From positions 13,674 through 77,673 of the IMG/VR virus record IMGVR_UViG_3300008267_000025: a DNA stretch of 64,000 bases, one strand, 5' to 3'. The DNA comes from a virus. Positions 1 through 64,000 of this stretch are shown here, piece after piece. Within the stretch, counting starts at the first letter, position 1. Each line of letters starts with the position of its first letter. The position numbers and the translations under genes are program-made. The notes beneath the pieces were generated by a model, which worked only from the letters and a program-made list of their open reading frames with translations, was not told where the DNA came from and ran no database searches.

Positions 1-2
1 AA

Positions 3-743
3 ATCAAAATTATCTATAACAAAAACGGTGTAAATTTAACTTTAAACTTAGGTACTAAAACATTCTTAACTGATGTTTCAAATACCGATGTGGTTAGATA
101 TTTGAAAGGTATTTTCACAAACAAGTCAAGATTCAAATCAAGATTTACCGATGACTTTAAAAGAGCATTCACCGAGACAAATGACCAAGATTTCGAATGT
201 TCTGAATTATTAAATGAGTTGTTATCAACTTACGATACTGTAGAACCATATACTTACTCTGAAGCATTCAGATTAGAAAACAGAGAGTTCCAAGCCATGG
301 TGTTTGGAAGTATAAACATCACTGATATGATTACTGAATTAGGTCATACTCGTATTAAAGTGGATGGTATTCAAGTTAAGCATAAAAAGTATAAATCAAA
401 CGGTGACTTTGAAGGGTTTGTTGAATATGACAATATCTATGAAACTCACGAAGTGTCAGGTAAAAAAATTGGTTTAGAAGAAAATCTATACGCTGTTAAA
501 TGTTGGTGTACTTCAACTAATAAGGAGCATTGGTTGTGGATTGAAGAACAATACAAAGACAATCCATTAGAAGCTGTGGCATCCACATTCAGATTACATG
601 AGAATGTTATTCCACATATCAAAGAAATCAAACGTCAAGGTGATATCTTACTTTTAGAAATGAATGAAGATGTCAAACCAGAAGGTAATGTAGTACCACT
701 CACGGCAGCCCAGTACTTTGGTTTATTGACCGCACAATCTTAA
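3..743 (+). CDS. Hypothetical phage protein, 5'-truncated by window edge (DUF6745-like C-terminal motif)
   Basis: Frame is open from nt 3. Motif VKCWCTST...LEAVASTF...RQGDILL. Followed by a terminator. Confidence 0.55.
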   Translation: MKIIYNKNGVNLTLNLGTKTFLTDVSNTDVVRYLKGIFTNKSRFKSRFTDDFKRAFTETNDQDFECSELLNELLSTYDTVEPYTYSEAFRLENREFQAMVFGSINITDMITELGHTRIKVDGIQVKHKKYKSNGDFEGFVEYDNIYETHEVSGKKIGLEENLYAVKCWCTSTNKEHWLWIEEQYKDNPLEAVASTFRLHENVIPHIKEIKRQGDILLLEMNEDVKPEGNVVPLTAAQYFGLLTAQS

Positions 744-748
744 TTTAG

Positions 749-771
749 AACCCCTTTAATTAGGGGTTTTT
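749..771 (+). terminator. Intrinsic terminator
   Basis: AACCCCT-ttaatt-AGGGGTT followed by T-tract. Confidence 0.8.
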
Positions 772-797
772 CTTTTTAACTTTTAAATATCAGTAAT

Positions 798-1034
798 GTG
801 AATGAAAATAATGATAAAAGTGAATCTCATGGATATTGGGAAGTTTACCATAATAACGGCAATCTATCTCATAAAGTAAATTATATTAATGGTAAAAAAG
901 ATGGTTATTGGAAAAGTTATTGGTTAAATGGTAATTTGAATTATAAAGGTGAATATATTAATGGTCAAAATAGGGGCTATTGGGAATGGTATTGGGTTGA
1001 TGGTAAATTAGAAGAAAAACAATTTTACTTATGA
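798..1034 (+). CDS. MORN2/YwqK-like repeat protein (long form)
   Basis: GYWE..NGNL..K..YING repeats, ends KQFYL; GTG start. Confidence 0.85.
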   Translation: MNENNDKSESHGYWEVYHNNGNLSHKVNYINGKKDGYWKSYWLNGNLNYKGEYINGQNRGYWEWYWVDGKLEEKQFYL

Positions 1035-1273
1035 ATCAAAGAAATGATAAAGGAGAACGTATTGGTTATTGGGAAGACTATTGGTCTAATGGTAATCTAG
1101 ATTTTAAAGGGAATTACACTCTAAATGGTAAAAAAGATGGTTACTGGGAAAGTTGTTATGTGAACGGTAATTTATATAGTAGAGGGAATTATATTAATGA
1201 TGAAAGAGATGGTCTTTGGGAATGGGGTGATTTTAATGATAATGAAATAATAACTAAAGCGTTTTACTTATGA
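1031..1273 (+). CDS. MORN2/YwqK-like repeat protein
   Basis: Same motifs, ATGA overlap. Confidence 0.88.
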   Translation: MNQRNDKGERIGYWEDYWSNGNLDFKGNYTLNGKKDGYWESCYVNGNLYSRGNYINDERDGLWEWGDFNDNEIITKAFYL

Positions 1274-1506
1274 ATCAACATAATGATAAAGGTCAGAAAC
1301 ATGGCTATTGGGAAAGATATTATCTTGATAGTAAAGTAAAAAGTAAAGGCAATTATATCAATGGTAAAAGTGATGGTCTTTGGGTGTATTATTATAATAA
1401 CGGTAATTTAGGTTATAAAGGAAGTTATGTTAATGGTGAAAGATATGGTTACTGGGAGTGGTGTAAGTTTGATGGTGGATTATATCAAAAAGAATTTGTC
1501 TTATGA
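1270..1506 (+). CDS. MORN2/YwqK-like repeat protein
   Basis: Same motifs, ATGA overlap. Confidence 0.88.
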   Translation: MNQHNDKGQKHGYWERYYLDSKVKSKGNYINGKSDGLWVYYYNNGNLGYKGSYVNGERYGYWEWCKFDGGLYQKEFVL

Positions 1507-1748
1507 ATAAAAGAATCAATAAAGGAGAAAAACATGGATATTGGGAAAGATATTATCCTAATGGTAATTTAAACTTTAAAGGTTATTTCAATAATGGTAA
1601 AACTCATGGTCTTTGGGAAAGTTATTATCAAAATGGTGATTTAATGTATAAAGGTAGTTATATTAATGATGAACGTATTGGATTATGGGAGTGGTATCCA
1701 TTAATTCATAATGAATATAATCGAATAGAAAAAGAATTTTACTTATGA
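1503..1748 (+). CDS. MORN2/YwqK-like repeat protein (81 aa; close paralog of 2073..2318)
   Basis: Same motifs; shared W.P.I.NE.N.IEKEFYL tail. Confidence 0.88.
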   Translation: MNKRINKGEKHGYWERYYPNGNLNFKGYFNNGKTHGLWESYYQNGDLMYKGSYINDERIGLWEWYPLIHNEYNRIEKEFYL

Positions 1749-1909
1749 ATCAACATAACGATAAAGGTCAGAAACACGGTTACTGGGAACATTATTATTT
1801 TGAAGAGGTTATATGGTATAGGGTTAATTATGACAATGGTAATATGGTTGGTTGCTGTGAACTTTTTAATAGTTTTGGTGAATTAACAGCTAAAGCATTT
1901 TTCTTATGA
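1745..1909 (+). CDS. MORN2-like repeat protein, short 54 aa form (not in ORF track)
   Basis: Manual translation MNQHNDKGQKHGYWEHYYFEEVIWYRVNYDNGNMVGCCELFNSFGELTAKAFFL. Confidence 0.85.
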   Translation: MNQHNDKGQKHGYWEHYYFEEVIWYRVNYDNGNMVGCCELFNSFGELTAKAFFL

Positions 1910-2076
1910 ATGAATATAATGATAAACATGAACCCCATGGTTATTGGGAAATATACTGGGGTGATAGTAACGAACATTTAATGTTTAAAGGAATTTTTAT
2001 TAACGGAATTGAAAGTGGGTATTGGGAATGGAATTCAATTGATAGTAAATTAAAACATAAAGCATTTTACTTATGA
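1906..2076 (+). CDS. MORN2-like repeat protein, short 56 aa form (not in ORF track)
   Basis: MNEYNDKHEPHGYWEIYWGDSNEHLMFKGIFINGIESGYWEWNSIDSKLKHKAFYL. Confidence 0.85.
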   Translation: MNEYNDKHEPHGYWEIYWGDSNEHLMFKGIFINGIESGYWEWNSIDSKLKHKAFYL

Positions 2077-2318
2077 ATGGATATAACAGTAAAGGACAAA
2101 GACAGGGTTATTGGGAAAAGCGGTATCCTAATGGTAATTTAGACTATAAAGGTTATTACATTAACGGCAAGCGTCAAGGTGTTTGGGAAAGTTATTATCA
2201 AAATGGAAAGTTGTCTTGGAAAGGTAATTTTAATGATGATTTGTATACAGGATATTTCGAATGGCATCCAATCATTATAAATGAACACAATCAAATAGAA
2301 AAAGAATTTTACTTATGA
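2073..2318 (+). CDS. MORN2/YwqK-like repeat protein
   Basis: Same motifs. Confidence 0.88.
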   Translation: MNGYNSKGQRQGYWEKRYPNGNLDYKGYYINGKRQGVWESYYQNGKLSWKGNFNDDLYTGYFEWHPIIINEHNQIEKEFYL

Positions 2319-2551
2319 ATCAATTAAATAGTAAAGAATACTTATACGGATATCCTGATGAAAATATCTTTAGCACGGAATGGTTTAAAGGGTATTACCT
2401 TAATGGTGAATATTATGGGTATTGGGAGTGGTATTCAACTAACGGTAATGTATGGCTGAAAGGTCATTACCTTAATAATAAAGAAAATGGATATTGGGAA
2501 CATTATATTTATAATGAAGATAAATTAAATCAAAAACTATTTTACTTATAA
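2315..2551 (+). CDS. MORN2/YwqK-like repeat protein (divergent N-terminus, last in array)
   Basis: GYWEWY..NGNV.LKG.Y; ends KLFYL-TAA. Confidence 0.85.
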   Translation: MNQLNSKEYLYGYPDENIFSTEWFKGYYLNGEYYGYWEWYSTNGNVWLKGHYLNNKENGYWEHYIYNEDKLNQKLFYL

Positions 2552-2587
2552 TATTTAATGTTATATTAACTATTTATTAAATAAAAA

Positions 2588-3073
2588 ATGAGTAACATAC
2601 GTGATATAATCAAAAAAGTTTTGAATGAGAATCATCAAGAAAAAATTAATGCTATTTTAGATAAAATCAATTTAGTTGGATTTGAGAATTTATCTGACTA
2701 TGAGAAATCATTATTGGGTAAATTATCTAAAGATGAATATAAATACAATTCAATTGACGAAGAAGTTATTGATTGGTTAGATAAACGTTATGGTAAATTT
2801 ATAGTGGATGAATTTACTGAAAAAAGTTTTGGTAGATTTACTAATAAAGGATTTAATTTTTTAAATGATGACCTTGATTTAATGATGAAACTCGTGGTTC
2901 ATGTTGATGATAGAAGAGATAATATTCTATATGTACATTACAGTATTTTTAGTGAATTAAAAAAAGAATTTAATTTGGATGATGACCAAGAAGAACAAAT
3001 TTTAAAGATGTGGTTAAATAAAACTTACCCAAATTTCAATTTTAATCACGTTAAAATTAGTCAACTATTTTAA
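2588..3073 (+). CDS. Hypothetical protein with DUF6576-like helical motif
   Basis: INAILDKINLVGFENLSDYEKSLL; TATTTAT upstream. Confidence 0.6.
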   Translation: MSNIRDIIKKVLNENHQEKINAILDKINLVGFENLSDYEKSLLGKLSKDEYKYNSIDEEVIDWLDKRYGKFIVDEFTEKSFGRFTNKGFNFLNDDLDLMMKLVVHVDDRRDNILYVHYSIFSELKKEFNLDDDQEEQILKMWLNKTYPNFNFNHVKISQLF

Positions 3074-3625
3074 ATACTTGTGTAATTTCCATCTATCAAC
3101 ATCCGATATTTCTTTTTTAAGTTCTTCGTAATTAACATTTAATTGGTTTGTTAAATCAGGTGAACCGTCATGATTCATCGTATAAAATAGGTTATTGTTT
3201 TTATCGTAAACCATGTTAACTGATTCTAATGTAATGTAAGAAATATAATCCATAGTGTTTATAAAACATACTTTAATACTTGTACCAAAACATTTGTTAA
3301 CCCCAATATGATTCAATAAACTAACAAACTCATTAGAGATTACACCCAAATATATTGAACAACCTTCAGGTAATCCATTTGTTATTCTACATTTTTCAGT
3401 TATTGGTAAAAATTGAGGTATTCTCTTATCAGTATTAACCTCAATAATAAAATTATATATTTCAAAATATGGGTTATCTGTTTTAATAATATCGGTATTA
3501 ACGATTACGTTAGCTTCAAATTTATAATCGAACTTAAAACCTGTCAATTCTTCAATAATCTTATTACCCATTGCATTATATAACGTGGTAATTATTTTAT
3601 TGATATTTTTACTTAACATTATCAT
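3065..3625 (-). CDS. Hypothetical protein
   Basis: 186 aa ORF; TATATTTG on minus strand just upstream. Confidence 0.65.
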   Translation of the reverse strand: MIMLSKNINKIITTLYNAMGNKIIEELTGFKFDYKFEANVIVNTDIIKTDNPYFEIYNFIIEVNTDKRIPQFLPITEKCRITNGLPEGCSIYLGVISNEFVSLLNHIGVNKCFGTSIKVCFINTMDYISYITLESVNMVYDKNNNLFYTMNHDGSPDLTNQLNVNYEELKKEISDVDRWKLHKYLK

Positions 3626-3695
3626 GTAACAAATATATAAATAATTTTTAAAATATTATATTTGTTATATCACAATAAAAATAATATATTTGTTT

Positions 3696-3935
3696 ATGAA
3701 TAATATTGAAGAATATTACCCTGATGAAATAATATTAAAAGCAGATGGGTTCGATGATGCTATAATAGGTATTGATGATATCTCAATGAGATTAATTTAT
3801 TCCGTATCTAAATGTCTTGAAATCTTAAAAAAAGATATGGATGAAGAAGAAGCTATAGAATATTTTGATTTTAATGTGAAATATGCTTATGTTGGTGATA
3901 AAACACCTATTTGGTGTGTTGATAATTTAATATAA
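3696..3935 (+). CDS. Small phage hypothetical protein (DGFDDAIIG family)
   Basis: ADGFDDAIIG...EAIEYFDFN...YVGDKTPIW; ATG 4 nt after TATATTTG. Confidence 0.75.
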   Translation: MNNIEEYYPDEIILKADGFDDAIIGIDDISMRLIYSVSKCLEILKKDMDEEEAIEYFDFNVKYAYVGDKTPIWCVDNLI

Positions 3936-3953
3936 TAATGTATTTATCATATT

Positions 3954-4457
3954 ATGAAAGAAAAACATATCAATGGCTTAGTAAAAATGATTAATTTGTA
4001 TGGTCTTGTTAAGACATCAGAAATGACAGGATTATCAATTTATGAATTAGCAATTAAAACTAATTTTAAATTAGATTTAGATACATACCAAATTATTTTA
4101 AAATCTTTATCTAAAAACAAACTTATCCCATCTACATACAAAGATTTTGAGATTTATATAGATAATTTTAGTGGTATTTATAATTGGGGTGGTCCTATAT
4201 ATGATGGAAATGGTGAAAAATATTATATAGAAGCAATGGCAACACCATTTTGGGATGATTATGGAATACCTGTTGAGATTATTAGTATAGATTCATCAGA
4301 GATTGATGATGATAATTTTTCATACATTAAAGTCGATGATAAGATTGAAACTGTTGATGAATTAATACGGTGGTATAATGAGTTTTATTTACCAAAAACT
4401 TATGAAAAGATAGTTACATTGTTTTCAGATTTATTAGAAACAGGTTATTATAATTAA
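3954..4457 (+). CDS. Hypothetical protein
   Basis: 167 aa ORF after TATTTAT; N-terminus resembles that of 25409..26452. Confidence 0.7.
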   Translation: MKEKHINGLVKMINLYGLVKTSEMTGLSIYELAIKTNFKLDLDTYQIILKSLSKNKLIPSTYKDFEIYIDNFSGIYNWGGPIYDGNGEKYYIEAMATPFWDDYGIPVEIISIDSSEIDDDNFSYIKVDDKIETVDELIRWYNEFYLPKTYEKIVTLFSDLLETGYYN

Positions 4458-4458
4458 T

Positions 4459-4803
4459 ATGTGTAAAATAATAATTGCTGGTAGTAGGACATTTAATGAT
4501 TATAACTTATTGATAAAAACACTTAAAGAATTAAATTTAAATATTACAGAAATTGTTAGTGGAACGGCAAAAGGTGCTGATTCATTGGGTGAAAAATTCG
4601 CCACCGAAAATAATATACCAATTAAAAAATTCCCCCCAAATTGGTCTAAATATCATAAATCCGCAGGTGTTATCAGAAACCAAGAAATGATTGATTATGG
4701 GGATGTTTTAATAGCGTTTTGGGATAGAAATAGTAAAGGTACTCAGGATTCTATTAATAAAGCTCAAAAATCAGGTAAAAAAGTGTTCGTAATTGAATTT
4801 TAA
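4459..4803 (+). CDS. SLOG/YspA-like (DUF2493) nucleotide-binding protein
   Basis: IIIAGSRTF, SGTAKGADSLGE, AGVIRNQEM, AFWD..SKGT. Confidence 0.85.
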   Translation: MCKIIIAGSRTFNDYNLLIKTLKELNLNITEIVSGTAKGADSLGEKFATENNIPIKKFPPNWSKYHKSAGVIRNQEMIDYGDVLIAFWDRNSKGTQDSINKAQKSGKKVFVIEF

Positions 4804-4857
4804 TTTTTTTAATCTCAATTTAATTACTTATCTTTGTTAATACTAAAACATAGTATT

Positions 4858-5175
4858 ATGGCAAAAAAAATAACCCAAACTTCACCTGTTAAAGTATTAC
4901 ATGAAACTCAATTAATTAATCGTGATTCGGCAAGAGTCTGTAAAATAGTTGAATTTAATGGTAAAAAATTCAAAATAATTTACGATTTAAGAAATGGTAT
5001 TAGTGACCTTTCTTGTTACGTTATGGATAATTATGGTGCGTTTCAATTCGCCTTAAACAAATACGATATAGGTCATAATTTTACGTGTTCTTATGTTAAT
5101 AATGAAGAAACTAAAAAATCAGATATTAAAGTAGCTTTAGACTTATGTGAAAAAGTAATTATTAAAATATATTAA
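4858..5175 (+). CDS. Hypothetical protein
   Basis: ORF downstream of TATCTTTG promoter element. Confidence 0.65.
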   Translation: MAKKITQTSPVKVLHETQLINRDSARVCKIVEFNGKKFKIIYDLRNGISDLSCYVMDNYGAFQFALNKYDIGHNFTCSYVNNEETKKSDIKVALDLCEKVIIKIY

Positions 5176-5186
5176 TAATTTTACTT

Positions 5187-5351
5187 ATGAATAAATTTAA
5201 TGATAAAGGTAAAAAGCATGGATATTGGGAAGGATATTATTCACATAGTAAGTTAATGTATAAAGGAAATTATAATAATGGAGTTCAAACAGGTTGTTGG
5301 GAATGGTATTACTTAGATGGTAATTTTTTAACAAAAGAATTTTTTTTATAA
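5187..5351 (+). CDS. Orphan MORN2-like repeat protein, 54 aa (not in ORF track)
   Basis: MNKFNDKGKKHGYWEGYYSHSKLMYKGNYNNGVQTGCWEWYYLDGNFLTKEFFL. Confidence 0.85.
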   Translation: MNKFNDKGKKHGYWEGYYSHSKLMYKGNYNNGVQTGCWEWYYLDGNFLTKEFFL

Positions 5352-5374
5352 TATATTTATATAAAAAAGAAATT

Positions 5375-5941
5375 ATGAGTAAAGAAATGAGAGAACAAAT
5401 TGATAAATTTAATAAATTACTTTTATCGGATTTTGATAAACCGACTTTAGATAGTTTATCTTCTATTTTAAATACAAATGTGAACATTATTGATTTTAAT
5501 GATTTTGGTAAACTGAGTAGTAAAGATGGTAAATTTGAACTAAACGGTGGTAAAAAACAAAAAATAAAAGATTATTATGTTGATATTCAAAATATTGATA
5601 TTGTGAAAAAAAATAACAGTATTGTTGATGTAACACTTTTAGTTATGACCATTTCAAATGAGTCAGAAACTATTGATATTGATTATGTTAAATCAACAGG
5701 TAAATTTAATGTGGTGTCTGTATCACCAGTTGATGTTGATTATAAAGATAAAGGTTTTACAAAAATATCTTTAGACAAATACACCAACGATAACAATATG
5801 GCTGGTTATACGATAAACAATAAGTTTATTAGTGATAGAAAAGAATTGGCTAAACATTTTATAAGTATTAAGAAATTACAACCAAATGATTTCAAAAAAT
5901 TAATACAACATTTAGGCGTATCTTATAAAAATTTAAAATAA
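5375..5941 (+). CDS. Hypothetical protein
   Basis: 188 aa ORF after TATTTAT. Confidence 0.7.
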   Translation: MSKEMREQIDKFNKLLLSDFDKPTLDSLSSILNTNVNIIDFNDFGKLSSKDGKFELNGGKKQKIKDYYVDIQNIDIVKKNNSIVDVTLLVMTISNESETIDIDYVKSTGKFNVVSVSPVDVDYKDKGFTKISLDKYTNDNNMAGYTINNKFISDRKELAKHFISIKKLQPNDFKKLIQHLGVSYKNLK

Positions 5942-5961
5942 TAGTAAAAAATAGTGTATAT

Positions 5962-5990
5962 AAACCCTGACTAACCATCAGGGTTTTTTT
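5962..5990 (+). terminator. Intrinsic terminator upstream of array 2
   Basis: AACCCTGA-ctaacca-TCAGGGTT + T-tract. Confidence 0.85.
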
Positions 5991-6010
5991 GTTTATATCA
6001 AAATAAACAG

Positions 6011-6018
6011 TATATTTG
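6011..6018 (+). promoter_or_regulatory. Bacteroidota-type -7 promoter element driving MORN array 2 (probably leaderless mRNA)
   Basis: TATATTTG, ATG at 6023. Confidence 0.7.
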
Positions 6019-6022
6019 TAAT

Positions 6023-6259
6023 ATGAATCAATTAAATGATAAAGGTGAACGTCACGGGTATTGGGAAGAATACTGGTCAAATAATGTTATATCATCTAAA
6101 GGTGAATATATTAACAACAATAGGGTTGGTCTTTGGATATTGTACAGAACTGACGGCATCTTATCTTGTAAAGGAAATATACTTAATGGTGAACAAACAG
6201 GTTGTTGGGAATGGTATGATAAAAAAGGTAAATTAACACATAAAGCATTTTACTTATGA
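6023..6259 (+). CDS. MORN2/YwqK-like repeat protein
   Basis: Motifs as array 1. Confidence 0.88.
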   Translation: MNQLNDKGERHGYWEEYWSNNVISSKGEYINNNRVGLWILYRTDGILSCKGNILNGEQTGCWEWYDKKGKLTHKAFYL

Positions 6260-6420
6260 ATGAATTTAATGATAAAGGAAACGCTCATGGTTATTGGGAA
6301 ACATATTGGAATAATGATAAGTCACACTGGGAAGGTAATTTTAATAATGGTATAGAATGTGGTTATTGGACGTGGTATAAACCTGATGGTGAAATATTTC
6401 AAAAAGAATTTTACTTATGA
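6256..6420 (+). CDS. MORN2-like protein, 54 aa (not in ORF track)
   Basis: MNEFNDKGNAHGYWETYWNNDKSHWEGNFNNGIECGYWTWYKPDGEIFQKEFYL. Confidence 0.85.
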   Translation: MNEFNDKGNAHGYWETYWNNDKSHWEGNFNNGIECGYWTWYKPDGEIFQKEFYL

Positions 6421-6653
6421 ATCAATATAATGATAAAGGACAAAGACATGGTTATTGGGAATTTTATTATCTTAATGATACTATAGCATATAAAGGAAGT
6501 TTCAATAATGGGAAAGAAGATGGGAATTGTGAGGGTTATTATAATAATAAAAATTTACAGTTTAAAGGAAATTTCATTAATGGCGTAAAGAATGGTTATT
6601 GTGTAAGTTATAATTTAAATGGTAGTTTAAGAAATAAAGAATTTTATTTATGA
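6417..6653 (+). CDS. MORN2/YwqK-like repeat protein
   Basis: Motifs as above. Confidence 0.88.
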   Translation: MNQYNDKGQRHGYWEFYYLNDTIAYKGSFNNGKEDGNCEGYYNNKNLQFKGNFINGVKNGYCVSYNLNGSLRNKEFYL

Positions 6654-6886
6654 ATCAATATAATGATAAAGGACAATTTCATGGTTATTGGGAACATCAT
6701 TATTTGTGTGGTGAATTGTTAGGTAAAGGAACTTATATAAACGGTAAACGTCACGGATATTGGGAAGACTGTTATCGGAACGGAAAATTACAATGGGTTG
6801 GTAACTACAATAATGGAGAACGTATTGGTTATTGGGGTTGGTATAATAAGGATGGTAAATTAGAAGAAAAAGAATTTTACTTATGA
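6650..6886 (+). CDS. MORN2/YwqK-like repeat protein
   Basis: Motifs as above. Confidence 0.88.
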   Translation: MNQYNDKGQFHGYWEHHYLCGELLGKGTYINGKRHGYWEDCYRNGKLQWVGNYNNGERIGYWGWYNKDGKLEEKEFYL

Positions 6887-7053
6887 ATAAATATAATTAC
6901 AACGATAAAGGTCAGAGACACGGTTACTGGGAATTATATTGGCTCAATGGTAATCCATGGTGTAGAGGAAGTTATATTAATAACGCTGCAACTGGTTATT
7001 GGGAATGGTATGATGATAGTGGAGAATTTTTTGAAAAACAATTTTACTTATGA
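6883..7053 (+). CDS. MORN2-like protein, 56 aa (not in ORF track)
   Basis: MNKYNYNDKGQRHGYWELYWLNGNPWCRGSYINNAATGYWEWYDDSGEFFEKQFYL. Confidence 0.85.
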   Translation: MNKYNYNDKGQRHGYWELYWLNGNPWCRGSYINNAATGYWEWYDDSGEFFEKQFYL

Positions 7054-7286
7054 ATCAATATAACGATAAAGGTGAACGTCATGGGTATTGGGAAGGATAT
7101 CGAGGTAATGGTAATTTATGGTCTAAAGGAAACTATGTCAATGATAAACGTAACGGATGTTGGGAATTTTACTGGGGAAATGGTAAATTACAATGGAAAG
7201 GTAATTATAATAATGGTATAGAACGTGGTATTTGGGTGTGGTATGACAGTGATGGTAAATTAAAAGAGAAAGTTTTTCACTTATGA
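7050..7286 (+). CDS. MORN2/YwqK-like repeat protein
   Basis: Motifs as above. Confidence 0.88.
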   Translation: MNQYNDKGERHGYWEGYRGNGNLWSKGNYVNDKRNGCWEFYWGNGKLQWKGNYNNGIERGIWVWYDSDGKLKEKVFHL

Positions 7287-7519
7287 ATAAATTAAACGAT
7301 AAAGGTTATAAACATGGATATTGGGAAATATATGACAGTTATAACAATCTCTATGCTAAAGGAGAATACATTAACGGATTTAAGAATGGTTATTGGGAGG
7401 AATATTATTCTAATGGTAACTTAGTATGGAAAGGTTATTTTAAAGATAATAAGGATGTTGACTTTTGGCAATTCTATAGTATGTCAGGTAATTTAGCATT
7501 AAAAACTTTTAGATTATGA
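7283..7519 (+). CDS. MORN2/YwqK-like repeat protein
   Basis: Motifs as above. Confidence 0.88.
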   Translation: MNKLNDKGYKHGYWEIYDSYNNLYAKGEYINGFKNGYWEEYYSNGNLVWKGYFKDNKDVDFWQFYSMSGNLALKTFRL

Positions 7520-7752
7520 ATGAAAGAGATGATAAAGGTAAACGTCACGGATATTGGGAAAATTATTTTTCTAATGGTAATATATCTTGGAAAGGTAATT
7601 TCATTAATGGTGAACCTGATGGTTATTGGGAGTACTATTATTTTAATGGTAATATATCGTATAAAGGAAATTATAATAATGGAGAAAGTAACTGTTACTG
7701 TGAATATTATAGCCCTGACGGTATAATAAAAGAAAAAGGATTTCACTTATGA
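7516..7752 (+). CDS. MORN2/YwqK-like repeat protein
   Basis: Motifs as above. Confidence 0.88.
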   Translation: MNERDDKGKRHGYWENYFSNGNISWKGNFINGEPDGYWEYYYFNGNISYKGNYNNGESNCYCEYYSPDGIIKEKGFHL

Positions 7753-7985
7753 ATCAATATAACGAAAATAGGTTAAAAGAAGGTTATTGGGAAGCTTATT
7801 ATTCTAATGGTAACCTGGGGTATAAAGGGAATTATATTAATGGTAAGTCAGTTGGTTATTGGGAAGAATATTATGTTAATGGTAATTTATCTAAAAAAGG
7901 TAATTATATTAATGATGAATATATAGGTAATTGGGAATGGTATGACAGTAATGGTAATTTATACGAAAAAGAATTTTACTTATGA
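7749..7985 (+). CDS. MORN2/YwqK-like repeat protein (close paralog of 8143..8379)
   Basis: Shares LKEGYWEAYYSNGNL with 8143 at the DNA level. Confidence 0.88.
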   Translation: MNQYNENRLKEGYWEAYYSNGNLGYKGNYINGKSVGYWEEYYVNGNLSKKGNYINDEYIGNWEWYDSNGNLYEKEFYL

Positions 7986-8146
7986 ATCAATTTAATGAAA
8001 GAGGTGAACACCACGGATATTGGGAAGAAACTTATTTTAACGATGTTATATGGTATAAAGGAAATTATGTCAACAATCAAATGGTTGGTCATTGGGAAGT
8101 TTTTAATGTTTTTGGTCAAATAACAGATAAAGCGTTTTTTTTATGA
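7982..8146 (+). CDS. MORN2-like protein, 54 aa (not in ORF track; closest to 1745..1909)
   Basis: MNQFNERGEHHGYWEETYFNDVIWYKGNYVNNQMVGHWEVFNVFGQITDKAFFL. Confidence 0.85.
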   Translation: MNQFNERGEHHGYWEETYFNDVIWYKGNYVNNQMVGHWEVFNVFGQITDKAFFL

Positions 8147-8379
8147 ATCAATTTAATGATAAAGGGTTAAAAGAAGGTTATTGGGAAGCTTATTATTCTA
8201 ATGGTAACCTGTGGTATAAAGGAAATTTCAGTAATGATAAGTCAGTTGGTTATTGTGAAGAATATTATCTGAATGGTAGTTTATATTGTAAAGGTGAGTT
8301 TAACTACGATGAATATTTAGGTTATTGGGAATGGTACTATATAGATGGTAATTTAGTTATTAAAGAATTTTACTTATGA
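8143..8379 (+). CDS. MORN2/YwqK-like repeat protein
   Basis: Motifs as above. Confidence 0.88.
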   Translation: MNQFNDKGLKEGYWEAYYSNGNLWYKGNFSNDKSVGYCEEYYLNGSLYCKGEFNYDEYLGYWEWYYIDGNLVIKEFYL

Positions 8380-8392
8380 ATATAATGATAAT

Positions 8393-8418
8393 AACCCTGA
8401 ATAACATCAGGGTTTTTT
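8393..8418 (+). terminator. Intrinsic terminator closing array 2
   Basis: AACCCTGA-ataaca-TCAGGGTT + T-tract; near-copy of 5962..5990. Confidence 0.85.
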
Positions 8419-8455
8419 ATTGCCATATAAAATTAAATTATTATATTTGTATACA

Positions 8456-8713
8456 ATGGATTATATAAACGCTTTTAAACATTTCTCAGAGAGACTAAAG
8501 GAAAGATTTAGTCAGGAGATTACATATGAACACTATATAAATAATCTTATTAGAAAAAGAACATTAGATAAGAAATATATTGGTAAACATGTAAGATATA
8601 TGGATGGGGAAAAGGTATATGTTTATCTTATATATAAGAAAGTGGAACTACCTATTACTGTATATAAATTAGATAGGATTAATAAGGGACGAGTACTTAA
8701 AACCTTATCATAA
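8456..8713 (+). CDS. Small hypothetical protein
   Basis: ATG shortly after TATATTTG; HFSERLKERF motif. Confidence 0.65.
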   Translation: MDYINAFKHFSERLKERFSQEITYEHYINNLIRKRTLDKKYIGKHVRYMDGEKVYVYLIYKKVELPITVYKLDRINKGRVLKTLS

Positions 8714-9339
8714 ATAAGACACCACTTTTTATAAGGATGAAATTCTAATCTAACCTAAAAATAATCTCACTTATAAGAGGCTCGGTGTTTATCCCTGTTA
8801 AGGTAGCCACACAACGACAGATGATTAAAATTATTAACTAAACAAACTCATTCATACATCCCCCACCCTAACGGTGGGTCGTTACGTTACACTTCGTTCC
8901 ACTCCACTAATGTACTCATTCTTTTGTTTACTTAATAATTTTCCCCCAATGTAATATTATTAGATTATAATAACCCCCCTTTCTAAAGACATACAAATAA
9001 TAAATTTTAAATGGTATAATACGTCTTTATATATAATCTATGGTAATATCATCACTATACGAAAATCGTATAATATAAGGGATATTATATGGTATTATAC
9101 AAGTAACGTATATAGTAATCTATTATGACAAAGTTATTAATTATATCCCATTGTCAGGTTTCACCTGAAATATTATATATCCCAAACTAACTTTCTTTAG
9201 TAGATTTATCATAATTTGTTATGGTATGTCTATTTAATAGGGACTTTGAATGTCCTCATTGAAGATATATTCATAACTATTCTAACACACTACGTGTTTC
9301 CCCCGATACTATACCATTATTATATACTATTTGCTGGGT

Positions 9340-9468
9340 TTTACCACTATCAAAAAAAATACCCCTCACACTATCAAGAACAACACTTTTTTACGTTCCT
9401 GATATCCACATCACCATTATCGGTGGTAAATAGTGTAACTTCGTGGTAAACAGTAGTGGTAAATAGTG
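9340..9468. repeat. Iteron-like 13-mer repeats GTGGTAAA(T/C)AGT(G/A)
   Basis: Copies at 9423, 9443 and 9456; inverted TTTACCAC at 9340. Confidence 0.65.
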
Positions 9469-9640
9469 GGGAAAGAGATTATCCCCATCATCAATCAAAC
9501 ATGACATTCTGACAAAAACAAGTTTTTTAACATATTTATTTATCAACAATTCCCCCTAATTATATCAACAACCCAATTTTGTAATAAACAAAAACCCCGT
9601 TCATAACTTTATTTTATTGTACCAATTATTATATTATATT

Positions 9641-9949
9641 ATGGAAATCCTAAATCACTTCAATATAACCGTTATCAATGATAACCAAACCTATCAAATC
9701 ATCTATTCAAAAGAAAATTATAAGGGAAGTTGTACATATAAAGAATTAACCCCACTATCAAAAAAACAATCAGGAAAAATATATGTATTAACAGATTCTA
9801 ATATGGGGGATGTTATAGAATATATACATAAACTTTCCCCACTATCCGAAAAAGATTTTAATAATATCCAAATGAGTATAAGAGAACATTCCCTCTCTAA
9901 TCTGAAATCTCATCTTCTTCAATTAAATGACGACGCCACCATCGACTAA
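9641..9949 (+). CDS. Hypothetical protein
   Basis: ORF with conspicuously many C-ending codons. Confidence 0.55.
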   Translation: MEILNHFNITVINDNQTYQIIYSKENYKGSCTYKELTPLSKKQSGKIYVLTDSNMGDVIEYIHKLSPLSEKDFNNIQMSIREHSLSNLKSHLLQLNDDATID

Positions 9950-10107
9950 TCAAACCATCACCCCTAATATATCTATCAACAAAAAATATCAGAATCAATA
10001 TAACCCCAACTATTATACTATATAAAATCATATTATAATTATATATTTTATTCTTGGCAATATCAATCTATTTCATTATCTTTGTTAAGGTTCTTTGATA
10101 TAATATT

Positions 10108-10227
10108 AGTCAGGTGGTGAAATTGGTAGACGCTGCTGTGGGGCGACACCACTCTATATAAAAACAGCATAAGCTCTTATGATTGTGTACAGATTATAAG
10201 GTACAGGTTCGAATCCTGTCCTGACGA
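10108..10227 (+). ncRNA. tRNA-like RNA with enlarged anticodon loop and long variable arm
   Basis: Acceptor (a)GTCAGG/CCTGAC, D-arm TGGTGAAATTGGTAGACGC, T-arm ACAGG-TTCGAAT-CCTGT; no canonical 7-nt anticodon loop. Confidence 0.65.
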
Positions 10228-10295
10228 CTACTATACACAAAGTGTATTAGTGATGGTTGACTTAATTGTCTTGTGGCGATACCTTAATTCGACTT

Positions 10296-10321
10296 ACTCT
10301 ATCCACGAGATAGAGTTTTTT
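10296..10321 (+). terminator. Intrinsic terminator after tRNA-like RNA
   Basis: ACTCTATC...GATAGAGT + T-tract. Confidence 0.7.
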
Positions 10322-10391
10322 AATAAAGTTGACAATATAAAATATATTACGTATCTTTGTTAGAGTTCTTTGAATGATTTAAATATGATAT

Positions 10392-10466
10392 AGCGAGTCG
10401 GAGAAATGGTAACTCGTTGGGCTCATAACCCAAAGATAAGTGGTTCGATTCCACTACTCGCAACCA
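10392..10466 (+). tRNA. tRNA-Met(CAT), initiator type
   Basis: Anticodon stem TTGGG/CCCAA (three G-C pairs), loop CTCATAA, 1:72 mismatch, encoded CCA. Confidence 0.92.
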
Positions 10467-10473
10467 AATATAT

Positions 10474-10545
10474 GCTCCCATAGTCTATCGGTTAGGACGC
10501 ATCCCTTTCACGGATGAGAGACGAGTTCGATTCTCGTTGGGAGTA
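10474..10545 (+). tRNA. tRNA-Glu(TTC)
   Basis: GCTCCCA/TGGGAGT acceptor; CATCC-CTTTCAC-GGATG anticodon arm. Confidence 0.92.
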
Positions 10546-10549
10546 CTTT

Positions 10550-10626
10550 AGTCAGGTAGCACATTGGAGATGCACGGTAAGGCGACCCCTTATGTGGATA
10601 CGCAGGTTCGAATCCTGTCCTGGCTA
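10550..10626 (+). ncRNA. Second tRNA-like RNA (non-canonical anticodon arm)
   Basis: AGTCAGG/CCTGGCT acceptor, GCAGG-TTCGAAT-CCTGT T-arm, central TAAGG-cgacc-CCTTA hairpin. Confidence 0.6.
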
Positions 10627-10643
10627 CAAAAAAAATAAACGTT

Positions 10644-10811
10644 ATGGAAAAGACATTATTAAACATCTTACTCATCCCAACTATTGGGGGTACTATTATG
10701 ACTCTATGTTCTCTTATACTTAATGATTTTAACTTAACCATCAGTTCATTATCAATTACAGTATTCAGTTCTTCCATTTACTTAACAGGTTTATTAATGA
10801 AAAAATCATGA
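10644..10811 (+). CDS. Small membrane protein, 55 aa (not in ORF track)
   Basis: MEKTLLNILLIPTIGGTIMTLCSLIL...; two hydrophobic segments; ATGA overlap with next gene. Confidence 0.6.
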   Translation: MEKTLLNILLIPTIGGTIMTLCSLILNDFNLTISSLSITVFSSSIYLTGLLMKKS

Positions 10812-11002
10812 TACAAATCGACGATATAATAAAATACGAAGAAGGTGATATGACAGAGATTGAAATGATTCACTTATTTAGTGGTCTAATCAAATCTAAA
10901 CAAGCTTGGTCTCTCCAAGGTCACTACGGAAGAACTGCAACTTCCCTCATCCAAAATAATATATTAGATATGGATGGGAATATATTAATCGATTTGGAAT
11001 AA
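10808..11002 (+). CDS. Small phage hypothetical protein
   Basis: LI.S.QAWSLQGHYGRTA motif. Confidence 0.7.
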   Translation: MIQIDDIIKYEEGDMTEIEMIHLFSGLIKSKQAWSLQGHYGRTATSLIQNNILDMDGNILIDLE

Positions 11003-11009
11003 TATGATT

Positions 11010-11081
11010 GGCCCCATAGTTAAACGGAGATAACGAATCTCTTCTAAAGATTAGTTCCTAGTTCGATTCTAGGTGGGGCTA
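11010..11081 (+). tRNA. tRNA-Arg(TCT)
   Basis: GGCCCCA/TGGGGCT acceptor; AATCT-CTTCTAA-AGATT anticodon arm. Confidence 0.92.
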
Positions 11082-11678
11082 CTAATTATCCCTTTTTATA
11101 TCTCTATTTATTTTACTACATAGTGGTTGTAAATTACTAAAATGATTTAATTTAATAACATCCTCTTCACTATTACACATTGAAAGAGGTTTGATGTGGT
11201 CAATATCCCAACCATAATTAAACTTCCCATTATATAATCCATAATTATCCCAACTCATCCACGATTCAAATTTAGATTCTATATATTCTTTTAACTCACC
11301 ATAGGTACAACCTATAATATCATTCGTACTTACTGATTTAGTTATAGACAATTTCTTTATTATTTGATTAATTCTTTTATAAATTAAGGTTTTCAACCTA
11401 TAAATAGGGTCATTGATTAACTTATTTCTCCTATAGTTATTCTTACGTTCTTTTATAATATCTTTATTCTCCTGATAATACTCCGAATCCCTAACTTTCC
11501 TTATTTCTTTTGTCGATTCATAATACTTTTTATTATACTCCTTAGTACGATTCTTATGAGAATCGTTATTTACCCTCCAATTTTTTCTATACTCTTTCTT
11601 ACATAGTTTACAGATATTACCACTCTTGGGAAACTCACTAAGTTCTTTATTTAAATCACATTTAATACACTCTTTCAT
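11082..11678 (-). CDS. Free-standing HNH-type homing endonuclease
   Basis: N-terminal CxxC..CxxC; WMSWDNYG..WDIDHIKPL..NHFSNLQPL; abuts tRNA-Arg. Confidence 0.8.
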   Translation of the reverse strand: MKECIKCDLNKELSEFPKSGNICKLCKKEYRKNWRVNNDSHKNRTKEYNKKYYESTKEIRKVRDSEYYQENKDIIKERKNNYRRNKLINDPIYRLKTLIYKRINQIIKKLSITKSVSTNDIIGCTYGELKEYIESKFESWMSWDNYGLYNGKFNYGWDIDHIKPLSMCNSEEDVIKLNHFSNLQPLCSKINRDIKRDN

Positions 11679-12290
11679 ATTAATAAATATATGAAGTTTC
11701 CCTAAGTGAACTTACATTTATTTGGTAGTCTCATTATATTTCACTACCTTTACTATGTCACCTACGGGAGTGGTTAAGACGGGCGGTTTAATAATTAAAT
11801 TGGGGATTTTCTAAGTGAACCTGCTCTATACTCTAATATCCCCCACACTTATTCGCAGGTCGGAGTCCACTCTCTCCCCAATCCTATTGGTTAGCCGTCA
11901 AGGGTATAACCCCAATCACTATATCAAAGGTAATCATTCCCCCATTCATTTACAAATTAACTTATCAACATGTTACACTGTCATGTTAATATCTTTATTT
12001 GTCCTTATCATTTGTTTTACATGACCCCCATATTTAACCCATATCATTCGTAGGGAGGTAGGGGTCTTTTATTATACCACAAACCATTTAAACCCCCCTA
12101 TACCCCTCCTATTGGGGGATAGACCCCCTCCCCTCCCCGTATCCCCCCTCCATATAGTGACTTTTTGACATGAAAATGGGGGGATAAAGCCTTAATCGAT
12201 GTTTATAATTAAAAACCTAAAAAAAATTCTAGAAAAATTTTTTGGAAAAATGAACCCCTATATAATATGTGGGGTGTGTATTTATTTCAT

Positions 12291-12689
12291 ATGAAAAATG
12301 AAAAATCCCCAAATGATGAGTTAGATGTTAAGGAGGTTAAATTAAGGGATTGGGTGAGTGTATATAAGAGATATAATTTTCATTTAAATAATGAAGTGGT
12401 TGGTTACATGATAGGGTTAAAGAAGGATGGTGTATTTAATCTTGATGTAATTCAAACAGACATACGATATAGGGGTAAACATATGGGTGAGAAATTCATT
12501 ATAAAGTATTTACAGAAGTTTGGTGGTAGTATATGTTCAGAACCTAGTGGTGGGAGAAGTTATACGGCTGATAAAATGTGGGAAAGATTATATAGGAGAG
12601 ATGATGTTATAATTATGAAGGAGGAGATTTTTCATTCCTATGATAAAATAATAATTAATCATTATACTATATCATTGAAATTTATATAA
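12291..12689 (+). CDS. GNAT-like acetyltransferase
   Basis: YRGKHMG acetyl-CoA-loop-like motif, A..MWERL. Confidence 0.6.
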   Translation: MKNEKSPNDELDVKEVKLRDWVSVYKRYNFHLNNEVVGYMIGLKKDGVFNLDVIQTDIRYRGKHMGEKFIIKYLQKFGGSICSEPSGGRSYTADKMWERLYRRDDVIIMKEEIFHSYDKIIINHYTISLKFI

Positions 12690-12773
12690 CACGACCCCCT
12701 ATTTTAAATTACTCTTCAATGTAAAAAAATTCTGGAAAAATTTTTTGGGAAAATTAAGTATTTATAAAGTGAT

Positions 12774-13655
12774 ATGAGAAAATTAATTATAACAGAAAAT
12801 GATAAACAAAACATTCTTAGGATGTATGGGTTGATTAATGAACAATCATCCCCGTGTCAATTTGACAATTATCAAAATGGGGATGGTGTTAATAAACCAA
12901 AAATAACAATTAATAAGTCATCTGTCGGTGTTGAGTTGATATATGAAGGACCTGAGACAGGATTTTGCATCCAACATTCAAAAGGGTCGACAGGTGATAG
13001 TATCCATCAATTGGCCGGTGTGACACGAGTGGTTGTTTCTAGATACCTTAAAGAATTGTATGGTAATGGAATTTATGTTTATCCGGACTTAAAAAGCATA
13101 ACCATGGTTAAAAAAGATATGTTTTTTAACATTAATATACCTTTTGTTAAAACAACCGAAGATAAAGCAATTACCAATTTTAATGAGAGAGGTGGTTGGG
13201 GACATAATGGTATTAGTTCACTTAACGATTTTAAGAGTACTATATCAGATAAGAATAAATATGGTTTGGTTAGTGTTGTAACCAAAGTAGCGTCAGGCGG
13301 TAATTCTCCCGATATAACGGAACATTGGGTTTCATTTAGAGATTTAGTTGCGTATCCTATTAAGGGTGGTAATACATTGAATAATTTGGATAAGAAAGAA
13401 CCTATTAAAGTAAATACCCCTGATTTAACAACAAAACTAAGTAATTTAGATAAGAAAGAGACTATTAATAAATCAACGGGTGATAAAATAGTTACTAATT
13501 ATGATAGGGCGTATGATTATAAATTAACTTCAGATAATAAAGTTATGTTTAAGGGTAAGAAATGGACTAAGTATGGTGAAAAGTATCCTGAATGGACTGA
13601 CCCGTTAAGTGAAAAAGGTGAAACCGCTATTAGAACTAAAGTTTTTAAACAATAA
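12774..13655 (+). CDS. Putative virion-associated protein with (I/L)xE leader
   Basis: MRKLIITENDKQNILRMYGLINEQ; C-terminal module shared with 22165 protein. Confidence 0.7.
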   Translation: MRKLIITENDKQNILRMYGLINEQSSPCQFDNYQNGDGVNKPKITINKSSVGVELIYEGPETGFCIQHSKGSTGDSIHQLAGVTRVVVSRYLKELYGNGIYVYPDLKSITMVKKDMFFNINIPFVKTTEDKAITNFNERGGWGHNGISSLNDFKSTISDKNKYGLVSVVTKVASGGNSPDITEHWVSFRDLVAYPIKGGNTLNNLDKKEPIKVNTPDLTTKLSNLDKKETINKSTGDKIVTNYDRAYDYKLTSDNKVMFKGKKWTKYGEKYPEWTDPLSEKGETAIRTKVFKQ

Positions 13656-13742
13656 TAATATAATTAAAACCCCATCTTAGTATGGGGTTTTTTATTAGAT
13701 TTTTTTGGAAAAATTAAGTATTTATAAATAAATTAAAACAAT

Positions 13743-14072
13743 ATGAAAAAGACTATAAGATTAACAGAGTCAGATTTAATAAGAATCGTTGAGAGAGTTA
13801 TTAATGAGCAATCAGATTGCTCGAAATTAATTAAACTGAAATCAGGTATGAACCCAGGTACAGGAGCTATGGCTAATGGGTATAAACCAGAAAAAGACAC
13901 TTGGAAGAACGACTTATCCAAAGTTGTTAAACATACAAGTATGTATAAATACAATGGTGATTCATTGGAAGCTTTAAAGGCTAGTTCGGCTTGTAATCCA
14001 TCAAAACAAAGTATTGATTATGTTACCTTTGTTAAAGGTGGTGAAAAAATAACTTATTTGGGTATCGACTAA
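13743..14072 (+). CDS. Hypothetical protein with (I/L)xE leader
   Basis: MKKTIRLTESDLIRIVERVINEQ. Confidence 0.7.
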   Translation: MKKTIRLTESDLIRIVERVINEQSDCSKLIKLKSGMNPGTGAMANGYKPEKDTWKNDLSKVVKHTSMYKYNGDSLEALKASSACNPSKQSIDYVTFVKGGEKITYLGID

Positions 14073-14344
14073 ATTTTATAAAAACCCCCATCTTTAATAT
14101 AGGTGGGGTTTTTTATTTATATAACCCTTGGTTTTCCATATAGATTTATAATCTGGTGGGTTATTTTCAGTTAATATGAGTTAGATATCATTTGGGATAT
14201 TAAATGTCGTTAAAACGGTTATTTTGGGGTATTTGATAGTGGATAAAAAAGTAAGAAAATTTCATACTTTCCGGAAAACGTTTTTGACCTTTGGTCAATA
14301 TTCCCCCTACCCCCTTTTTTTTATAATCATTATATTTATTAGAT

Positions 14345-14713
14345 ATGAAAATAATACTAAGTGAAAATAAAATGACATCTGTTTTTCAGAATTTGATAGA
14401 TGAAGGTTTGGCGGAGTTTAAAAGACTTTCGGACGAAGTTGATTTGGATGATGAAACGTCAATAGAACAATCGGAAGTTATTAATTCTATAAGAATAAAT
14501 AATATTGAAAAAGTTAACGTTAATGGAATAATTATTTTTAATGTTTTCGTTAATGTTGAAACAGAGTCTATTCGTCAATATGAAGAAGTTGATGATTTTC
14601 TTGACGTATTATCATATTATGTTAAAGGCCGTTCATTTCATGATAATAAGAAAATAAAAATTGTTTTTAAGTTGGATGAGCTTATTCATAAAAAATTAGA
14701 CAGTAATTGGTAA
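14345..14713 (+). CDS. Hypothetical protein with leader
   Basis: MKIILSENK. Confidence 0.7.
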   Translation: MKIILSENKMTSVFQNLIDEGLAEFKRLSDEVDLDDETSIEQSEVINSIRINNIEKVNVNGIIIFNVFVNVETESIRQYEEVDDFLDVLSYYVKGRSFHDNKKIKIVFKLDELIHKKLDSNW

Positions 14714-15643
14714 ATGAAAAAAAAAATAAGATTAAGAGAAACTGAGTTAGTAAAATTAATTTCTAATGTTATTTCAGAGCAAGAAGTTAATGAACAAATT
14801 TTTCGTTCACTACTTAATAAGATGACAGGTGGTCTTAGTAAAACACCATCTGTTATTATTAATAATTCTATTGAATTAGGAAATGAAATTAAAAGACTTA
14901 TACCTAAAAATAATTTGTCCGATAAAAAAGAGATGTCTCGTTTAATAACGAAATTAGGTAATTTAGGTAATGAATCTGATTTATATAAGGTAAATTATAT
15001 TAAAAAATATGGTCAAAAAGAATATGATAATTTAATTCTTCAATATTTGTATGATAATATTGATAAAAAAGAATTAATCGGAATATTAAGTAATGTTAAA
15101 AACCCAACGATACGATTAAAACCGATTATGGGTTTAGGTCGTGAGCATAAAGTATTTGAATCGGTAATATACCCTAATAAAATTATTAAAGTTGAGACGA
15201 CTCCTGGTACAGTTAATAAGTGGTATAATATATTTAAAAGTAGACCTGATATTTTTCCAGAAATATTTAAAACGATAAAGGTAAATGGTAAAGAAGGTGA
15301 AAAATTAATAGGTGTTGTATTGGAAAGATTAGACACTTCAAAATTTACAAAATTATGGGATGAAATTGAATCTGAAATGTATCCACTTTTTAAAAATTTA
15401 CCAATATCAGAAAGAGAAGTTTCATTGGAAGGTATTGTTAAATATATTAAAACCCCTAAAGTAAAAAAACAATGGGAGGAACTTTTAATTTTTACAAAAA
15501 AACAAAACCCTAGTTTAAGTAAAAGTATAGATGAGTTTTCAAAGATGGTAAATGAATTATATAAGATAACGCCAAACCCTGACATTAGGAAATTTAATTT
15601 TGGATATACGGATAAAGGTGTTTTAAAATGTTTAGATATTTAA
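14714..15643 (+). CDS. Protein-kinase-like protein with leader
   Basis: MGLGREHKVF (Gly loop), IIKV, VLERL, DIRKFNFG (catalytic loop), terminal LDI. Confidence 0.6.
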   Translation: MKKKIRLRETELVKLISNVISEQEVNEQIFRSLLNKMTGGLSKTPSVIINNSIELGNEIKRLIPKNNLSDKKEMSRLITKLGNLGNESDLYKVNYIKKYGQKEYDNLILQYLYDNIDKKELIGILSNVKNPTIRLKPIMGLGREHKVFESVIYPNKIIKVETTPGTVNKWYNIFKSRPDIFPEIFKTIKVNGKEGEKLIGVVLERLDTSKFTKLWDEIESEMYPLFKNLPISEREVSLEGIVKYIKTPKVKKQWEELLIFTKKQNPSLSKSIDEFSKMVNELYKITPNPDIRKFNFGYTDKGVLKCLDI

Positions 15644-15649
15644 AATATT

Positions 15650-16033
15650 ATGAAAAATATTAATCAAGAAATAGACAGGATAAATCAATTATCAGATTAT
15701 AAGATTGGGGTTGTTGTTAGTGAACAAGTATATAATGTTAAACAAACGATGTTTTTCCAGAAAAAAATTGATGAGATTTTAAAACATCTAAAACAAAGAT
15801 ATAAGGATGAGGAGATTAATTCAGAAAATTGGTATTTAAGTTTATTTAGTAGAATTAATAAAGTTATATTAACCGATATTAAACTTAAAAAAGAAATGTT
15901 AGTTTATATTGATGTTTATTCAGATGAATTTCTTGATGAAGATGATATTCAAAGTTTTGCCGGTTATTTAAAATATAAATTTTCAGATTACGGTTTTCCT
16001 GTTTGGTTTATACCCAATAAAATTATAGAATAA
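15650..16033 (+). CDS. Hypothetical protein with leader
   Basis: EIDRINQLSDYKIGVVVSEQ (shared with 24419 and 42728). Confidence 0.7.
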   Translation: MKNINQEIDRINQLSDYKIGVVVSEQVYNVKQTMFFQKKIDEILKHLKQRYKDEEINSENWYLSLFSRINKVILTDIKLKKEMLVYIDVYSDEFLDEDDIQSFAGYLKYKFSDYGFPVWFIPNKIIE

Positions 16034-16084
16034 TCTTTAAACCCTCACTTTGAATAGTTGAGGGTTTTTTATTATATTTGTATT

Positions 16085-16612
16085 ATGGGTAATTTAAATT
16101 TTAAACGTAAGGGAATTGTGTATGAGCCACTTTGTTCATGGAGAACCGATTCTATAACTGAAGTGGGTATTTATCAAGGTGATAGAGGTTCGAATCCTGA
16201 GTTAGATTTTATTGTAAAATATAAAGAAGAGGGTAAGAGATTACGAACCCCATCGCATACGCATTGGATTGTGGATTTATTAATTAAATCTGAATTAAAT
16301 AAGGAAGTATTATCATATTACATACGTGATTTGATTAGTATGTATGATGAAATGAAACCGTTTGTTACATTGGAAGAGAGGTCTAACTATATATTAGTTA
16401 ATCCTTCAATTATGGATATAAAATATTCAATGTTTAATGAAAGGGGTTGTTATAGTATTAGTACTTTAACCTCGTTTATTGAATTATTTTCTAAGTGTGA
16501 GAAACAGGGTGAAGATGCCTTTATGTTTAGAGGGTTATTAGTATTAATTGAAGAGTATTGTAAAGGTTTAAAAGATTATTATCAGGTTGTTGGGTATTCC
16601 AAAAGAGTATAA
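16085..16612 (+). CDS. Hypothetical protein
   Basis: ATG after TATATTTG; RTPSHTHWIVDL motif. Confidence 0.7.
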   Translation: MGNLNFKRKGIVYEPLCSWRTDSITEVGIYQGDRGSNPELDFIVKYKEEGKRLRTPSHTHWIVDLLIKSELNKEVLSYYIRDLISMYDEMKPFVTLEERSNYILVNPSIMDIKYSMFNERGCYSISTLTSFIELFSKCEKQGEDAFMFRGLLVLIEEYCKGLKDYYQVVGYSKRV

Positions 16613-16623
16613 TATTTATTATC

Positions 16624-17580
16624 ATGAATAAAAATGAAAAATTAATTGATTTAATTAATCAATTCAATGAAGGTAACATTGAAGACTTAATGTTGTATTT
16701 TCAAGACGAAACTCTAATATCATCTTTTTTAAAAAAGAAGAGTGTTTTACCGTTAATAAAACCATTTAATGCGAATTTTGATACTGAATACTTAAACAAA
16801 ATTCTTTATTTAAAGTTAAATACTGACGAATCAGATGAAATTTTAAGTGAAATTTGTGAGAACTCTTTTCCTGATGTTATAGAAGAAAATAATGAATTTT
16901 ATTATGTTGGGGATTATTCTGAAGATTTCGCAGATGATTTAAGTAGGTTATTTAATAGTAGTATAGAAAATAACCAATGTGAGGATATAGCTAATGTTGT
17001 TTTATCAAATGATTATCAATTACTTGGTATTGGTGGTGGTTATTATGATGTTTATGATAATATTATTAGTAAATTAAATTTAAAAAATAAGGAGATTTTA
17101 AAAAATATAATATTAAAACGACATAATGGGACTAAATTAGAAGACGGAACCATTGTTAATGTTAACAACATAGATAACATTATTAAGGATAAAAAAAATA
17201 TTTTAGAGATTTTTGAAATTGATAATGATTTAGAAAATGAATTACATAATGTTTATAATAAGGCTTGTAACCGAGCTTTATATGATGAGTATTTTGGAAT
17301 TGTTATAAATGAATTAAAAAAGTATTTTAATATAACCTATACATTGGAACGTAAAATCGTTAAAGTTAGAATACTAAATTTTAAAAAAATTATAAATGAT
17401 TTTTTATTTGATACTCAACACTTTGGTGATATATATAACATCACTTATTATCAAAATTTTATTAAAATACTCAGGGTTTTAATGTCATCAGATGAAAGTG
17501 GATATCGTCAATTATCATTTGATGAAATCGAGTCCCCTAACGAAAAATTAACTATTAAATATTTGAATGAATTTTTTTAA
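16624..17580 (+). CDS. Hypothetical acidic protein (possible distant paralog of 58364..59431)
   Basis: 318 aa ORF after TATTTAT. Confidence 0.7.
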   Translation: MNKNEKLIDLINQFNEGNIEDLMLYFQDETLISSFLKKKSVLPLIKPFNANFDTEYLNKILYLKLNTDESDEILSEICENSFPDVIEENNEFYYVGDYSEDFADDLSRLFNSSIENNQCEDIANVVLSNDYQLLGIGGGYYDVYDNIISKLNLKNKEILKNIILKRHNGTKLEDGTIVNVNNIDNIIKDKKNILEIFEIDNDLENELHNVYNKACNRALYDEYFGIVINELKKYFNITYTLERKIVKVRILNFKKIINDFLFDTQHFGDIYNITYYQNFIKILRVLMSSDESGYRQLSFDEIESPNEKLTIKYLNEFF

Positions 17581-17649
17581 TGTTAAATTAACCCTCCATT
17601 TAGGAGGGTTTTTTGTTTAATCTAATATTTATTAATAAAAATATATACG

Positions 17650-18498
17650 ATGAGATATGTGGTAAGTGAATCTGAAGTAACAGAAATGGGTATTAAAATA
17701 GATAAGTTAAAGGAATTACAGCCTAAGAATTATCTAGTTAAATCTTTAAAAGACAAAGAGAAGGTTCAAAAGACTAAAGAAAATATTGGATTATTAAATA
17801 ATATTTATAACGATTTAAGGACATCGATTTCTTCTTTATCATGGAATGATTTAATATTGACACCTGAAAAAGATGAAACTTTTTATGTTGGTTTCCCTAA
17901 ACATATTCTTAAAAAAGTTACAGATTTTAATAAATTATCTCGTAAGATAGAAAAAGACGGTGGAGCACTTGAAGAAAAATATAGGTTATTAAATAACCAT
18001 TATGATTATTTAATGAGTAATGGGTTGATTAATTTGTATATTGAGAAAAAAAGAAATCGTACTCATTTTCCAGGTGGTTTACCATCTTATTTACTAGGGT
18101 TAAATTTAGGATATAAAATATATAGAAAATTAGTTGATTATTTAGGGTTTATTCAATCAAGTGAAACGGCTACCAATGAAGTACAAAACATATATCGTAA
18201 CTTAATGGAACAATCTGATTTGAATTGTGTATTAACTAAGGATAGTGTTTTAATCATGAAAAAAGAGTTATCTAAAGATGAAAAAATAAAATACATTAGT
18301 GAGTTTATTTTTGAGAAATATTATTATGACCGTAAAAGTAAACCATTTGTTATAGGTAAAAATTTGGTGTTTGATAAACAGTTAGAAAGAGAATTAAACC
18401 CGAATAAACTTATGTTATTACTAACTGAATTATTCACGTATTATAAATCAAATAAAAGAGAACCGTTCAAAGGTAGATTATTCACTTATAATTCTTAA
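17650..18498 (+). CDS. Hypothetical protein
   Basis: 282 aa ORF after TATTTAT; MRYVVSES start. Confidence 0.7.
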   Translation: MRYVVSESEVTEMGIKIDKLKELQPKNYLVKSLKDKEKVQKTKENIGLLNNIYNDLRTSISSLSWNDLILTPEKDETFYVGFPKHILKKVTDFNKLSRKIEKDGGALEEKYRLLNNHYDYLMSNGLINLYIEKKRNRTHFPGGLPSYLLGLNLGYKIYRKLVDYLGFIQSSETATNEVQNIYRNLMEQSDLNCVLTKDSVLIMKKELSKDEKIKYISEFIFEKYYYDRKSKPFVIGKNLVFDKQLERELNPNKLMLLLTELFTYYKSNKREPFKGRLFTYNS

Positions 18499-18604
18499 TA
18501 TAAAAATAATGTAAACCTGATTCATATTGTTTTTTTTTTATTAAAATGAACTATTTATATAATAGTACATTTTAAATAAACATAAAAAAACAATTAAAAA
18601 ATTT

Positions 18605-21007
18605 ATGCCTTTACAAGTAATAAATGGAGTTGGTAAAGCCGGTATTAGACCAACAACAACTTCATCAGTATCAACCGTTGATACGGATGCTCAAGCATTC
18701 TTAACCGCAGCTGTAATAACTGACACAACTCAAGTCAATGCGGTAAACGAATTAGTTTTAGATTTAAAAGCAGCAGGTATTTGGACAAAAATGAAAGCTC
18801 TCTACCCAATGGTTGGTGGAACTGCGACAACACATAAGTGGAACTTAAAAGACCCAAGAGATGTTGATGCTGCTTATCGTTTGGTATTTAATGGTGGTGG
18901 TACTCATGGACCTAATGGATATCAACCAAATGGTACCGATGCTTATGCGGATAGTAAATTAACACCTTCAAATATATTATCATTGAATAGTACCCATATT
19001 TCTTATTATTCCCTAACATCAGCGGCAACAAGTGTTGATATGGGGTGTCAAATTGTAGGAGCTAGTTTATATATTTACTGTCGAGATGCTAATTCATATA
19101 CATACACAAGAGTAAATACGTGGGGTTCTAATACCGATACTTTTGTTTATAATCCTGATGGTAAAGGTTTATATATTTCAAATAGGAATTCCTCAACAAT
19201 TCAAAGTAGTATAAAAAACAATATAATAACTAACTCAAACATAACCTCAGTAAGTAGACCAAATGTGCCTATATATATTGGTGCTATAAATAATCCTACA
19301 ATATATTATGGTAATAAGGAATGTGCATTCTCATCAATAGGTGATGGTTTAACAGACTTAGAATCAAATTTATTCTACCAAATCGTTGAAAAATATCAAG
19401 TTGCTTTAGGAAGAAATATAAACACAACTAAATCATTCTATTTCAATAGAAATTATTCAAATGAAACCAATGCATTTATTTTCAATGGTTCTATCACCGG
19501 TACTACTCAAATATCAGCAGTTAATACTTTAGTTAGTGATTTAAAGACAACAGGACTTTGGACAAAAATGAAAGCTGTTTATCCAATGGTTGGTGGAACT
19601 GCATTATCACATAAGTTCAACTTAGCTAATCCGGTGGATACTAATGAAGCATTTAGATTAACATTTTATGGAGGTGGTACACATAGTTCAACTGGGTATC
19701 AACCTAATGGGACTGATGCTTATGCTGACACTAACTTAACACCATCAACATCATTATCATTGAATAGTACACATATTAGTTATTATTCAAGAACGAATGT
19801 TTCCAATAATGGTTACGAAATGGGGTGTGCTACATTAACAACTGAAGCTCAATATTTACTTTTGATTTGTCGGTATAGTAGTGGTATAATGTACTCAACT
19901 ATTAATACACCACAATCAAGAGTAAGTCTCACAACCGGTTCTAATACCATTTCCACAGGTTTATTTATTGGTAATAGAACAGCGTCTAATGTCGTTAGTG
20001 GTTTTAGAGATACCACAAAAACAGTAAGTTCTTCGGCAGCATCAGGAACATTACCATCACATAAAGTTTTAATTGGTGGAACCTCTAATTATGGGACACC
20101 AGGTAACTTTTCAACAAAAGAATGTGCGTTTGCATCCATCGGTGACGGTTTAACTGATATGGAATCAAACTTATTTTACCAAATTGTTGAGAAATTCCAA
20201 AATGCTTTAGGAAGAAATATAAATACAACACAACCATTCTATTATAGTAGTGGATATACTAACGAAACGAATGCGTTCATTAATAATGGAGGAATTACAG
20301 ATGCTACTCAAATATCAGCTGTTAATACTTTAGTTACTACATTGAAAACTGCCGGTGTTTGGTCAAAAATGAAAGCTGTTTATCCAATGGTTGGTGGAAC
20401 TGTATTATCACATAAATTTAACTTGGTTAATCCGGTTGATACTGATGCTGCTTATCGTTTGGTGTTTAATGGTGGTTGGGTTCATAGTGCAACCGGTGCT
20501 TTACCTAATGGTAGTAATGCTTATGCCGATACTAAATTAATACCTCTAAATAATATAGCAATAGGTTCAATACACTCTAGTTACTATTCAAGAACTAATG
20601 TTGAAAGAACTTCAATTGAAATCGGTACATGGCAGGGTGCCGGGTATCATTACACAAATTTACAATTGAGAAATATTGGTAACATATCATTAGCTACTAT
20701 ACAACAGACTACCGGTACCTACCCTTACTTTACGGACACCAATTCACTAGGATTGTATATAGGCTCACGTATATCAAGTTCAATTAATATCTATAAAAAT
20801 GGTTCTTTAAGGTCAACAACTACTTGGGGTGCAACTGGAAACTCTGACATTAGTTTTTATATAGGTAATACACACGGTAATACACAATATTATTCGAATA
20901 GAGAATGTGCCTTTGCATCCATCGGTGATGGTTTAACTGACGCTGAGGTATTAGCATATTATAATGCGGTACAGGCGTTCCAAACAACCTTAAATCGTCA
21001 AGTGTAA
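18605..21007 (+). CDS. Virion structural/fibre-like protein with three tandem lectin (LamG-like) modules
   Basis: Three ~260 aa repeats: AF...ITD.TQ..AVN.LV..LK..G.WTKMKA.YPMVGG ... ECAF.SIGDGLTD; Ser/Thr/Gly-rich. Confidence 0.7.
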   Translation: MPLQVINGVGKAGIRPTTTSSVSTVDTDAQAFLTAAVITDTTQVNAVNELVLDLKAAGIWTKMKALYPMVGGTATTHKWNLKDPRDVDAAYRLVFNGGGTHGPNGYQPNGTDAYADSKLTPSNILSLNSTHISYYSLTSAATSVDMGCQIVGASLYIYCRDANSYTYTRVNTWGSNTDTFVYNPDGKGLYISNRNSSTIQSSIKNNIITNSNITSVSRPNVPIYIGAINNPTIYYGNKECAFSSIGDGLTDLESNLFYQIVEKYQVALGRNINTTKSFYFNRNYSNETNAFIFNGSITGTTQISAVNTLVSDLKTTGLWTKMKAVYPMVGGTALSHKFNLANPVDTNEAFRLTFYGGGTHSSTGYQPNGTDAYADTNLTPSTSLSLNSTHISYYSRTNVSNNGYEMGCATLTTEAQYLLLICRYSSGIMYSTINTPQSRVSLTTGSNTISTGLFIGNRTASNVVSGFRDTTKTVSSSAASGTLPSHKVLIGGTSNYGTPGNFSTKECAFASIGDGLTDMESNLFYQIVEKFQNALGRNINTTQPFYYSSGYTNETNAFINNGGITDATQISAVNTLVTTLKTAGVWSKMKAVYPMVGGTVLSHKFNLVNPVDTDAAYRLVFNGGWVHSATGALPNGSNAYADTKLIPLNNIAIGSIHSSYYSRTNVERTSIEIGTWQGAGYHYTNLQLRNIGNISLATIQQTTGTYPYFTDTNSLGLYIGSRISSSINIYKNGSLRSTTTWGATGNSDISFYIGNTHGNTQYYSNRECAFASIGDGLTDAEVLAYYNAVQAFQTTLNRQV

Positions 21008-21078
21008 TTAAACTACATAAAACTAAAGAAACCCCATCTATGTGGGGTTTTTTTATTTAAATGATATAATTATATATT

Positions 21079-21210
21079 ATGAAATTAATAGATATTTTAA
21101 ATGAAGGGAAACAATTAACATTTGAAGAGTTTTCTGAGAAGAGGTATAATGGTGCTAATAAGAAAACGGGTTGGAGTGTTGATAGTCCCCGTACTGTATC
21201 TATCGTTTAA
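21079..21210 (+). pseudogene. Short ORF/remnant with leader motif
   Basis: MKLIDILNEGKQLTFEEFSEKR..., only 43 aa; upstream TATAATTATA is a degenerate TATTTAT. Confidence 0.35.
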
Positions 21211-21304
21211 TGGGGGGATACTTAATAACCCATTTTAAGTATCACATATAATAAATATAATCCAAAACATAGTTATGGTGTTAAATAATTGTTAAGAAAA
21301 CAAT

Positions 21305-21589
21305 ATGAATGATAAGGTAAATAAAATACATAAGGTTATTGATAGGATAGTATTATCTAAGTATGATGTTTTGGATAGTGTTAATATAACTCAATTTCAT
21401 GAAAATAATGATGTTTATGATATTAGATTTACTTGTAATGGTGAAATTGATTGTAAGGTTCAGAATAAGGTTGAAGAGGATGTGTTAATGTTATTTATTT
21501 CGATGGGTTATAGTAAGACAGATAATGATATAACCGTTCTTTTTACGAATGACGGTATTAAGTGGTATAAATGTTATGAAGTTAATTAG
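21305..21589 (+). CDS. Hypothetical protein
   Basis: 94 aa ORF. Confidence 0.6.
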   Translation: MNDKVNKIHKVIDRIVLSKYDVLDSVNITQFHENNDVYDIRFTCNGEIDCKVQNKVEEDVLMLFISMGYSKTDNDITVLFTNDGIKWYKCYEVN

Positions 21590-22154
21590 AATTTTATTAT
21601 TAATAATTCCGGGTTTTCTTTATTCACAAAACGATACTATTATCACTAAGAAAAATTACCGTGTAAAATATTCTCAGAAATATAAGCAACCTATTTGGAT
21701 TGAGTATGGTGTTAAAACTAAAGAATGTAATACGACTAGAAAGGGGATGACTTTTTACCCTGAGAAAGGAGTTATTACAAGTAACGATATTGATTACGAT
21801 AATAATATCTATGATAAGGGGCATATGGTTCCGGCTGCGGATTTTTGTCATGATAAATTTTTAATGCATCTGACATTTTCATATTTAAATTGTGCTTTAC
21901 AACATTATCATTTAAATCGAGGTGTTTGGAAAGAACTTGAGGAGTTGGAAAGGGAATACGGAAAAAAGGATTCATTGATTATTAAAATAGATATATTATT
22001 CAATAATAAAACAAATAAAAGTAAAGGTAATTCACTAATCCCATCAGGTTTTAGAAAAACAATTATTTTTTATTCAACTAAGAAAAAATTGGTATATGAA
22101 TTCCCTAATATTGAACCTAATAAACCATTATTAGGATATTTATTAAAAAAATAG
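21576..22154 (+). CDS. Secreted DNA/RNA non-specific endonuclease (NucA/EndA family)
   Basis: Signal peptide MKLIRILLLIIPGFLYSQ; YDKGHMVPAADF, NRGVWKELE. Confidence 0.9.
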   Translation: MKLIRILLLIIPGFLYSQNDTIITKKNYRVKYSQKYKQPIWIEYGVKTKECNTTRKGMTFYPEKGVITSNDIDYDNNIYDKGHMVPAADFCHDKFLMHLTFSYLNCALQHYHLNRGVWKELEELEREYGKKDSLIIKIDILFNNKTNKSKGNSLIPSGFRKTIIFYSTKKKLVYEFPNIEPNKPLLGYLLKK

Positions 22155-22164
22155 AAACTTAATT

Positions 22165-23448
22165 ATGAAAATTATTTTAACCGAAAAACAATGTGAGTCA
22201 TTAATACATTTACTTAAAGAACAATCGTCTGATGGTGTTTTTATTAATACAACGTATGATAAATCATTTGATTATAAATTAGATAATGGTAAATATTATT
22301 TTAAAGGTAAAGGGTTAAAATCAAAACAATTTCCAGATTGGACTGAGGCGACAGGCAAGGCTTTGGATAGTATTAAAACTAAGGTAAAGTTTATTGATAA
22401 AAAAAATTATATATCTCCGGTTAATGATTATAGAAAATCAACAACTAATACTAATAAGGTTACTAATACTAATATTAATAATATATCATCAATTAGTACT
22501 AATTGTCAGAAAATTAGTCCTAATAGTAAAGATATTGTTGATTTAAATGAAATTATTCGTTATTGGGGTGAAAAATATCCTAATTATAATGTGTACGATT
22601 TAATTAATGGTATTAAAGATAAGTTAGCTAATATGTATAAAACTAAAGATATACCGACAGAAATTTCTTGTGAAATTGCGTTAATACAAATTAGACCAAC
22701 ATATAAAGATAAAAATGCAATTATCGTCGATACATTTAATAAACTAATCTATATATTCTCACCTAATGGTAAATTTATTGGGAAAAGTGATATTATTTCA
22801 GGTAAAAATGAACAATCCGTTGACCCAAAAGTGATAGCTAACGCATTATTAACTTGGGAACAAAAAGCTAATGAATTAGGATTTAAATGGGTTGATGGTA
22901 AAGGTTATGTTAATTTAAAAAAACCTAATGAAAAATATGATGAAAAAAAAATATTTGATTATATAGATAAAAAGGGGACACGTTTTTTACCTAAAGGGGT
23001 GTATAGTACATCAAATAAAGTTGACAGTGCTTCTGAGTATGCGGGAGGTAAAGATAATTTATTACGTTTATTTAAAGGTAATACAGAAGTTACACAAGCA
23101 ATTCACGGTTACTATGTTGAGCAACCTAGAACTGAAGCGTTAAAAAAAGCAAGACAAGTGTTATCTAATCCTAATGACCCTAAAGTAAGTAATGAATTTT
23201 TAAAGATGGTTCAAGGAGGTGATGTTACATTAAATCAATCATATGGTTGTATTAATTTACCTAAAGAATTTTTACCTATGTTAAAAAAATATATGGTTAA
23301 TTCATATGTTTTTAATATAGGTGAAGACAGAAAAAATTATTTAGTTCAAGCAGATAAGGTTGAGAATTATTTTGATAAAATGATGAATACTGAGGGATGT
23401 CCATCACCAAAATATTTAGGGATGGAACCATTAACAGGTATTGCTTAA
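22165..23448 (+). CDS. L,D-transpeptidase (YkuD)-like protein with leader
   Basis: IIVD..NKLIYIF, LPKGVY, AIHG, SYGCINL. Confidence 0.7.
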   Translation: MKIILTEKQCESLIHLLKEQSSDGVFINTTYDKSFDYKLDNGKYYFKGKGLKSKQFPDWTEATGKALDSIKTKVKFIDKKNYISPVNDYRKSTTNTNKVTNTNINNISSISTNCQKISPNSKDIVDLNEIIRYWGEKYPNYNVYDLINGIKDKLANMYKTKDIPTEISCEIALIQIRPTYKDKNAIIVDTFNKLIYIFSPNGKFIGKSDIISGKNEQSVDPKVIANALLTWEQKANELGFKWVDGKGYVNLKKPNEKYDEKKIFDYIDKKGTRFLPKGVYSTSNKVDSASEYAGGKDNLLRLFKGNTEVTQAIHGYYVEQPRTEALKKARQVLSNPNDPKVSNEFLKMVQGGDVTLNQSYGCINLPKEFLPMLKKYMVNSYVFNIGEDRKNYLVQADKVENYFDKMMNTEGCPSPKYLGMEPLTGIA

Positions 23449-23484
23449 TTTGGATAATTCAAATAGTTTTATTAATTTTGGATT

Positions 23485-24132
23485 ATGAAAAAATTAGTAA
23501 CTATAACCTCGGTATTTGTTTTATTAACATCGTTTATAACAGTTGGTTTTTTAAATAAAAAACCTACTAAAAAAATAACTCCGTATAAACACATAATTAA
23601 ACAAAAGATTAGTAAACCTAAGAATGTTATTTATATACAAACATTAGGTGATTTTGACTCAAAATATATTATTGAGGTACAAAAGACTCTTGAGAAATTT
23701 TATGATGTTAAAACAGTTTTAAAACCCAAAATTAATTTAAGTGATGATATTTTAGCCGGTAGTAAAACCAGATATGACGCTGATAAAATTTTAAATAAAT
23801 TTGATTCTAAAGAAAATCTATTGTTGTTAATTGAAAAAGATATTGCTTGTAAAGATGGTAAAAAACCTGAATGGGGTATATTTGGTTTAGGTTTTTGTCC
23901 TGGTAAGACTTGTGTTATTTCAACATTTCGATTAAAAAACAAAGTATCTGAGAGTAAAATAATCGAGCGTTTAGTAAAAGTATGTGTCCATGAAATTGGT
24001 CATAATTTAGGATTAGACCATTGTCAGACTAATTTAAATTGTATGATGAGTGCCGCTAACGGAACTATTAAAACCATAGATAAAAATAAAATATGGTTTT
24101 GTAAAAATTGTATGAAAAAAATTAAAAAATAA
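23485..24132 (+). CDS. Archaemetzincin-like Zn metalloprotease, membrane-anchored/secreted
   Basis: HEIGHNLGLDHC...CMM, FCKNC; N-terminal hydrophobic segment. Confidence 0.85.
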   Translation: MKKLVTITSVFVLLTSFITVGFLNKKPTKKITPYKHIIKQKISKPKNVIYIQTLGDFDSKYIIEVQKTLEKFYDVKTVLKPKINLSDDILAGSKTRYDADKILNKFDSKENLLLLIEKDIACKDGKKPEWGIFGLGFCPGKTCVISTFRLKNKVSESKIIERLVKVCVHEIGHNLGLDHCQTNLNCMMSAANGTIKTIDKNKIWFCKNCMKKIKK

Positions 24133-24196
24133 TATGAGTAAAATCTCGTGATATAAGAAGGACTTTAGATTTCGAATAAATTTATTATATTTTTTT

Positions 24197-24382
24197 ATGA
24201 CAGAATTACAAAAAGCACAAATTTACGGGCAATTGTTAAATGAACATACTCGTATAGGAAATAAGATTTCCGAAATTAAAGGTCAAAATATTGACTTAAC
24301 TCCCGAACATCGTAAACAAATATCAGAATTAGAAAATATTCAAATTCAGATTATGTTAAGGATAAAAAAATTAATGAGTTAA
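24197..24382 (+). CDS. Small coiled-coil hypothetical protein
   Basis: 61 aa ORF. Confidence 0.6.
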   Translation: MTELQKAQIYGQLLNEHTRIGNKISEIKGQNIDLTPEHRKQISELENIQIQIMLRIKKLMS

Positions 24383-24418
24383 TTCTCATTAATTTTTTTT
24401 TTGTGGATATTTATTTTT

Positions 24419-24955
24419 ATGGAAAATAATTTTAACCAAGAATTAAATAAAATAAATTATCTTTTTAACTATTCTAGAGGACTTGTTATTAGTGAACAAG
24501 TAACTACGTCAGGTAACACATCAGGCGGAACTACTTCAACCGGTAGTACCGTTACGGATAAAGAAGTTACACGTTTATGTTCCGATTATAAATCAACTGA
24601 TTTAGGGTTAACCAAATCAATAACCGTTAATGGTTATGATATATATAACGATAAAAATGGTAAACCATTTTGTAAGAAAAAAATAGAACCGATTACCGAA
24701 GAGTCTGATATTGAACCTGTTAATCAGGGATTTAAAGTAGAACCTAACGTCAGATTTCAACCCAGAGAGAAAGAAATACAAGGGATATTTGGTAAATATG
24801 ATGAAATAATACCTAATGATATTTTACGTTATATGAGGAAGAATCCTCAGTTAGTTATGAATAGATTAGCTAAAATCTATGGTGAAAAATTTTTAGATTA
24901 CGCTGAAAAAGCATATGTTAAAGTAAATTGGAAAGATGAAAATAATATTGACTGA
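24419..24955 (+). CDS. Hypothetical protein with leader
   Basis: ELNKINYLFNYSRGLVISEQ; TATTTAT upstream. Confidence 0.7.
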   Translation: MENNFNQELNKINYLFNYSRGLVISEQVTTSGNTSGGTTSTGSTVTDKEVTRLCSDYKSTDLGLTKSITVNGYDIYNDKNGKPFCKKKIEPITEESDIEPVNQGFKVEPNVRFQPREKEIQGIFGKYDEIIPNDILRYMRKNPQLVMNRLAKIYGEKFLDYAEKAYVKVNWKDENNID

Positions 24956-25412
24956 AACACAATATAATCGTTTACGTCAAACGATTGATGACTTATATGA
25001 TAAGTTGAATCGTGGTGAAAAATTAACACCATATGATGAAATTAAATTTAAACGATTTTCAAAACATATTGAGAGAGGTGGTGATGAATCAGATTTTACT
25101 AATGATGAAATGGATTCAAACCCAAATGAAGGGATGGTGTTCAATTATGAATTAAATGGTAAAACATTTAAATTCGTATTTTCAGAAATAATAACAAATG
25201 AAAATGATATTGAACTTTCAGGTGAAATATTATATGATGGCGATAAATACCATGGTGTTATTGTAGTTGATAAATCAGGTTATTTAACAGATTTTGATTT
25301 TTATAATATCGATAATGTTGATAGTAAATTACAAGACATTTTAAAAAATGATAAAACTTATTATGAAATTGAGAATTTCATAATTGAAGAAATTGTACCT
25401 AAACTATTATGA
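24936..25412 (+). CDS. Hypothetical protein with leader
   Basis: MKIILTETQYNRL; IDDLYDKL motif resembles 2588 protein. Confidence 0.7.
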   Translation: MKIILTETQYNRLRQTIDDLYDKLNRGEKLTPYDEIKFKRFSKHIERGGDESDFTNDEMDSNPNEGMVFNYELNGKTFKFVFSEIITNENDIELSGEILYDGDKYHGVIVVDKSGYLTDFDFYNIDNVDSKLQDILKNDKTYYEIENFIIEEIVPKLL

Positions 25413-26452
25413 ATACATCTGAAAAATTAAAAAAATTAATAAATTCTTTAGGAATTCTAAATACAATACAACAATTTGGGGGATTTGATGAAGCCATTAA
25501 AATATTTTCTCGTTTTCCTGAATTAAAACCATTGATTGATGAGAAATTAGGTGGTAAATCGTATTTTAATATAATACCTGACAGTACGGGTGTTATTCGG
25601 TCATTTTTTAATTTTATAATACGTGATATCGATATTGATTATGAGGATTTCATTACATTAAACGTTGATTTTTTAATTGACTTCAACAATTTATCAGAAG
25701 ATGAAATTCAATTGTTGAAAGATTGGGTATATACACTTTGTTTAGACCTTGATTTTTATTATATAAAAACTAATGATAAACATTTTGAAGAAGGTCATGT
25801 TTCATTATATCCATATAGTTTTAATGGCGTTAAGTATAAACAAAATAGACTTAAAACTTACGATAATGATGAAAAAATATATAATATATTAACTAAGACA
25901 GGATTTTTTAATAAAAATATTAACGAATCGATTCAATTTTTAAAAGAAAGTTCCATTTATAAAAAAGGTTATAGTCTTTCTCCAAGTTCTTGGTTGAAAT
26001 CGTTTATAAAAACTGAGGAAGGCGATTCAGTTAATAAAGGTCAACCGATGTTAAATGCGTATGAAATTGCCGGTGATTTAACTATTGGATATGGTCACAC
26101 AACAGGTGATGTTTTACCAACTGTCACGTCAGGTATGAAAATAACTAAAAATCAAGCTGAAACAATATTAAATAATGATTTAAGTTATTCTGCGAATTGT
26201 GTTAGACGTATTTTTAAAGAATGGGAAGATAATGGAATTAATGTACCAATAACTCAAAATATGTTTGATGTGTTAGTATCATTAACATTTAATGCTGGAT
26301 GTGGGTCGGTTAGAACTTCCGCCTTTATTAAATCATTAAAACGAAAAAAATATAAAACAGCAGCTGAACAAATTAAAACATTTAATGTTAAATCAGGTTA
26401 TAAAGGTCTAATTAATAGAAGACAACAAGAATCTGAAAAATTTATCTCTTAA
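25409..26452 (+). CDS. Protein with C-terminal GH24 phage lysozyme domain
   Basis: FIKTEEG, TIGYGHT, ITQNMFDVLVSLTFNAG, GLINRRQQE. Confidence 0.88.
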   Translation: MNTSEKLKKLINSLGILNTIQQFGGFDEAIKIFSRFPELKPLIDEKLGGKSYFNIIPDSTGVIRSFFNFIIRDIDIDYEDFITLNVDFLIDFNNLSEDEIQLLKDWVYTLCLDLDFYYIKTNDKHFEEGHVSLYPYSFNGVKYKQNRLKTYDNDEKIYNILTKTGFFNKNINESIQFLKESSIYKKGYSLSPSSWLKSFIKTEEGDSVNKGQPMLNAYEIAGDLTIGYGHTTGDVLPTVTSGMKITKNQAETILNNDLSYSANCVRRIFKEWEDNGINVPITQNMFDVLVSLTFNAGCGSVRTSAFIKSLKRKKYKTAAEQIKTFNVKSGYKGLINRRQQESEKFIS

Positions 26453-26480
26453 TTTAATAAAAAATGTTTAAATTTGTATT

Positions 26481-26789
26481 ATGAAATACGATACACATAA
26501 TCAAATACAAATAAATTCAGATGGTACTTCACATAAATGTGATATTATCACAAATTATAATAATTTAGTAAAATTGTTTGGTGAACCTTTAAAAGGTAGT
26601 TCTGATGGTAAAACAGATGCCGAATGGGTTATTAAGTTAGAAAATGGTGATATTTTTACCATTTATAACTGGAAAAACGGTAAAAATTATGGTAATTCAG
26701 ATATATCAAGTATAAATGAATGGACTATAGGGGGGTATAAAAATACCTCACTTACTGTGATTGAAAAACTTATAAATGACTCTAACTGA
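26481..26789 (+). CDS. Phage hypothetical protein
   Basis: LFGEP...GKTDAEW..TIYNWK..EWTIGG. Confidence 0.7.
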   Translation: MKYDTHNQIQINSDGTSHKCDIITNYNNLVKLFGEPLKGSSDGKTDAEWVIKLENGDIFTIYNWKNGKNYGNSDISSINEWTIGGYKNTSLTVIEKLINDSN

Positions 26790-27036
26790 AAAATATAAAC
26801 ATTTAGATGTATTTAAACCATACGTGGTTTTTTTCTTAAACAGCGTTTATAACAAAAAAGGTGAACCAATAATTATTGATTATATGGAAGGATTTCTACC
26901 ACCTAAAGAACATGAAGAGTTTAGAAAAAAAATTTTATCACAACATAAATCTATGATAAATTTTAATCATACGTTAATCGAATTGTGTAAAACAAATATT
27001 GAAATTTTCAATTTGTTCTATAACGAAAAAAAATAA
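26776..27036 (+). CDS. Hypothetical protein
   Basis: 86 aa ORF. Confidence 0.55.
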   Translation: MTLTEKYKHLDVFKPYVVFFLNSVYNKKGEPIIIDYMEGFLPPKEHEEFRKKILSQHKSMINFNHTLIELCKTNIEIFNLFYNEKK

Positions 27037-27085
27037 TCGTTTATACACTTATATGATTTCATAATATTTATAATAAAAAAATATT

Positions 27086-27340
27086 ATGAAAAAAACTTCT
27101 ACTGTAATTTATTTTCTAGTGACAACAATTGGTGTATTTTTATATTGGTCTAATGTTAGATTTTGGCTTTTAGATGATGTTGATTTATTTCCAATTATAA
27201 TGGGTGGTATAGCCGCTAATGGCGCATTTATCGCTAACATTGTATTAACCATAATTGAACAAAATGAGATTTATAAATCCAAAAATAATAATGAAGATAT
27301 GTGGTTAGTTAAAAACTTTAAAAGTATTTTTAAAAAATAA
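27086..27340 (+). CDS. Small 2-TM membrane protein
   Basis: Two hydrophobic segments. Confidence 0.6.
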   Translation: MKKTSTVIYFLVTTIGVFLYWSNVRFWLLDDVDLFPIIMGGIAANGAFIANIVLTIIEQNEIYKSKNNNEDMWLVKNFKSIFKK

Positions 27341-27343
27341 TTA

Positions 27344-27724
27344 ATGTTTATAATAGGTTTAATATTGGTCTTATTATCAGGAATTGCTGAAGCGATTATG
27401 GATAAAATCCAATTTCATTTTGATAAATCAATTTTTGTAAATTACAATCAAGACTTTTGGAATCCTACTTTATCTTGGAAAAATAAATGGAGGTCGGATT
27501 TGAAAACTGAGAAATTTATATGGTCATCCAGTTTATTTGTTTTCGTAACAGACGGTTGGCATTTGTCTAAATTTTTTAGAAATCTATTTTTATTTGTCGG
27601 TATACCAATCGTCTGTTACTACTCAGATAATATTATATTAAGTTGTATTATTTGTAGAATATGTTTCGGTATTAGTTTCACATTTTTTTTTAATGTGATT
27701 TTTAAGCGAAGTCATCAACATTAA
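27344..27724 (+). CDS. Membrane protein
   Basis: Hydrophobic; SWKNKW...TDGWH motif. Confidence 0.65.
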   Translation: MFIIGLILVLLSGIAEAIMDKIQFHFDKSIFVNYNQDFWNPTLSWKNKWRSDLKTEKFIWSSSLFVFVTDGWHLSKFFRNLFLFVGIPIVCYYSDNIILSCIICRICFGISFTFFFNVIFKRSHQH

Positions 27725-28505
27725 ATGATTTTGAAGCCGCTATTGCTTCATCACTACTAAACTTACTTTTACCGCCGGCGTTAATATTTGCGAAATATTC
27801 GGCAGCTTCTTCCTTAGAATTAAATTTAGGTAGGCTTGAAGCTGGTTTATCATTAGTTAAAAACTTAATAGCTATTTTTGCTGAAATTTCAGGTTTATTT
27901 ACTAATTCAGGATTTGATATTAAATCAACCCCTATCATATCTCCGTATTTTTTATAATTACCTCTACCTGTTAAACCATTCAAACCTCTTCCAATATATT
28001 TCCAACCATCACCAGGTTCGGTATTACCTAAACGAATACCTGAATCTTTACCATAAACAGTTTCAAAAAATAATTTATCATCTTTTTTAATTGCTGTTAA
28101 TTCTTCATCTGAAAATTTAGAAACACGATTACCAAAAATACTTCTAATTCTTGAATTACTTGTATTAGAGTATGAAATTTCATTTTGAGGTTTAAAACCA
28201 CTTTCTTTTTTAATGACTGATAAAATACCAATTTGTTGTAATGGGTCTTTAATACCTTCATTCTTCATTTCATCTACAATATATTTAATCATTTCTTTTT
28301 CATTAGCGTTAAATGAACCAGTATTAAAATCGGTATCAATTTGAGATGGTTTATCTTTTAAGTGTTTTTTAGCAGAATCTATCACATTTTGTAAAAAATC
28401 AGTTTTATTTAAAACGATATCAGATAATGAATCTGATTCATTTAAATTATACATACGTTTAATCTCATTTTTTTCAGACTCAGTTATTATTAATTTTTTT
28501 TTCAT
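27702..28505 (-). CDS. GH19-family (chitinase/lysozyme-like) glycoside hydrolase with leader
   Basis: KESGF..NE, GDGWKYIGRGLNGLTGRGNY, DLISNPELV. Confidence 0.85.
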   Translation of the reverse strand: MKKKLIITESEKNEIKRMYNLNESDSLSDIVLNKTDFLQNVIDSAKKHLKDKPSQIDTDFNTGSFNANEKEMIKYIVDEMKNEGIKDPLQQIGILSVIKKESGFKPQNEISYSNTSNSRIRSIFGNRVSKFSDEELTAIKKDDKLFFETVYGKDSGIRLGNTEPGDGWKYIGRGLNGLTGRGNYKKYGDMIGVDLISNPELVNKPEISAKIAIKFLTNDKPASSLPKFNSKEEAAEYFANINAGGKSKFSSDEAIAASKSFNVDDFA

Positions 28506-28523
28506 GGGTAAAAATGTTTAATT

Positions 28524-28539
28524 ATAAATATTTATAACT
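28524..28539. promoter_or_regulatory. Palindromic bidirectional TATTTAT promoter
   Basis: TTATAAATATTTATAA between divergent genes (similar arrangement near 47884-47899). Confidence 0.55.
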
Positions 28540-28540
28540 T

Positions 28541-28927
28541 ATGAAAGTTATTGTAAAACACCGTAATTCAGGTATAGATAAAAACAGATATGATTTATAT
28601 AACACATATATTAAATTTTTATATGAAGAATTACCATTGATTGATAATCTTTTAGTTGAATTTGTTGGTGAAAGAGTTGGTAATATGACAACAGGGTCGA
28701 GACAACCCAACTATATTACTGTTTTAAGTAAAGATAGAATGACTCGTGATATTTTACGTACATTATCACATGAATGGGTGCATGAATATCAAATAGGGGT
28801 TTTAGGTCGAGAAATAGGTCCTGATATTGGAGGTCAAAATGAAGATGAGGCAAATTCAATAGCGGGTCAATTGATTAAAATCTTTGAGAAAAAATACCCT
28901 AACTACAAAGAATCAATGTTTGAATAA
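28541..28927 (+). CDS. HEXXH metallopeptidase-like protein
   Basis: RTLSHEWVHEYQ...EDEAN. Confidence 0.7.
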   Translation: MKVIVKHRNSGIDKNRYDLYNTYIKFLYEELPLIDNLLVEFVGERVGNMTTGSRQPNYITVLSKDRMTRDILRTLSHEWVHEYQIGVLGREIGPDIGGQNEDEANSIAGQLIKIFEKKYPNYKESMFE

Positions 28928-28973
28928 AAAAATCCCAACCGTGGCTGGGATTTCTCAGACAAAAAAAAACACA

Positions 28974-29411
28974 TTAATTGTTTTCTACCACTTCAAGTAC
29001 TTCCAACTCAAAGATTAATTTTTTACCGGCTAATGGATGATTCGCATCAACAACAACGGTAGTTTCTTTCACATCAGTAACTCTAACATTAATTGGAGTT
29101 CCGTTAGGTGCTATAGCTTGTAAAGTTTCACCCACTTTAACATTTTCAGGTACATGGTCAATAGGAACTTCAGAAATTAATCTTTCATTTAATTCGCCGT
29201 AAGCGTTTTCAGGAGAAATTTCAATAGTCTTTTTTTCACCTACTGACATTTCAAATAAACCTGTTTCAAAACCATTAATTAATTTACCTTCACCCAATTT
29301 AGCAGTTAATGGTTCACGACCTTCAGTTAATGAAGTGTCAAAAATTGTACCGTCTTCTAATTTTCCTGTGTAGTGTACTTTTACTGTATCACCATTTGTA
29401 ATTTTTCTCAT
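28974..29411 (-). CDS. FKBP-type peptidyl-prolyl isomerase (SlyD/FkpB-like)
   Basis: VKVHYTGKLEDGTIFDTS, PENAYG, VDANHPLAGK. Confidence 0.95.
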   Translation of the reverse strand: MRKITNGDTVKVHYTGKLEDGTIFDTSLTEGREPLTAKLGEGKLINGFETGLFEMSVGEKKTIEISPENAYGELNERLISEVPIDHVPENVKVGETLQAIAPNGTPINVRVTDVKETTVVVDANHPLAGKKLIFELEVLEVVENN

Positions 29412-29465
29412 ATATTATGTTTTTATACTTAAATTATAAGTTATTCTTTATTAAGAATCAAATAA

Positions 29466-29747
29466 TTATTCATTATTTATTGTAAGTAATATAGAAATTT
29501 CTTTATCTCTATAACCTGAATAAACCCAACTTTCGGTAACCAAATAATTAATACCTTCTTGTATTAATAAATCTTCGTCATTATAATCTTGGATATCACC
29601 AATAGTTAAAGTACAATCCAATACATAAGATTTACTATTTGTGGAGTATATTACGTTATTGATTTTAACTGACGCGCCAGTACCGTATAAAAGTTCTAAT
29701 TGGTGTTTAAAAACTTTATTTAATAGAACATCAAAAAATTTTTTCAT
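29466..29747 (-). CDS. Hypothetical protein
   Basis: 93 aa ORF. Confidence 0.6.
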   Translation of the reverse strand: MKKFFDVLLNKVFKHQLELLYGTGASVKINNVIYSTNSKSYVLDCTLTIGDIQDYNDEDLLIQEGINYLVTESWVYSGYRDKEISILLTINNE

Positions 29748-29802
29748 AACCTAAGTTTAATTTAAATAAAAAATAGTATATTTGTAGTAAATAAAAAATA
29801 TT

Positions 29803-30036
29803 ATGGATATTATAAAATTTGAAAAAGAGTTTAATTGGGTTATTAAGGTGTTAGAGTCTTGTGAAAAAGATGAACAGGTCTTAATATCAAGAAATTTATT
29901 CGACATTTTGATGAATAGATGGTCGGCACATTTAAGTAAAGAAAGGATAATAAGTTTTAGCTCATTATTTTCAAAATTAGAAAAACATCAATTAAATTCT
30001 ATTGGTAAAAAAATGTTAGACTATATGACAATTTAA
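29803..30036 (+). CDS. Hypothetical protein
   Basis: WVIKVLESC motif. Confidence 0.6.
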   Translation: MDIIKFEKEFNWVIKVLESCEKDEQVLISRNLFDILMNRWSAHLSKERIISFSSLFSKLEKHQLNSIGKKMLDYMTI

Positions 30037-30039
30037 ATT

Positions 30040-30636
30040 ATGGAAGATTATAAAACAAACATATTAGAAAAAGTAAGACTTTGGTGGAAGTTTGATGGTA
30101 AATACTATCACAAAGACTTTATTCATGGAGTAAAAAACTTCATTAGATGGGCTCCAACTATTTGGAAAGACAGAGATTACGGTCAATCCTATATCTATGA
30201 TATACTAAGTAAGAAACTAGAATTTCAGTCTGAGTATATTGGTAGACGTAATTACCACACAAGAGCTAAACGAGATGCTGAAGTGATGATGTTGGTTACT
30301 CGTTTAATTAAAAAGTCTAGGGATGAAGAGTATGGTATGGAATATATGGATTATCAAGAATCCAGTATTGATTTTGTAGAGATTGATAAAACATACGAAG
30401 GTGAAAAATTATATAAGTTGGTTTCAAACGAAAAGTCTGAAAGATACGATGAATACTTTAAGAAGTATCCTAGACAATACAAAAGAGTGTTGAGTGGAGA
30501 AGTTAATAGGTTTCGTAGAGATGAGAAAAAGGAAAAGCAACTGATTGCCATGGAGATTGCTCAAGAAAATGAAGAAAGGTGTAGAAAACTATTATTCAAA
30601 ATAATGGAAGAAAATATCGAGAGATGGTGGGATTAA
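30040..30636 (+). CDS. Phage hypothetical protein
   Basis: W.PTIWKDRDY...IERWWD. Confidence 0.7.
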   Translation: MEDYKTNILEKVRLWWKFDGKYYHKDFIHGVKNFIRWAPTIWKDRDYGQSYIYDILSKKLEFQSEYIGRRNYHTRAKRDAEVMMLVTRLIKKSRDEEYGMEYMDYQESSIDFVEIDKTYEGEKLYKLVSNEKSERYDEYFKKYPRQYKRVLSGEVNRFRRDEKKEKQLIAMEIAQENEERCRKLLFKIMEENIERWWD

Positions 30637-30678
30637 TTAAAAAAAAACATTATATTTGTACTATAAATAATATAATAC

Positions 30679-31368
30679 ATGAAAATATCTTTAATATCTG
30701 ACACACATACAAAACATAAAAGTTATACTTATGATTTACCCGGTGGTGATTTATTAATTCATGCTGGTGATATCTCATCAATGGGGTATGAACATGAAAT
30801 AACTAATTTCTGTAAATGGTATGATTCATTAGATGGTTATACTCATAAACTATTCATAGCTGGAAATCACGATTGGGGATTTCAAAATAATGTTGAGAAA
30901 GTTAATAAAATTTTGGATGTATATAAAGGTGTAAAATACATTCAAGACGAAACTATTGGTGTACAGGTAGATGGGAATCCATTAGTTAATGTTTATGGTT
31001 CACCATGGCAACCTGAATTTTATAATTGGGCGTTTAATTTACCTAAAAATGGGGTTGAGTTGTTTAATAAATGGGAAAATATTCCTCAAAATACCGATAT
31101 CTTAGTCACTCACGGTCCTGCATTTGGATATTTAGATGATGTTGAAGGGAATCGAGGTGTTCATTTAGGGTGTGAGTTATTAACTAATCGAATTAAAACG
31201 ATTAAACCTAAAATCCATGTTTGTGGTCATATTCATACCGGACATGGTTATTATTTTGATGGTGATACACATTTCTTTAATGCGTCAGTGTTAGATGAAC
31301 AATATAAAGACACTCAATTCCCATTCATTTTTGAATGGAATCCGGTAACTAATGAAATTAATTTTTAA
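30679..31368 (+). CDS. Calcineurin-like metallophosphoesterase
   Basis: ISDTH, HAGD, IAGNHD, THGP, CGHIH. Confidence 0.93.
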   Translation: MKISLISDTHTKHKSYTYDLPGGDLLIHAGDISSMGYEHEITNFCKWYDSLDGYTHKLFIAGNHDWGFQNNVEKVNKILDVYKGVKYIQDETIGVQVDGNPLVNVYGSPWQPEFYNWAFNLPKNGVELFNKWENIPQNTDILVTHGPAFGYLDDVEGNRGVHLGCELLTNRIKTIKPKIHVCGHIHTGHGYYFDGDTHFFNASVLDEQYKDTQFPFIFEWNPVTNEINF

Positions 31369-31372
31369 AGTT

Positions 31373-31504
31373 ATGTTTAAAAAAATTAAAAAATGGTTTG
31401 ACCTTAAATTTGGTTGGTTTTTTATAAATGGTAGAAAACAAAATAAATGGATTGAGGTATTAAAAGACACCTACTCTGACGATAATAAAAGTCAAGAAAT
31501 GTAA
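31373..31504 (+). CDS. Small hypothetical protein, 43 aa (not in ORF track)
   Basis: MFKKIKKWFDLKFGWFFINGRKQ... Confidence 0.5.
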   Translation: MFKKIKKWFDLKFGWFFINGRKQNKWIEVLKDTYSDDNKSQEM

Positions 31505-31584
31505 TTACAATAACAACAAAGTAAACCCTTAAATTTAATTATTTAAGGGTTTTTTATTTTTAAGATATTTATAGTAAAACTATT

Positions 31585-33348
31585 ATGCCAATTTTTAGTA
31601 AAACTTCAAAATATTGTTTTTACATAACAGTTATGATTATGTTTATTTTTTTGGGTATCAAAACATTGGTGGTATTTGAATTAATACATTTTTCATCTAA
31701 AATTAAATGGGTGGAATTTTTTTGTATTTCATTCTTTGTACCATTTTTTCTTATATTAATGAGAGAATATTATAATAAGAATAAAGAGTCTGTTAAGTTA
31801 AATCAATATTCAAAGTTATTAAATGAAACATTAATTAGATTGACCCATCATAATTTATTTTACGATGGAAAATTAGTTGAGGGCGGGAAATTACTAACTA
31901 AAGAAGTTACTAAAACATTATCAGTTGATAGATGTTCTATATGGTTATATAACGATAAAAATACCTCTATAATATGTTCTCAATTATATGATATAACAAC
32001 TAATACATGGAGTAATGGGTTTGAATTATATGAGAAGGATTATAAACCTTACTTCGATGATTTAAGAAAAAATGGGATAATATCGGCTAATGATGTTACT
32101 ACTCATCCGGCAACTATCTGTTTCAACGAAACGTACACAAATCCGTTAGGGATTAAATCAATTTTAGACGTTCCTATCATTTATAAGGGAACTATGATAG
32201 GTGTTATATGTATTGAAAGTTTGAAATTAAGAGAATGGAATAAAATCGAAATAAATTTCACCGAAATGTTATCATCATTATTTTCATTTACGTATTCAGT
32301 TAAAGAAACTAATGATATTAAAAATGAACTATCTGAATTTGAGAATTTTGTCAATAAGTCAGTATTAGTAAGTAAAACCGATAAAAGAGGTAGAATTACA
32401 TATGTTAACGATAAGTTCCAAGAAGTCTCAGGATATAGTTTTGAAGAAACTATTGGTAAAGACCATAATATTATTAATTCAGGTGTACACACTTCTAAAT
32501 TTTGGAAAAATATGTATAAAACCGTTAAAAACGGTGAGATTTGGAATGATTTAGTAACTAATAAACGTAAAAATGGTGAATTATATTGGGTTGATACCTA
32601 TATCAAAGGTGTATTTAAAAACAATCGTTTAATTGGGTATTTGTCAATTAGACAAGATGTTACTGATTTATATAAAAATATTAATGAGATTAGTAAAAAG
32701 AACACCTATTTAGAACACGCCTCGAAGATTTTAAGACACGATATGCACTCAGGTATAAACACATATATCCCAAGAGGTTTAAGTTCGTTAGAACGAAGAT
32801 TATCCCCCGAAGATATAGAAAGATTAAAACTTGAGATTCCAATAAGATTGTTAAAAGAAGGGTTAAAACATACTCAAAAAGTTTATAAAGGTGTCTACGA
32901 ATTTACTAATTTAGTAAAACATGATTCTGATTTATCTAAAGAAAAATTTAATCTAAAGGAAATCCTAACATCTTTTTTATCATCCACCGCTTATTCAAGT
33001 CAGGTATCTATTGGTACATTACCTACTATTGAAGTTAATGAATCTTTATTTTGTACGGCAATAGATAACTTAATTCGTAATGGTTTACGATATAATGATT
33101 CTGAAAGTAAAATCGTTAAAATATATATGGATGACGATAATCATTTAACTATTCAAGATAATGGTCGAGGTATGACACAAGAAGAATTTGAAATATACTC
33201 AAAACCGTATAATAGAAAACCAAATCAAAAGGAATCCGGTACAGGTTTAGGTTTAAACATATGTATAGCAATTTTAAATGAACATGGGTTTACCATTACT
33301 TGTGAAAAAAATGAAATTGGAACTAAATTAAAAATTAAAATAAAATAA
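31585..33348 (+). CDS. Sensor histidine kinase (2TM-GAF-PAS-HisKA-HATPase)
   Basis: GAF (VDRCSIW..LGIKSILDVPI), PAS (ITYVNDKF..SGY..GKDH..NKRKNGELYWV), H-box LRHD, NLIRNG, DNGRG, GTGLGL. Confidence 0.93.
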   Translation: MPIFSKTSKYCFYITVMIMFIFLGIKTLVVFELIHFSSKIKWVEFFCISFFVPFFLILMREYYNKNKESVKLNQYSKLLNETLIRLTHHNLFYDGKLVEGGKLLTKEVTKTLSVDRCSIWLYNDKNTSIICSQLYDITTNTWSNGFELYEKDYKPYFDDLRKNGIISANDVTTHPATICFNETYTNPLGIKSILDVPIIYKGTMIGVICIESLKLREWNKIEINFTEMLSSLFSFTYSVKETNDIKNELSEFENFVNKSVLVSKTDKRGRITYVNDKFQEVSGYSFEETIGKDHNIINSGVHTSKFWKNMYKTVKNGEIWNDLVTNKRKNGELYWVDTYIKGVFKNNRLIGYLSIRQDVTDLYKNINEISKKNTYLEHASKILRHDMHSGINTYIPRGLSSLERRLSPEDIERLKLEIPIRLLKEGLKHTQKVYKGVYEFTNLVKHDSDLSKEKFNLKEILTSFLSSTAYSSQVSIGTLPTIEVNESLFCTAIDNLIRNGLRYNDSESKIVKIYMDDDNHLTIQDNGRGMTQEEFEIYSKPYNRKPNQKESGTGLGLNICIAILNEHGFTITCEKNEIGTKLKIKIK

Positions 33349-33349
33349 T

Positions 33350-34324
33350 ATGAATAAAAAATTTAGAGTACTATCAATTGATGGTGGAGGATTAAGAGGT
33401 ATTGTACCATTAATGATACTGAAAAGAATTGAAGAAATGTCAGGTAAACAAATATACGAATTATTTGACTTGATAGTTGGTACATCAACAGGAGGAATAA
33501 TAGCATGTGGTTTAACAGCTACTAAAGATGGTGAAACACCTTTTTTAAGGGTTGATAAATTAATTGAATTATACACAACAAAAGGTAAAAATATTTTCCC
33601 TAAGAAAGAAAACTTATTAACTAAGTTTAATTCATTAATTAATCCTAAATTTAGTGATAAAGGTTTGGATAAAGAATTAAAAGAATATTTTGAAGATATA
33701 ACATTAAGTCAGACTTTGAAACCGATTATTGTAACATCATACGATATCAATAATAATGAACCTTTAATTTTTAAAAGTAGGAAATCAGTTGAAGTAGGTT
33801 ATGATATAAAGTTAAAGGATGTATGTCGAGCAACATCAGCAGCACCAACTTATTTACCATCATATGAGTTAAATTATGCCGGTAAAAAAAGAATTTGTAT
33901 TGATGGTGGCGTTTATGTTAACAATCCTGTTATGGTTGCTATTTCAGATATTATCAGAAATAAATACGGAGTTGAAGGTATTCAATTAAGTGATATAACT
34001 GTTTTGTCATTAGGTACAGGTGTATATACAGAAAATTTAGGAATTAAAAAAACACCTAGCTGGGGATTACTTAACTGGGCCAAGCCAATAACTGATTTAA
34101 TGATGCAAGCCGTTTCAAAATCAGTTCATTATGAATGTAATGAATTATTGAATAACTATTTAAGACTTCAAATAGATATTGATAAAAAAGAAATGAGCGA
34201 TATGGCAGATTCTAGTCTAGAAACAAATATTTATATAAAAGAAAAAGTAAATAGTAAAATATTAAATAATCCAGAAGAAATGTATAAATTACAAGAATTC
34301 TTCAAACAAAATATACAAAATTAA
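33350..34324 (+). CDS. Patatin-like phospholipase
   Basis: DGGGLRG, GTSTG, SAAPTY, DGG. Confidence 0.93.
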   Translation: MNKKFRVLSIDGGGLRGIVPLMILKRIEEMSGKQIYELFDLIVGTSTGGIIACGLTATKDGETPFLRVDKLIELYTTKGKNIFPKKENLLTKFNSLINPKFSDKGLDKELKEYFEDITLSQTLKPIIVTSYDINNNEPLIFKSRKSVEVGYDIKLKDVCRATSAAPTYLPSYELNYAGKKRICIDGGVYVNNPVMVAISDIIRNKYGVEGIQLSDITVLSLGTGVYTENLGIKKTPSWGLLNWAKPITDLMMQAVSKSVHYECNELLNNYLRLQIDIDKKEMSDMADSSLETNIYIKEKVNSKILNNPEEMYKLQEFFKQNIQN

Positions 34325-34325
34325 T

Positions 34326-34763
34326 ATGATAGAATCAATATTATTAGTGGATGATGAAGATTTATTCCATTTGGTTTTTGAAGACGCATGTTCTTTATTA
34401 GACATTAGTTTATCTCTAAAATCAGTTAAAAGTGCAGATGAAGCTGCCAAAATGTTCAAAAAATGGTTTGAATCCGGTAATAAAAAAGAAAAACCTGAAT
34501 GTGTATTCGTTGATTTAAACATCATAGGTTCATCATTTGATGGCATAGAATTAGTTAGAAAAATTAATTTTGAATATGGTAATCATGTTATTATCGGTAT
34601 AATTTCTTCCTCCAACGAATCATCTGAACAACATAAAGCTCTTGATGCCGGTGCACAATTTTGGTTAGTTAAATCAGATGAAATTGAGCCGAGATTAGAA
34701 GAATTTAAAAAAGATTATCCTGGTTATAAAAATAAAACGTTACCATTTAAAGTTTACAAATGA
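34326..34763 (+). CDS. Single-domain response regulator (receiver)
   Basis: LLVDDE, FVDLN (phospho-Asp), ISSS, GA..WLVK. Confidence 0.9.
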   Translation: MIESILLVDDEDLFHLVFEDACSLLDISLSLKSVKSADEAAKMFKKWFESGNKKEKPECVFVDLNIIGSSFDGIELVRKINFEYGNHVIIGIISSSNESSEQHKALDAGAQFWLVKSDEIEPRLEEFKKDYPGYKNKTLPFKVYK

Positions 34764-35437
34764 TTAATTTTAGTCCTGAAACCAAAAAACAATTAATTGA
34801 CTTATATCATGAAAAAAGTATAGGTTTAGAAGGTAATATATTAAAATTAATCAATACTGAAAATGATAAAGATTTTTCAAAATACATTAAAAAATGTATT
34901 GATAATGATAAATCTAACCGAAGAAAAAGACTTGATGTAACAAAAAAAATACAAAGTCAGAATAATGAATTGATTTCATTAAATGATGAAAATAAACGTA
35001 TTCTTGATGAACTACAAGTAAGTCTGACTAATACCGAAAATTCTAAAACTCAAATTGAAGAACAAAATAACGAATTATTGTCTTGGAAAGAAAAAAATGA
35101 ACAAATTCAAAACGAGTTACAAGAAGAAATGAAGAAATCTGAAATTGCTCGTTCTGAAGCCGAAAACTCTAAAGAAATCGCATTAAATAATTTAGATGTT
35201 TTACAGAAAAAAATTCAAACTCAACTAATGGGTAAAATAGTTTTAGTAGCGTTAGGGGTTATTGGGTTTGTCGGATTAACAACTACCATATTATATGTTA
35301 TTTCAATAGTTTTGGGAAAAGAAACTGAAAATATCGGAACCGCTTGGTTCAATATATGTGGGATTTTATTAACTAACGCTTTTAGTATTGTTGGTACTAT
35401 TATGGGTGTTAAGTATAGTAGTAACGAGAAACCATAA
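34760..35437 (+). CDS. Coiled-coil protein with C-terminal 2 TM helices
   Basis: Long Q/E/N-rich heptads followed by two hydrophobic segments; ATGA overlap with the regulator. Confidence 0.75.
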   Translation: MINFSPETKKQLIDLYHEKSIGLEGNILKLINTENDKDFSKYIKKCIDNDKSNRRKRLDVTKKIQSQNNELISLNDENKRILDELQVSLTNTENSKTQIEEQNNELLSWKEKNEQIQNELQEEMKKSEIARSEAENSKEIALNNLDVLQKKIQTQLMGKIVLVALGVIGFVGLTTTILYVISIVLGKETENIGTAWFNICGILLTNAFSIVGTIMGVKYSSNEKP

Positions 35438-35593
35438 TTACTTTCTTCTTTTATCAGGTTTATGTTTTATTTCAACCTCATAAGGGTTAGTTAAACTTAT
35501 ATCACTATTAAATTTCCAAATAGTAATACTATATTCATTTTCAAATTTACGTTCCCATTTTTTAATTTGGACATTTGATGTGTTTTTTCCCAT
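35438..35593 (-). CDS. Small hypothetical protein, 51 aa (not in ORF track)
   Basis: MGKNTSNVQIKKWERKFENEYSITIWKF...NPYEVEI; TATATTTG directly upstream. Confidence 0.55.
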   Translation of the reverse strand: MGKNTSNVQIKKWERKFENEYSITIWKFNSDISLTNPYEVEIKHKPDKRRK

Positions 35594-35630
35594 GGAACAA
35601 ATATAGAAAAAATCATTTAATTTAACAAAC

Positions 35631-35670
35631 TGTCATTTTGTCATATATTGACTAATGGTATGATTTTTAC
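35631..35670 (+). promoter_or_regulatory. Putative heat-shock element (TGTCA-N3-TGTCA plus sigma54-like -24/-12)
   Basis: Near-identical arrangement upstream of Hsp20 (62346-62396). Confidence 0.5.
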
Positions 35671-35707
35671 TATACTTTCGGTAAATAAACAAAATAAAAA
35701 TTTATAA

Positions 35708-39019
<3,312 letters not shown>

Positions 39020-39025
39020 TTAAAT

Positions 39026-39055
39026 AAAAACCTTGGGGAAACTCAAGGTTTTTTT
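39026..39055 (+). terminator. Intrinsic terminator after dnaK
   Basis: AAAACCTTG..CAAGGTTTT + T-tract. Confidence 0.8.
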
Positions 39056-39088
39056 GTTTTATCAAAAATAATTTCATATATTTGTCAT

Positions 39089-39643
39089 ATGAAATTATTA
39101 TTAAGTTTATTAGTCATTTTAACTACAGTTGGTTTTTCACAAAAACCTAGTGATACTATAGATTATAGTAAAATTAATATTAAATTATTAACTGAACTCA
39201 TTACTAAAAAATGTGACGTAAAACGAGTTGAACTCGGTAATCTTCCTTTAGTTTATAATAAAATCGCCTATGAATCTGCGAAATATCAATCTGATTGTTT
39301 ATCTGAAAAAAATATTGGGATAAGTCATGAAAATAAGATACAACATAATAATGTTTTGTTACAAACACCTACAGACAGGGTTGATTTTTTTAATAAAAAA
39401 AATAAAACTGATTTTAGTTTTACAGGTGAAATAATAGGTCTTTTTTATTTAAGTGGTGAAACTTATAATTCTTTATCGGATTTAATTATTGACGATTTTA
39501 TGAATTCTGATAGACATAGATTTATAATGACAAAAATTAAAACATCCAATAATATCAAACGTTATGGTGCTTTTGCTGTATCTTATAATGTAATCGATAA
39601 ATCCGTATATGTAACAGGTGTTTTCACATCAAAATACGAATAA
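39089..39643 (+). CDS. Secreted CAP (SCP)-domain protein
   Basis: Signal peptide; R...GN.PL, A.YQS, SH, GEI, FMNS.RH. Confidence 0.75.
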   Translation: MKLLLSLLVILTTVGFSQKPSDTIDYSKINIKLLTELITKKCDVKRVELGNLPLVYNKIAYESAKYQSDCLSEKNIGISHENKIQHNNVLLQTPTDRVDFFNKKNKTDFSFTGEIIGLFYLSGETYNSLSDLIIDDFMNSDRHRFIMTKIKTSNNIKRYGAFAVSYNVIDKSVYVTGVFTSKYE

Positions 39644-39680
39644 TATTTTTTTATTGGGAAACATTTCATAAATTTGTTAT

Positions 39681-40277
39681 ATGAAGACAATTAACTTAAT
39701 TTTTTCATTAATTTCAATAGTTTGTTATTCTCAAACTAAAAATGATGTTGTTGATTTCAAACACCTGAATGTTGAATTGTTTAATAAAACAATCTTTGAC
39801 GAATGTAATAAAGTTAGAAAAGAAAATGGTGTAAAACCTTTAGTCTATGACAAAATATGTTCATATAGTGCCAATTATCAATCCGAATATATGTCAAATT
39901 TTAGTGTTTTATCACATAGAAACACTAATGTTTTTAAATCACAATTACTACATAATGTAGGGGAAAGATTTGAGTTTTTCTATAAAAAATATAATGAAAA
40001 AAGATTTTATGTTATGACGGCTGAGATATGTACTGTATTTGAGAAAGTAACAACAATAAATTACGTAGGTATTAACACTAAAACATATCAAAATTATGCT
40101 GAAGAAATTATTAAAGGTTTTTTGAATTCTAAATATCACAAAATCGCAATGTTATTTGATGATGTTGATTATATTATTTACGGTAGTTTTAATGTTTGTT
40201 ATAATCAAAACACAGATAATATGTACACAACCGGCGTTATTAACCCTTGTCCTACATCTACAAATATGGGTGAATAA
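39681..40277 (+). CDS. Secreted CAP-domain protein
   Basis: NKVRKENGVKPL, LSH, AEIC, FLNSKYH. Confidence 0.78.
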   Translation: MKTINLIFSLISIVCYSQTKNDVVDFKHLNVELFNKTIFDECNKVRKENGVKPLVYDKICSYSANYQSEYMSNFSVLSHRNTNVFKSQLLHNVGERFEFFYKKYNEKRFYVMTAEICTVFEKVTTINYVGINTKTYQNYAEEIIKGFLNSKYHKIAMLFDDVDYIIYGSFNVCYNQNTDNMYTTGVINPCPTSTNMGE

Positions 40278-40299
40278 TTAACTAAACACGTTTTGTTAT

Positions 40300-40964
40300 A
40301 TGGAAGTTATAAAAATAATTTTAATCTTATGTTTACTACAAATAATTGGGTATTCTCAATTAACGATGGGGTCTTACACTGTTAAAGTTAAAAATGATAA
40401 AAATCAAATAATTAATGAATTGATTACTGATAGACTTGACAGTATTTTTGAATCTGAAAAAAAAAAGGAATTTGTAGAGTAAAAATTAATAAAAATTTGG
40501 ATTTGAAAAAAATTGAGGAGAAGTTTACTAAACTTTACCTTAATTACCAAGATAGTGTGTTTAATCGTAAAAAAGAATATTGTGAATTTTTAGATAGTCT
40601 AAGTTATTGTCAAATAAATTATTTAGTTAAACAAGGAGAAATAACTCACGAACAAACTAATAACGATTTAAAAACAATTGGTTTAAGATTTAGGTATTAT
40701 TATGAAATAAATCCTAATTTAGGATTTGCCGAAATTTTAGTTCGTATGTCAACAGGAACTGATGAAAGCAATATCGCTAAATCAGCGTTTAGAATTTTTA
40801 TGAATTCTAAATCACATAAATCGATAATTGACGAAGAAAAACTTAATTATTTTAATTTTAAATTCAAATACAATTTAAATGGTGATATAATTGGTATTGG
40901 AACTTTTTCCACAGAAAAAGTTAATTACGTTAAATTTAACACAAATAAAAAAAGAAAAAATTAA
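40300..40964 (+). pseudogene. CAP-domain gene split by a frameshift at an A10 tract
   Basis: Signal-peptide ORF 40300..40482 joins CAP ORF (THEQ, AEIL, FMNSKSH) in the -1 frame at A40457-40466. Confidence 0.7.
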
Positions 40965-41012
40965 GTAAAAAAAACGTTTTGTATAATTAATGATATTTCG
41001 TATATTTGTTAT

Positions 41013-41573
41013 ATGAAAACAAATATATTTATTACTTTTTTTATCGTATTAACTACAATTGGTTTTTCACAAAAACCTACAGATACTATAGATTATAGTA
41101 AAATTAATATTAAATTATTAACGGAACTCATTACTAAAAAATGTGATACCAAACGAGTAGAATTAGGTAATGAACCTTTAAAATATGATAAAGTTGCGTA
41201 TGATGCTGCTAAGTACCAATCTGATTATTTATCTGTTAAAAATTTTAGAATAAGTCATGAAAATTCTATACCACATAATAATATTTTATTGAGAACCCCC
41301 ACCGATAGAGTTGATTTTTTTAATAATAAAAATAAGAGTAATTCTGATTTTGATGGAGAAATAATTTGTCAAATAAAAAATATAGAACTAACGTATGATT
41401 CGTTATCAACGATAGTTATTCAAAGTTTTATGAATTCAGAACACCATCGATTTATCATGACACAAATAACACCTTTTGAGAATATTAAATGTTATGGTGC
41501 GTTTGGTGTTAATTATAATTATATAACCAAAACATTATATGTTACAGGTGTTTTTACATCTAAATATGAATAA
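41013..41573 (+). CDS. Secreted CAP-domain protein (recent duplicate of 39089)
   Basis: Long nucleotide identity with 39089 gene; both end GVFTSKYE. Confidence 0.78.
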   Translation: MKTNIFITFFIVLTTIGFSQKPTDTIDYSKINIKLLTELITKKCDTKRVELGNEPLKYDKVAYDAAKYQSDYLSVKNFRISHENSIPHNNILLRTPTDRVDFFNNKNKSNSDFDGEIICQIKNIELTYDSLSTIVIQSFMNSEHHRFIMTQITPFENIKCYGAFGVNYNYITKTLYVTGVFTSKYE

Positions 41574-41576
41574 TAA

Positions 41577-42728
41577 TTATAATTTTGATAACGAGAACTG
41601 AAGTAACGCGATATAATCATAACCATTATTTTGTCCTATAGATACAAGTCTACCTTTACTTATAAAATCGGTTGTACTTTCCGCTGAAACATCATAACCC
41701 ATTTCAGATGAAGGTAAAAAATCACCAAATGAAATATTATTAATAAATAATTCATCATTTATTATTTTACCTTTACACTTAATAGAACCATTTAATCCTG
41801 ACTTACCATATGAAGGTAAAATACCCTTTTCAATATAACCTTTTTCGTCTATTAATTTAGTTGATACTGCCGCTATTGATGACTTACCTGAATTAATATA
41901 AACCGCCGGTAATTTTTCACCACCATACTGAGTTAAATCAATAAACGATTCAATATCCGATTTTGTAATAGAATTACGGTTATTTATTTTATCTTGTTCA
42001 TTTGGTGTTTTGATATAATCAATAACTATTGATATTTTTTTATAATCAAAACCTCTTTTAGAACTATCACCGTAATGATTTATTGTTTTATATTTAATTT
42101 TTTCTGATATATCGAGACCTAAAGAATTATTAATTTCTGTAATAATCATTTTACCAATCACTTTAGCTCTATTTTCTGCCAAATATTGGTTCATTTGTTT
42201 TTTATCTTTAATACCTCCATAAGGGGTTGAATCTCCAACTAAATTATGGTCTAATGATGAAAATCCTTTAGGTATATCTAACGTTGGTGTTGCCGAATCA
42301 GCTTCACCTGTTATAGTAATTTCCTTAATATCATCTAAATTTTTATTGGATAAAAAAATTATTAATTTATCGATAAATTCTTGATATTTTTTTTTGGCTT
42401 CCGGAAAATTACTAAATTTAGGTGATATCATATTGTCAGGATATGGGAATCCATTTTTAGATAATGTTAATTCTGGTAAGACGTTGTTTTCTTTTTTAAT
42501 TACTTGGGTAAGTCTAATTGCCGTTGTTTTACTAGTTAAAGTATATTTTTGACCGTTATACCCAACATTTTCAGCGTAACGACCATATGGATTACTAAAA
42601 TCAACATCACCTTTATTATTACCTTTCCAATTTGGAGATTCATATTTTTGTTCACTAATTACAACACCTCGTTTATGTGATGTTAGATATAACATTCTCC
42701 CAATTTCTTCATTAATGATATTTTTCAT
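41577..42728 (-). CDS. Leader-bearing protein with possible OmpA-like peptidoglycan-binding domain
   Basis: ITITGEADS...NQYLAENRAK; leader KRGVVISEQ. Confidence 0.55.
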   Translation of the reverse strand: MKNIINEEIGRMLYLTSHKRGVVISEQKYESPNWKGNNKGDVDFSNPYGRYAENVGYNGQKYTLTSKTTAIRLTQVIKKENNVLPELTLSKNGFPYPDNMISPKFSNFPEAKKKYQEFIDKLIIFLSNKNLDDIKEITITGEADSATPTLDIPKGFSSLDHNLVGDSTPYGGIKDKKQMNQYLAENRAKVIGKMIITEINNSLGLDISEKIKYKTINHYGDSSKRGFDYKKISIVIDYIKTPNEQDKINNRNSITKSDIESFIDLTQYGGEKLPAVYINSGKSSIAAVSTKLIDEKGYIEKGILPSYGKSGLNGSIKCKGKIINDELFINNISFGDFLPSSEMGYDVSAESTTDFISKGRLVSIGQNNGYDYIALLQFSLSKL

Positions 42729-42769
42729 ATTCAATTTTTTTGTTATTTATAAATATATTGATATTAAAT

Positions 42770-42830
42770 AAAAAAGGGGACAGTAGCGAACCTCCCCTCT
42801 TCTTGTTACCGAAACGGTAACGGTCCTAAT
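42770..42830 (-). ncRNA. Structured intergenic element/terminator with pseudoknot potential
   Basis: GTTACCG/CGGTAAC hairpin plus AGGGGA/TCCCCT terminator with 12-nt loop. Confidence 0.45.
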
Positions 42831-42838
42831 TGGATATC

Positions 42839-43363
42839 TTATTTACCTTTTAATAGGTTTAAACATTGTTTTAAATATTCTTTAGCTCTTGGTGATGGAG
42901 TAAATTCATCATCTTGAGTTTGAATATTCAATATTTTCTCAATATCTTTAACTAATTCAGTGCCATGTTCATTTTCTTTATACAGGTCAATTATTTTGTC
43001 CATGGCTTTATGACAATTACCGGTTGTTTCATCAAAATAATTTTTATTTCTAAATTTATTAAGATGGTTTAACATTTCATATGATAAATGGTTACCACCA
43101 TCAGAAATTGATTTAAACAATCTTAAATTATTTAGTATACCTAAAGTATCAACTAATGAATTAACACCTGATTTTCTTTTAGTAACACCGTTAGAATACT
43201 GATAAAATTCACCGGCTTTACCAACTAAATCATCTAACCCAACGGTATTTGTTGTTAAACATCTTTGTTTTTCACCTTCACTTGGTTTAGGTGATGATTG
43301 TTCAAGTAAATATTCCCTAATTTTCTTACGAAGTTTTTCTTCGTTAATAATATATTTTTTCAT
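42839..43363 (-). CDS. Hypothetical protein with leader
   Basis: MKKYIINEEKLRKKIREYLLEQ. Confidence 0.7.
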   Translation of the reverse strand: MKKYIINEEKLRKKIREYLLEQSSPKPSEGEKQRCLTTNTVGLDDLVGKAGEFYQYSNGVTKRKSGVNSLVDTLGILNNLRLFKSISDGGNHLSYEMLNHLNKFRNKNYFDETTGNCHKAMDKIIDLYKENEHGTELVKDIEKILNIQTQDDEFTPSPRAKEYLKQCLNLLKGK

Positions 43364-43414
43364 TTGTAAGATATATTTTATTTTATAAATATAACTATAT
43401 TCACAAATATGAAG

Positions 43415-43609
43415 TTAATTTTCATTTTCGGTATTATATAAATGTTTTGTATTTAATAACCAAATATCAAAAATTAATAAATAAATCCACCAAGTTAATA
43501 TATCTAAACTATGTGTTAATGGATAAAAATGTGTTAAATATAAAAGTGTTAGTACTTTATATATTAGGTATAAATGCCAAATCAAACTTATAAATTTCAG
43601 TATTCTCAT
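43415..43609 (-). CDS. Small membrane protein
   Basis: Two hydrophobic segments; TATTTG upstream. Confidence 0.55.
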   Translation of the reverse strand: MRILKFISLIWHLYLIYKVLTLLYLTHFYPLTHSLDILTWWIYLLIFDIWLLNTKHLYNTENEN

Positions 43610-43648
43610 AACACAAATATAAGATATTTATATTATAAAATCATAACA

Positions 43649-44635
43649 ATGGATATAAAAAAAATAATTGAGAACGCTATATTAGAATCTAAAAAAGATG
43701 ATAGATGTACAAGACTAGCAAAACAAAAATATGATGTTTGGCCATCGGCATATGCTTCAGGTGCAGTTGTTAAATGCCGTAAAGGTAAAATTTGGAAAAA
43801 AAAGAAGAAACTTGATGAAACTAAAAAAACTGACTTATCTAAAGAAAATGAAGAAGGGTTACATGGTTGGTTTTCAAGACAAGGTGCTAAAGGTAAAACA
43901 AAAGGTTGGGTTGACTGTAATACATGTAGAACTGATAAGGATGGTAAAAAAAATTGTAAACCTTGTGGTAGAAGTGAAGGTGAAGATAGGAAAAAATATC
44001 CGGCATGTAGACCAACACCATCCGCATGTAAAACTGAAGGTAAAGGTGATAAATGGGGTAAAAAAATGAAAATGGAAAGTATTGATGGGTTACAAGTATC
44101 TGAAGAATTACAATATCATATTGATAATAATATTTCATTAAATGAAAATATTTTCAGACCTGGTTCTAAAAAGTTTTTTGATTTAATTAACGAGGTTAGA
44201 ACACTATATAATAATGATTTAATATCACTAAACGAAGATGACACTTGGATTGTTGAATCTGATTTAGGAAGAATTGTTATTTTAGAAAATGGTGAAAAAG
44301 TTATGTTAGACTTACCTTACGAATTAAAAGAAAATATTAATGAATCAGAATATAAAGGTAAGAATGTTAAGTTAAACACTCCAATGAGGGGTGGAGCTAA
44401 AAAATATTATGTTTATGTTAAAAACCCAAGTACCGGAAATGTGAAAAAAATTAGTTTTGGTGATAAACACGGTGGGTTAACCGCTAAAGTTTCTAACCCT
44501 GAAGCTAGAAAGTCTTTCGCGGCTAGACATAATTGTAAAGATAAAAAAGATAAAACAAAAGCCGGATATTGGGCTTGTAGATTACCAAGATTCTCTAACT
44601 TATGGGGACGAGTAATCTCTAACTCATATTGGTAA
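43649..44635 (+). CDS. Basic, Cys-rich modular phage protein
   Basis: KYDVWPSAYASG, GWVDCN..CGR..YPACRP, ARKSFAARHNC..AGYWAC; modules separated by LxE motifs. Confidence 0.7.
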   Translation: MDIKKIIENAILESKKDDRCTRLAKQKYDVWPSAYASGAVVKCRKGKIWKKKKKLDETKKTDLSKENEEGLHGWFSRQGAKGKTKGWVDCNTCRTDKDGKKNCKPCGRSEGEDRKKYPACRPTPSACKTEGKGDKWGKKMKMESIDGLQVSEELQYHIDNNISLNENIFRPGSKKFFDLINEVRTLYNNDLISLNEDDTWIVESDLGRIVILENGEKVMLDLPYELKENINESEYKGKNVKLNTPMRGGAKKYYVYVKNPSTGNVKKISFGDKHGGLTAKVSNPEARKSFAARHNCKDKKDKTKAGYWACRLPRFSNLWGRVISNSYW

Positions 44636-44650
44636 AATTAAAGAAATATT

Positions 44651-44923
44651 ATGGAAAAGAAATTACCATTTGATGAACACACATTAGATAATAGAAAAAT
44701 CAGAATTTTCAATGAAAATATCGATTCTGAAGAACTTAAATGGCATAGAGATAGAGAAGAACGTTTAATCGAAGTTATTTCGGGAAATGGTTGGAAATTA
44801 CAATTAGATAATGAATTACCAAAAGAGTTAACCCCCGGTGAAAAATATATTATTCCTGAAGGTGTTTATCATAGAGTTATTAAAGGTAATACTAATTTAA
44901 AAATTGTAGTAACTTTTCTATAA
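44651..44923 (+). CDS. Cupin-like small protein
   Basis: WHRDREER...IPEGVYHRVIKG. Confidence 0.7.
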   Translation: MEKKLPFDEHTLDNRKIRIFNENIDSEELKWHRDREERLIEVISGNGWKLQLDNELPKELTPGEKYIIPEGVYHRVIKGNTNLKIVVTFL

Positions 44924-45009
44924 AAAAAACATTAAAAAATTATGGTATTTAATTGAAGCCATGTATAATTTACAATACATGGCTTTTGTTATTTTAATAA
45001 TTAAAATTT

Positions 45010-46035
45010 TCATTTAGTATATCGTTTTAACGCATTTTCTGAAATGAATACAGTTCTACTTTCTTTAAACTCTTCCAAAGTTTTTGAGTTAGTATATGAC
45101 ATTGCCGATTTTAAATAGTCAGAAAAATTCTCAATCCAAGAATCTAATTTATATTCTATCTTATTCGTCTTAGTAATACCTTCTGATGTTGTTATTTTTG
45201 TTTTACCCCATTTTCTTTGTACGTCTTTAGTTGACATACCTCTGAATTTTTTAGTCATATACTTTCGTAAAAATGGGTAATTATTCCAAATTTTATTAGA
45301 CATCTCATGACTAATCGGAATTATTTTAAATAAATTTGTTTTACTACAAGATTCCAATGATTTGTTTAATGTACCACCTAACATAATATAATCAGCACCT
45401 AAAGCAAGTGCTTTTATAATATCATCATAATTTTTAAAACCACCATCGGCAACTATTTTGGTTTTATAACCACCTAGTTTTTTTATCTCATAACATTCAC
45501 TGATTAAAGACGCCATTGGATAATGTATTCCGGTGTGAACTGAAGTTAAACAACCTGAACCACCACCAATACCGGTTCTTACATAATCAACACCAATCTG
45601 ACAGAACTTTTCAAATGTTTTGGGATTTGCGATATTACCAACCATTAATTTATGGTTTTCGTTTTTTAAATTAACAAATTTTTCACATAAATTATGTAAT
45701 TTTTCCATATGACCATTTGCAACATCGACCAATATATTGATATCATCATCAATAATATTATCCTCATACCAACCGACAAAAACTTCGAATTCATCTAATG
45801 ATAGTGAATTGAAATTATCTTTATTGTCGTGATTAACTCCTCTTGGTAAACAAACTAACAAATTTTGTTTAATGAATACATCACAATTATCTTCATCGAC
45901 TACAGTATCCATAGGTGATACAATAATCGGTAACTTATTTTCTTCTGTGAAAATATTAACCTCATTTCTTGAGTTAATTGAAGATATTATTTCTGGTACT
46001 ATTGTTATGTCTTTAAAATCAAATTTTTGATTCAT
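45010..46035 (-). CDS. GMP reductase / IMPDH-family oxidoreductase
   Basis: SPMDTV, DVANGH, GIGGGSGCLT, VADGG, FRGMS, SEG, LKSAMSY. Confidence 0.88.
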   Translation of the reverse strand: MNQKFDFKDITIVPEIISSINSRNEVNIFTEENKLPIIVSPMDTVVDEDNCDVFIKQNLLVCLPRGVNHDNKDNFNSLSLDEFEVFVGWYEDNIIDDDINILVDVANGHMEKLHNLCEKFVNLKNENHKLMVGNIANPKTFEKFCQIGVDYVRTGIGGGSGCLTSVHTGIHYPMASLISECYEIKKLGGYKTKIVADGGFKNYDDIIKALALGADYIMLGGTLNKSLESCSKTNLFKIIPISHEMSNKIWNNYPFLRKYMTKKFRGMSTKDVQRKWGKTKITTSEGITKTNKIEYKLDSWIENFSDYLKSAMSYTNSKTLEEFKESRTVFISENALKRYTK

Positions 46036-46183
46036 GTTCTTCAGATTCTTTAAATTTTAAAATTTGTTGTTTAACTAATTGTAAAGTGGCATATGCCACC
46101 ATTTCAGCACCTTGAATATTTTCATCAGGGAACTTATCAAGTTCTTCTTCAATCCAAGTTAGGATTTTACTGTAACACTTCAT
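46019..46183 (-). CDS. Small hypothetical protein, 54 aa (not in ORF track)
   Basis: MKCYSKILTWIEEELDKFPDENIQGAEMVAYATLQLVKQQILKFKESEEHESKI; bridges the neighbouring genes. Confidence 0.5.
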   Translation of the reverse strand: MKCYSKILTWIEEELDKFPDENIQGAEMVAYATLQLVKQQILKFKESEEHESKI

Positions 46184-46580
46184 TACCTTCGATTAATGTA
46201 TTAACTTTATTTTTAACTCTTTCACTAATTGGGATAGGATTACCATCCTCATCAATTCTAACGAAAGTTATGTTGGTTTTCAATACCAAATTTTGTTTTC
46301 CTGTATAAACATTATGTGCTCTAGCCTCCATATAAATTGTTATCGATGTATTACCGATTTTAGATGGAAAACCATATATTTTTAATAATTGGTTCTCTTT
46401 GGCCGGTTTTTCAAAGTTACATTTGTCAATTGAGACTGTTACCATTCTTGGTGTGTCACATAATTGCATAGAGTATCCCGCAGCCGCAGAATCAATCCAT
46501 TTTAATAGTGAACCACCGAAAAGATTTCCGTGAAATCCTAAATCAGATTTTTTAATTGGGTGACTAGATATTAATTCCAT
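46167..46580 (-). CDS. Acyl-CoA thioesterase (hotdog fold, YciA-like)
   Basis: HGNLFGGSLLKWID, VTVSID..F..P, GNTSI, FVRIDEDG.P. Confidence 0.9.
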   Translation of the reverse strand: MELISSHPIKKSDLGFHGNLFGGSLLKWIDSAAAGYSMQLCDTPRMVTVSIDKCNFEKPAKENQLLKIYGFPSKIGNTSITIYMEARAHNVYTGKQNLVLKTNITFVRIDEDGNPIPISERVKNKVNTLIEGNEVLQ

Positions 46581-46638
46581 TTTTTTATGATAAATTTATT
46601 AATTATTTTTGTATTTATAATTATATAAAAAGTAAAAT

Positions 46639-47247
46639 ATGCTTAACGAATTAAATAAAAATAACCATATTAGTGAAGGTAAAATAAATAGACTAGCTAT
46701 TAGAACAATTATATTTGATATAGTTAAGTTAATTAAAAATTCATCTGAAGGTAATATTCATTTACCGGATAATAATGATTTAGATTCTGTTTATGAATTC
46801 ACAAACACTAATTTAACTTTTCCTATTGAATTAGAATTAAATACTAATGAATTAGTTGGTGGGTTTTATGTTGATGGTGATTATAGTTCGGATGATGATA
46901 CTATAACATTGGTTATTGAGTATAACCCAAAAACAATCGGAAAACAATTATATGATTTAATTGGTGAGTTAAATGAAGTCTTAGCTCATGAAATGGAACA
47001 TTTAAATCAAGAATATCGTGGTGATTTTGAATTAGGGAATGAACCACCTAAAAATCCTTTAAAGTATTATACTCAAAAACATGAAATCCCCGCACAATAT
47101 AAAGGATTTAAACGTTTATCAAAACTGAGAAAATTACCATTAGAGGTGGTTGTTAGAGATTGGTTCGATACTCATAAAGAAATACATCAATTAAAACCTA
47201 AAGATGTTGATGTTGTTATCAACCAAATTTTACAATACAAAAAATAA
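46639..47247 (+). CDS. HEXXH metallopeptidase-like protein
   Basis: LAHEMEHLNQ...YYTQKHEIPA. Confidence 0.65.
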   Translation: MLNELNKNNHISEGKINRLAIRTIIFDIVKLIKNSSEGNIHLPDNNDLDSVYEFTNTNLTFPIELELNTNELVGGFYVDGDYSSDDDTITLVIEYNPKTIGKQLYDLIGELNEVLAHEMEHLNQEYRGDFELGNEPPKNPLKYYTQKHEIPAQYKGFKRLSKLRKLPLEVVVRDWFDTHKEIHQLKPKDVDVVINQILQYKK

Positions 47248-47880
47248 TTATTTATTTTTAAATTTCCTAATCATTGAAAGAATCATTTCTTCCAAAAACG
47301 AACCTGTATAATTAAGTCCCGCAAACACTAAGATACGTTTAATTAGTTCTACAATATCAGTTTCATTTAGATTTAATTCATTAATCAGATTATAGATAAT
47401 AGGTATAATAGGGATTAGTACAGTGAACCCCATAATATTTGCTGTTTTTTTAACACTTACACCTAAGCTTTCAACAAATTCTAAAAAAGAATTTTTAAGA
47501 TTTTCAGCCGTTGATAGACACTCTTTGAACGGTTCAACTAATCCATCTTCTTTTATTTTTTTAATTATTTTTTTTAACGGTTCACTATTATCTTTAATAT
47601 ATTGAAATCCAACACCTGCTAAAATTAAACTAACATTTAAAGGTGTTAGGTCAGGGTATTTACCTTCCAATAATTGGTTTAAAGGTCCCATTAGACCACC
47701 AATAGTAGTACTAAATGTTGCTAATATAGACAAATCAAATTTTATTTGATTTGATGCGTCTTTTACAATTTTTTTCACTAACGAATCATTTTTAGTCACG
47801 ATATCTAATATATCTTTATTAGTAGATTCTATTAAAATCTTTTTTTGTTGTTTTTCAGTTATTAAAATAGTAGTAATCAT
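47248..47880 (-). CDS. Hydrophobic protein with leader
   Basis: ILITEKQ..ILIES; several hydrophobic helices. Confidence 0.65.
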   Translation of the reverse strand: MITTILITEKQQKKILIESTNKDILDIVTKNDSLVKKIVKDASNQIKFDLSILATFSTTIGGLMGPLNQLLEGKYPDLTPLNVSLILAGVGFQYIKDNSEPLKKIIKKIKEDGLVEPFKECLSTAENLKNSFLEFVESLGVSVKKTANIMGFTVLIPIIPIIYNLINELNLNETDIVELIKRILVFAGLNYTGSFLEEMILSMIRKFKNK

Positions 47881-47915
47881 ACATATAAATATATTTATAC
47901 TAAAAATAGTTACTT

Positions 47916-48635
47916 ATGAAAAAGAATAAAAAGATAATTAACCCTAAATTATCAGAAGGTGATAGAGTTATATTGATATATATGGGAAACGAACAACAAC
48001 CGATACATAGTAACCAAAAAGGGACTGTATACGGATTAACTGATTTTGGGGATGAAATAATCTATTATGTTAATTGGGATGATGGTCGTAAATTAAATTT
48101 AATTTCAACGGTTGATAAATGGATTAAAGATGATTCAAATGATTCTGAAATTAATGAACGAATTTTTTTAAAGAAAAAAGATATTACTGAAAATAGTTTA
48201 AAACTTCATGATGAATTATATAATCGTAAAGAAATATTAAAATATTACGATGTTAATAAATTAAGACAATTTTTATCTAATTTAAGAGAAATCAGTGTGG
48301 TTAATATGTTTGAATCAGGTTTCTATTTAGTTTGTGGTAAAGAAAGATTAAAACATGAATTAAAATATAAAAAAGTTAGTTCAAAAAAAGCGTTAAAATA
48401 TATCATAGATAATGCCGAAAGTGTTAAATCATTAATGATAAGAGGTACAATGGAATTACTTAAATCACAAGGTAAAGAAGTAACACCGGAAACAGTTCAA
48501 CGACTAATGTTAAGAAATGCAAATCAAATTGTTATGTTATATATGTTATTACCTATAAAAGATGCAGAACTTGATGACGAAACTGAAGATGAGGACAATT
48601 ATGCTGAAGACAATGATGAAGACGAGAATTATTAA
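47916..48635 (+). CDS. Hypothetical protein
   Basis: SH3-like N-terminus (GDRV..GTV..VNWDDG); NMFESG motif; acidic tail. Confidence 0.65.
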   Translation: MKKNKKIINPKLSEGDRVILIYMGNEQQPIHSNQKGTVYGLTDFGDEIIYYVNWDDGRKLNLISTVDKWIKDDSNDSEINERIFLKKKDITENSLKLHDELYNRKEILKYYDVNKLRQFLSNLREISVVNMFESGFYLVCGKERLKHELKYKKVSSKKALKYIIDNAESVKSLMIRGTMELLKSQGKEVTPETVQRLMLRNANQIVMLYMLLPIKDAELDDETEDEDNYAEDNDEDENY

Positions 48636-48670
48636 TAATAATAAACATATTTATTACTAAACATAAAATT

Positions 48671-49195
48671 ATGAATCAATATTTTTTTAATATAACTAAA
48701 GAAGAAAAAGAAAACATTTTAGATAAACATAAACATCTTTATGATGGGTATGTAACTGAATATGCTAAGGGTAGTAATCACTATCCTCTATATGTACAAG
48801 ACATGGCTAACGATAAAAATGGAATAACCGTTAATAATAAAGGTGATGTTGGTGTTTATCGTAATCAAAAAATTAATGAAATGCGATTTGATGGGAAATC
48901 AACAGGGTTATTTCAAGAAGAAGAATCTGAACTTGGTCCTCCATTAGATATGATTGCCGATAAAGAAGATGATGTTAAACACGGTACTGTTGATTTTGAT
49001 GGTAATATTGAAAATTTTGATTTAGGTGATATTATACCATTTAGTGATGGTGAAGAAGATGAAGTAATTATCGATTTACGACATGATGACATGGACGAAA
49101 ATGACTTTGAATTAGATGTTGAGAACCCTATTGAAGTATTATCTAAGATTCAAGAGTCGTTAGATATGTTTAAACGATTTAAAAAATATAATTAG
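48671..49195 (+). CDS. Acidic hypothetical protein
   Basis: ITKEEKENILDKH leader; TATTTAT upstream. Confidence 0.65.
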   Translation: MNQYFFNITKEEKENILDKHKHLYDGYVTEYAKGSNHYPLYVQDMANDKNGITVNNKGDVGVYRNQKINEMRFDGKSTGLFQEEESELGPPLDMIADKEDDVKHGTVDFDGNIENFDLGDIIPFSDGEEDEVIIDLRHDDMDENDFELDVENPIEVLSKIQESLDMFKRFKKYN

Positions 49196-49224
49196 TTATA
49201 TTTTTTATATAACAAAAAAAAATT

Positions 49225-49539
49225 ATGGAAATTAAAGAATTAATTTCATTTTATATTAACGAATCATTACAAATTTTAGAAGTAACGTTTAGACTTGTTA
49301 ATGATAATGATGATGAAATTAGGACAGACCAAATAGAATTAGATGAGACTAATAATTTCGGGTATGAATTCGTCTCAAATGATAAAATAAATAATGCGTT
49401 CGATGAGGATTATTATGATAACGATTCCGCAATAGATGATGAATTTGAAGAAGAAATTGATGAAGATGAAATTATAATATTTTTAAATGAATATTATACC
49501 GTATACCCTAAAAAATTACCTAAAACAGAACTATTTTAG
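49225..49539 (+). CDS. Acidic hypothetical protein
   Basis: 104 aa ORF. Confidence 0.65.
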   Translation: MEIKELISFYINESLQILEVTFRLVNDNDDEIRTDQIELDETNNFGYEFVSNDKINNAFDEDYYDNDSAIDDEFEEEIDEDEIIIFLNEYYTVYPKKLPKTELF

Positions 49540-49544
49540 TAAAA

Positions 49545-49781
49545 ATGACCGATATTAATAATTTAATTGATTTTTATAGAAGTTTCACATCTAATAAACA
49601 AGATATGAATGAAGAAGGTGAAGGTGAGACTTCATCTGGAAGTGGGGGTGATAAACCTGAATATCCAACAGTAACTAAATGGGAAACTGGTGTAACTAGA
49701 GGACCTGCGAATCAAATAGGATTAACTAAATGGTCGGATATTGTAAAAATAAACAGAGGTAAAGGAAATACTTTAATTTAA
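49545..49781 (+). CDS. Small protein with W..G..RG.AN repeats
   Basis: KWETGVTRGPANQ / KW...INRGKGN. Confidence 0.6.
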   Translation: MTDINNLIDFYRSFTSNKQDMNEEGEGETSSGSGGDKPEYPTVTKWETGVTRGPANQIGLTKWSDIVKINRGKGNTLI

Positions 49782-49785
49782 TAGA

Positions 49786-51276
49786 ATGAAATATATAGGA
49801 ATATCAAATGATGAAAATTATCTTTTTACAGATAAAGGATTTTTCGTTTTAAGTGAATCTGATAATGAAAACTTTAAATTTGTTAAATACGGTGAAAATC
49901 TATTAAACAATCTTGCAACTATTTCAGAATCTAATACTCAATACCTTTTTAAAAAAGGTAAAATAGATAGAGTTGAGTTTATATCTAAACCAAGAAAATT
50001 TTTATCTTCATTATTAGAAGATTTAAAAATTAATATTGATGATAAATTAAATATACTAATCGAATGGGATAAAAAATTCAGTAAAAATATTTTATTGATT
50101 AATGAATCAATTGATGATTCAACGTTAGAAAATAAAATACATGAATCATGGGATGATATTAAAATCATTACTGAAAGTTTATGGGATGATATTAAATCAG
50201 GTGTTAGTTCAACATGGGAAACTATTAAAGACACAACTAAAAATGTTATCTTACCTTTTATTAAACAAGGTGTTTTATCGTTTTTAAGATGGGTTAGACG
50301 AAACTTAAATACTTTTTTTGGTATTATTGCCGATGTGATTTTATCAATGTTTCCGACAGTTGTTGTTATGAGAGCGGTTTGGGGTTTAATAGTATGTTTA
50401 GACTTATATGAAATTGTCACCGGTGATTATGATACGGAAGACCCTGATAGACAACAAATGCCGTTTTTATTTTTAATAACTGACATAATATCTTTATTAT
50501 TTACTGCAGCCGCTGGTAAAACAGCATCTATAGCACTAAAAACCGCAATTAAAACAGGGTCAAGTTCAGGTGTTAAAACTATTTTAACTAAATTATTAGA
50601 AAAACTACCATTTTTAAGTAAGTTTCTTAATGATGCTAAGAAAATTATAACTAAATTATTTGGAGAACGTGCTGGTAAATTTTTAGGTACGATATTTAAT
50701 TCATTTGATAATATAATAACTAAGATAACTAATTGGATTACAACAACATTTAAGATTAATGTGAAATCTATTAGTCAAACAGGTAAAGAAATTATAACTA
50801 AAAAAGGTGTTGCTAAATTATTAACAGGTGGTGCTATCGGTTTTGGAATTGCTAAGTTTTTTGAAGAGGATAAATTAAAAGAAGGTGATACAGGTGATGA
50901 GGTAAAAGAATTACAAAAACGTTTACTTAATGTTAGTCAATCCGGATTAGCACCTGTCGACTTTAAAGGTCCTATAGATGGTATTTATGGTCCTAAAACA
51001 AAATCTGCCGTTAAACAAGTTCAAGATTTATTACGTCAGGATGAGGGTGGTAAAACCATTGTTGCTAATGGGGATGCTGATGTCCAAACTTTAGGTGTAC
51101 TAGGTATTGTACTACAACCATCAGGTGTGTTTAAATATTTAGAACCAATTACTAAACCAACTAAAGAATTATTAGGTAAAGCATTAATTAATATAAATAA
51201 AACATTAACTGATATTTATAATCAAAAGATTAGTGATAAAATAAATACTCAAAAAGTGAAAAGTCAATATGAATAA
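49786..51276 (+). CDS. Putative ejected protein: hydrophobic helices plus peptidoglycan-binding domain
   Basis: LKEGDTGDEVKELQKRL..DGIYGPKTKSAVKQVQ; multiple INE/ITE motifs. Confidence 0.7.
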   Translation: MKYIGISNDENYLFTDKGFFVLSESDNENFKFVKYGENLLNNLATISESNTQYLFKKGKIDRVEFISKPRKFLSSLLEDLKINIDDKLNILIEWDKKFSKNILLINESIDDSTLENKIHESWDDIKIITESLWDDIKSGVSSTWETIKDTTKNVILPFIKQGVLSFLRWVRRNLNTFFGIIADVILSMFPTVVVMRAVWGLIVCLDLYEIVTGDYDTEDPDRQQMPFLFLITDIISLLFTAAAGKTASIALKTAIKTGSSSGVKTILTKLLEKLPFLSKFLNDAKKIITKLFGERAGKFLGTIFNSFDNIITKITNWITTTFKINVKSISQTGKEIITKKGVAKLLTGGAIGFGIAKFFEEDKLKEGDTGDEVKELQKRLLNVSQSGLAPVDFKGPIDGIYGPKTKSAVKQVQDLLRQDEGGKTIVANGDADVQTLGVLGIVLQPSGVFKYLEPITKPTKELLGKALININKTLTDIYNQKISDKINTQKVKSQYE

Positions 51277-52495
51277 AGAAATATTAAATGAAATTAATAG
51301 AATTAAATCTATAATGAATATTAATTTAATTAATGAAAATACTGTTAGTAAATTAATTATTAAGTTATTAAAAGGGGGGATTAAAGCTGACATAGATAAG
51401 TATTTGTTAAACATAGTAGATAATTTTAGTAATAGTGGTGAATTAGATAATTTTCTAAAAAATACAACTAATATTGATAACTTTAAAAATAAAATTGTTG
51501 AATTAATTAAAAAAAATAAGTATTCACTAAATAATGTAGACTTATTATCCATCGGTGCCTTAACCGATGATGAATTAAAACAGTTATTAGGTGGCACTGA
51601 TTTAAAATCTTATACCAACTCATTAATAAAAGATAGAAAAAAATCAATTAGTAAGTTACTAAGTGGTGGTATTGAAGCCGACTTAAAAAGTATAATTAAT
51701 AGTTCATTTAAAAAAATTAAGAATAATGAAGAATTAGAAAATTTTCTAAAAAATACAACCAACATTGAAAATATAAAAAGTGAAATTCTTAAAAAAATAA
51801 AAGATAAAGGTTATTCACTTACCTACGAAGAAATCGCTACAATATCATCATTAAGTGATGATGAATTAAAACAGTTATTAGGGAATGATTTAAAATCTTA
51901 CGTTAAAACAATAAGACCTGATTTAAAACCTAATGTTAAAGACTATATTAGAAACATTTATTCAAATGGTAAAGGAAAATTAACCGGTACAAATATAAAG
52001 GATTTGCTTAAGTTAGGTCTTTTTAAAAAAGACGTAAATGGTAAGTATACTGTATCTAAATTAAAAGTTACCGCTTGGGCAACAGCTTTGGGATATAGTT
52101 TTCTTAAATTAAGTGGTTGGTTTGAAGATAATGGTATTACTGTTACTAATAATGAGACTAAACCAACACCAGATGAAACTCCTGTCAATCCGTCAAAATA
52201 TACTGAGAAATCAGATTTCCCATTTAAAAAGTGGGATAAGAGTAATAAAATAGCCGATGTTCAAGATTGTTTAGGGCTAACTGCCGATGGTAAATTTGGT
52301 AATACAACCGAAGAAATATTAAAATCATTAGGTGTTGGTGATACAATTACTAAAGAATTGTATGACGAAATAATGAAGACTTGTAAAGAAAGACGTGAGT
52401 CTAAAAATAATATCAGACCTGGAACTTCTGAACCTGAAACATCTGAACCCGTAAAAGGTGTTGATTATTCAAGAACATATGGTGATGAATTCTGA
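51269..52495 (+). CDS. Protein with internal ~85 aa duplication and PG-binding-like C-terminal motif
   Basis: Two copies of GGI.AD...FLKNTTNI...DDELKQLLG.DLKSY; VQDCLGLTADGKFG. Confidence 0.7.
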   Translation: MNKEILNEINRIKSIMNINLINENTVSKLIIKLLKGGIKADIDKYLLNIVDNFSNSGELDNFLKNTTNIDNFKNKIVELIKKNKYSLNNVDLLSIGALTDDELKQLLGGTDLKSYTNSLIKDRKKSISKLLSGGIEADLKSIINSSFKKIKNNEELENFLKNTTNIENIKSEILKKIKDKGYSLTYEEIATISSLSDDELKQLLGNDLKSYVKTIRPDLKPNVKDYIRNIYSNGKGKLTGTNIKDLLKLGLFKKDVNGKYTVSKLKVTAWATALGYSFLKLSGWFEDNGITVTNNETKPTPDETPVNPSKYTEKSDFPFKKWDKSNKIADVQDCLGLTADGKFGNTTEEILKSLGVGDTITKELYDEIMKTCKERRESKNNIRPGTSEPETSEPVKGVDYSRTYGDEF

Positions 52496-52529
52496 TAAAT
52501 TTTAAAGTATTTATAATAGATAAAAGACG

Positions 52530-54257
52530 ATGAATAATAATATTTTAAATGAACAAACCAAAGTTGCTACCGTAATACCTACTACGGAGTTACAGAGACT
52601 ACAAACATCACCAATTTCTGATTTAGATGGTACTATTGAACCATTAAGTATAAGTTCAAATGGTAATCCATTACCTGTTAATATTGGTGGTAGAGTGTAT
52701 TTTGCCGGTAAAAAAACAGCAAAAGGTAATTTTGTGGTTTATGATGGTAAAGCCTTAAAAAAAGACGAAAAAGGAAAATTCACATATCTAACAGATAAAG
52801 ATGGTAAAATAATGGTTCTTAATGGTGTTCCAAAAATTGAAGATTTAGGTTTACCAATGAAACAACAATTAACACAATTCGGTCTTGATGTTGAATCACC
52901 AGGTTTTGATATTTATTACGCAATAAAAGAAAGAAGTAAGTATATTAATGATAATTTAACTAAAAAAGGTGCTCGTTCTGAGTCTTTCAAAATATGGAAT
53001 AATATGTTAACTTGGTATTTTCCAGATAAAGAAACTCGTACTCAATATGAATTAACACCACCTGAAAATGGTGTGTTAAATGTACCTACAGATATTGAAA
53101 TCACTAATAATCAATATAAGCCGGCTGACGATGAAATAAAACGACTAGGTTTAAAATTTCCAACACCTGTATATTTACCTGTAAGTGCAGGACCAAATTT
53201 AATTGGTAAGAAAGTTGAATTTGATGAAAAAAGAAAGGAAAACTGTAAAAGAGTTTTGAAAGATTATATAGTTAACGCAATACAATCTTCAGTTGGTGCA
53301 ACTGACCCTTTAACTCAATTACAACAATATAAAAAAGAGTTATCGTTATGTACTAAATTTGGAGCATTTGAAGGTTATGAATTATCTAATAAAGATTTAG
53401 ACCCAGGTATTACCGATAAAACATTATCACCATTTTTTAAAAAAATTATGGGTTTTAATATAAAAAATAACAATCTAACCTTTAAAGAAATTAAAAATTT
53501 ATTAAAAGGTGAAGGTCGTTACGCAGGAAAAATACCTAATACACATATATTAAATTTAGACCAAATAAGAAAAATGAATGAAGATATTAAATTAAAACGT
53601 ATTGTTAATGAAAGTTTAAAAGAACTTTCATTAAATAAAAAAAGAACTTTAATTGAAGAAGAATTGATTATTAAAAAAAGACTTAATTTTTTAAATGAAG
53701 GTGTTAAATTAAAAACCAAAGAAGAAAAATTAAAGTTTTTAATTACTGTTTTAAATGAATCAATTGAATTAAATTCAATCGGTCTCAATGAAAAAGTAGT
53801 TATTACTGAATCTTTGGATTTACTTAACGCAATGTTCGGTTCAGGATTCGATGCTATTATTGATTACTTTAAAACTAAAGTTACTGAAAAAATATTAACA
53901 GAATTAGGTCTTGACCCTAAAGGTTGGGCATCAATAATTATATCCACAACAGTTGGTAATACACCTGTTGAAGATTTTTTTAATGGTAAAATTTTTAAAT
54001 GTTCTTATTTAACTCCATTATTAACAAAATCACTGGCTGAAAGTTTAATTGTTAAAATACAAAAAGATTCAAAATACGGTGTTGATAATATGTTTTTTGA
54101 CGTATTACGTAACGCATTAGTTGATACGATTGATAAAACTACCTTAGCTAAAGAACTGGAATCAAACTTGTCAAAAGTAATTTGCCCACTAATGGAAAAT
54201 ATTGGTGATAAATTACTGTCGCTTGGTTCAACATTAAAAGATAAGATGTTATCTTAA
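52530..54257 (+). CDS. Large hypothetical (putative virion) protein
   Basis: 575 aa; many (L/I/V)NE motifs; TATTTAT upstream. Confidence 0.7.
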   Translation: MNNNILNEQTKVATVIPTTELQRLQTSPISDLDGTIEPLSISSNGNPLPVNIGGRVYFAGKKTAKGNFVVYDGKALKKDEKGKFTYLTDKDGKIMVLNGVPKIEDLGLPMKQQLTQFGLDVESPGFDIYYAIKERSKYINDNLTKKGARSESFKIWNNMLTWYFPDKETRTQYELTPPENGVLNVPTDIEITNNQYKPADDEIKRLGLKFPTPVYLPVSAGPNLIGKKVEFDEKRKENCKRVLKDYIVNAIQSSVGATDPLTQLQQYKKELSLCTKFGAFEGYELSNKDLDPGITDKTLSPFFKKIMGFNIKNNNLTFKEIKNLLKGEGRYAGKIPNTHILNLDQIRKMNEDIKLKRIVNESLKELSLNKKRTLIEEELIIKKRLNFLNEGVKLKTKEEKLKFLITVLNESIELNSIGLNEKVVITESLDLLNAMFGSGFDAIIDYFKTKVTEKILTELGLDPKGWASIIISTTVGNTPVEDFFNGKIFKCSYLTPLLTKSLAESLIVKIQKDSKYGVDNMFFDVLRNALVDTIDKTTLAKELESNLSKVICPLMENIGDKLLSLGSTLKDKMLS

Positions 54258-54262
54258 ACATA

Positions 54263-54353
54263 CTTTTGGGTTAGAAGCCTAAAAGGGATAAACCAACTTA
54301 AAAAGGAAGGGGGTGTTACTTATCTAGTAAAAGGGTGTCGTGAGACACCTTTT
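54263..54353 (+). ncRNA. Structured 3' element ending in GNRA-loop terminator
   Basis: CTTTTGGGT/GCCTAAAAG, TTACT/AGTAA and GGTGTC-GTGA-GACACC hairpins. Confidence 0.4.
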
Positions 54354-54443
54354 TGCTTTCTATACGTTTGATTATTAATTTTATTTTATTTATTTTTTTA
54401 TGTTAAAGTTAATTCTTATATTTGTCATATAAAAAAGACAACT

Positions 54444-54965
54444 ATGAAAAAAATATTAATATTAACTATCGTTTTATTTATCATCTCAAGATTTTTTATT
54501 AATGAAAAATTAGTATCTATTAGAGGTGTTGGTGAATACAATGAAAAGGATTTAATATCTGTAAAAAACACATTAAAACAATACTATAATATTGACGCAA
54601 CTATTAATGACGACCCAATCACTAAAAGTGATTATTATATGTCAAATGGTAAGTTAGATGTACATAAAATTTTATTTTATACATTCTGTAATTTATTTGA
54701 TAATACCGTAATTTTAGTTACATCAGAACAATTAACTAATTCATTACAAGGTGTTGACTTTAAAGGCCCTAGTTTTATGGTTCTTTCGTCTTTTAAATGT
54801 AAAAAGTTTAAAACAGTTATTATACATGAATTCACACATAATATTGGTTTATCACATTGTGATAATGATAAATGTTATATGTATGATAAACTTAATAATA
54901 ATGTTAATTCAACAATGTGTGATAAATGTAAAAAGGAAATTGAAAACAAATTTGACTATAAATAA
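54444..54965 (+). CDS. Second archaemetzincin-like protease
   Basis: HEFTHNIGLSHCDNDKCYM..MCDKC. Confidence 0.8.
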   Translation: MKKILILTIVLFIISRFFINEKLVSIRGVGEYNEKDLISVKNTLKQYYNIDATINDDPITKSDYYMSNGKLDVHKILFYTFCNLFDNTVILVTSEQLTNSLQGVDFKGPSFMVLSSFKCKKFKTVIIHEFTHNIGLSHCDNDKCYMYDKLNNNVNSTMCDKCKKEIENKFDYK

Positions 54966-55010
54966 AAAAAACATTACATTTATATAGAAAATAAATTAAA
55001 AACAACAAAT

Positions 55011-55220
55011 ATGGAAACCAAAAACATCAACGATTTAATCAGTAGTGAACAAATTAATGAAACTAATTTAGTTGACTTTATTAAAACTTACAGTGATTTA
55101 GTTAACTTAGGGATTTTATCTGAAGAAAGTTTTAATAATACATTAACTAGCTTAGGTGTACAAGTTAAGGATAATAATACGTATTCTTTTAATACTGACT
55201 CTGAATATCAATTTGAATAA
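55011..55220 (+). CDS. Small hypothetical protein
   Basis: 69 aa ORF. Confidence 0.6.
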   Translation: METKNINDLISSEQINETNLVDFIKTYSDLVNLGILSEESFNNTLTSLGVQVKDNNTYSFNTDSEYQFE

Positions 55221-55226
55221 TTAAAT

Positions 55227-55332
55227 AAGGTTGATTGGGGAATACCGCTCATGCGGGAGAGGGGACTGAATGAAGTCAAAGTAACGCCAATCGTAAAAGT
55301 AGATGTCCACGCACCCATCTTTTACTTTCCTT
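55227..55332 (+). ncRNA. Candidate structured ncRNA upstream of tRNA-Ser
   Basis: GC-rich multibranch fold: GATTGG/CCAATC, CCGC/GCGG, GACT/AGTC, GTAAAAG..AGATG/CATCTTTTAC. Confidence 0.5.
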
Positions 55333-55360
55333 TTTAAAAAAACGATATATTTATATGTAA

Positions 55361-55448
55361 GGAGAAATGGCAGAGTGGTCGATTGCGGCAGTCTTGAAAA
55401 CTGTTGAACCGTGAGGTTCCTGGGGTTCGAATCCCTATTTCTCCGCCA
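55361..55448 (+). tRNA. tRNA-Ser(TGA)
   Basis: GCAGT-CTTGAAA-ACTGT anticodon arm, long variable arm, encoded CCA. Confidence 0.95.
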
Positions 55449-55460
55449 TTTTATTTTAAA

Positions 55461-55703
55461 TTACTTAGGTCTTCTATTTGGGAATATATTATAATAAAAG
55501 AAACCAAATACAAATATTAAAAGGATACTCCATCCTGAGTATATTAATAAGTCGTCGTATATTATTTCACCAATACTACTGGTTATAACCCCTAAAGTAA
55601 AAACAGGGACTAATCTTGGAAATGTTATATAAGTTTTATATATTTTTATAACATAGAACCCTGTTAATAACTTTTCACATATTTTAAAAAATAAATTTTC
55701 CAT
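55461..55703 (-). CDS. Small membrane protein
   Basis: Two hydrophobic segments. Confidence 0.55.
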   Translation of the reverse strand: MENLFFKICEKLLTGFYVIKIYKTYITFPRLVPVFTLGVITSSIGEIIYDDLLIYSGWSILLIFVFGFFYYNIFPNRRPK

Positions 55704-55780
55704 ATAAATCTATTATAAATATTCTTTACTTATCTAAAAATTATTTTGGTAGGTACGTTATTTTTTTGTATATTTGTACT

Positions 55781-56179
55781 ATGATATACTATCGTACAAA
55801 AATAAAAGAATTATCAAATAAAGACTTAATTAAACTCAATAAAATTTGTGTTAAATTTTGTAAGCGAAACTTAGGGGTTACTAAAAATCTAAAAATCAAA
55901 TTAATTTATAATAAAGAGAGCTATGAATATTACGGTTATCTTGACTGTGCCACTGATACAATTTTTATATTTTTAAATGTTTGTAAATCTGTAGGTGTCT
56001 TAACAAGAACATTTATACATGAATGGACTCATACATTACAACCATGTGAAAAAAAATACGACAAATTACTTAAAAAGTATGGTTATGATAACCACCCCTA
56101 TGAAATAGAATCAAGAGATAATGAAAAGAAATTTAATAGATTTTTACTTAAAAAAATAAGAAAAAAATTCGAAAAATAA
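55781..56179 (+). CDS. HEXXH metallopeptidase-like protein
   Basis: TFIHEWTHTLQ...GYDNHPYEIE. Confidence 0.7.
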   Translation: MIYYRTKIKELSNKDLIKLNKICVKFCKRNLGVTKNLKIKLIYNKESYEYYGYLDCATDTIFIFLNVCKSVGVLTRTFIHEWTHTLQPCEKKYDKLLKKYGYDNHPYEIESRDNEKKFNRFLLKKIRKKFEK

Positions 56180-56195
56180 TTATTATATTTGTATT

Positions 56196-56429
56196 ATGAG
56201 AAAAACGATAGAAGTTAAACAGTTAATAGATTATTCTAATCAACAATTATCAAGAACTGATAGTTATGCTACTAAGGAATTTAAACAAGGTATTTGTGTT
56301 ATTATCGAAGGTGTCTTACATATGACCGATAACTATTCAGGTTTTATGTTTATCAATACTAAAGATTCGGATATAGATACTTTGGGTTATTATTCAAGAA
56401 AATATTTTACAAATAATAAATTACTATGA
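56196..56429 (+). CDS. Small phage hypothetical protein
   Basis: EGVLHMTDNYSGF. Confidence 0.6.
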   Translation: MRKTIEVKQLIDYSNQQLSRTDSYATKEFKQGICVIIEGVLHMTDNYSGFMFINTKDSDIDTLGYYSRKYFTNNKLL

Positions 56430-56908
56430 ATATATTTTTTTTAGACACTGATGTTAAAAAGTGTGCCGAATATCACATAAACTGTCATTCAACAAAAATG
56501 TGTGTTGAATATGCTCAGTTACTATGTAGTGCTCATCACATGACTAATTCACCATATGAAATACCTTATAAGTTATCACATAAAAATCACCCTTGTTCTA
56601 TTTGGGTTAGAGAAAGTTTATCTAACTATCTTTATCTTTGTGAACTTGGATTAGAGTTGTGTAAAGAATATACATACCGTTACGGTAAACGTCATAAGTC
56701 ACAAGATGTAATTGAGTGGTGTGTCACAAATAAAGTAACAATTTGTGACAAAGGTTTTACAGACCCTCCTAAAGCGATGCCTGATGAATATAAAGTAGGT
56801 TCAGTGGTTGATTCATATAGAAATTATTATATGGGTGCTAAATCAACAATTGCGACTTGGAAAAATAGAGAAATACCGTCATGGTTTAAATCTCTCCAAC
56901 CACAATAA
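56426..56908 (+). CDS. Pyrimidine-dimer DNA glycosylase/endonuclease V-like protein
   Basis: MNIFFLD..CAEYH...KM..E.AQLL, HKNHPCSIW, EYTYRYGKRH, PKAMPDEYK. Confidence 0.75.
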   Translation: MNIFFLDTDVKKCAEYHINCHSTKMCVEYAQLLCSAHHMTNSPYEIPYKLSHKNHPCSIWVRESLSNYLYLCELGLELCKEYTYRYGKRHKSQDVIEWCVTNKVTICDKGFTDPPKAMPDEYKVGSVVDSYRNYYMGAKSTIATWKNREIPSWFKSLQPQ

Positions 56909-56938
56909 TTTTTTTATAGTCTTAACATATTTATAAAT

Positions 56939-57526
56939 ATGAAAAGATTTATAAATGAAGAAACATTAGAATTCCCATTAGAGACTAAATTACCAATCAA
57001 TTCAAAATTTGGTCATAGAGACATTGTAAAGGGTTCTAAAGAACATAAAGGTGTAGATATTGGAGCACCTGAAGGAACTAAAATAAAAACAGTTTTAGAT
57101 GGTGAAGTTGTTAGAGTTTCTCCTGAATCTGAAAGTGGTGGTTATGGAAATATGGTCATTGTCAAACACAAAGACTTTTTTACTTTGTATGGTCACATGT
57201 CAAAAATATTGACAAAATTAGGTGATAAGGTATCTAAAGGACAAGTCATTGGTTTAGTTGGGAGTACTGGTGTATCAACCGGTAATCACTTACATTTTGA
57301 AATAAGAAAAACTCAAGATGGTGACCAAATAGACCCTGAACCTTATTTGAATAATACGTCTATAAATCCCCCTGTCGACCCCTCGATTAACCCATCAGAC
57401 GAAATAACTAAAATTGATTTACCAATTGATAATTTATTAAAAATGATATATGATAAATCTAACTTAGGTAAAATCACAGCTGAGAGTATACAACAAGATA
57501 TTAAAAATATTAAAAGGTTATTATAA
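56939..57526 (+). CDS. M23 family peptidase
   Basis: HKGVD, GYGN, LYGH, STGNHLHFE. Confidence 0.92.
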   Translation: MKRFINEETLEFPLETKLPINSKFGHRDIVKGSKEHKGVDIGAPEGTKIKTVLDGEVVRVSPESESGGYGNMVIVKHKDFFTLYGHMSKILTKLGDKVSKGQVIGLVGSTGVSTGNHLHFEIRKTQDGDQIDPEPYLNNTSINPPVDPSINPSDEITKIDLPIDNLLKMIYDKSNLGKITAESIQQDIKNIKRLL

Positions 57527-57577
57527 AAAAAGTCCCCAAATGGGGACTTTAAAATTTAACGACTATTCGTATTATTT

Positions 57578-57796
57578 TTATTTTTTCTCAACAGTTGTAG
57601 CAACTGAAGCCGCAACTTCACTTACTGAAGAAGTTCCAACAACACTTGTTGTTTCAACAGTTTTTAATGTATCTACAACTAATACCGCTGCGGTACTATC
57701 AGATACGTTAGTTTTTGATTCTTCAGTAGTTGAATGACCACAAGATGTGATTACTAACGATGCAGTTGCTAAAATAGCTAATTTTACTTTTTTCAT
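57578..57796 (-). CDS. Small lipoprotein, Ser/Thr-rich
   Basis: MKKVKLAILATASLVITS-C lipobox. Confidence 0.75.
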   Translation of the reverse strand: MKKVKLAILATASLVITSCGHSTTEESKTNVSDSTAAVLVVDTLKTVETTSVVGTSSVSEVAASVATTVEKK

Positions 57797-57880
57797 ACTT
57801 GTTTGTTTTTGTTTTATTTGTTTTTAACTGTTTAATAAATATACGTTTTTTTTCAATAAATCAAGATTTATAAAAAAAAT

Positions 57881-58268
57881 TGGTGGAGATATTGGGATTC
57901 GAACCCAATTGTTGTCCATATTGACTATTAAGTACTACATGTTTAGGTCATTATTTATTCTAATAATCCGAAATATCTGAGTTTTTACACCGCTCAGCGA
58001 CGATGATAGTAATATAGGTTACCATTCCTTTTTTTTCTCATTAGGTGGAGAAACACCGTAATCACTTCTGTTCCTAAGCGTATGTGAACCGGCTCGATGT
58101 TTTAGTAACTATTAAGCTACTGCAACTTCTTCCTCACGGATTAATCCGATTGCGGAAAGTTTGTTGATAACGTTGCCGTCTATCAGTTTGAATCAGATTT
58201 TAGAGACTTAATCCTGGTCTCACATGCACCGAATACCCAACTATGTCAGTCTATTCCATTTTATCCCC
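57881..58268 (-). ncRNA. ssrA: tmRNA
   Basis: 5' GGGGATA / TATCTCC-ACCA 3' with G3.U pair, T-loop GGTTCGAATCC; tag ORF 58177..58112 GNVINKLSAIGLIREEEVAVA followed by two stops. Confidence 0.92.
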
Positions 58269-58363
58269 AGTATTTCAAATAACGATTTCTTTAACAAAGA
58301 TATGTATTATTTTATTAATAACAAAGTGTAAATTATAGATATTTATAAATTAAAAATAGTGTA

Positions 58364-59431
58364 ATGGAAAAAAGTAGTGCTTACGAATTTTTAGAAAAAT
58401 GTGCCAGTGGTGAAATTAAGGAAATTGATAAGTGGGACATACGTAAAATTGATGATTTACTTGAAGGTTTTAAACCAAGTGCTAACAAACCAACTGCCAG
58501 TAAAATCAAATTACAGTTTGATAGTGATGAAGATTATTTTAAACTATTTGATATTGAAGAATATGATTTATCTATAATGACAACCGTTTTGAATAGTTCA
58601 TGGGAATTTTTGGACTCTTATTCTGCAAGAGATAGTGAATGGGATGAAGGGTATATTTTATCGTACTTCAATGAGTCAAATAAAAAAATAATAGAAGAAA
58701 TATTATTGTTAACCAATCCATCGTTAATTGGTGGTGAGGATAAGGAAATTGCGGAACATTTAAGTAATTTATTTGAACGTGAAGTAGATAATATTATTTA
58801 TGAATATAGTTATGCGGTTGATGAAGCTTCGAATAAAAACGTTGTAGAAGATATTGAGGCCACATTTTGTAATAAATTAGAACGTATTGGTTTATTTAAA
58901 CAATATTGTTATTATACGTATTTTACTACCGTTGGTATATTATTAAATTTATATAAATTCGTTGGTGATTATAGTTTAGATTTAAGTGAACTATTAACTC
59001 AAGTTATAGAAAAACAAAATTTGGATGTGTCTCCCGGTTATTCCGATAATATTTACGATTATATCAATTACCAACCTGAAGGTGACGGTTTTAATAACTC
59101 ATCCGAGTTATATCTAAATAAGATGTTGGATAAAGCTCAGGACATGGATAATACCGAATTTGACACTAAATTAATATCTGACATATTTAAAAAATATAGT
59201 AAAGATAGAAACCATGTATTACCTAAAGATAGTAACATTACTTTTAGAATAGAAGGGTTCGACCCCAAAAAAAATAAATTAGATGTTAGACTTTATAATA
59301 AAAAAACCAGTACTAATAGTGGGAGAATGATATCACCTGAAGATTTTAATAGTTTTTTAACTAATTATGAATTATTCGAACATAAAAAAATAAAAAAAAT
59401 AATTAGAGAAAAATTAAAAAATTTAAAATAA
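58364..59431 (+). CDS. Hypothetical acidic protein
   Basis: 355 aa ORF after TATTTAT. Confidence 0.7.
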   Translation: MEKSSAYEFLEKCASGEIKEIDKWDIRKIDDLLEGFKPSANKPTASKIKLQFDSDEDYFKLFDIEEYDLSIMTTVLNSSWEFLDSYSARDSEWDEGYILSYFNESNKKIIEEILLLTNPSLIGGEDKEIAEHLSNLFEREVDNIIYEYSYAVDEASNKNVVEDIEATFCNKLERIGLFKQYCYYTYFTTVGILLNLYKFVGDYSLDLSELLTQVIEKQNLDVSPGYSDNIYDYINYQPEGDGFNNSSELYLNKMLDKAQDMDNTEFDTKLISDIFKKYSKDRNHVLPKDSNITFRIEGFDPKKNKLDVRLYNKKTSTNSGRMISPEDFNSFLTNYELFEHKKIKKIIREKLKNLK

Positions 59432-59449
59432 TTTCTTTACATTTACAAT

Positions 59450-60259
59450 ATGGAAAGAGATTTTAATTTATTGAAAAACATTTTATCAGTACCTAGTAAA
59501 ACTTATAAAGAAGATAAAATGATTGAGTTTTTAGTTAATTGGTTAACTGAATATAATTACACATATTATTTAGATGATATGAATAATATATATGTAACCA
59601 AACAAACTGATGATGTTGAGTATTTTCCTTGTGTTGTTTCTCACATAGATACCGTTCATAATTTAGATACTATTAATATTAGAGAAGAATTACTACCTAA
59701 TGAACAAAACGAACTTAAACCATCGTTAAAGGCATATAACGATTTAAATTATCCGACAGGTATTGGGGGTGATGACAAATGTGGGGTTTTTGCTTGTTTA
59801 GAACTATTAAAAGAATTACCAAATATTAAAATTGCGTTTTTTGTTTCCGAAGAAACGGGATGTCATGGGTCAAAAAATTCTGACCCTGAATTCTTTAAAA
59901 ATGTTGGTTATGCAATCCAATTTGACGCACCTGGTAATTCGATGGTTAGTGAATATTGTATGGGGACTAAACTATTTGAACGTAAAAGTGAATTTTTCAC
60001 AAAGTGTGATATAGTTTTAACTGAGAATTTTAATGGTCGTAATGATTATCAATCACACCCATATACCGATGTTTATGCGTTAAAAAATAAATTTGATTTT
60101 AGTTGTATTAACTTTGCAATTGGTTATTACCGTTACCACACAAAACATGAATACGTTGTTATTGAAGACGTTTATAATGGTATTAAAACAGGTAAAGAAT
60201 TAATTGAATCGTTGGGTAATAAATTATACCATCATAAAGTTATAAAACATATATTATAA
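59450..60259 (+). CDS. M20/M28-clan Zn peptidase
   Basis: SHIDTVH, GGDDKCG, VSEETG, QFD, YH. Confidence 0.85.
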   Translation: MERDFNLLKNILSVPSKTYKEDKMIEFLVNWLTEYNYTYYLDDMNNIYVTKQTDDVEYFPCVVSHIDTVHNLDTINIREELLPNEQNELKPSLKAYNDLNYPTGIGGDDKCGVFACLELLKELPNIKIAFFVSEETGCHGSKNSDPEFFKNVGYAIQFDAPGNSMVSEYCMGTKLFERKSEFFTKCDIVLTENFNGRNDYQSHPYTDVYALKNKFDFSCINFAIGYYRYHTKHEYVVIEDVYNGIKTGKELIESLGNKLYHHKVIKHIL

Positions 60260-60287
60260 AAAAAAGGGGTTTAAAACCCCTTTTTTT
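60257..60287. terminator. Bidirectional terminator
   Basis: A-tract GGGGTT-taa-AACCCC T-tract between convergent genes. Confidence 0.75.
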
Positions 60288-62292
60288 ATTTTGTAATCTC
60301 TGTTATTTTGACAACTTCTTCTTCAATGAATAATTTGTATTCGGTGTTTTCTTTAATTTCACCTTTTAGAACTTCTTCTGAAATAAAGTCTTCGATTTTA
60401 TCTTGGATAGCACGTTTTAGTGGTCTAGCACCATATAATTCATCAAAACCAACATCTGAAATAAATTCAATTATAGTATCATCAAATTTAAAGTTATATT
60501 TTAATGAGGTTAAACGTGCTGTTAATTTTTCAAGTTCAACAACAACTATTTTTTTAACATCATCTTTTTCTAAACTGTTAAACATAATTACTTCATCAAT
60601 ACGATTTAAAAACTCAGGTGCGAAGAATTTTTGTAACTCCTTTTTAAGGATATCACGTTTTTGTTCTTCTTCAACATACGATTTAGAACTACCTCCGAAA
60701 CCAATACCTGTTCCAAATTCTTGTAGTTTTCTAACACCAATATTCGTTGTCATGATGATGATACAGTTCTTAAAATTAATTTTTCTACCTAAACTATCAG
60801 TAATATACCCATCATCTAAAACTTGTAATAAACTTGAGAAGATATCTTTGTTAGCTTTTTCTACCTCATCAAATAAAATAACCGAATAAGGTTTATTTTT
60901 AACTTGTTCTGTTAATTGACCACCCTCGTCATGCCCTACATATCCCGGAGGTGCTCCGATTAATCTTGAAATGGTATGTTTTTCTTGATACTCTGACATA
61001 TCAATTCTAATTAAAGCATCTTCACTACCAAAAATTTGTTTTGCTAATTGTTTAGCCAAATACGTTTTACCAACACCGGTTGAACCTAAGAATATGAATG
61101 AACCTATTGGTTTGTTAGGGTCTTTAATACCTAATCTATTTCTTCTAATTGATTTTGATATTTTAGATACCGCACCTGATTGTCCAATTACTTTAGTATT
61201 TAAATTATTTTCCATTTCGGACAATAATTTAGTTTCGTCAGAATTTAATTTTGAAACAGGTATTTTTGTCATATTAGAAACTACATCATAAACTAAATCT
61301 ACAGATATTTCTTTTCTATTAACACTTAACTCTTCTTCAAATTTTTTCTTTTCAATTTCTAATTTGTTTAGAATTCGTTTTTCTTTATCTCTAAGATTGG
61401 CGGCTTCTTCATAATCTTGTCGTTTAACAACATCAAGTTTTTCTTTTTTAATTTCTTGAGCTTCATTTTTAAGGTCTTCAATTGATTTAGGTACTTTAAC
61501 TTCAACTTGACTACGTGCACCAACTTCATCAAGAATATCAAATGCCTTATCAGGAAATTCTCTATCTGTAATATATCTTTCAGCTAATTCAACACAAGTA
61601 TTCAACACTTCATCAGAATAGATTACTTTATGATAATTTTCATATCTATCTTTAGCATTTTTCAAAATTTGTAATGTTTCTTCTTTAGTTGCCGAATCAA
61701 CAATTACTTTTTGGAATCTTCTTTCAAGAGCACCATCTTTTTCGAAATTTTTACGATATTCATCAATAGTTGTTGCACCAACACATTGTATTTCACCCCT
61801 AGCTAATGCCGGTTTAAATATGTTAGAAGCATCCATAGTTCCTGATGTATTACCAGCACCTACTATTGTATGGATTTCATCGATAAATACAATAATATTA
61901 GGGTTAGACTGAAGTTCTTCGATGATAACTTTCATCCTTTCTTCAAATTGACCTCTGTATTTTGTACCGGCAACGATAGATGTCATATCCAATGATACTA
62001 TTCTTTTATCCATTAAATTCCTTGGACATTCTCCGTTTAAAATTTTAATAGCTAATCCCTCAACTATTGCTGTTTTACCACAACCTGGTTCACCAATAAT
62101 TATTGGATTATTTTTCTTCCTTCTTGATAAAATTTGTGCGATTCTAGATATCTCACGTTCTCTACCAATAACGGGGTCAATCTTACCTTGTTCAGCAAGT
62201 TTTATTAAATCCTTACTAAAATTATCTAGTACAGGTGTTGAGGATTCTGAACCACTTTTGTTATTGTTATCATTATTTGCAAATTCAATCAT
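60286..62292 (-). CDS. clpC: ClpC-type AAA+ unfoldase lacking the N-terminal domain
   Basis: Two Walker A motifs ([16 protein letters not shown]), UVR middle domain ([11 protein letters not shown]), IGF loop (GIGFG), GARPL. Confidence 0.88.
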
Positions 62293-62345
62293 ATTTGTTT
62301 TTTTTTTAAGTTAATTATAATAATAATTGTAATAAAATTCAATAC

Positions 62346-62396
62346 CTGTCATTTTGACAGAATATTTAACATTTTACTATTTGGCATACATTTCGT
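62346..62396 (+). promoter_or_regulatory. Putative heat-shock element upstream of Hsp20
   Basis: Palindrome CTGTCA-TTT-TGACAG followed by TGGCATACATTTCG. Confidence 0.5.
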
Positions 62397-62437
62397 ATTA
62401 TTATAATTATACATAAACTATTAAATATTAAAAAAAA

Positions 62438-62899
62438 ATGAATTCATTCACAAATGAAATTGAGTCTAAAGTAAACAGAGACTTACAAGAATTAGAATCA
62501 GTAATTAACAATTTATGGACTAATCCTGAATATCGTTCAGCATTACCAAGTACTTGGAGAAATGTTCCGTCGTATTCACCAACATGGTTTGATAAATATA
62601 AACCAACTACATTTTATAGAAGCTTTAACACTGAGAATGGTCTTATTTGGAGTTTCGATTTGCCAGGTTTTAATAAAGAAAACTTAAAAGTTGATGTTAC
62701 ATCGGATAACACTTTAACTATCGAAGGTAAAAGATTTTTCCCTGATACTGAAACATATGAACAATTGTCAAAAACATATTCTATTGACTCTAAAACGTAT
62801 GATACGTCTTTAACTAAAGCAGAAATTACTGATGGTGTTTTATATGTAACATTTACTAAACACAAAAAACAAAAAACTAAAGTGGTTAGTTTAATCTAA
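62438..62899 (+). CDS. Hsp20 small heat-shock protein
   Basis: DLPGFNKENLKV, LTIEGKR, AEITDGVLYV. Confidence 0.9.
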   Translation: MNSFTNEIESKVNRDLQELESVINNLWTNPEYRSALPSTWRNVPSYSPTWFDKYKPTTFYRSFNTENGLIWSFDLPGFNKENLKVDVTSDNTLTIEGKRFFPDTETYEQLSKTYSIDSKTYDTSLTKAEITDGVLYVTFTKHKKQKTKVVSLI

Positions 62900-62948
62900 G
62901 ACCCTAAATAAAACCTGTTTAACGACAGGTTTTTTTAATTTAAAAATT

Positions 62949-63191
62949 ATGGCAATATTAAAAGAAGAAATAAAAGGAACTAAAATTATTTGTGAAGTTA
63001 AATCAAGTAATTTAAAAAAAATCGAGTACGATACTGAAACTAAAAAACTTATAGTTGAGTTTAATAATTCACATCGTTATGAATATGATGAAATTCCTCA
63101 TCAATTATTTACCCAATTAAGAATGTCCGACTCTCAAGGTAAATTTTTCAGTACTAAAATTTCAAAAACATTTAAGTATAAAAAATTGTAA
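62949..63191 (+). CDS. KTSC-domain protein
   Basis: VKSSNLKKIEYD...LIVEF..YEY..S.GKFF. Confidence 0.85.
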   Translation: MAILKEEIKGTKIICEVKSSNLKKIEYDTETKKLIVEFNNSHRYEYDEIPHQLFTQLRMSDSQGKFFSTKISKTFKYKKL

Positions 63192-63205
63192 TTTACTTAG
63201 TATTT

Positions 63206-63982
63206 ATGGGTATGGACAAGTTAAATAAAATATTAAAAAGTTTTCATATCCAAAATGAACTAAATCCTAAAATATGGGAAAGTCCTGATGGTGATAATAT
63301 GAACCCAAAAGTTCGTGAACGTTTATTAGAAATTGCTTATGATTTTATCGATTTTTTAGATATCGATATTCTAATAAGTGATATTGTTATGACAGGTTCA
63401 CTTTCAAATTATAATTGGTCGGAGTATTCCGATGTTGATATTCATATTTTAGTTGATTTTAATCAATTTTCATCTGAAGAAAAACCATTATATGAAGAAT
63501 TATTTTATTTAAAAAAATCAGTATATAATAATAAACATAATATAACTATTTTTGGGTATGATGTTGAATTATATGTTGAGGACGAATCTTCAATTAAAGA
63601 GGTAAAAGGTATTGGTGTCTATTCACTTTTAAATGATGAATGGAAAAGTAAACCATCTAAGGAATCAGTTGAAATTGATTTAGAGGGTATATCTACTAAA
63701 GCGAAACAATGGATGGATATTATTGATGGGGTAATTAAACACACCAAAGATGAGGAAATAGAATCGGCTAAGGGTATTATTAAAAAATGCGTTGATAAAA
63801 TTAGGAAATATCGTGAAAGAGGACTTCAAAAGGGAGGGGAATTTTCAGAAGAAAATTTAGTTTTTAAAATTTTAAGACGTAACGGGTATCTAGAAAAGAT
63901 AAGGTCGTTGAAAGATAAATTAATAGATAAGAAACTATCACTTAATGAAAAAAATAATAATTCATTAATTAACCCTAATTAA
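63206..63982 (+). CDS. Pol-beta superfamily nucleotidyltransferase
   Basis: TGSLSNYNWSEYSDVDIH, VELYVED, ENLVFKILRR. Confidence 0.8.
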   Translation: MGMDKLNKILKSFHIQNELNPKIWESPDGDNMNPKVRERLLEIAYDFIDFLDIDILISDIVMTGSLSNYNWSEYSDVDIHILVDFNQFSSEEKPLYEELFYLKKSVYNNKHNITIFGYDVELYVEDESSIKEVKGIGVYSLLNDEWKSKPSKESVEIDLEGISTKAKQWMDIIDGVIKHTKDEEIESAKGIIKKCVDKIRKYRERGLQKGGEFSEENLVFKILRRNGYLEKIRSLKDKLIDKKLSLNEKNNNSLINPN

Positions 63983-64000
63983 CTGTGCAACATTCGATAT

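Follow-up and report, generated by a model that had tools for sequence, protein, structure and literature searches.

Arrays of chained MORN_2 mini-genes in uncultured large phages, a putative repertoire of small binding proteins

Introduction

Homogeneous polyimmunity loci and the MORN gene families of giant viruses are the closest known analogues of the gene arrays that we describe here. Polyimmunity loci, which belong to polymorphic-toxin systems, are characterized by genes in one orientation, tiny spacers, a polycistronic layout and variability between strains (Zhang et al. 2012, PMC3482391). The phage arrays resemble these loci, as well as the acquired interbacterial defence clusters of Bacteroidales (bioRxiv 10.1101/471110), in that tandem paralogous genes for small (in the phage, putative) binding proteins share one orientation, are separated by tiny or negative spacers, are probably polycistronic and have no toxin genes between them, and in that their number and type vary between close strains. 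However, the bacterial systems reside on a chromosome or an integrative element and not on a phage, and the phage arrays differ from them in having 25-57 copies per contig, products of 2-4 repeats, and neither a recombinase nor a toxin gene nearby. An immunity role of the phage family is putative.

Amoebal giant viruses (Orpheovirus, Pithovirus, Marseillevirus and the Klosneuvirinae) possess multigene families of MORN-repeat proteins (PMC5753266). Like the phage, they encode many paralogous MORN-type proteins without an assigned function in a large viral genome, and the fold is the same (TM 0.7-0.9 in BFVD); their hosts, however, are eukaryotic, their proteins, usually of 150-450 aa, lack the chaining by stop/start overlaps, and their identity to the phage copies is 20-30%. 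PF07661 (MORN2) genes are also expanded in actively invading Fusobacterium (Manson McGuire et al. 2014, PMC4222103), where local duplication, a variable repeat number, strain-level differences in content and the lack of an assigned function recall the phage arrays. Those proteins are longer, 87% of them have signal peptides, and they are thought to be surface adhesins dispersed in adhesin-gene clusters, whereas signal peptides are absent from the phage copies. Eukaryotic MORN proteins (SET7/9 N-domain, MORN1, RSPH1, junctophilin; PF02493) share the single-layer antiparallel sheet of hairpin repeats and are the best PDB fold matches of the phage model, but their repeat has 23 aa instead of the 24 aa in the phage, they are large multi-domain or structural proteins, and PF02493 matches the phage copies only at E 0.06.

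Most cellular MORN_2 proteins are exported and have no assigned function (PMC4222103 and this analysis), so that the analogy with immunity proteins draws on one characterised protein, YwqK. YwqJ, an LXG deaminase toxin of Bacillus subtilis, is reported to have YwqK as its cognate immunity protein, which co-purifies with the toxin domain (bioRxiv 10.64898/2026.09.29.755374). Annotation pipelines label the phage genes 'YwqK family antitoxin' (COG2849), and the MORN_2 model has a match, at an unstated position, in the B. subtilis control genome; it is only from these automatic labels and this unlocated match that the sharing of MORN_2 repeats with YwqK is drawn. The phage proteins differ from YwqK in being much shorter, in having no adjacent cognate toxin gene, and in not matching any NCBIfam YwqK-type model, the sole match being to an adhesin model, far below its cut-off.

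Results

The window that we analyzed, a stretch of 64,000 nucleotides, forms part of a 77.7-kb contig (C1) of an uncultured large phage. It contains chained arrays of MORN_2 mini-genes, as the preliminary description had observed: 20 intact MORN_2 repeat genes encoding 54-81 aa, all on the plus strand, are organized in array 1 (eight genes), an orphan and array 2 (eleven genes). The number of 20 is correct for the window, but the contig has 25 copies; the other five are located upstream of the window (C1:9903-10228 and C1:12899-13601), and one of these encodes four repeats in 102 aa. All 25 ORFs are intact.

Array 1 (798-2551) consists of m06 (798-1034; 78 aa, three repeats; MORN_2 E 2.1e-9, 36.9 bits), m07 (1031-1273; 80 aa), which overlaps its predecessor by ATGA, m08 (1270-1506; 78 aa), a mosaic that agrees almost perfectly with the upstream copy at C1:12899 over its first 99 nt, m09 (1503-1748; 81 aa), m10 (1745-1909; 54 aa, two repeats), m11 (1906-2076; 56 aa), m12 (2073-2318; 81 aa) and m13 (2315-2551; 78 aa), the most divergent copy, which ends with TAA. 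As a correction to the preliminary description, m06 opens with a GTG codon. The orphan, m14 (5187-5351; 54 aa), matches MORN_2 at E 5.3e-5. Array 2 (6023-8379) starts with m15 (6023-6259; 78 aa; MORN_2 E 1.4e-8), followed by m16 (6256-6420; 54 aa), m17 (6417-6653; 78 aa), m18 (6650-6886; 78 aa), m19 (6883-7053; 56 aa), m20 (7050-7286; 78 aa), m21 (7283-7519; 78 aa), m22 (7516-7752; 78 aa; MORN_2 E 2.2e-7), m23 (7749-7985; 78 aa), m24 (7982-8146; 54 aa), which has no Pfam match alone and is included in the 25-copy alignment, and m25 (8143-8379; 78 aa; MORN_2 E 5.7e-7).

All 17 internal junctions in the window read TTATGA, a 4-nt stop/start overlap, exactly as claimed before, and the ATGA overlap is present at 20 of 20 junctions across the contig. 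Among 84 related loci, in which the genes of every array are on one strand, 318 of the 479 adjacent junctions (66%) have this overlap, the remaining third being spacers of 4-59 nt or other overlaps. The conservation of the ATGA junction in relatives fits the translational coupling that had been proposed.

Array 2 looks like one operon that begins with a promoter box of Bacteroidota type and ends at a terminator, in agreement with the earlier prediction. A terminator-like hairpin (5962-5986), which belongs to a cassette with a homologue at C1:12838-12898, before the upstream array, is followed by a promoter-like region (5987-6018) composed of TTTG, about 19 nt and the TATATTTG box (6011-6018), with 4 nt separating the box from the ATG. 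These boxes are of the Bacteroidota-type -33/-7 class, and the short distance between the TATATTTG box and the ATG points to a leaderless mRNA. The arrangement TAnnTTTG-N4-ATG was found 14 times, against 2.3 expected. A second terminator-like hairpin (8393-8414) closes array 2, and inside the array no plus-strand terminator-like site is present. Just before array 1, a terminator-like hairpin with a 9-bp stem and a T run (747-770, plus strand) ends a conserved upstream gene of 250 aa.

The 25 mini-proteins contain 2-4 MORN_2 beta-hairpin repeats. Their MORN_2 identity is supported by profile matches down to E 2e-9 and by an AlphaFold2 model of m18 (pLDDT 94.9), which forms a six-strand single-layer beta sheet of MORN type. 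The model matches the SET7/9 N-domain, MORN1 and RSPH1 in the PDB, and 'MORN variant [uncultured Caudovirales phage]' in BFVD (TM 0.96). The paralogues match one another at E 2e-54 to 1e-5, a resemblance far above chance. In the 25-copy alignment M1, N2, G12, K74, F76 and L78 are invariant, and N5, Y13, W14 and E15 are conserved in at least 90% of the copies. KEFVL and KTFRL are exceptions to the end motif described earlier. A Gly/Tyr/Trp/Asn-Gly frame carries three to four hypervariable positions per repeat, consistent with the reported fixed scaffold with widely varying positions, and these hypervariable positions coincide in independent lineages. Nearly all side chains are exposed in a single-layer sheet, so a contrast between buried and exposed variable positions carries no weight. 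Aromatic residues are enriched, as had been noted (Y+W+F 23.5%; Y 13%, W 6%, F 4%), but Cys, at 1.2%, is not; Trp and Lys are invariant in every repeat.

Whole gene units, including the stop/start junction, have been duplicated in tandem, and recombination between copies shifts the repeat number (in steps of 24 aa), the gene number and the order, and creates mosaic genes. Thus, m20 has no differences from L040:2020-2256 over 147 nt, and then 28 in 87 nt; such sharp breakpoints (p = 4e-14 and 3e-7) show that segments were exchanged between copies. In close phage variants a flanking gene is 96-98% identical (dN/dS 0.02-0.05), and the adjacent arrays differ in order, content and copy number, which argues against identical, fixed arrays in relatives. 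The mini-proteins evolve about ten times faster than the neighbouring conserved gene. For the best-matching copies in related phages dN/dS is 0.17-0.85, and among paralogues pN is lower than pS. At the variable sites, defined as those that are hypervariable in independent lineages, omega is 0.55-0.77, at scaffold sites it is 0.3, and it is below 1 in every pair; the positive selection anticipated earlier was not borne out.

The arrays are a trait of an entire group of uncultured large phages, mostly lake-derived, in which we found 709 related ORFs in 88 loci. A 289.7-kb contig has 57 copies (19.9 kb coding, about 7% of the contig), another relative has at least 44 copies in 26 kb, and some relatives encode covalent versions with up to eight repeats. 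The ORF lengths are quantised (about 54-61, 78-83, 102-107, 126-131 and 150-155 aa), and none of the 709 ORFs is a fused gene pair, which indicates that separate small proteins are kept. Stops are scarce (5 of 79 matches in relatives). Copies cluster by phage lineage, with 10-17 label changes against 57-63 when the labels were shuffled. Within the collections searched, the expanded family is found in phage-type sequence only: the ESM Atlas labels its clusters of 54, 83 and 113 aa as 100% viral, and searches of 50,697 phage records from GenBank, of PHROGs and of a 401-genome sample of the phylum to which a Cytophagaceae match belongs revealed nothing comparable. Our literature search found no published description of such arrays.

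The arrays are located among small genes without assigned function and tRNA genes. Matches of the array-neighbour genes are limited to a SLOG/YAcAr domain and domains of unknown function, and beside the arrays we identified neither a target nor a toxin or defence gene; large ORFs elsewhere in the window have weak tail or lysis matches only.

Discussion

The intact ORFs, the excess of pS over pN, the MORN_2 matches and the confident model indicate that these are real, selected genes. We cautiously favor, with little better than even confidence, the view that the arrays constitute a strain-variable, recombination-driven standing repertoire of small intracellular binders that are expressed polycistronically. 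Each array would be one polycistronic transcript, that of array 2 extending from a TAnnTTTG box of host type to an intrinsic terminator as a leaderless mRNA; termination-reinitiation at AUGA would carry ribosomes from one gene to the next, and each mini-protein might have its own host or competitor protein to hold or block, following a logic like that of bacterial homogeneous polyimmunity loci. This agrees with part of the preliminary interpretation, of which the variable MORN_2 scaffold, the coupling-type junctions, the operon-like appearance and the non-fixed arrays stand, and the Cys enrichment does not; positive selection is not supported by the data, and the proposed early expression, antitoxin-mimic or anti-defence role and co-assembly are putative. 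With omega at 0.55-0.77, relaxed constraint and recombination could explain the diversity without an arms race. Also speaking against the binder reading, array 1 has no clear TAnnTTTG box upstream of its first gene, which starts with GTG, no toxin, target or defence gene was identified adjoining the arrays, no NCBIfam YwqK-type model was matched, and cellular MORN_2 proteins are for the most part exported.

It is possible, though unlikely, that the aromatic hairpin repeats bind small ligands or envelope polymers, as choline- or carbohydrate-binding repeats do, or act as a sponge for nucleotide signals, the many copies providing capacity or range. The unusual aromatic composition and the Trp and Lys invariant in each repeat would fit such a role, MORN repeats have been noted in phage endolysins (PMC9238414), and most cellular MORN_2 proteins are exported (PMC4222103). 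However, the mini-proteins of this phage have neither a signal peptide nor an attached catalytic or lysis domain, they show no similarity to known sponge families (Pfam, PHROGs, NCBIfam), and a common ligand would not need dozens of diverged surfaces or strain-level turnover.

This turnover also bears on a structural role, to which we assign a small probability, in which the coupled mini-proteins would assemble edge-to-edge or end-to-end, forming a longer sheet, fibre or lattice of MORN type inside the cell or on the virion, so that a long MORN protein would effectively be supplied piecewise. A defined assembly is hard to fit with a gene number, repeat number and order that vary between near-identical phages, and a lattice would constrain surfaces whose variable positions evolve fast. 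On the other hand, ATGA coupling would favor matched amounts, covalent forms with up to eight repeats exist in relatives, and eukaryotic MORN proteins are structural in radial spokes and MORN1 assemblies (according to PDB entry titles). In addition, the alignment suggests that the gene border lies inside the repeat unit, the end of one protein plus the next start resembling an internal repeat with a short insert. Each phage lineage has conserved N- and C-terminal strands, but whole-unit duplication with recombination at the junction would explain this too, and the arrays lie among small genes and tRNA genes, away from the large ORFs with weak tail- or lysis-like matches.

A further view, which we likewise regard as improbable, is that easily duplicated repeats spread in a largely non-adaptive way in very large phage genomes, where the extra DNA is tolerated or even helps to fill the capsid and the products are harmless and only weakly selected. 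Omega never exceeds 1 and is near neutral at the variable sites, copy number differs widely between lineages, and the counts of repeat-protein genes in amoebal giant viruses rise with genome size (PMC5753266). Against this view, a dN/dS of 0.3 at scaffold sites is clearly below 1, every copy on the contig is intact and few relatives' matches contain stops, hundreds of copies retain the junction, start and stop without any fusion, and the family persists in many diverged lineages, occupying some 7% of the 290-kb contig.

A single long poly-MORN protein produced by programmed -1 frameshifting at each TTATGA, the overlaps being recoding sites, is very improbable: each following gene is in frame -1, with a uniform junction sequence, but a canonical slippery heptamer is absent, one third of the relatives' junctions are spacers or other overlaps, each unit has its own ATG and a conserved N-terminus, and no ORF is naturally fused, though one inserted base would suffice.

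A further observation concerns the junctions. Although it is not preceded by a MORN gene, an array-junction remnant (5176-5186, plus strand; …AATTTTACTT) precedes the ATG of the orphan m14 and has the same 3' end sequence as the internal array junctions.

Arrays of overlapping MORN_2 mini-genes

The layout given in the preliminary description, in which two runs of short MORN_2 repeat genes are accompanied by a single separate copy, was borne out by the ORF listing and by inspection of the junctions. Array 1 (798-2551, plus strand) contains eight genes, array 2 (6023-8379, plus strand) contains 11, and the orphan mini-gene is located at 5187-5351 on the same strand; their products have a length of 54-56 or 78-81 aa. 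The TTATGA stop/start overlap was found at 17/17 internal junctions in the window. Further copies are located outside the window on the whole phage contig (C1), two at C1:9903-10228 and three at C1:12899-13601, and one of these upstream copies has four repeats (102 aa). The contig thus has a total of 25 copies, and all 20 internal junctions show a stop/start overlap. About 10 nt of an array junction persists before the ATG of the orphan, which indicates that it was formerly an internal member of an array. The G+C content is about 27%. The source IMG/VR virus record, of which the window covers positions 13674-77673, has a CheckV completeness of 26% at 77.7 kb, from which a full genome of about 300 kb can be estimated.

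In the alignment of the 25 copies, residues M1, N2, G12, K74, F76 and L78 are invariant. It had been proposed that the mini-proteins are rich in both aromatic residues and cysteine. The first part holds (N 13.6%, Y 13.0%, G 12.1%, W 6.1%) and the second does not, cysteine accounting for 1.2% of the residues.

The two-gene array at C1:9903-10228 (within L010:9549-10518) is bordered on both sides by paralogous genes whose products start with MTGTLHKTE (36% identity, E 3e-9), and the downstream one has an ATGA overlap with the stop codon of the MORN gene. Several MORN genes also contain alternative-frame ORFs of 42-68 aa (6036-6236, 7072-7221, 7520-7726 and 7995-8123, plus strand), as do those of relatives; these seem to be a side effect of repetitive codon usage and not genes.

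Family assignment and fold

Assignment to MORN_2 was upheld by model searches. When ten copies were scanned with the 22-residue Pfam model MORN_2 (PF07661; gathering score 29.6 bits), nine matched, three of them above the gathering score (36.9, 34.4 and 30.7 bits), one just below it (29.5 bits) and five at E 0.002-0.02; one 54-aa copy gave no match when scanned alone. All 25 copies can be aligned as a single family, and 32 repeat-level MORN_2 matches were found on the contig. The best score with the eukaryotic MORN model PF02493 (23 residues, cut-off 22.5 bits) was 13.7 bits (E 0.06, one copy).

A similar picture emerges from structure prediction. The AlphaFold2 model of the mini-gene product encoded at 6650-6886, built from an alignment of paralogues, has a pLDDT of 94.9 and contains six strands forming three hairpins, i.e. 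an open antiparallel beta-hairpin sheet of the MORN type. Foldseek matched this model to the MORN-type N-domain of SET7/9, followed by MORN1 and the radial-spoke protein RSPH1, and a profile search agreed (SET7/9 N-domain, E 2e-6). In a viral structure library, the top match (TM 0.96, 57% identity) was a protein of 84 aa labelled "MORN variant" from an uncultured Caudovirales phage, and the next matches were many giant-virus MORN proteins; MORN expansions in giant viruses have been described (PMC5753266).

The possibility that the arrays are a single long gene in decay, or a repeat element acting at the DNA level, was rejected because each unit has its own start and stop codon, mean pN is lower than pS among the paralogues (0.32 versus 0.51), and the unit is predicted to fold with high confidence.

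Putative promoters and terminators

Terminator-like hairpins are located at 747-770, 5962-5986 and 8393-8414, and none was found on the plus strand within array 2. This array is preceded by TTTG, a spacer of about 19 nt, TATATTTG, 4 nt and the ATG. The earlier proposal that array 2 is framed by a promoter and a terminator is therefore sustained in the sense that it lies between a promoter-like box (TATATTTG, 4 nt before the ATG) and the terminator-like hairpin at 8393-8414. Array 1 lacks a TAnnTTTG box, and its first gene has a GTG start.

In Bacteroidota promoters, TAnnTTTG serves as the -7 box. In the window, the motif TAnnTTTG-N4-ATG occurs 14 times versus 2.3 times expected, a number reached in 0/100 shuffles; examples are found at 3623-3637 (minus strand), 6011-6025, 16073-16087, 39077-39091, 41001-41015, 55769-55783 and 56184-56198. 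Judged by the motif and its spacing, it looks like a Bacteroidota-type -7 box that would give leaderless mRNAs across the phage; with a constant 4 nt between box and start codon, transcription would begin with the A of the ATG or close to it. We infer from this that the host belongs to the Bacteroidota and that the mRNAs are leaderless.

An equivalent cassette, consisting of a hairpin (AAACCCTGA...TCAGGGTTT), a T run containing TTTG, TATATTTG and an ATG, is present at 5960-6022 and at L010:12838-12898. The latter precedes the upstream array that starts at C1:12899, and duplication of the arrays seems to have included their control region.

Distribution among phages and cellular genomes

Chained mini-genes are a trait of a phage lineage and not a peculiarity of one contig. 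On a related IMG/VR contig of 115 kb, the profile matched 79 times and no fewer than 44 genes are chained, whose products of 59, 83, 107, 131, 155 and 202 aa differ in steps of one 24-aa repeat, and a 289.7-kb metagenome contig with the same arrays contains 57 mini-genes amounting to 19.9 kb of coding sequence. A scan for related loci, queried with an eight-sequence alignment, provided 13 loci from the viral collection and 75 from metagenomes out of 188 confirmed stretches. In these 88 loci, an HMM built from the 25 copies identified 709 ORFs, with a maximum of 40 genes in 15.5 kb; their lengths are quantised, every array has all its genes in one orientation, and the ATGA overlap is present at 318/479 adjacent pairs. 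In the ESM Atlas, MORN-variant clusters of 54, 83 and 113 aa are labelled 100% viral. The arrays break short-read assemblies; many of the related matches are on contigs of 1-5 kb, and the family is therefore probably under-counted in viral catalogues.

Outside this group of phages, a tblastn search of 50,697 GenBank phage records gave no match, although the BLAST low-complexity filter may hide weak ones, and a PHROGs scan of the mini-proteins returned no family. Scanning of the genome collection gave distant matches only (29-42% identity), to single long proteins in MAGs, mostly of Bacteroidota. The phylum to which the Cytophagaceae match belongs was represented by a sample of 401 genomes, which gave only three matches at E <= 1e-14, all in ORFs of 341-1086 aa. 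A profile search among 1.84 billion representatives yielded 44,066 matches, chiefly long multi-repeat cellular proteins, and this list is consequently uninformative on the mini-proteins. No chained mini-genes were found in the cellular genomes searched, so that within these collections they are so far confined to phage-type sequence. No paper on chained arrays of MORN mini-genes in phages came up in full-text literature searches; the closest published remark concerns long-read marine viral data, in which MORN repeats show a 37-fold enrichment (PMC9238414).

Two related loci deserve mention. In a related phage (L009:2701-4105, and locus L012), a MORN subfamily has a common C-terminal extension of ~40 aa (…YDMGKRVDYNPDEP…LSDIANKLG…) that has no counterpart in Pfam and may constitute an additional module of non-MORN type. 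Another locus (L034), from the giant-virus MAG bin IMGVR_UViG_GVMAG-M-3300007516-50_000001, contains 20 chained phage-type MORN mini-genes of 56-69 aa, and may be a phage contig that was mis-binned into a giant-virus genome.

Evolution of the repertoire

Three short contigs share the conserved 250-aa gene that flanks array 1 (96-98% aa identity, dS 0.31-0.45, dN/dS 0.02-0.05), and the arrays following it vary in the order of their genes, in the length classes present and in content. Identical fixed arrays, which would have spoken against a diversifying repertoire, were thus not what we found in these relatives. The best-matching mini-genes are 68-85% identical to those of the relatives, with a dN of 0.08-0.26, a dN/dS of 0.17-0.85 and a dS similar to that of the flank gene. 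The gap in dN and dN/dS at similar dS indicates that the mini-proteins change about ten times faster than the flank protein.

Differences between copies are clustered. Mini-gene 7050-7286 and its counterpart at L040:2020-2256 on a related contig are identical over their first 147 nt and differ at 28 sites over their last 87 nt (p = 4e-14), and two paralogues 2 kb apart on the contig share 98 of the first 99 nt, after which 30 of 135 differ (p = 3e-7). This clustering shows that copies exchange segments, with breakpoints near the repeat borders, and the arrays are a concrete case of tandem gene diversification via repeat-level recombination. In a FastTree phylogeny of 120 three-repeat proteins, which is rough given its 62-82 columns, copies cluster by phage lineage, those of the phage studied here being intermixed with those of its close relatives; label changes numbered 10 with full-length sequences and 17 with core columns only, versus 57-63 with shuffled labels.

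Positions 16, 19 and 24, their equivalents in the other repeats, and the turn before each GYW are hypervariable both here and in independent lineages. Going by strand alternation in the model, residues 16 and 24 would lie opposite each other on adjacent strands, on the same side of the sheet as the invariant Trp14 and Lys26. Positive selection is not supported: with site classes set on independent lineages, a crude Nei-Gojobori test gave an omega below 1 at variable sites (0.55-0.77) and of about 0.3 elsewhere. Relaxed constraint together with recombination suffices to account for these data.

Possible function of the mini-proteins

The arrays belong to a known kind, in which repeat proteins of a binding or immunity type are encoded by tandem gene families. 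The view that they encode a repertoire of small binders is partly supported. As a class of function, a strain-variable set of small intracellular binders is, by analogy, the somewhat probable reading; it is favoured by the immunity role of YwqK together with a layout and variability of the polyimmunity type.

The one characterised bacterial protein that is tied to MORN_2 by annotation pipelines is YwqK, which confers cognate immunity to the deaminase toxin YwqJ and co-purifies with the toxin domain (bioRxiv 10.64898/2026.09.29.755374). Its link to MORN_2 consists of automatic annotation labels, of the same sort as the "YwqK" names on homologues, and of a match in the B. subtilis control at an unstated position. 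No curated YwqK family was matched in an NCBIfam scan, in which the sole model to score was that of the adhesin LIC20035, with 15-53 bits versus a cut-off of 250 bits. Nor did Pfam and PHROGs scans of the neighbours of the arrays detect a toxin domain, whether of a YwqJ-like LXG deaminase or of another polymorphic toxin, next to whose gene that of a YwqK-type immunity protein would be expected.

Homogeneous polyimmunity loci, which consist of at least four tandem paralogues, have the same array layout and strain variability (PMC3482391). Like them, the arrays form runs of eight and 11 genes in one orientation with 4-nt overlaps; no toxin gene interrupts them, here or in relatives; and the number and type of members vary between close relatives whose flank gene is 96-98% identical. 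Members of a polyimmunity locus would belong to a family with a demonstrated or context-supported immunity function, in a cellular genome exposed to toxins; the arrays are phage-borne, the Pfam and PHROGs scans found no toxin context, and YwqK is the one protein that speaks for an immunity role. The acquired interbacterial defence clusters of Bacteroidales are a further precedent for arrays of immunity genes (bioRxiv 10.1101/471110).

A more specific version, which we put forward tentatively, is that the library of 25-57 binders is a phage-borne polyimmunity set, in which each member would neutralise a target of its own, be it a defence effector of the host or an interbacterial toxin. Such a set would protect, or disarm, the infected cell throughout a long infection, and would be a protein-based counter-defence repertoire on one minimal scaffold that is heritable and recombining.

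Of the other explanations, binding of a ligand or of the envelope is unlikely. The MORN_2 proteins expanded in Fusobacterium are mostly exported (PMC4222103), and the distant cellular proteins have mostly hydrophobic, export-signal-like N-termini as judged by eye; the N-termini of the mini-proteins, read from the ORF listing, are hydrophilic and lack a signal peptide. We give slightly less credence to a self-assembling structure and, to the same degree, to a weakly selected expansion. Frameshift fusion of units is very improbable: a single inserted base in the stop codon would, from our reading of the junction, create a fusion, and there are 0 fusions of two units among the 709 ORFs.

If the mini-proteins are binders, they would be among the largest single-scaffold protein repertoires seen in any phage, with units of only 54-81 residues. 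They would point to a counter-defence or immunity strategy of uncultured large phages, probably those of Bacteroidota, that is absent from cultured model phages, and would provide a naturally occurring beta-sheet scaffold of minimal size, whose variable positions are mapped and which is of interest for binder engineering. About 7% of one 290-kb contig is given to mini-genes, and the arrays are carried by a widespread group of large, mostly lake-derived phages.

Neighbouring genes

The 250-aa flank gene (window 3-743; C1:13664-14416) is located between two MORN arrays, and its paralogues adjoin MORN arrays in a related phage (L009:4190-4960 and 6676-7371). The protein is present in >400 metagenome clusters, marine sets included, and its AF2 model has a pLDDT of 89.6; searches for Pfam, PHROG or PDB fold matches gave none. 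Between the arrays, 4459-4803 encodes a SLOG-family protein of 114 aa, with matches to Pfam YAcAr (E 1.8e-15) and to phrog_289 ("GTP-binding domain"). The other Pfam and PHROGs matches among the array neighbours were DUF6576 and one PHROG family of unknown function. Further away, a 668-aa homologue of ATP-dependent proteases is encoded at 60286-62292 on the minus strand (phrog_4871, E 5e-238), and the phage sequences in GenBank that match it best (57-59% identity) come from two records of uncultured phages, 635-642 kb in length.

Follow-up and report, generated by a model that had tools for sequence, protein, structure and literature searches.

The window analysed here is a 64,000-nucleotide stretch (positions 13,674 to 77,673) of IMG/VR virus record IMGVR_UViG_3300008267_000025, part of an uncultured jumbo-phage contig whose 77.7-kb record represents about 26% of the genome. 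The locus under study comprises four genes on the plus strand, preceded by two short elements:

31523-31552, plus strand: terminator-like hairpin, a 12-pair stem followed by the T-run TTTATTTTTA
31566-31572, plus strand: TATTTAT motif, 19 nt 5' of the kinase ATG and just past the terminator-like hairpin
31585-33348, plus strand: ORF of 587 aa, sensor histidine kinase with two TM helices, a GAF domain, a flavin-type PAS domain, a divergent DHp (H385) and HATPase_c
33350-34324, plus strand: ORF of 324 aa, patatin-like phospholipase, catalytic residues intact, lacking a signal peptide and TM segments
34326-34763, plus strand: ORF of 145 aa, single-domain response regulator (receiver only) with D9, D10, D63, S94-96, K116 and a conserved C-terminal extension
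34760-35437, plus strand: ORF of 225 aa, coiled-coil/2TM protein (the hairpin protein) with a small N-domain (residues 1-60), then a long coiled-coil helix followed by a 2TM hairpin

The gaps between these ORFs, 1, 1 and -4 nt, agree with the tight packing described in an earlier note on this DNA, which was made from the sequence alone. A metallophosphoesterase gene lies upstream, its transcription unit being predicted to end at the terminator-like hairpin, and dnaK lies downstream. As the same note held, neither a cyclase nor a DNA-binding regulator adjoins the operon; the flanking genes encode no DNA-binding regulator, and neither the SMODS (PF18144) CD-NTase nor a class III cyclase was matched across the 77.7-kb record, about 26% of the genome. 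Of 92 genes, 28 have a TATTTAT motif in the 45 nt before them; the frequency in random windows is 2.4%, and these upstream regions yield nine matches when read on the other strand, which argues that the motif is positional. The patatin, receiver and hairpin genes are not preceded by a TATTTAT of their own. What had been called a promoter is borne out in its placement and enrichment, and is best regarded as a candidate promoter element serving the whole four-gene unit.

Searches of GenBank phages with blastn and tblastn returned no relative of either the operon or the kinase, and scans of viral contigs with single proteins (the kinase or the patatin) returned nothing; the relatives described below came from alignment-based scans. 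One 105-kb contig carries both a kinase 89% identical (P0122) and a patatin 84% identical (P0002) to those of the window.

The kinase has the 2TM-GAF-PAS architecture previously read from it, with two hydrophobic segments at about residues 10-38 and 40-61 followed by Pfam matches to GAF (104-234, 6.7e-13), PAS_9 (260-361, 2.7e-12) and HATPase_c (488-586, 5.8e-15; PF02518, 56.1 bits against a cut-off of 26.4). In 16 relatives the H-box RHDMHSGINTYIPRG (RHDMHSG, H385) does not vary, yet Pfam HisKA fails to recognise it at E 0.01 or better, so that its description as atypical is fair; the position and helical context of H385 fit a divergent DHp. The H, N, G1 and G2 boxes are all invariant in the 16-sequence alignment (A2), including N495/N499, D525-G527-G529 and G552-G554-G556. 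The likeness of the PAS domain to the FAD-type domains of Aer and NifL, also noted earlier, is recovered in matches to the MmoS FAD-PAS (3ewk, 1.8e-32), Aer (8dik, 1.4e-21) and NifL (2gj3, 5.9e-11), with the NCBIfam NifL model TIGR02938 covering PAS1 only (2.9e-18). By sequence, the phage domain thus resembles the FAD-binding PAS domains of MmoS (PAS-A), Aer and NifL; it sits behind a GAF domain in the phage kinase and is itself a candidate FAD binder.

The receiver matches Response_reg (PF00072, 3.5e-10, 40.5 bits against a cut-off of 30.2) and, as claimed, has no output domain, the remainder being the conserved C-terminal extension; its hydropathy profile is free of hydrophobic segments. In 54 distinct relatives, whose receivers are 68-88% identical to that of the window, D9, D10, D63, S94-96 and K116 are invariant. 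Because the kinase boxes and receiver residues D9, D10, D63 and K116 are invariant, the phage-borne phosphorelay is judged to be intact, a reading that sequence conservation supports, and to lack a DNA-binding output. Single-domain receivers that act through protein contact are well known, such as CheY on FliM, DivK and Rcp1. The phage receiver shares with these the receiver-only architecture, intact phospho-acceptor residues, a gene beside a kinase and a presumed non-transcriptional output, whereas its proposed target belongs to a virus-only family and the partners of chemotaxis or the cell cycle are absent.

That proposed target is the hairpin protein, in which the coiled coil and two hydrophobic helices (152-187 and 197-217) expected from the first reading are both found. 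The AF2 model has a mean pLDDT of 85.5. The best-conserved stretch is TM2, the 2TM region carrying the invariant motif W..N..ILLTN.FSI.GTI.G.KY. The protein matches no Pfam family, its own family is confined to viruses in the ESM Atlas, and structure searches with the model return only generic helical hairpins and coiled coils (Z up to 8.8). An identity with ExbB, MotA or GldL was considered and rejected, ExbB being weak (NCBIfam E 0.002), GldLM non-significant (Foldseek E 5.2) and Pfam MotA_ExbB giving nothing. Comparison with known holin families and specific folds likewise gave no match. As a small phage membrane protein with two hydrophobic helices and the charged C-terminal tail KYSSNEKP, it has holin-like features. 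Its 225 aa and 150-residue cytoplasmic N-terminal part are unlike typical class II holins.

Fused forms in other phages join the same kind of hairpin directly to sensory domains, in the orders GAF-coiled coil-2TM, PAS-PAS-coiled coil-2TM and PAS-coiled coil-2TM. The GAF domain of the first is 52% identical to that of the kinase, and the loci of the first two (L325-327 and L413-492) contain neither a kinase core nor a receiver. The N-domain of the hairpin protein is also found fronting a HisKA-HATPase core, and is for that reason regarded as a signalling domain; alternatively, it might do the sensing itself. The hairpin protein is likely to be the output of the relay and a holin- or antiholin-like candidate.

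Gene order was compared across 75 related viral loci holding the kinase C-terminus and the receiver. The kinase leads directly to the receiver, with a gap of 2-73 nt, in 56 of these; elsewhere a second kinase (11 loci), a YceI gene (three) or a patatin (five, in one lineage) lies between the two. In all 73 loci that hold both, the hairpin gene directly follows the receiver gene, with a gap of 0 in 41. In a tree of the kinase, receiver and hairpin protein, the window groups with two patatin-bearing loci (L164 and L165) and one without a patatin (L225) in a single clade with 100% support (SH-like). As judged from these comparisons, the conserved unit is the kinase-receiver-hairpin trio rather than the four genes, and the patatin is a lineage-specific, optional insert between kinase and receiver.

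An endolysin-type gene directly adjoins the module in 47 of 80 loci, or in 37 of the 57 that have at least two ORFs on each side, counts that are not independent events because the loci come from related phages. Three unrelated endolysin types are involved (GH19 with a PG-binding domain, T4-type lysozyme and phrog_3000), and they occur on either side, on either strand, and with both relay and fused forms. Around the fused forms, an endolysin homologue is no more than 1 kb away in 59 of 83 loci. The window operon has no adjacent endolysin, and it lacks the GH19 and YceI genes bordering the kinase in its nearest relatives. Two genes upstream bear on this:

25409-26452, plus strand: 347-aa protein with a C-terminal phage-lysozyme domain (Phage_lysozyme 9.8e-27; phrog_7 endolysin 4.4e-33), given for context only
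27702-28505, minus strand: GH19-type endolysin-like gene with its own TATTTAT motif, the nearest peptidoglycan hydrolase gene, 3 kb upstream of the operon

The second is 34% identical to the GH19 neighbour of the relatives and scores 29.2 bits with Glyco_hydro_19 and 1.3e-31 with the phrog_181 endolysin. Because endolysin-type genes lie next to the trio in 47 of 80 loci and close to the fused forms in 59 of 83, putative signal-gated control of lysis is the best reading of the module.

Our overall explanation, to which we give a probability of roughly 0.55, is a three-gene signalling module for the timing of lysis, with the patatin as an accessory. It builds on domain content, conservation, synteny, fusions and the linkage to endolysin genes. 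The membrane-anchored kinase would use its GAF domain and its flavin-type (MmoS/NifL/Aer-like) PAS domain to read a cue from the cell interior or the membrane, autophosphorylate on H385 and pass the phosphate to D63 of the receiver-only regulator. The receiver would then act by protein contact, presumably with the N-domain, on the hairpin protein encoded by the overlapping downstream gene, and the N-domain and long coiled coil would relay the signal to the 2TM hairpin in the inner membrane. Most likely, the hairpin is a holin, with pore-forming activity, or a holin regulator, through which lysis may be timed by the state of the infected cell. A more particular version, in which a redox- or energy-sensing flavin-PAS/GAF kinase and a receiver gripping the N-domain control a new type of holin-like hairpin post-translationally, and so the moment at which the membrane opens, while in this lineage the patatin uses or follows that opening to digest membrane lipids, is rather unlikely in so much detail. 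It would amount to a signal-gated, two-effector lysis system without known counterpart.

The strongest competitor, although on balance an unlikely one, accepts the trio as real and denies it a role in lysis. The hairpin would modulate a host membrane process or just anchor the receiver at the membrane, candidate processes being proton-motive force, a motor or secretion system, or superinfection exclusion, and the endolysin neighbourhood would reflect inherited gene order. The surroundings of the window operon, which are chaperone and host-takeover genes (FKBP, dnaK, metallophosphoesterase and CAP-domain), fit such a role, as do the 28 of 80 loci with no endolysin nearby and the weak, non-significant similarities of the hairpin to ExbB and GldLM. 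Pfam MotA_ExbB, however, does not match the protein, and the association of both relay and fused forms with three non-homologous endolysin types, on either side and either strand, makes inherited gene order unlikely as the sole cause. The lysis-timing module is preferred.

The patatin is intact, as first read: it matches Patatin (PF01734, 4.5e-26), the GTSTG motif (S46; G44-T-S46-T-G48), the DGG motif (D185) and the GGGxRG loop do not vary among 17 patatins, and hydropathy reveals no hydrophobic segments. The jumbo-phage patatins all form one clade beside chromosomal patatins of Bacteroidota, with a support of 100 that is SH-like only, the trees being quick and FastTree ones; rows L082 and L089 of the patatin tree are wrong-strand ORFs and are disregarded. 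Phage patatins of the same clade occur elsewhere in unrelated gene contexts. Used alone, the patatin drew no match in metagenomes; a scan of these with alignment A1 recovered 80 patatin loci, none with an adjoining kinase, receiver or hairpin gene.

The earlier note had the relay directly gating this enzyme, the membrane protein or both, as a possible membrane-lysis or abortive module, and had named in advance the usual absence of the patatin from homologous operons as one of the observations that would count against it. Under direct gating of the patatin, the phosphorylated receiver would bind and activate, or release, the phospholipase in a signal-controlled membrane-killing or abortive module. 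The patatin is in fact absent from 70 of the 75 homologous loci and from anywhere in four relatives that are 76-100% complete, so that gating is unsupported. Moreover, the receiver is 68-88% identical across relatives whether or not a patatin adjoins it, the operon patatins have no extra domain relative to stand-alone phage patatins (319-340 aa), and L225 lacks the gene despite its place inside the patatin-bearing clade. In favour of gating, the patatin junctions fall at the same exact positions, -4 to +7 nt, in two diverged lineages (66% identical), which implies possible selection for the position in the operon. CapV-type patatins are ligand-gated, and another phage (L012/L013) has a class III cyclase gene placed 4 nt before a patatin belonging to this clade, so regulated patatins may be usual in the clade. 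We consider gating by the relay very unlikely. Of the earlier interpretation, the intact relay stands, and its membrane partner and lysis are now linked to it comparatively; the gating of the patatin does not.

Within the lysis-timing module, the most likely part for the patatin is that of an accessory lipase transcribed together with the trio. A patatin gene from an old jumbo-phage clade would have entered the operon exactly between kinase and receiver in the window and its closest relatives. There it is probably co-transcribed and translationally coupled. Its product would most likely be an accessory membrane-degrading enzyme made simultaneously with the trio, not a target of the phosphorelay.

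The analogy with CBASS effectors drawn earlier does not extend to membership, for there is no cyclase in the 77.7-kb record and the patatin, although matched over its full length, scores 196.4 bits with NCBIfam CBASS_lipase (NF041079), below the curated cut-off of 200; by these sequence tests it is not a CBASS member. It does share the patatin fold and catalytic Ser-Asp dyad with CapV, the cGAMP-activated phospholipase of CBASS, whereas it has no CD-NTase nearby and its jumbo-phage clade lies beside non-CBASS patatins of Bacteroidota. That it is nevertheless a CapV-like, cyclic-nucleotide-activated effector, a CBASS- or Pycsar-like remnant or decoy unrelated to the neighbouring two-component genes, is suggested by that near-threshold score, by a full-length match to the PADLOC CBASS phospholipase model PDLC00758 (1.2e-75) and by the L012/L013 cyclase, but is highly improbable given that the plant patatin 1oxw (3.9e-30) is the top solved relative ahead of CapV-type chains (3.8e-26 and weaker), and that its closest bacterial relatives are surrounded by housekeeping genes, with no cyclase among them. 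Neither the window nor any kinase locus contains a homologue of the L012 cyclase.

Lysis timing in phages is known to depend on holin clocks and a few antiholins. In the lysis inhibition of phage T4, the antiholin RI senses superinfection in the periplasm and acts on the holin T (PMC11413866). The putative function of the trio resembles this in being signal-adjusted, holin-dependent lysis through protein-protein control of a membrane protein near lysis genes; T4, however, has no phosphorelay, in contrast to the cytoplasmic GAF/flavin-type PAS kinase and receiver of the trio, and neither T nor RI is a homologue of the hairpin protein. The LytSR/LytST two-component systems, which control the holin-like LrgAB/CidAB and respond to oxygen or metabolic state (PMC3507848), are similarly wired to holin-like membrane proteins, but LytR and LytT are bacterial, DNA-binding and transcriptional, whereas the trio is viral, its receiver has no output domain and its link is presumably post-translational. 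For the window operon, the proposed patatin-based lytic cassette of Wolbachia phage WO (PMC9203015) offers a phage patatin gene beside that of a small coiled-coil membrane protein, also proposed for lysis; that cassette lacks both kinase and receiver, the holin-like protein in it is under 150 aa with one N-terminal TM helix, and both proposals are hypotheses. No description of a phage-borne kinase-receiver-membrane protein module was found in the literature searched, which excludes most subscription journals.

Hundreds of uncultured jumbo phages retain a complete viral two-component relay whose output is apparently non-transcriptional and at the membrane. The patatin insert is an example of such a module gaining extra membrane-active cargo, and also a caution against inferring regulatory wiring from a single operon. 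The domain-swapped relatives, namely the sensor-hairpin fusions and the N-domain-kinase fusion, are natural experiments on the signal path to the 2TM hairpin. If the proposed role is correct, these phages would actively sense host physiology to choose the time of burst.

The four genes of the operon, listed below with a terminator-like hairpin upstream of the TATTTAT motif, are separated by 1, 1 and -4 nt.

31523-31552, terminator-like hairpin
31585-33348, sensor histidine kinase
33350-34324, patatin
34326-34763, receiver
34760-35437, coiled-coil/2TM hairpin protein

Pfam assigns GAF, PAS and HATPase_c domains to the kinase, Patatin to the second ORF and Response_reg to the third, and a Pfam search with the fourth protein gave no match; hydropathy places two TM segments at the N-terminus of the kinase and two at the C-terminus of the fourth protein. 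TATTTAT stands 19 nt ahead of the kinase start. This motif, a candidate phage-specific promoter element, occurs on the coding strand 11-28 nt ahead of some 30% of gene starts (28 sites), and is strongly positional in this phage, being found within 45 nt upstream in 28 of 92 genes versus 2.4% of random windows. Since none precedes the patatin, receiver or hairpin gene, the four likely form a single transcription unit. The PAS domain of the kinase is nearest to FAD-binding PAS domains, such as those of MmoS (1.8e-32), Aer (1.4e-21) and NifL (5.9e-11; NifL PAS1 model, 2.9e-18). What the earlier note had observed (ORFs, gaps, domains, TM segments, TATTTAT and the resemblance to FAD-type PAS domains) is thus borne out in every point. 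All 16 aligned kinases keep H385 and the N, G1 and G2 boxes unchanged, and D9, D10, D63, S94-96 and K116 are constant in all 54 receivers (68-88% identical to that of the window), so the relay looks functional from its residues.

The virus record spans 77.7 kb at a CheckV completeness of 26%, which implies a jumbo phage of about 300 kb; the window has a GC content of about 27% and four tRNA genes. Its 64 kb are also rich in chaperone genes:

28974-29411, minus strand, FKBP-type prolyl isomerase
35714-39019, split dnaK (N part 35714-36322, C part 37862-39019)
60286-62292, minus strand, ClpB-like double AAA+ protein

The dnaK halves are separated by about 1.5 kb, in which a 362-aa ORF weakly matches a TnsA-like endonuclease (2.2e-4, under the Pfam cut-off). 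In relatives such as L164 and L191, dnaK is a single ORF of about 620 aa, so the insertion is specific to this phage.

A search with the 16-sequence kinase alignment gave 262 confirmed matches, from which 80 viral loci were recovered; 75 of these loci hold both the kinase C-terminus and the receiver. Between these two lie:

nothing but a spacer of 2-73 nt, 56 of 75 loci
a second kinase whose sensor part differs, 11 of 75
patatin, 5 of 75
a YceI-like gene (PF04264, 2.2e-45), 3 of 75

The five patatin-bearing loci are near-identical copies from one lineage, and no patatin was found anywhere in four relatives that are 76-100% complete. The hairpin gene adjoins the receiver gene in 73 of 73 loci holding both, mostly overlapping it. 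In a tree of kinase, receiver and hairpin protein, the window, L164 and L165 (with patatin) and L225 (without) form one clade with 100% support, although supports in our trees are quick SH-like values only; because the patatin-less L225 falls inside a patatin-bearing clade, patatin was either gained once and then lost, or gained twice. The spacer of patatin-less relatives holds a GTATTTAT motif, and in the window this spacer is displaced by the insert. The view of patatin as a member of a conserved unit does not hold, and we regard it with high confidence as a lineage-specific insert. That the receiver gates patatin directly, one option of the earlier note, finds no comparative support and is very improbable.

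The second kinases (L183:8366-9805, L189:2867-4321 and nine further loci) are paralogues with the same divergent H-box, whose N-terminal parts are unrelated; such an arrangement gives one receiver two inputs. The YceI-like gene, absent from the window, is a repeated partner in 15 of 80 loci (L164:5384-5914, L178:7784-8308 and 13 others), where it stands either immediately ahead of the kinase gene or between it and the receiver gene. Its lipid- or polyisoprenoid-binding product has no signal peptide and may be accessory to sensing.

Other jumbo phages carry patatins 55-66% identical to that of the window in unrelated contexts, next to genes for a CAP-domain protein, a non-specific endonuclease, gp32, an RNase R-like protein or an exonuclease. 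All phage patatins fall in one clade (support 100) beside chromosomal Bacteroidota patatins, whose neighbours are housekeeping genes and no cyclase. In one phage (L012/L013), a 233-aa protein with a class III adenylate/guanylate cyclase domain (L012:6295-6993; PF00211, 2.7e-23) is encoded 4 nt upstream of a patatin of this clade; no homologue of the cyclase was found in the window or the kinase loci. In a 281-kb phage, one of the paralogous kinases with the same divergent H-box stands as an orphan (L163:7870-9357, minus strand; signal peptide, coiled coil, one TM helix). Patatin is some 100 kb away from it, and a search of that record found no receiver. The window patatin matches the PADLOC model of the CBASS lipase (1.2e-75) but scores below the NCBIfam cut-off (196.4 versus 200), and is equally close to plant patatin and CapV. 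No SMODS or class III cyclase occurs in the 77.7-kb record, an absence that weighs little in a quarter of a genome. CBASS membership was rejected on the sub-cut-off score, the lack of a cyclase in the record and the non-CBASS relatives. The protein is therefore, most likely, an accessory lipase that this group of phages carries in intact form and that is cytoplasmic. By analogy with a proposal for phage WO (PMC9203015), it may help to break down membranes; alternatively, it may scavenge host lipids together with the nucleases that adjoin patatin elsewhere.

For the hairpin protein, an AlphaFold2 model built from 26 relatives (mean pLDDT 85.5) predicts a small N-domain (residues 1-60), a single long helix (37-185) that continues into TM1 and, after a short loop, TM2. 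The latter bears a polar motif that does not vary (W196 and N198, followed by ILLTN.FSI.GTI.G.KY). The family is confined to viruses in the ESM Atlas; profile searching across 1.84 billion representatives brought up only 275 members. It also occurs fused to sensors: GAF-coiled coil-2TM at three viral loci, with a GAF 52% identical to that of the kinase, PAS-PAS-coiled coil-2TM at at least 80, and PAS-coiled coil-2TM in protein P0293. Neither a kinase core nor a receiver occurs at any locus recovered with the GAF or the PAS-PAS fusion, which suggests that the hairpin is a signal-controlled output module that can be driven, in such rearranged forms, by the fused sensor. In the trio of kinase, receiver and hairpin protein, the receiver would presumably drive the hairpin through the N-domain. 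We consider it probable that the hairpin protein is the relay output. The N-domain and coiled coil also precede an ordinary HisKA-HATPase core (40% identity, 7e-19) in P0363, P0366, P0377, P0382 and P0388 (318-349 aa), fusions found in no viral contig.

When all flanking genes of the 80 kinase loci were clustered, three neighbours proved commonest: a protein combining PG_binding_1 and GH19 (phrog_181 endolysin, 2.9e-64), a lysozyme of the T4 type (PF00959, 7.9e-42) and a 200-aa protein that matches phrog_3000 as well as the C-terminal part of an endolysin PHROG (phrog_33083, 3e-9). The last, often directly beside the module (L169:8721-9332 and 22 further loci), has no Pfam family; its INIHKAG and WSAGCQV motifs point to a His/Cys hydrolase, which may be a second enzyme acting on the cell wall. 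In 47 of 80 loci (37 of the 57 having at least two ORFs per side), one of the three types immediately adjoins the module, and among the loci of the fused forms 59 of 83 have an endolysin homologue no more than 1 kb away, counts drawn from related and hence non-independent loci. The three hydrolase types are non-homologous and found on either side of the module and on either strand, which argues for functional linkage over inherited order. The window lacks the adjacent GH19 gene of its relatives; it has a lysozyme-domain gene, and its GH19-like gene nearest to the operon is:

27702-28505, minus strand, GH19-like protein

We found the kinase in none of the GenBank phages searched, and no description of such a phage module in the literature searched. 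Among known systems, T4 lysis inhibition (PMC11413866) comes closest to it in function. In wiring, the nearest counterpart is the LytSR/LytST system with the holin-like LrgAB proteins, a system that acts on transcription (PMC3507848). That the module serves lysis control we put at even odds. Taken whole, the reading of a lineage-specific patatin insert in a relay whose hairpin output would control lysis has a probability of roughly 0.55.
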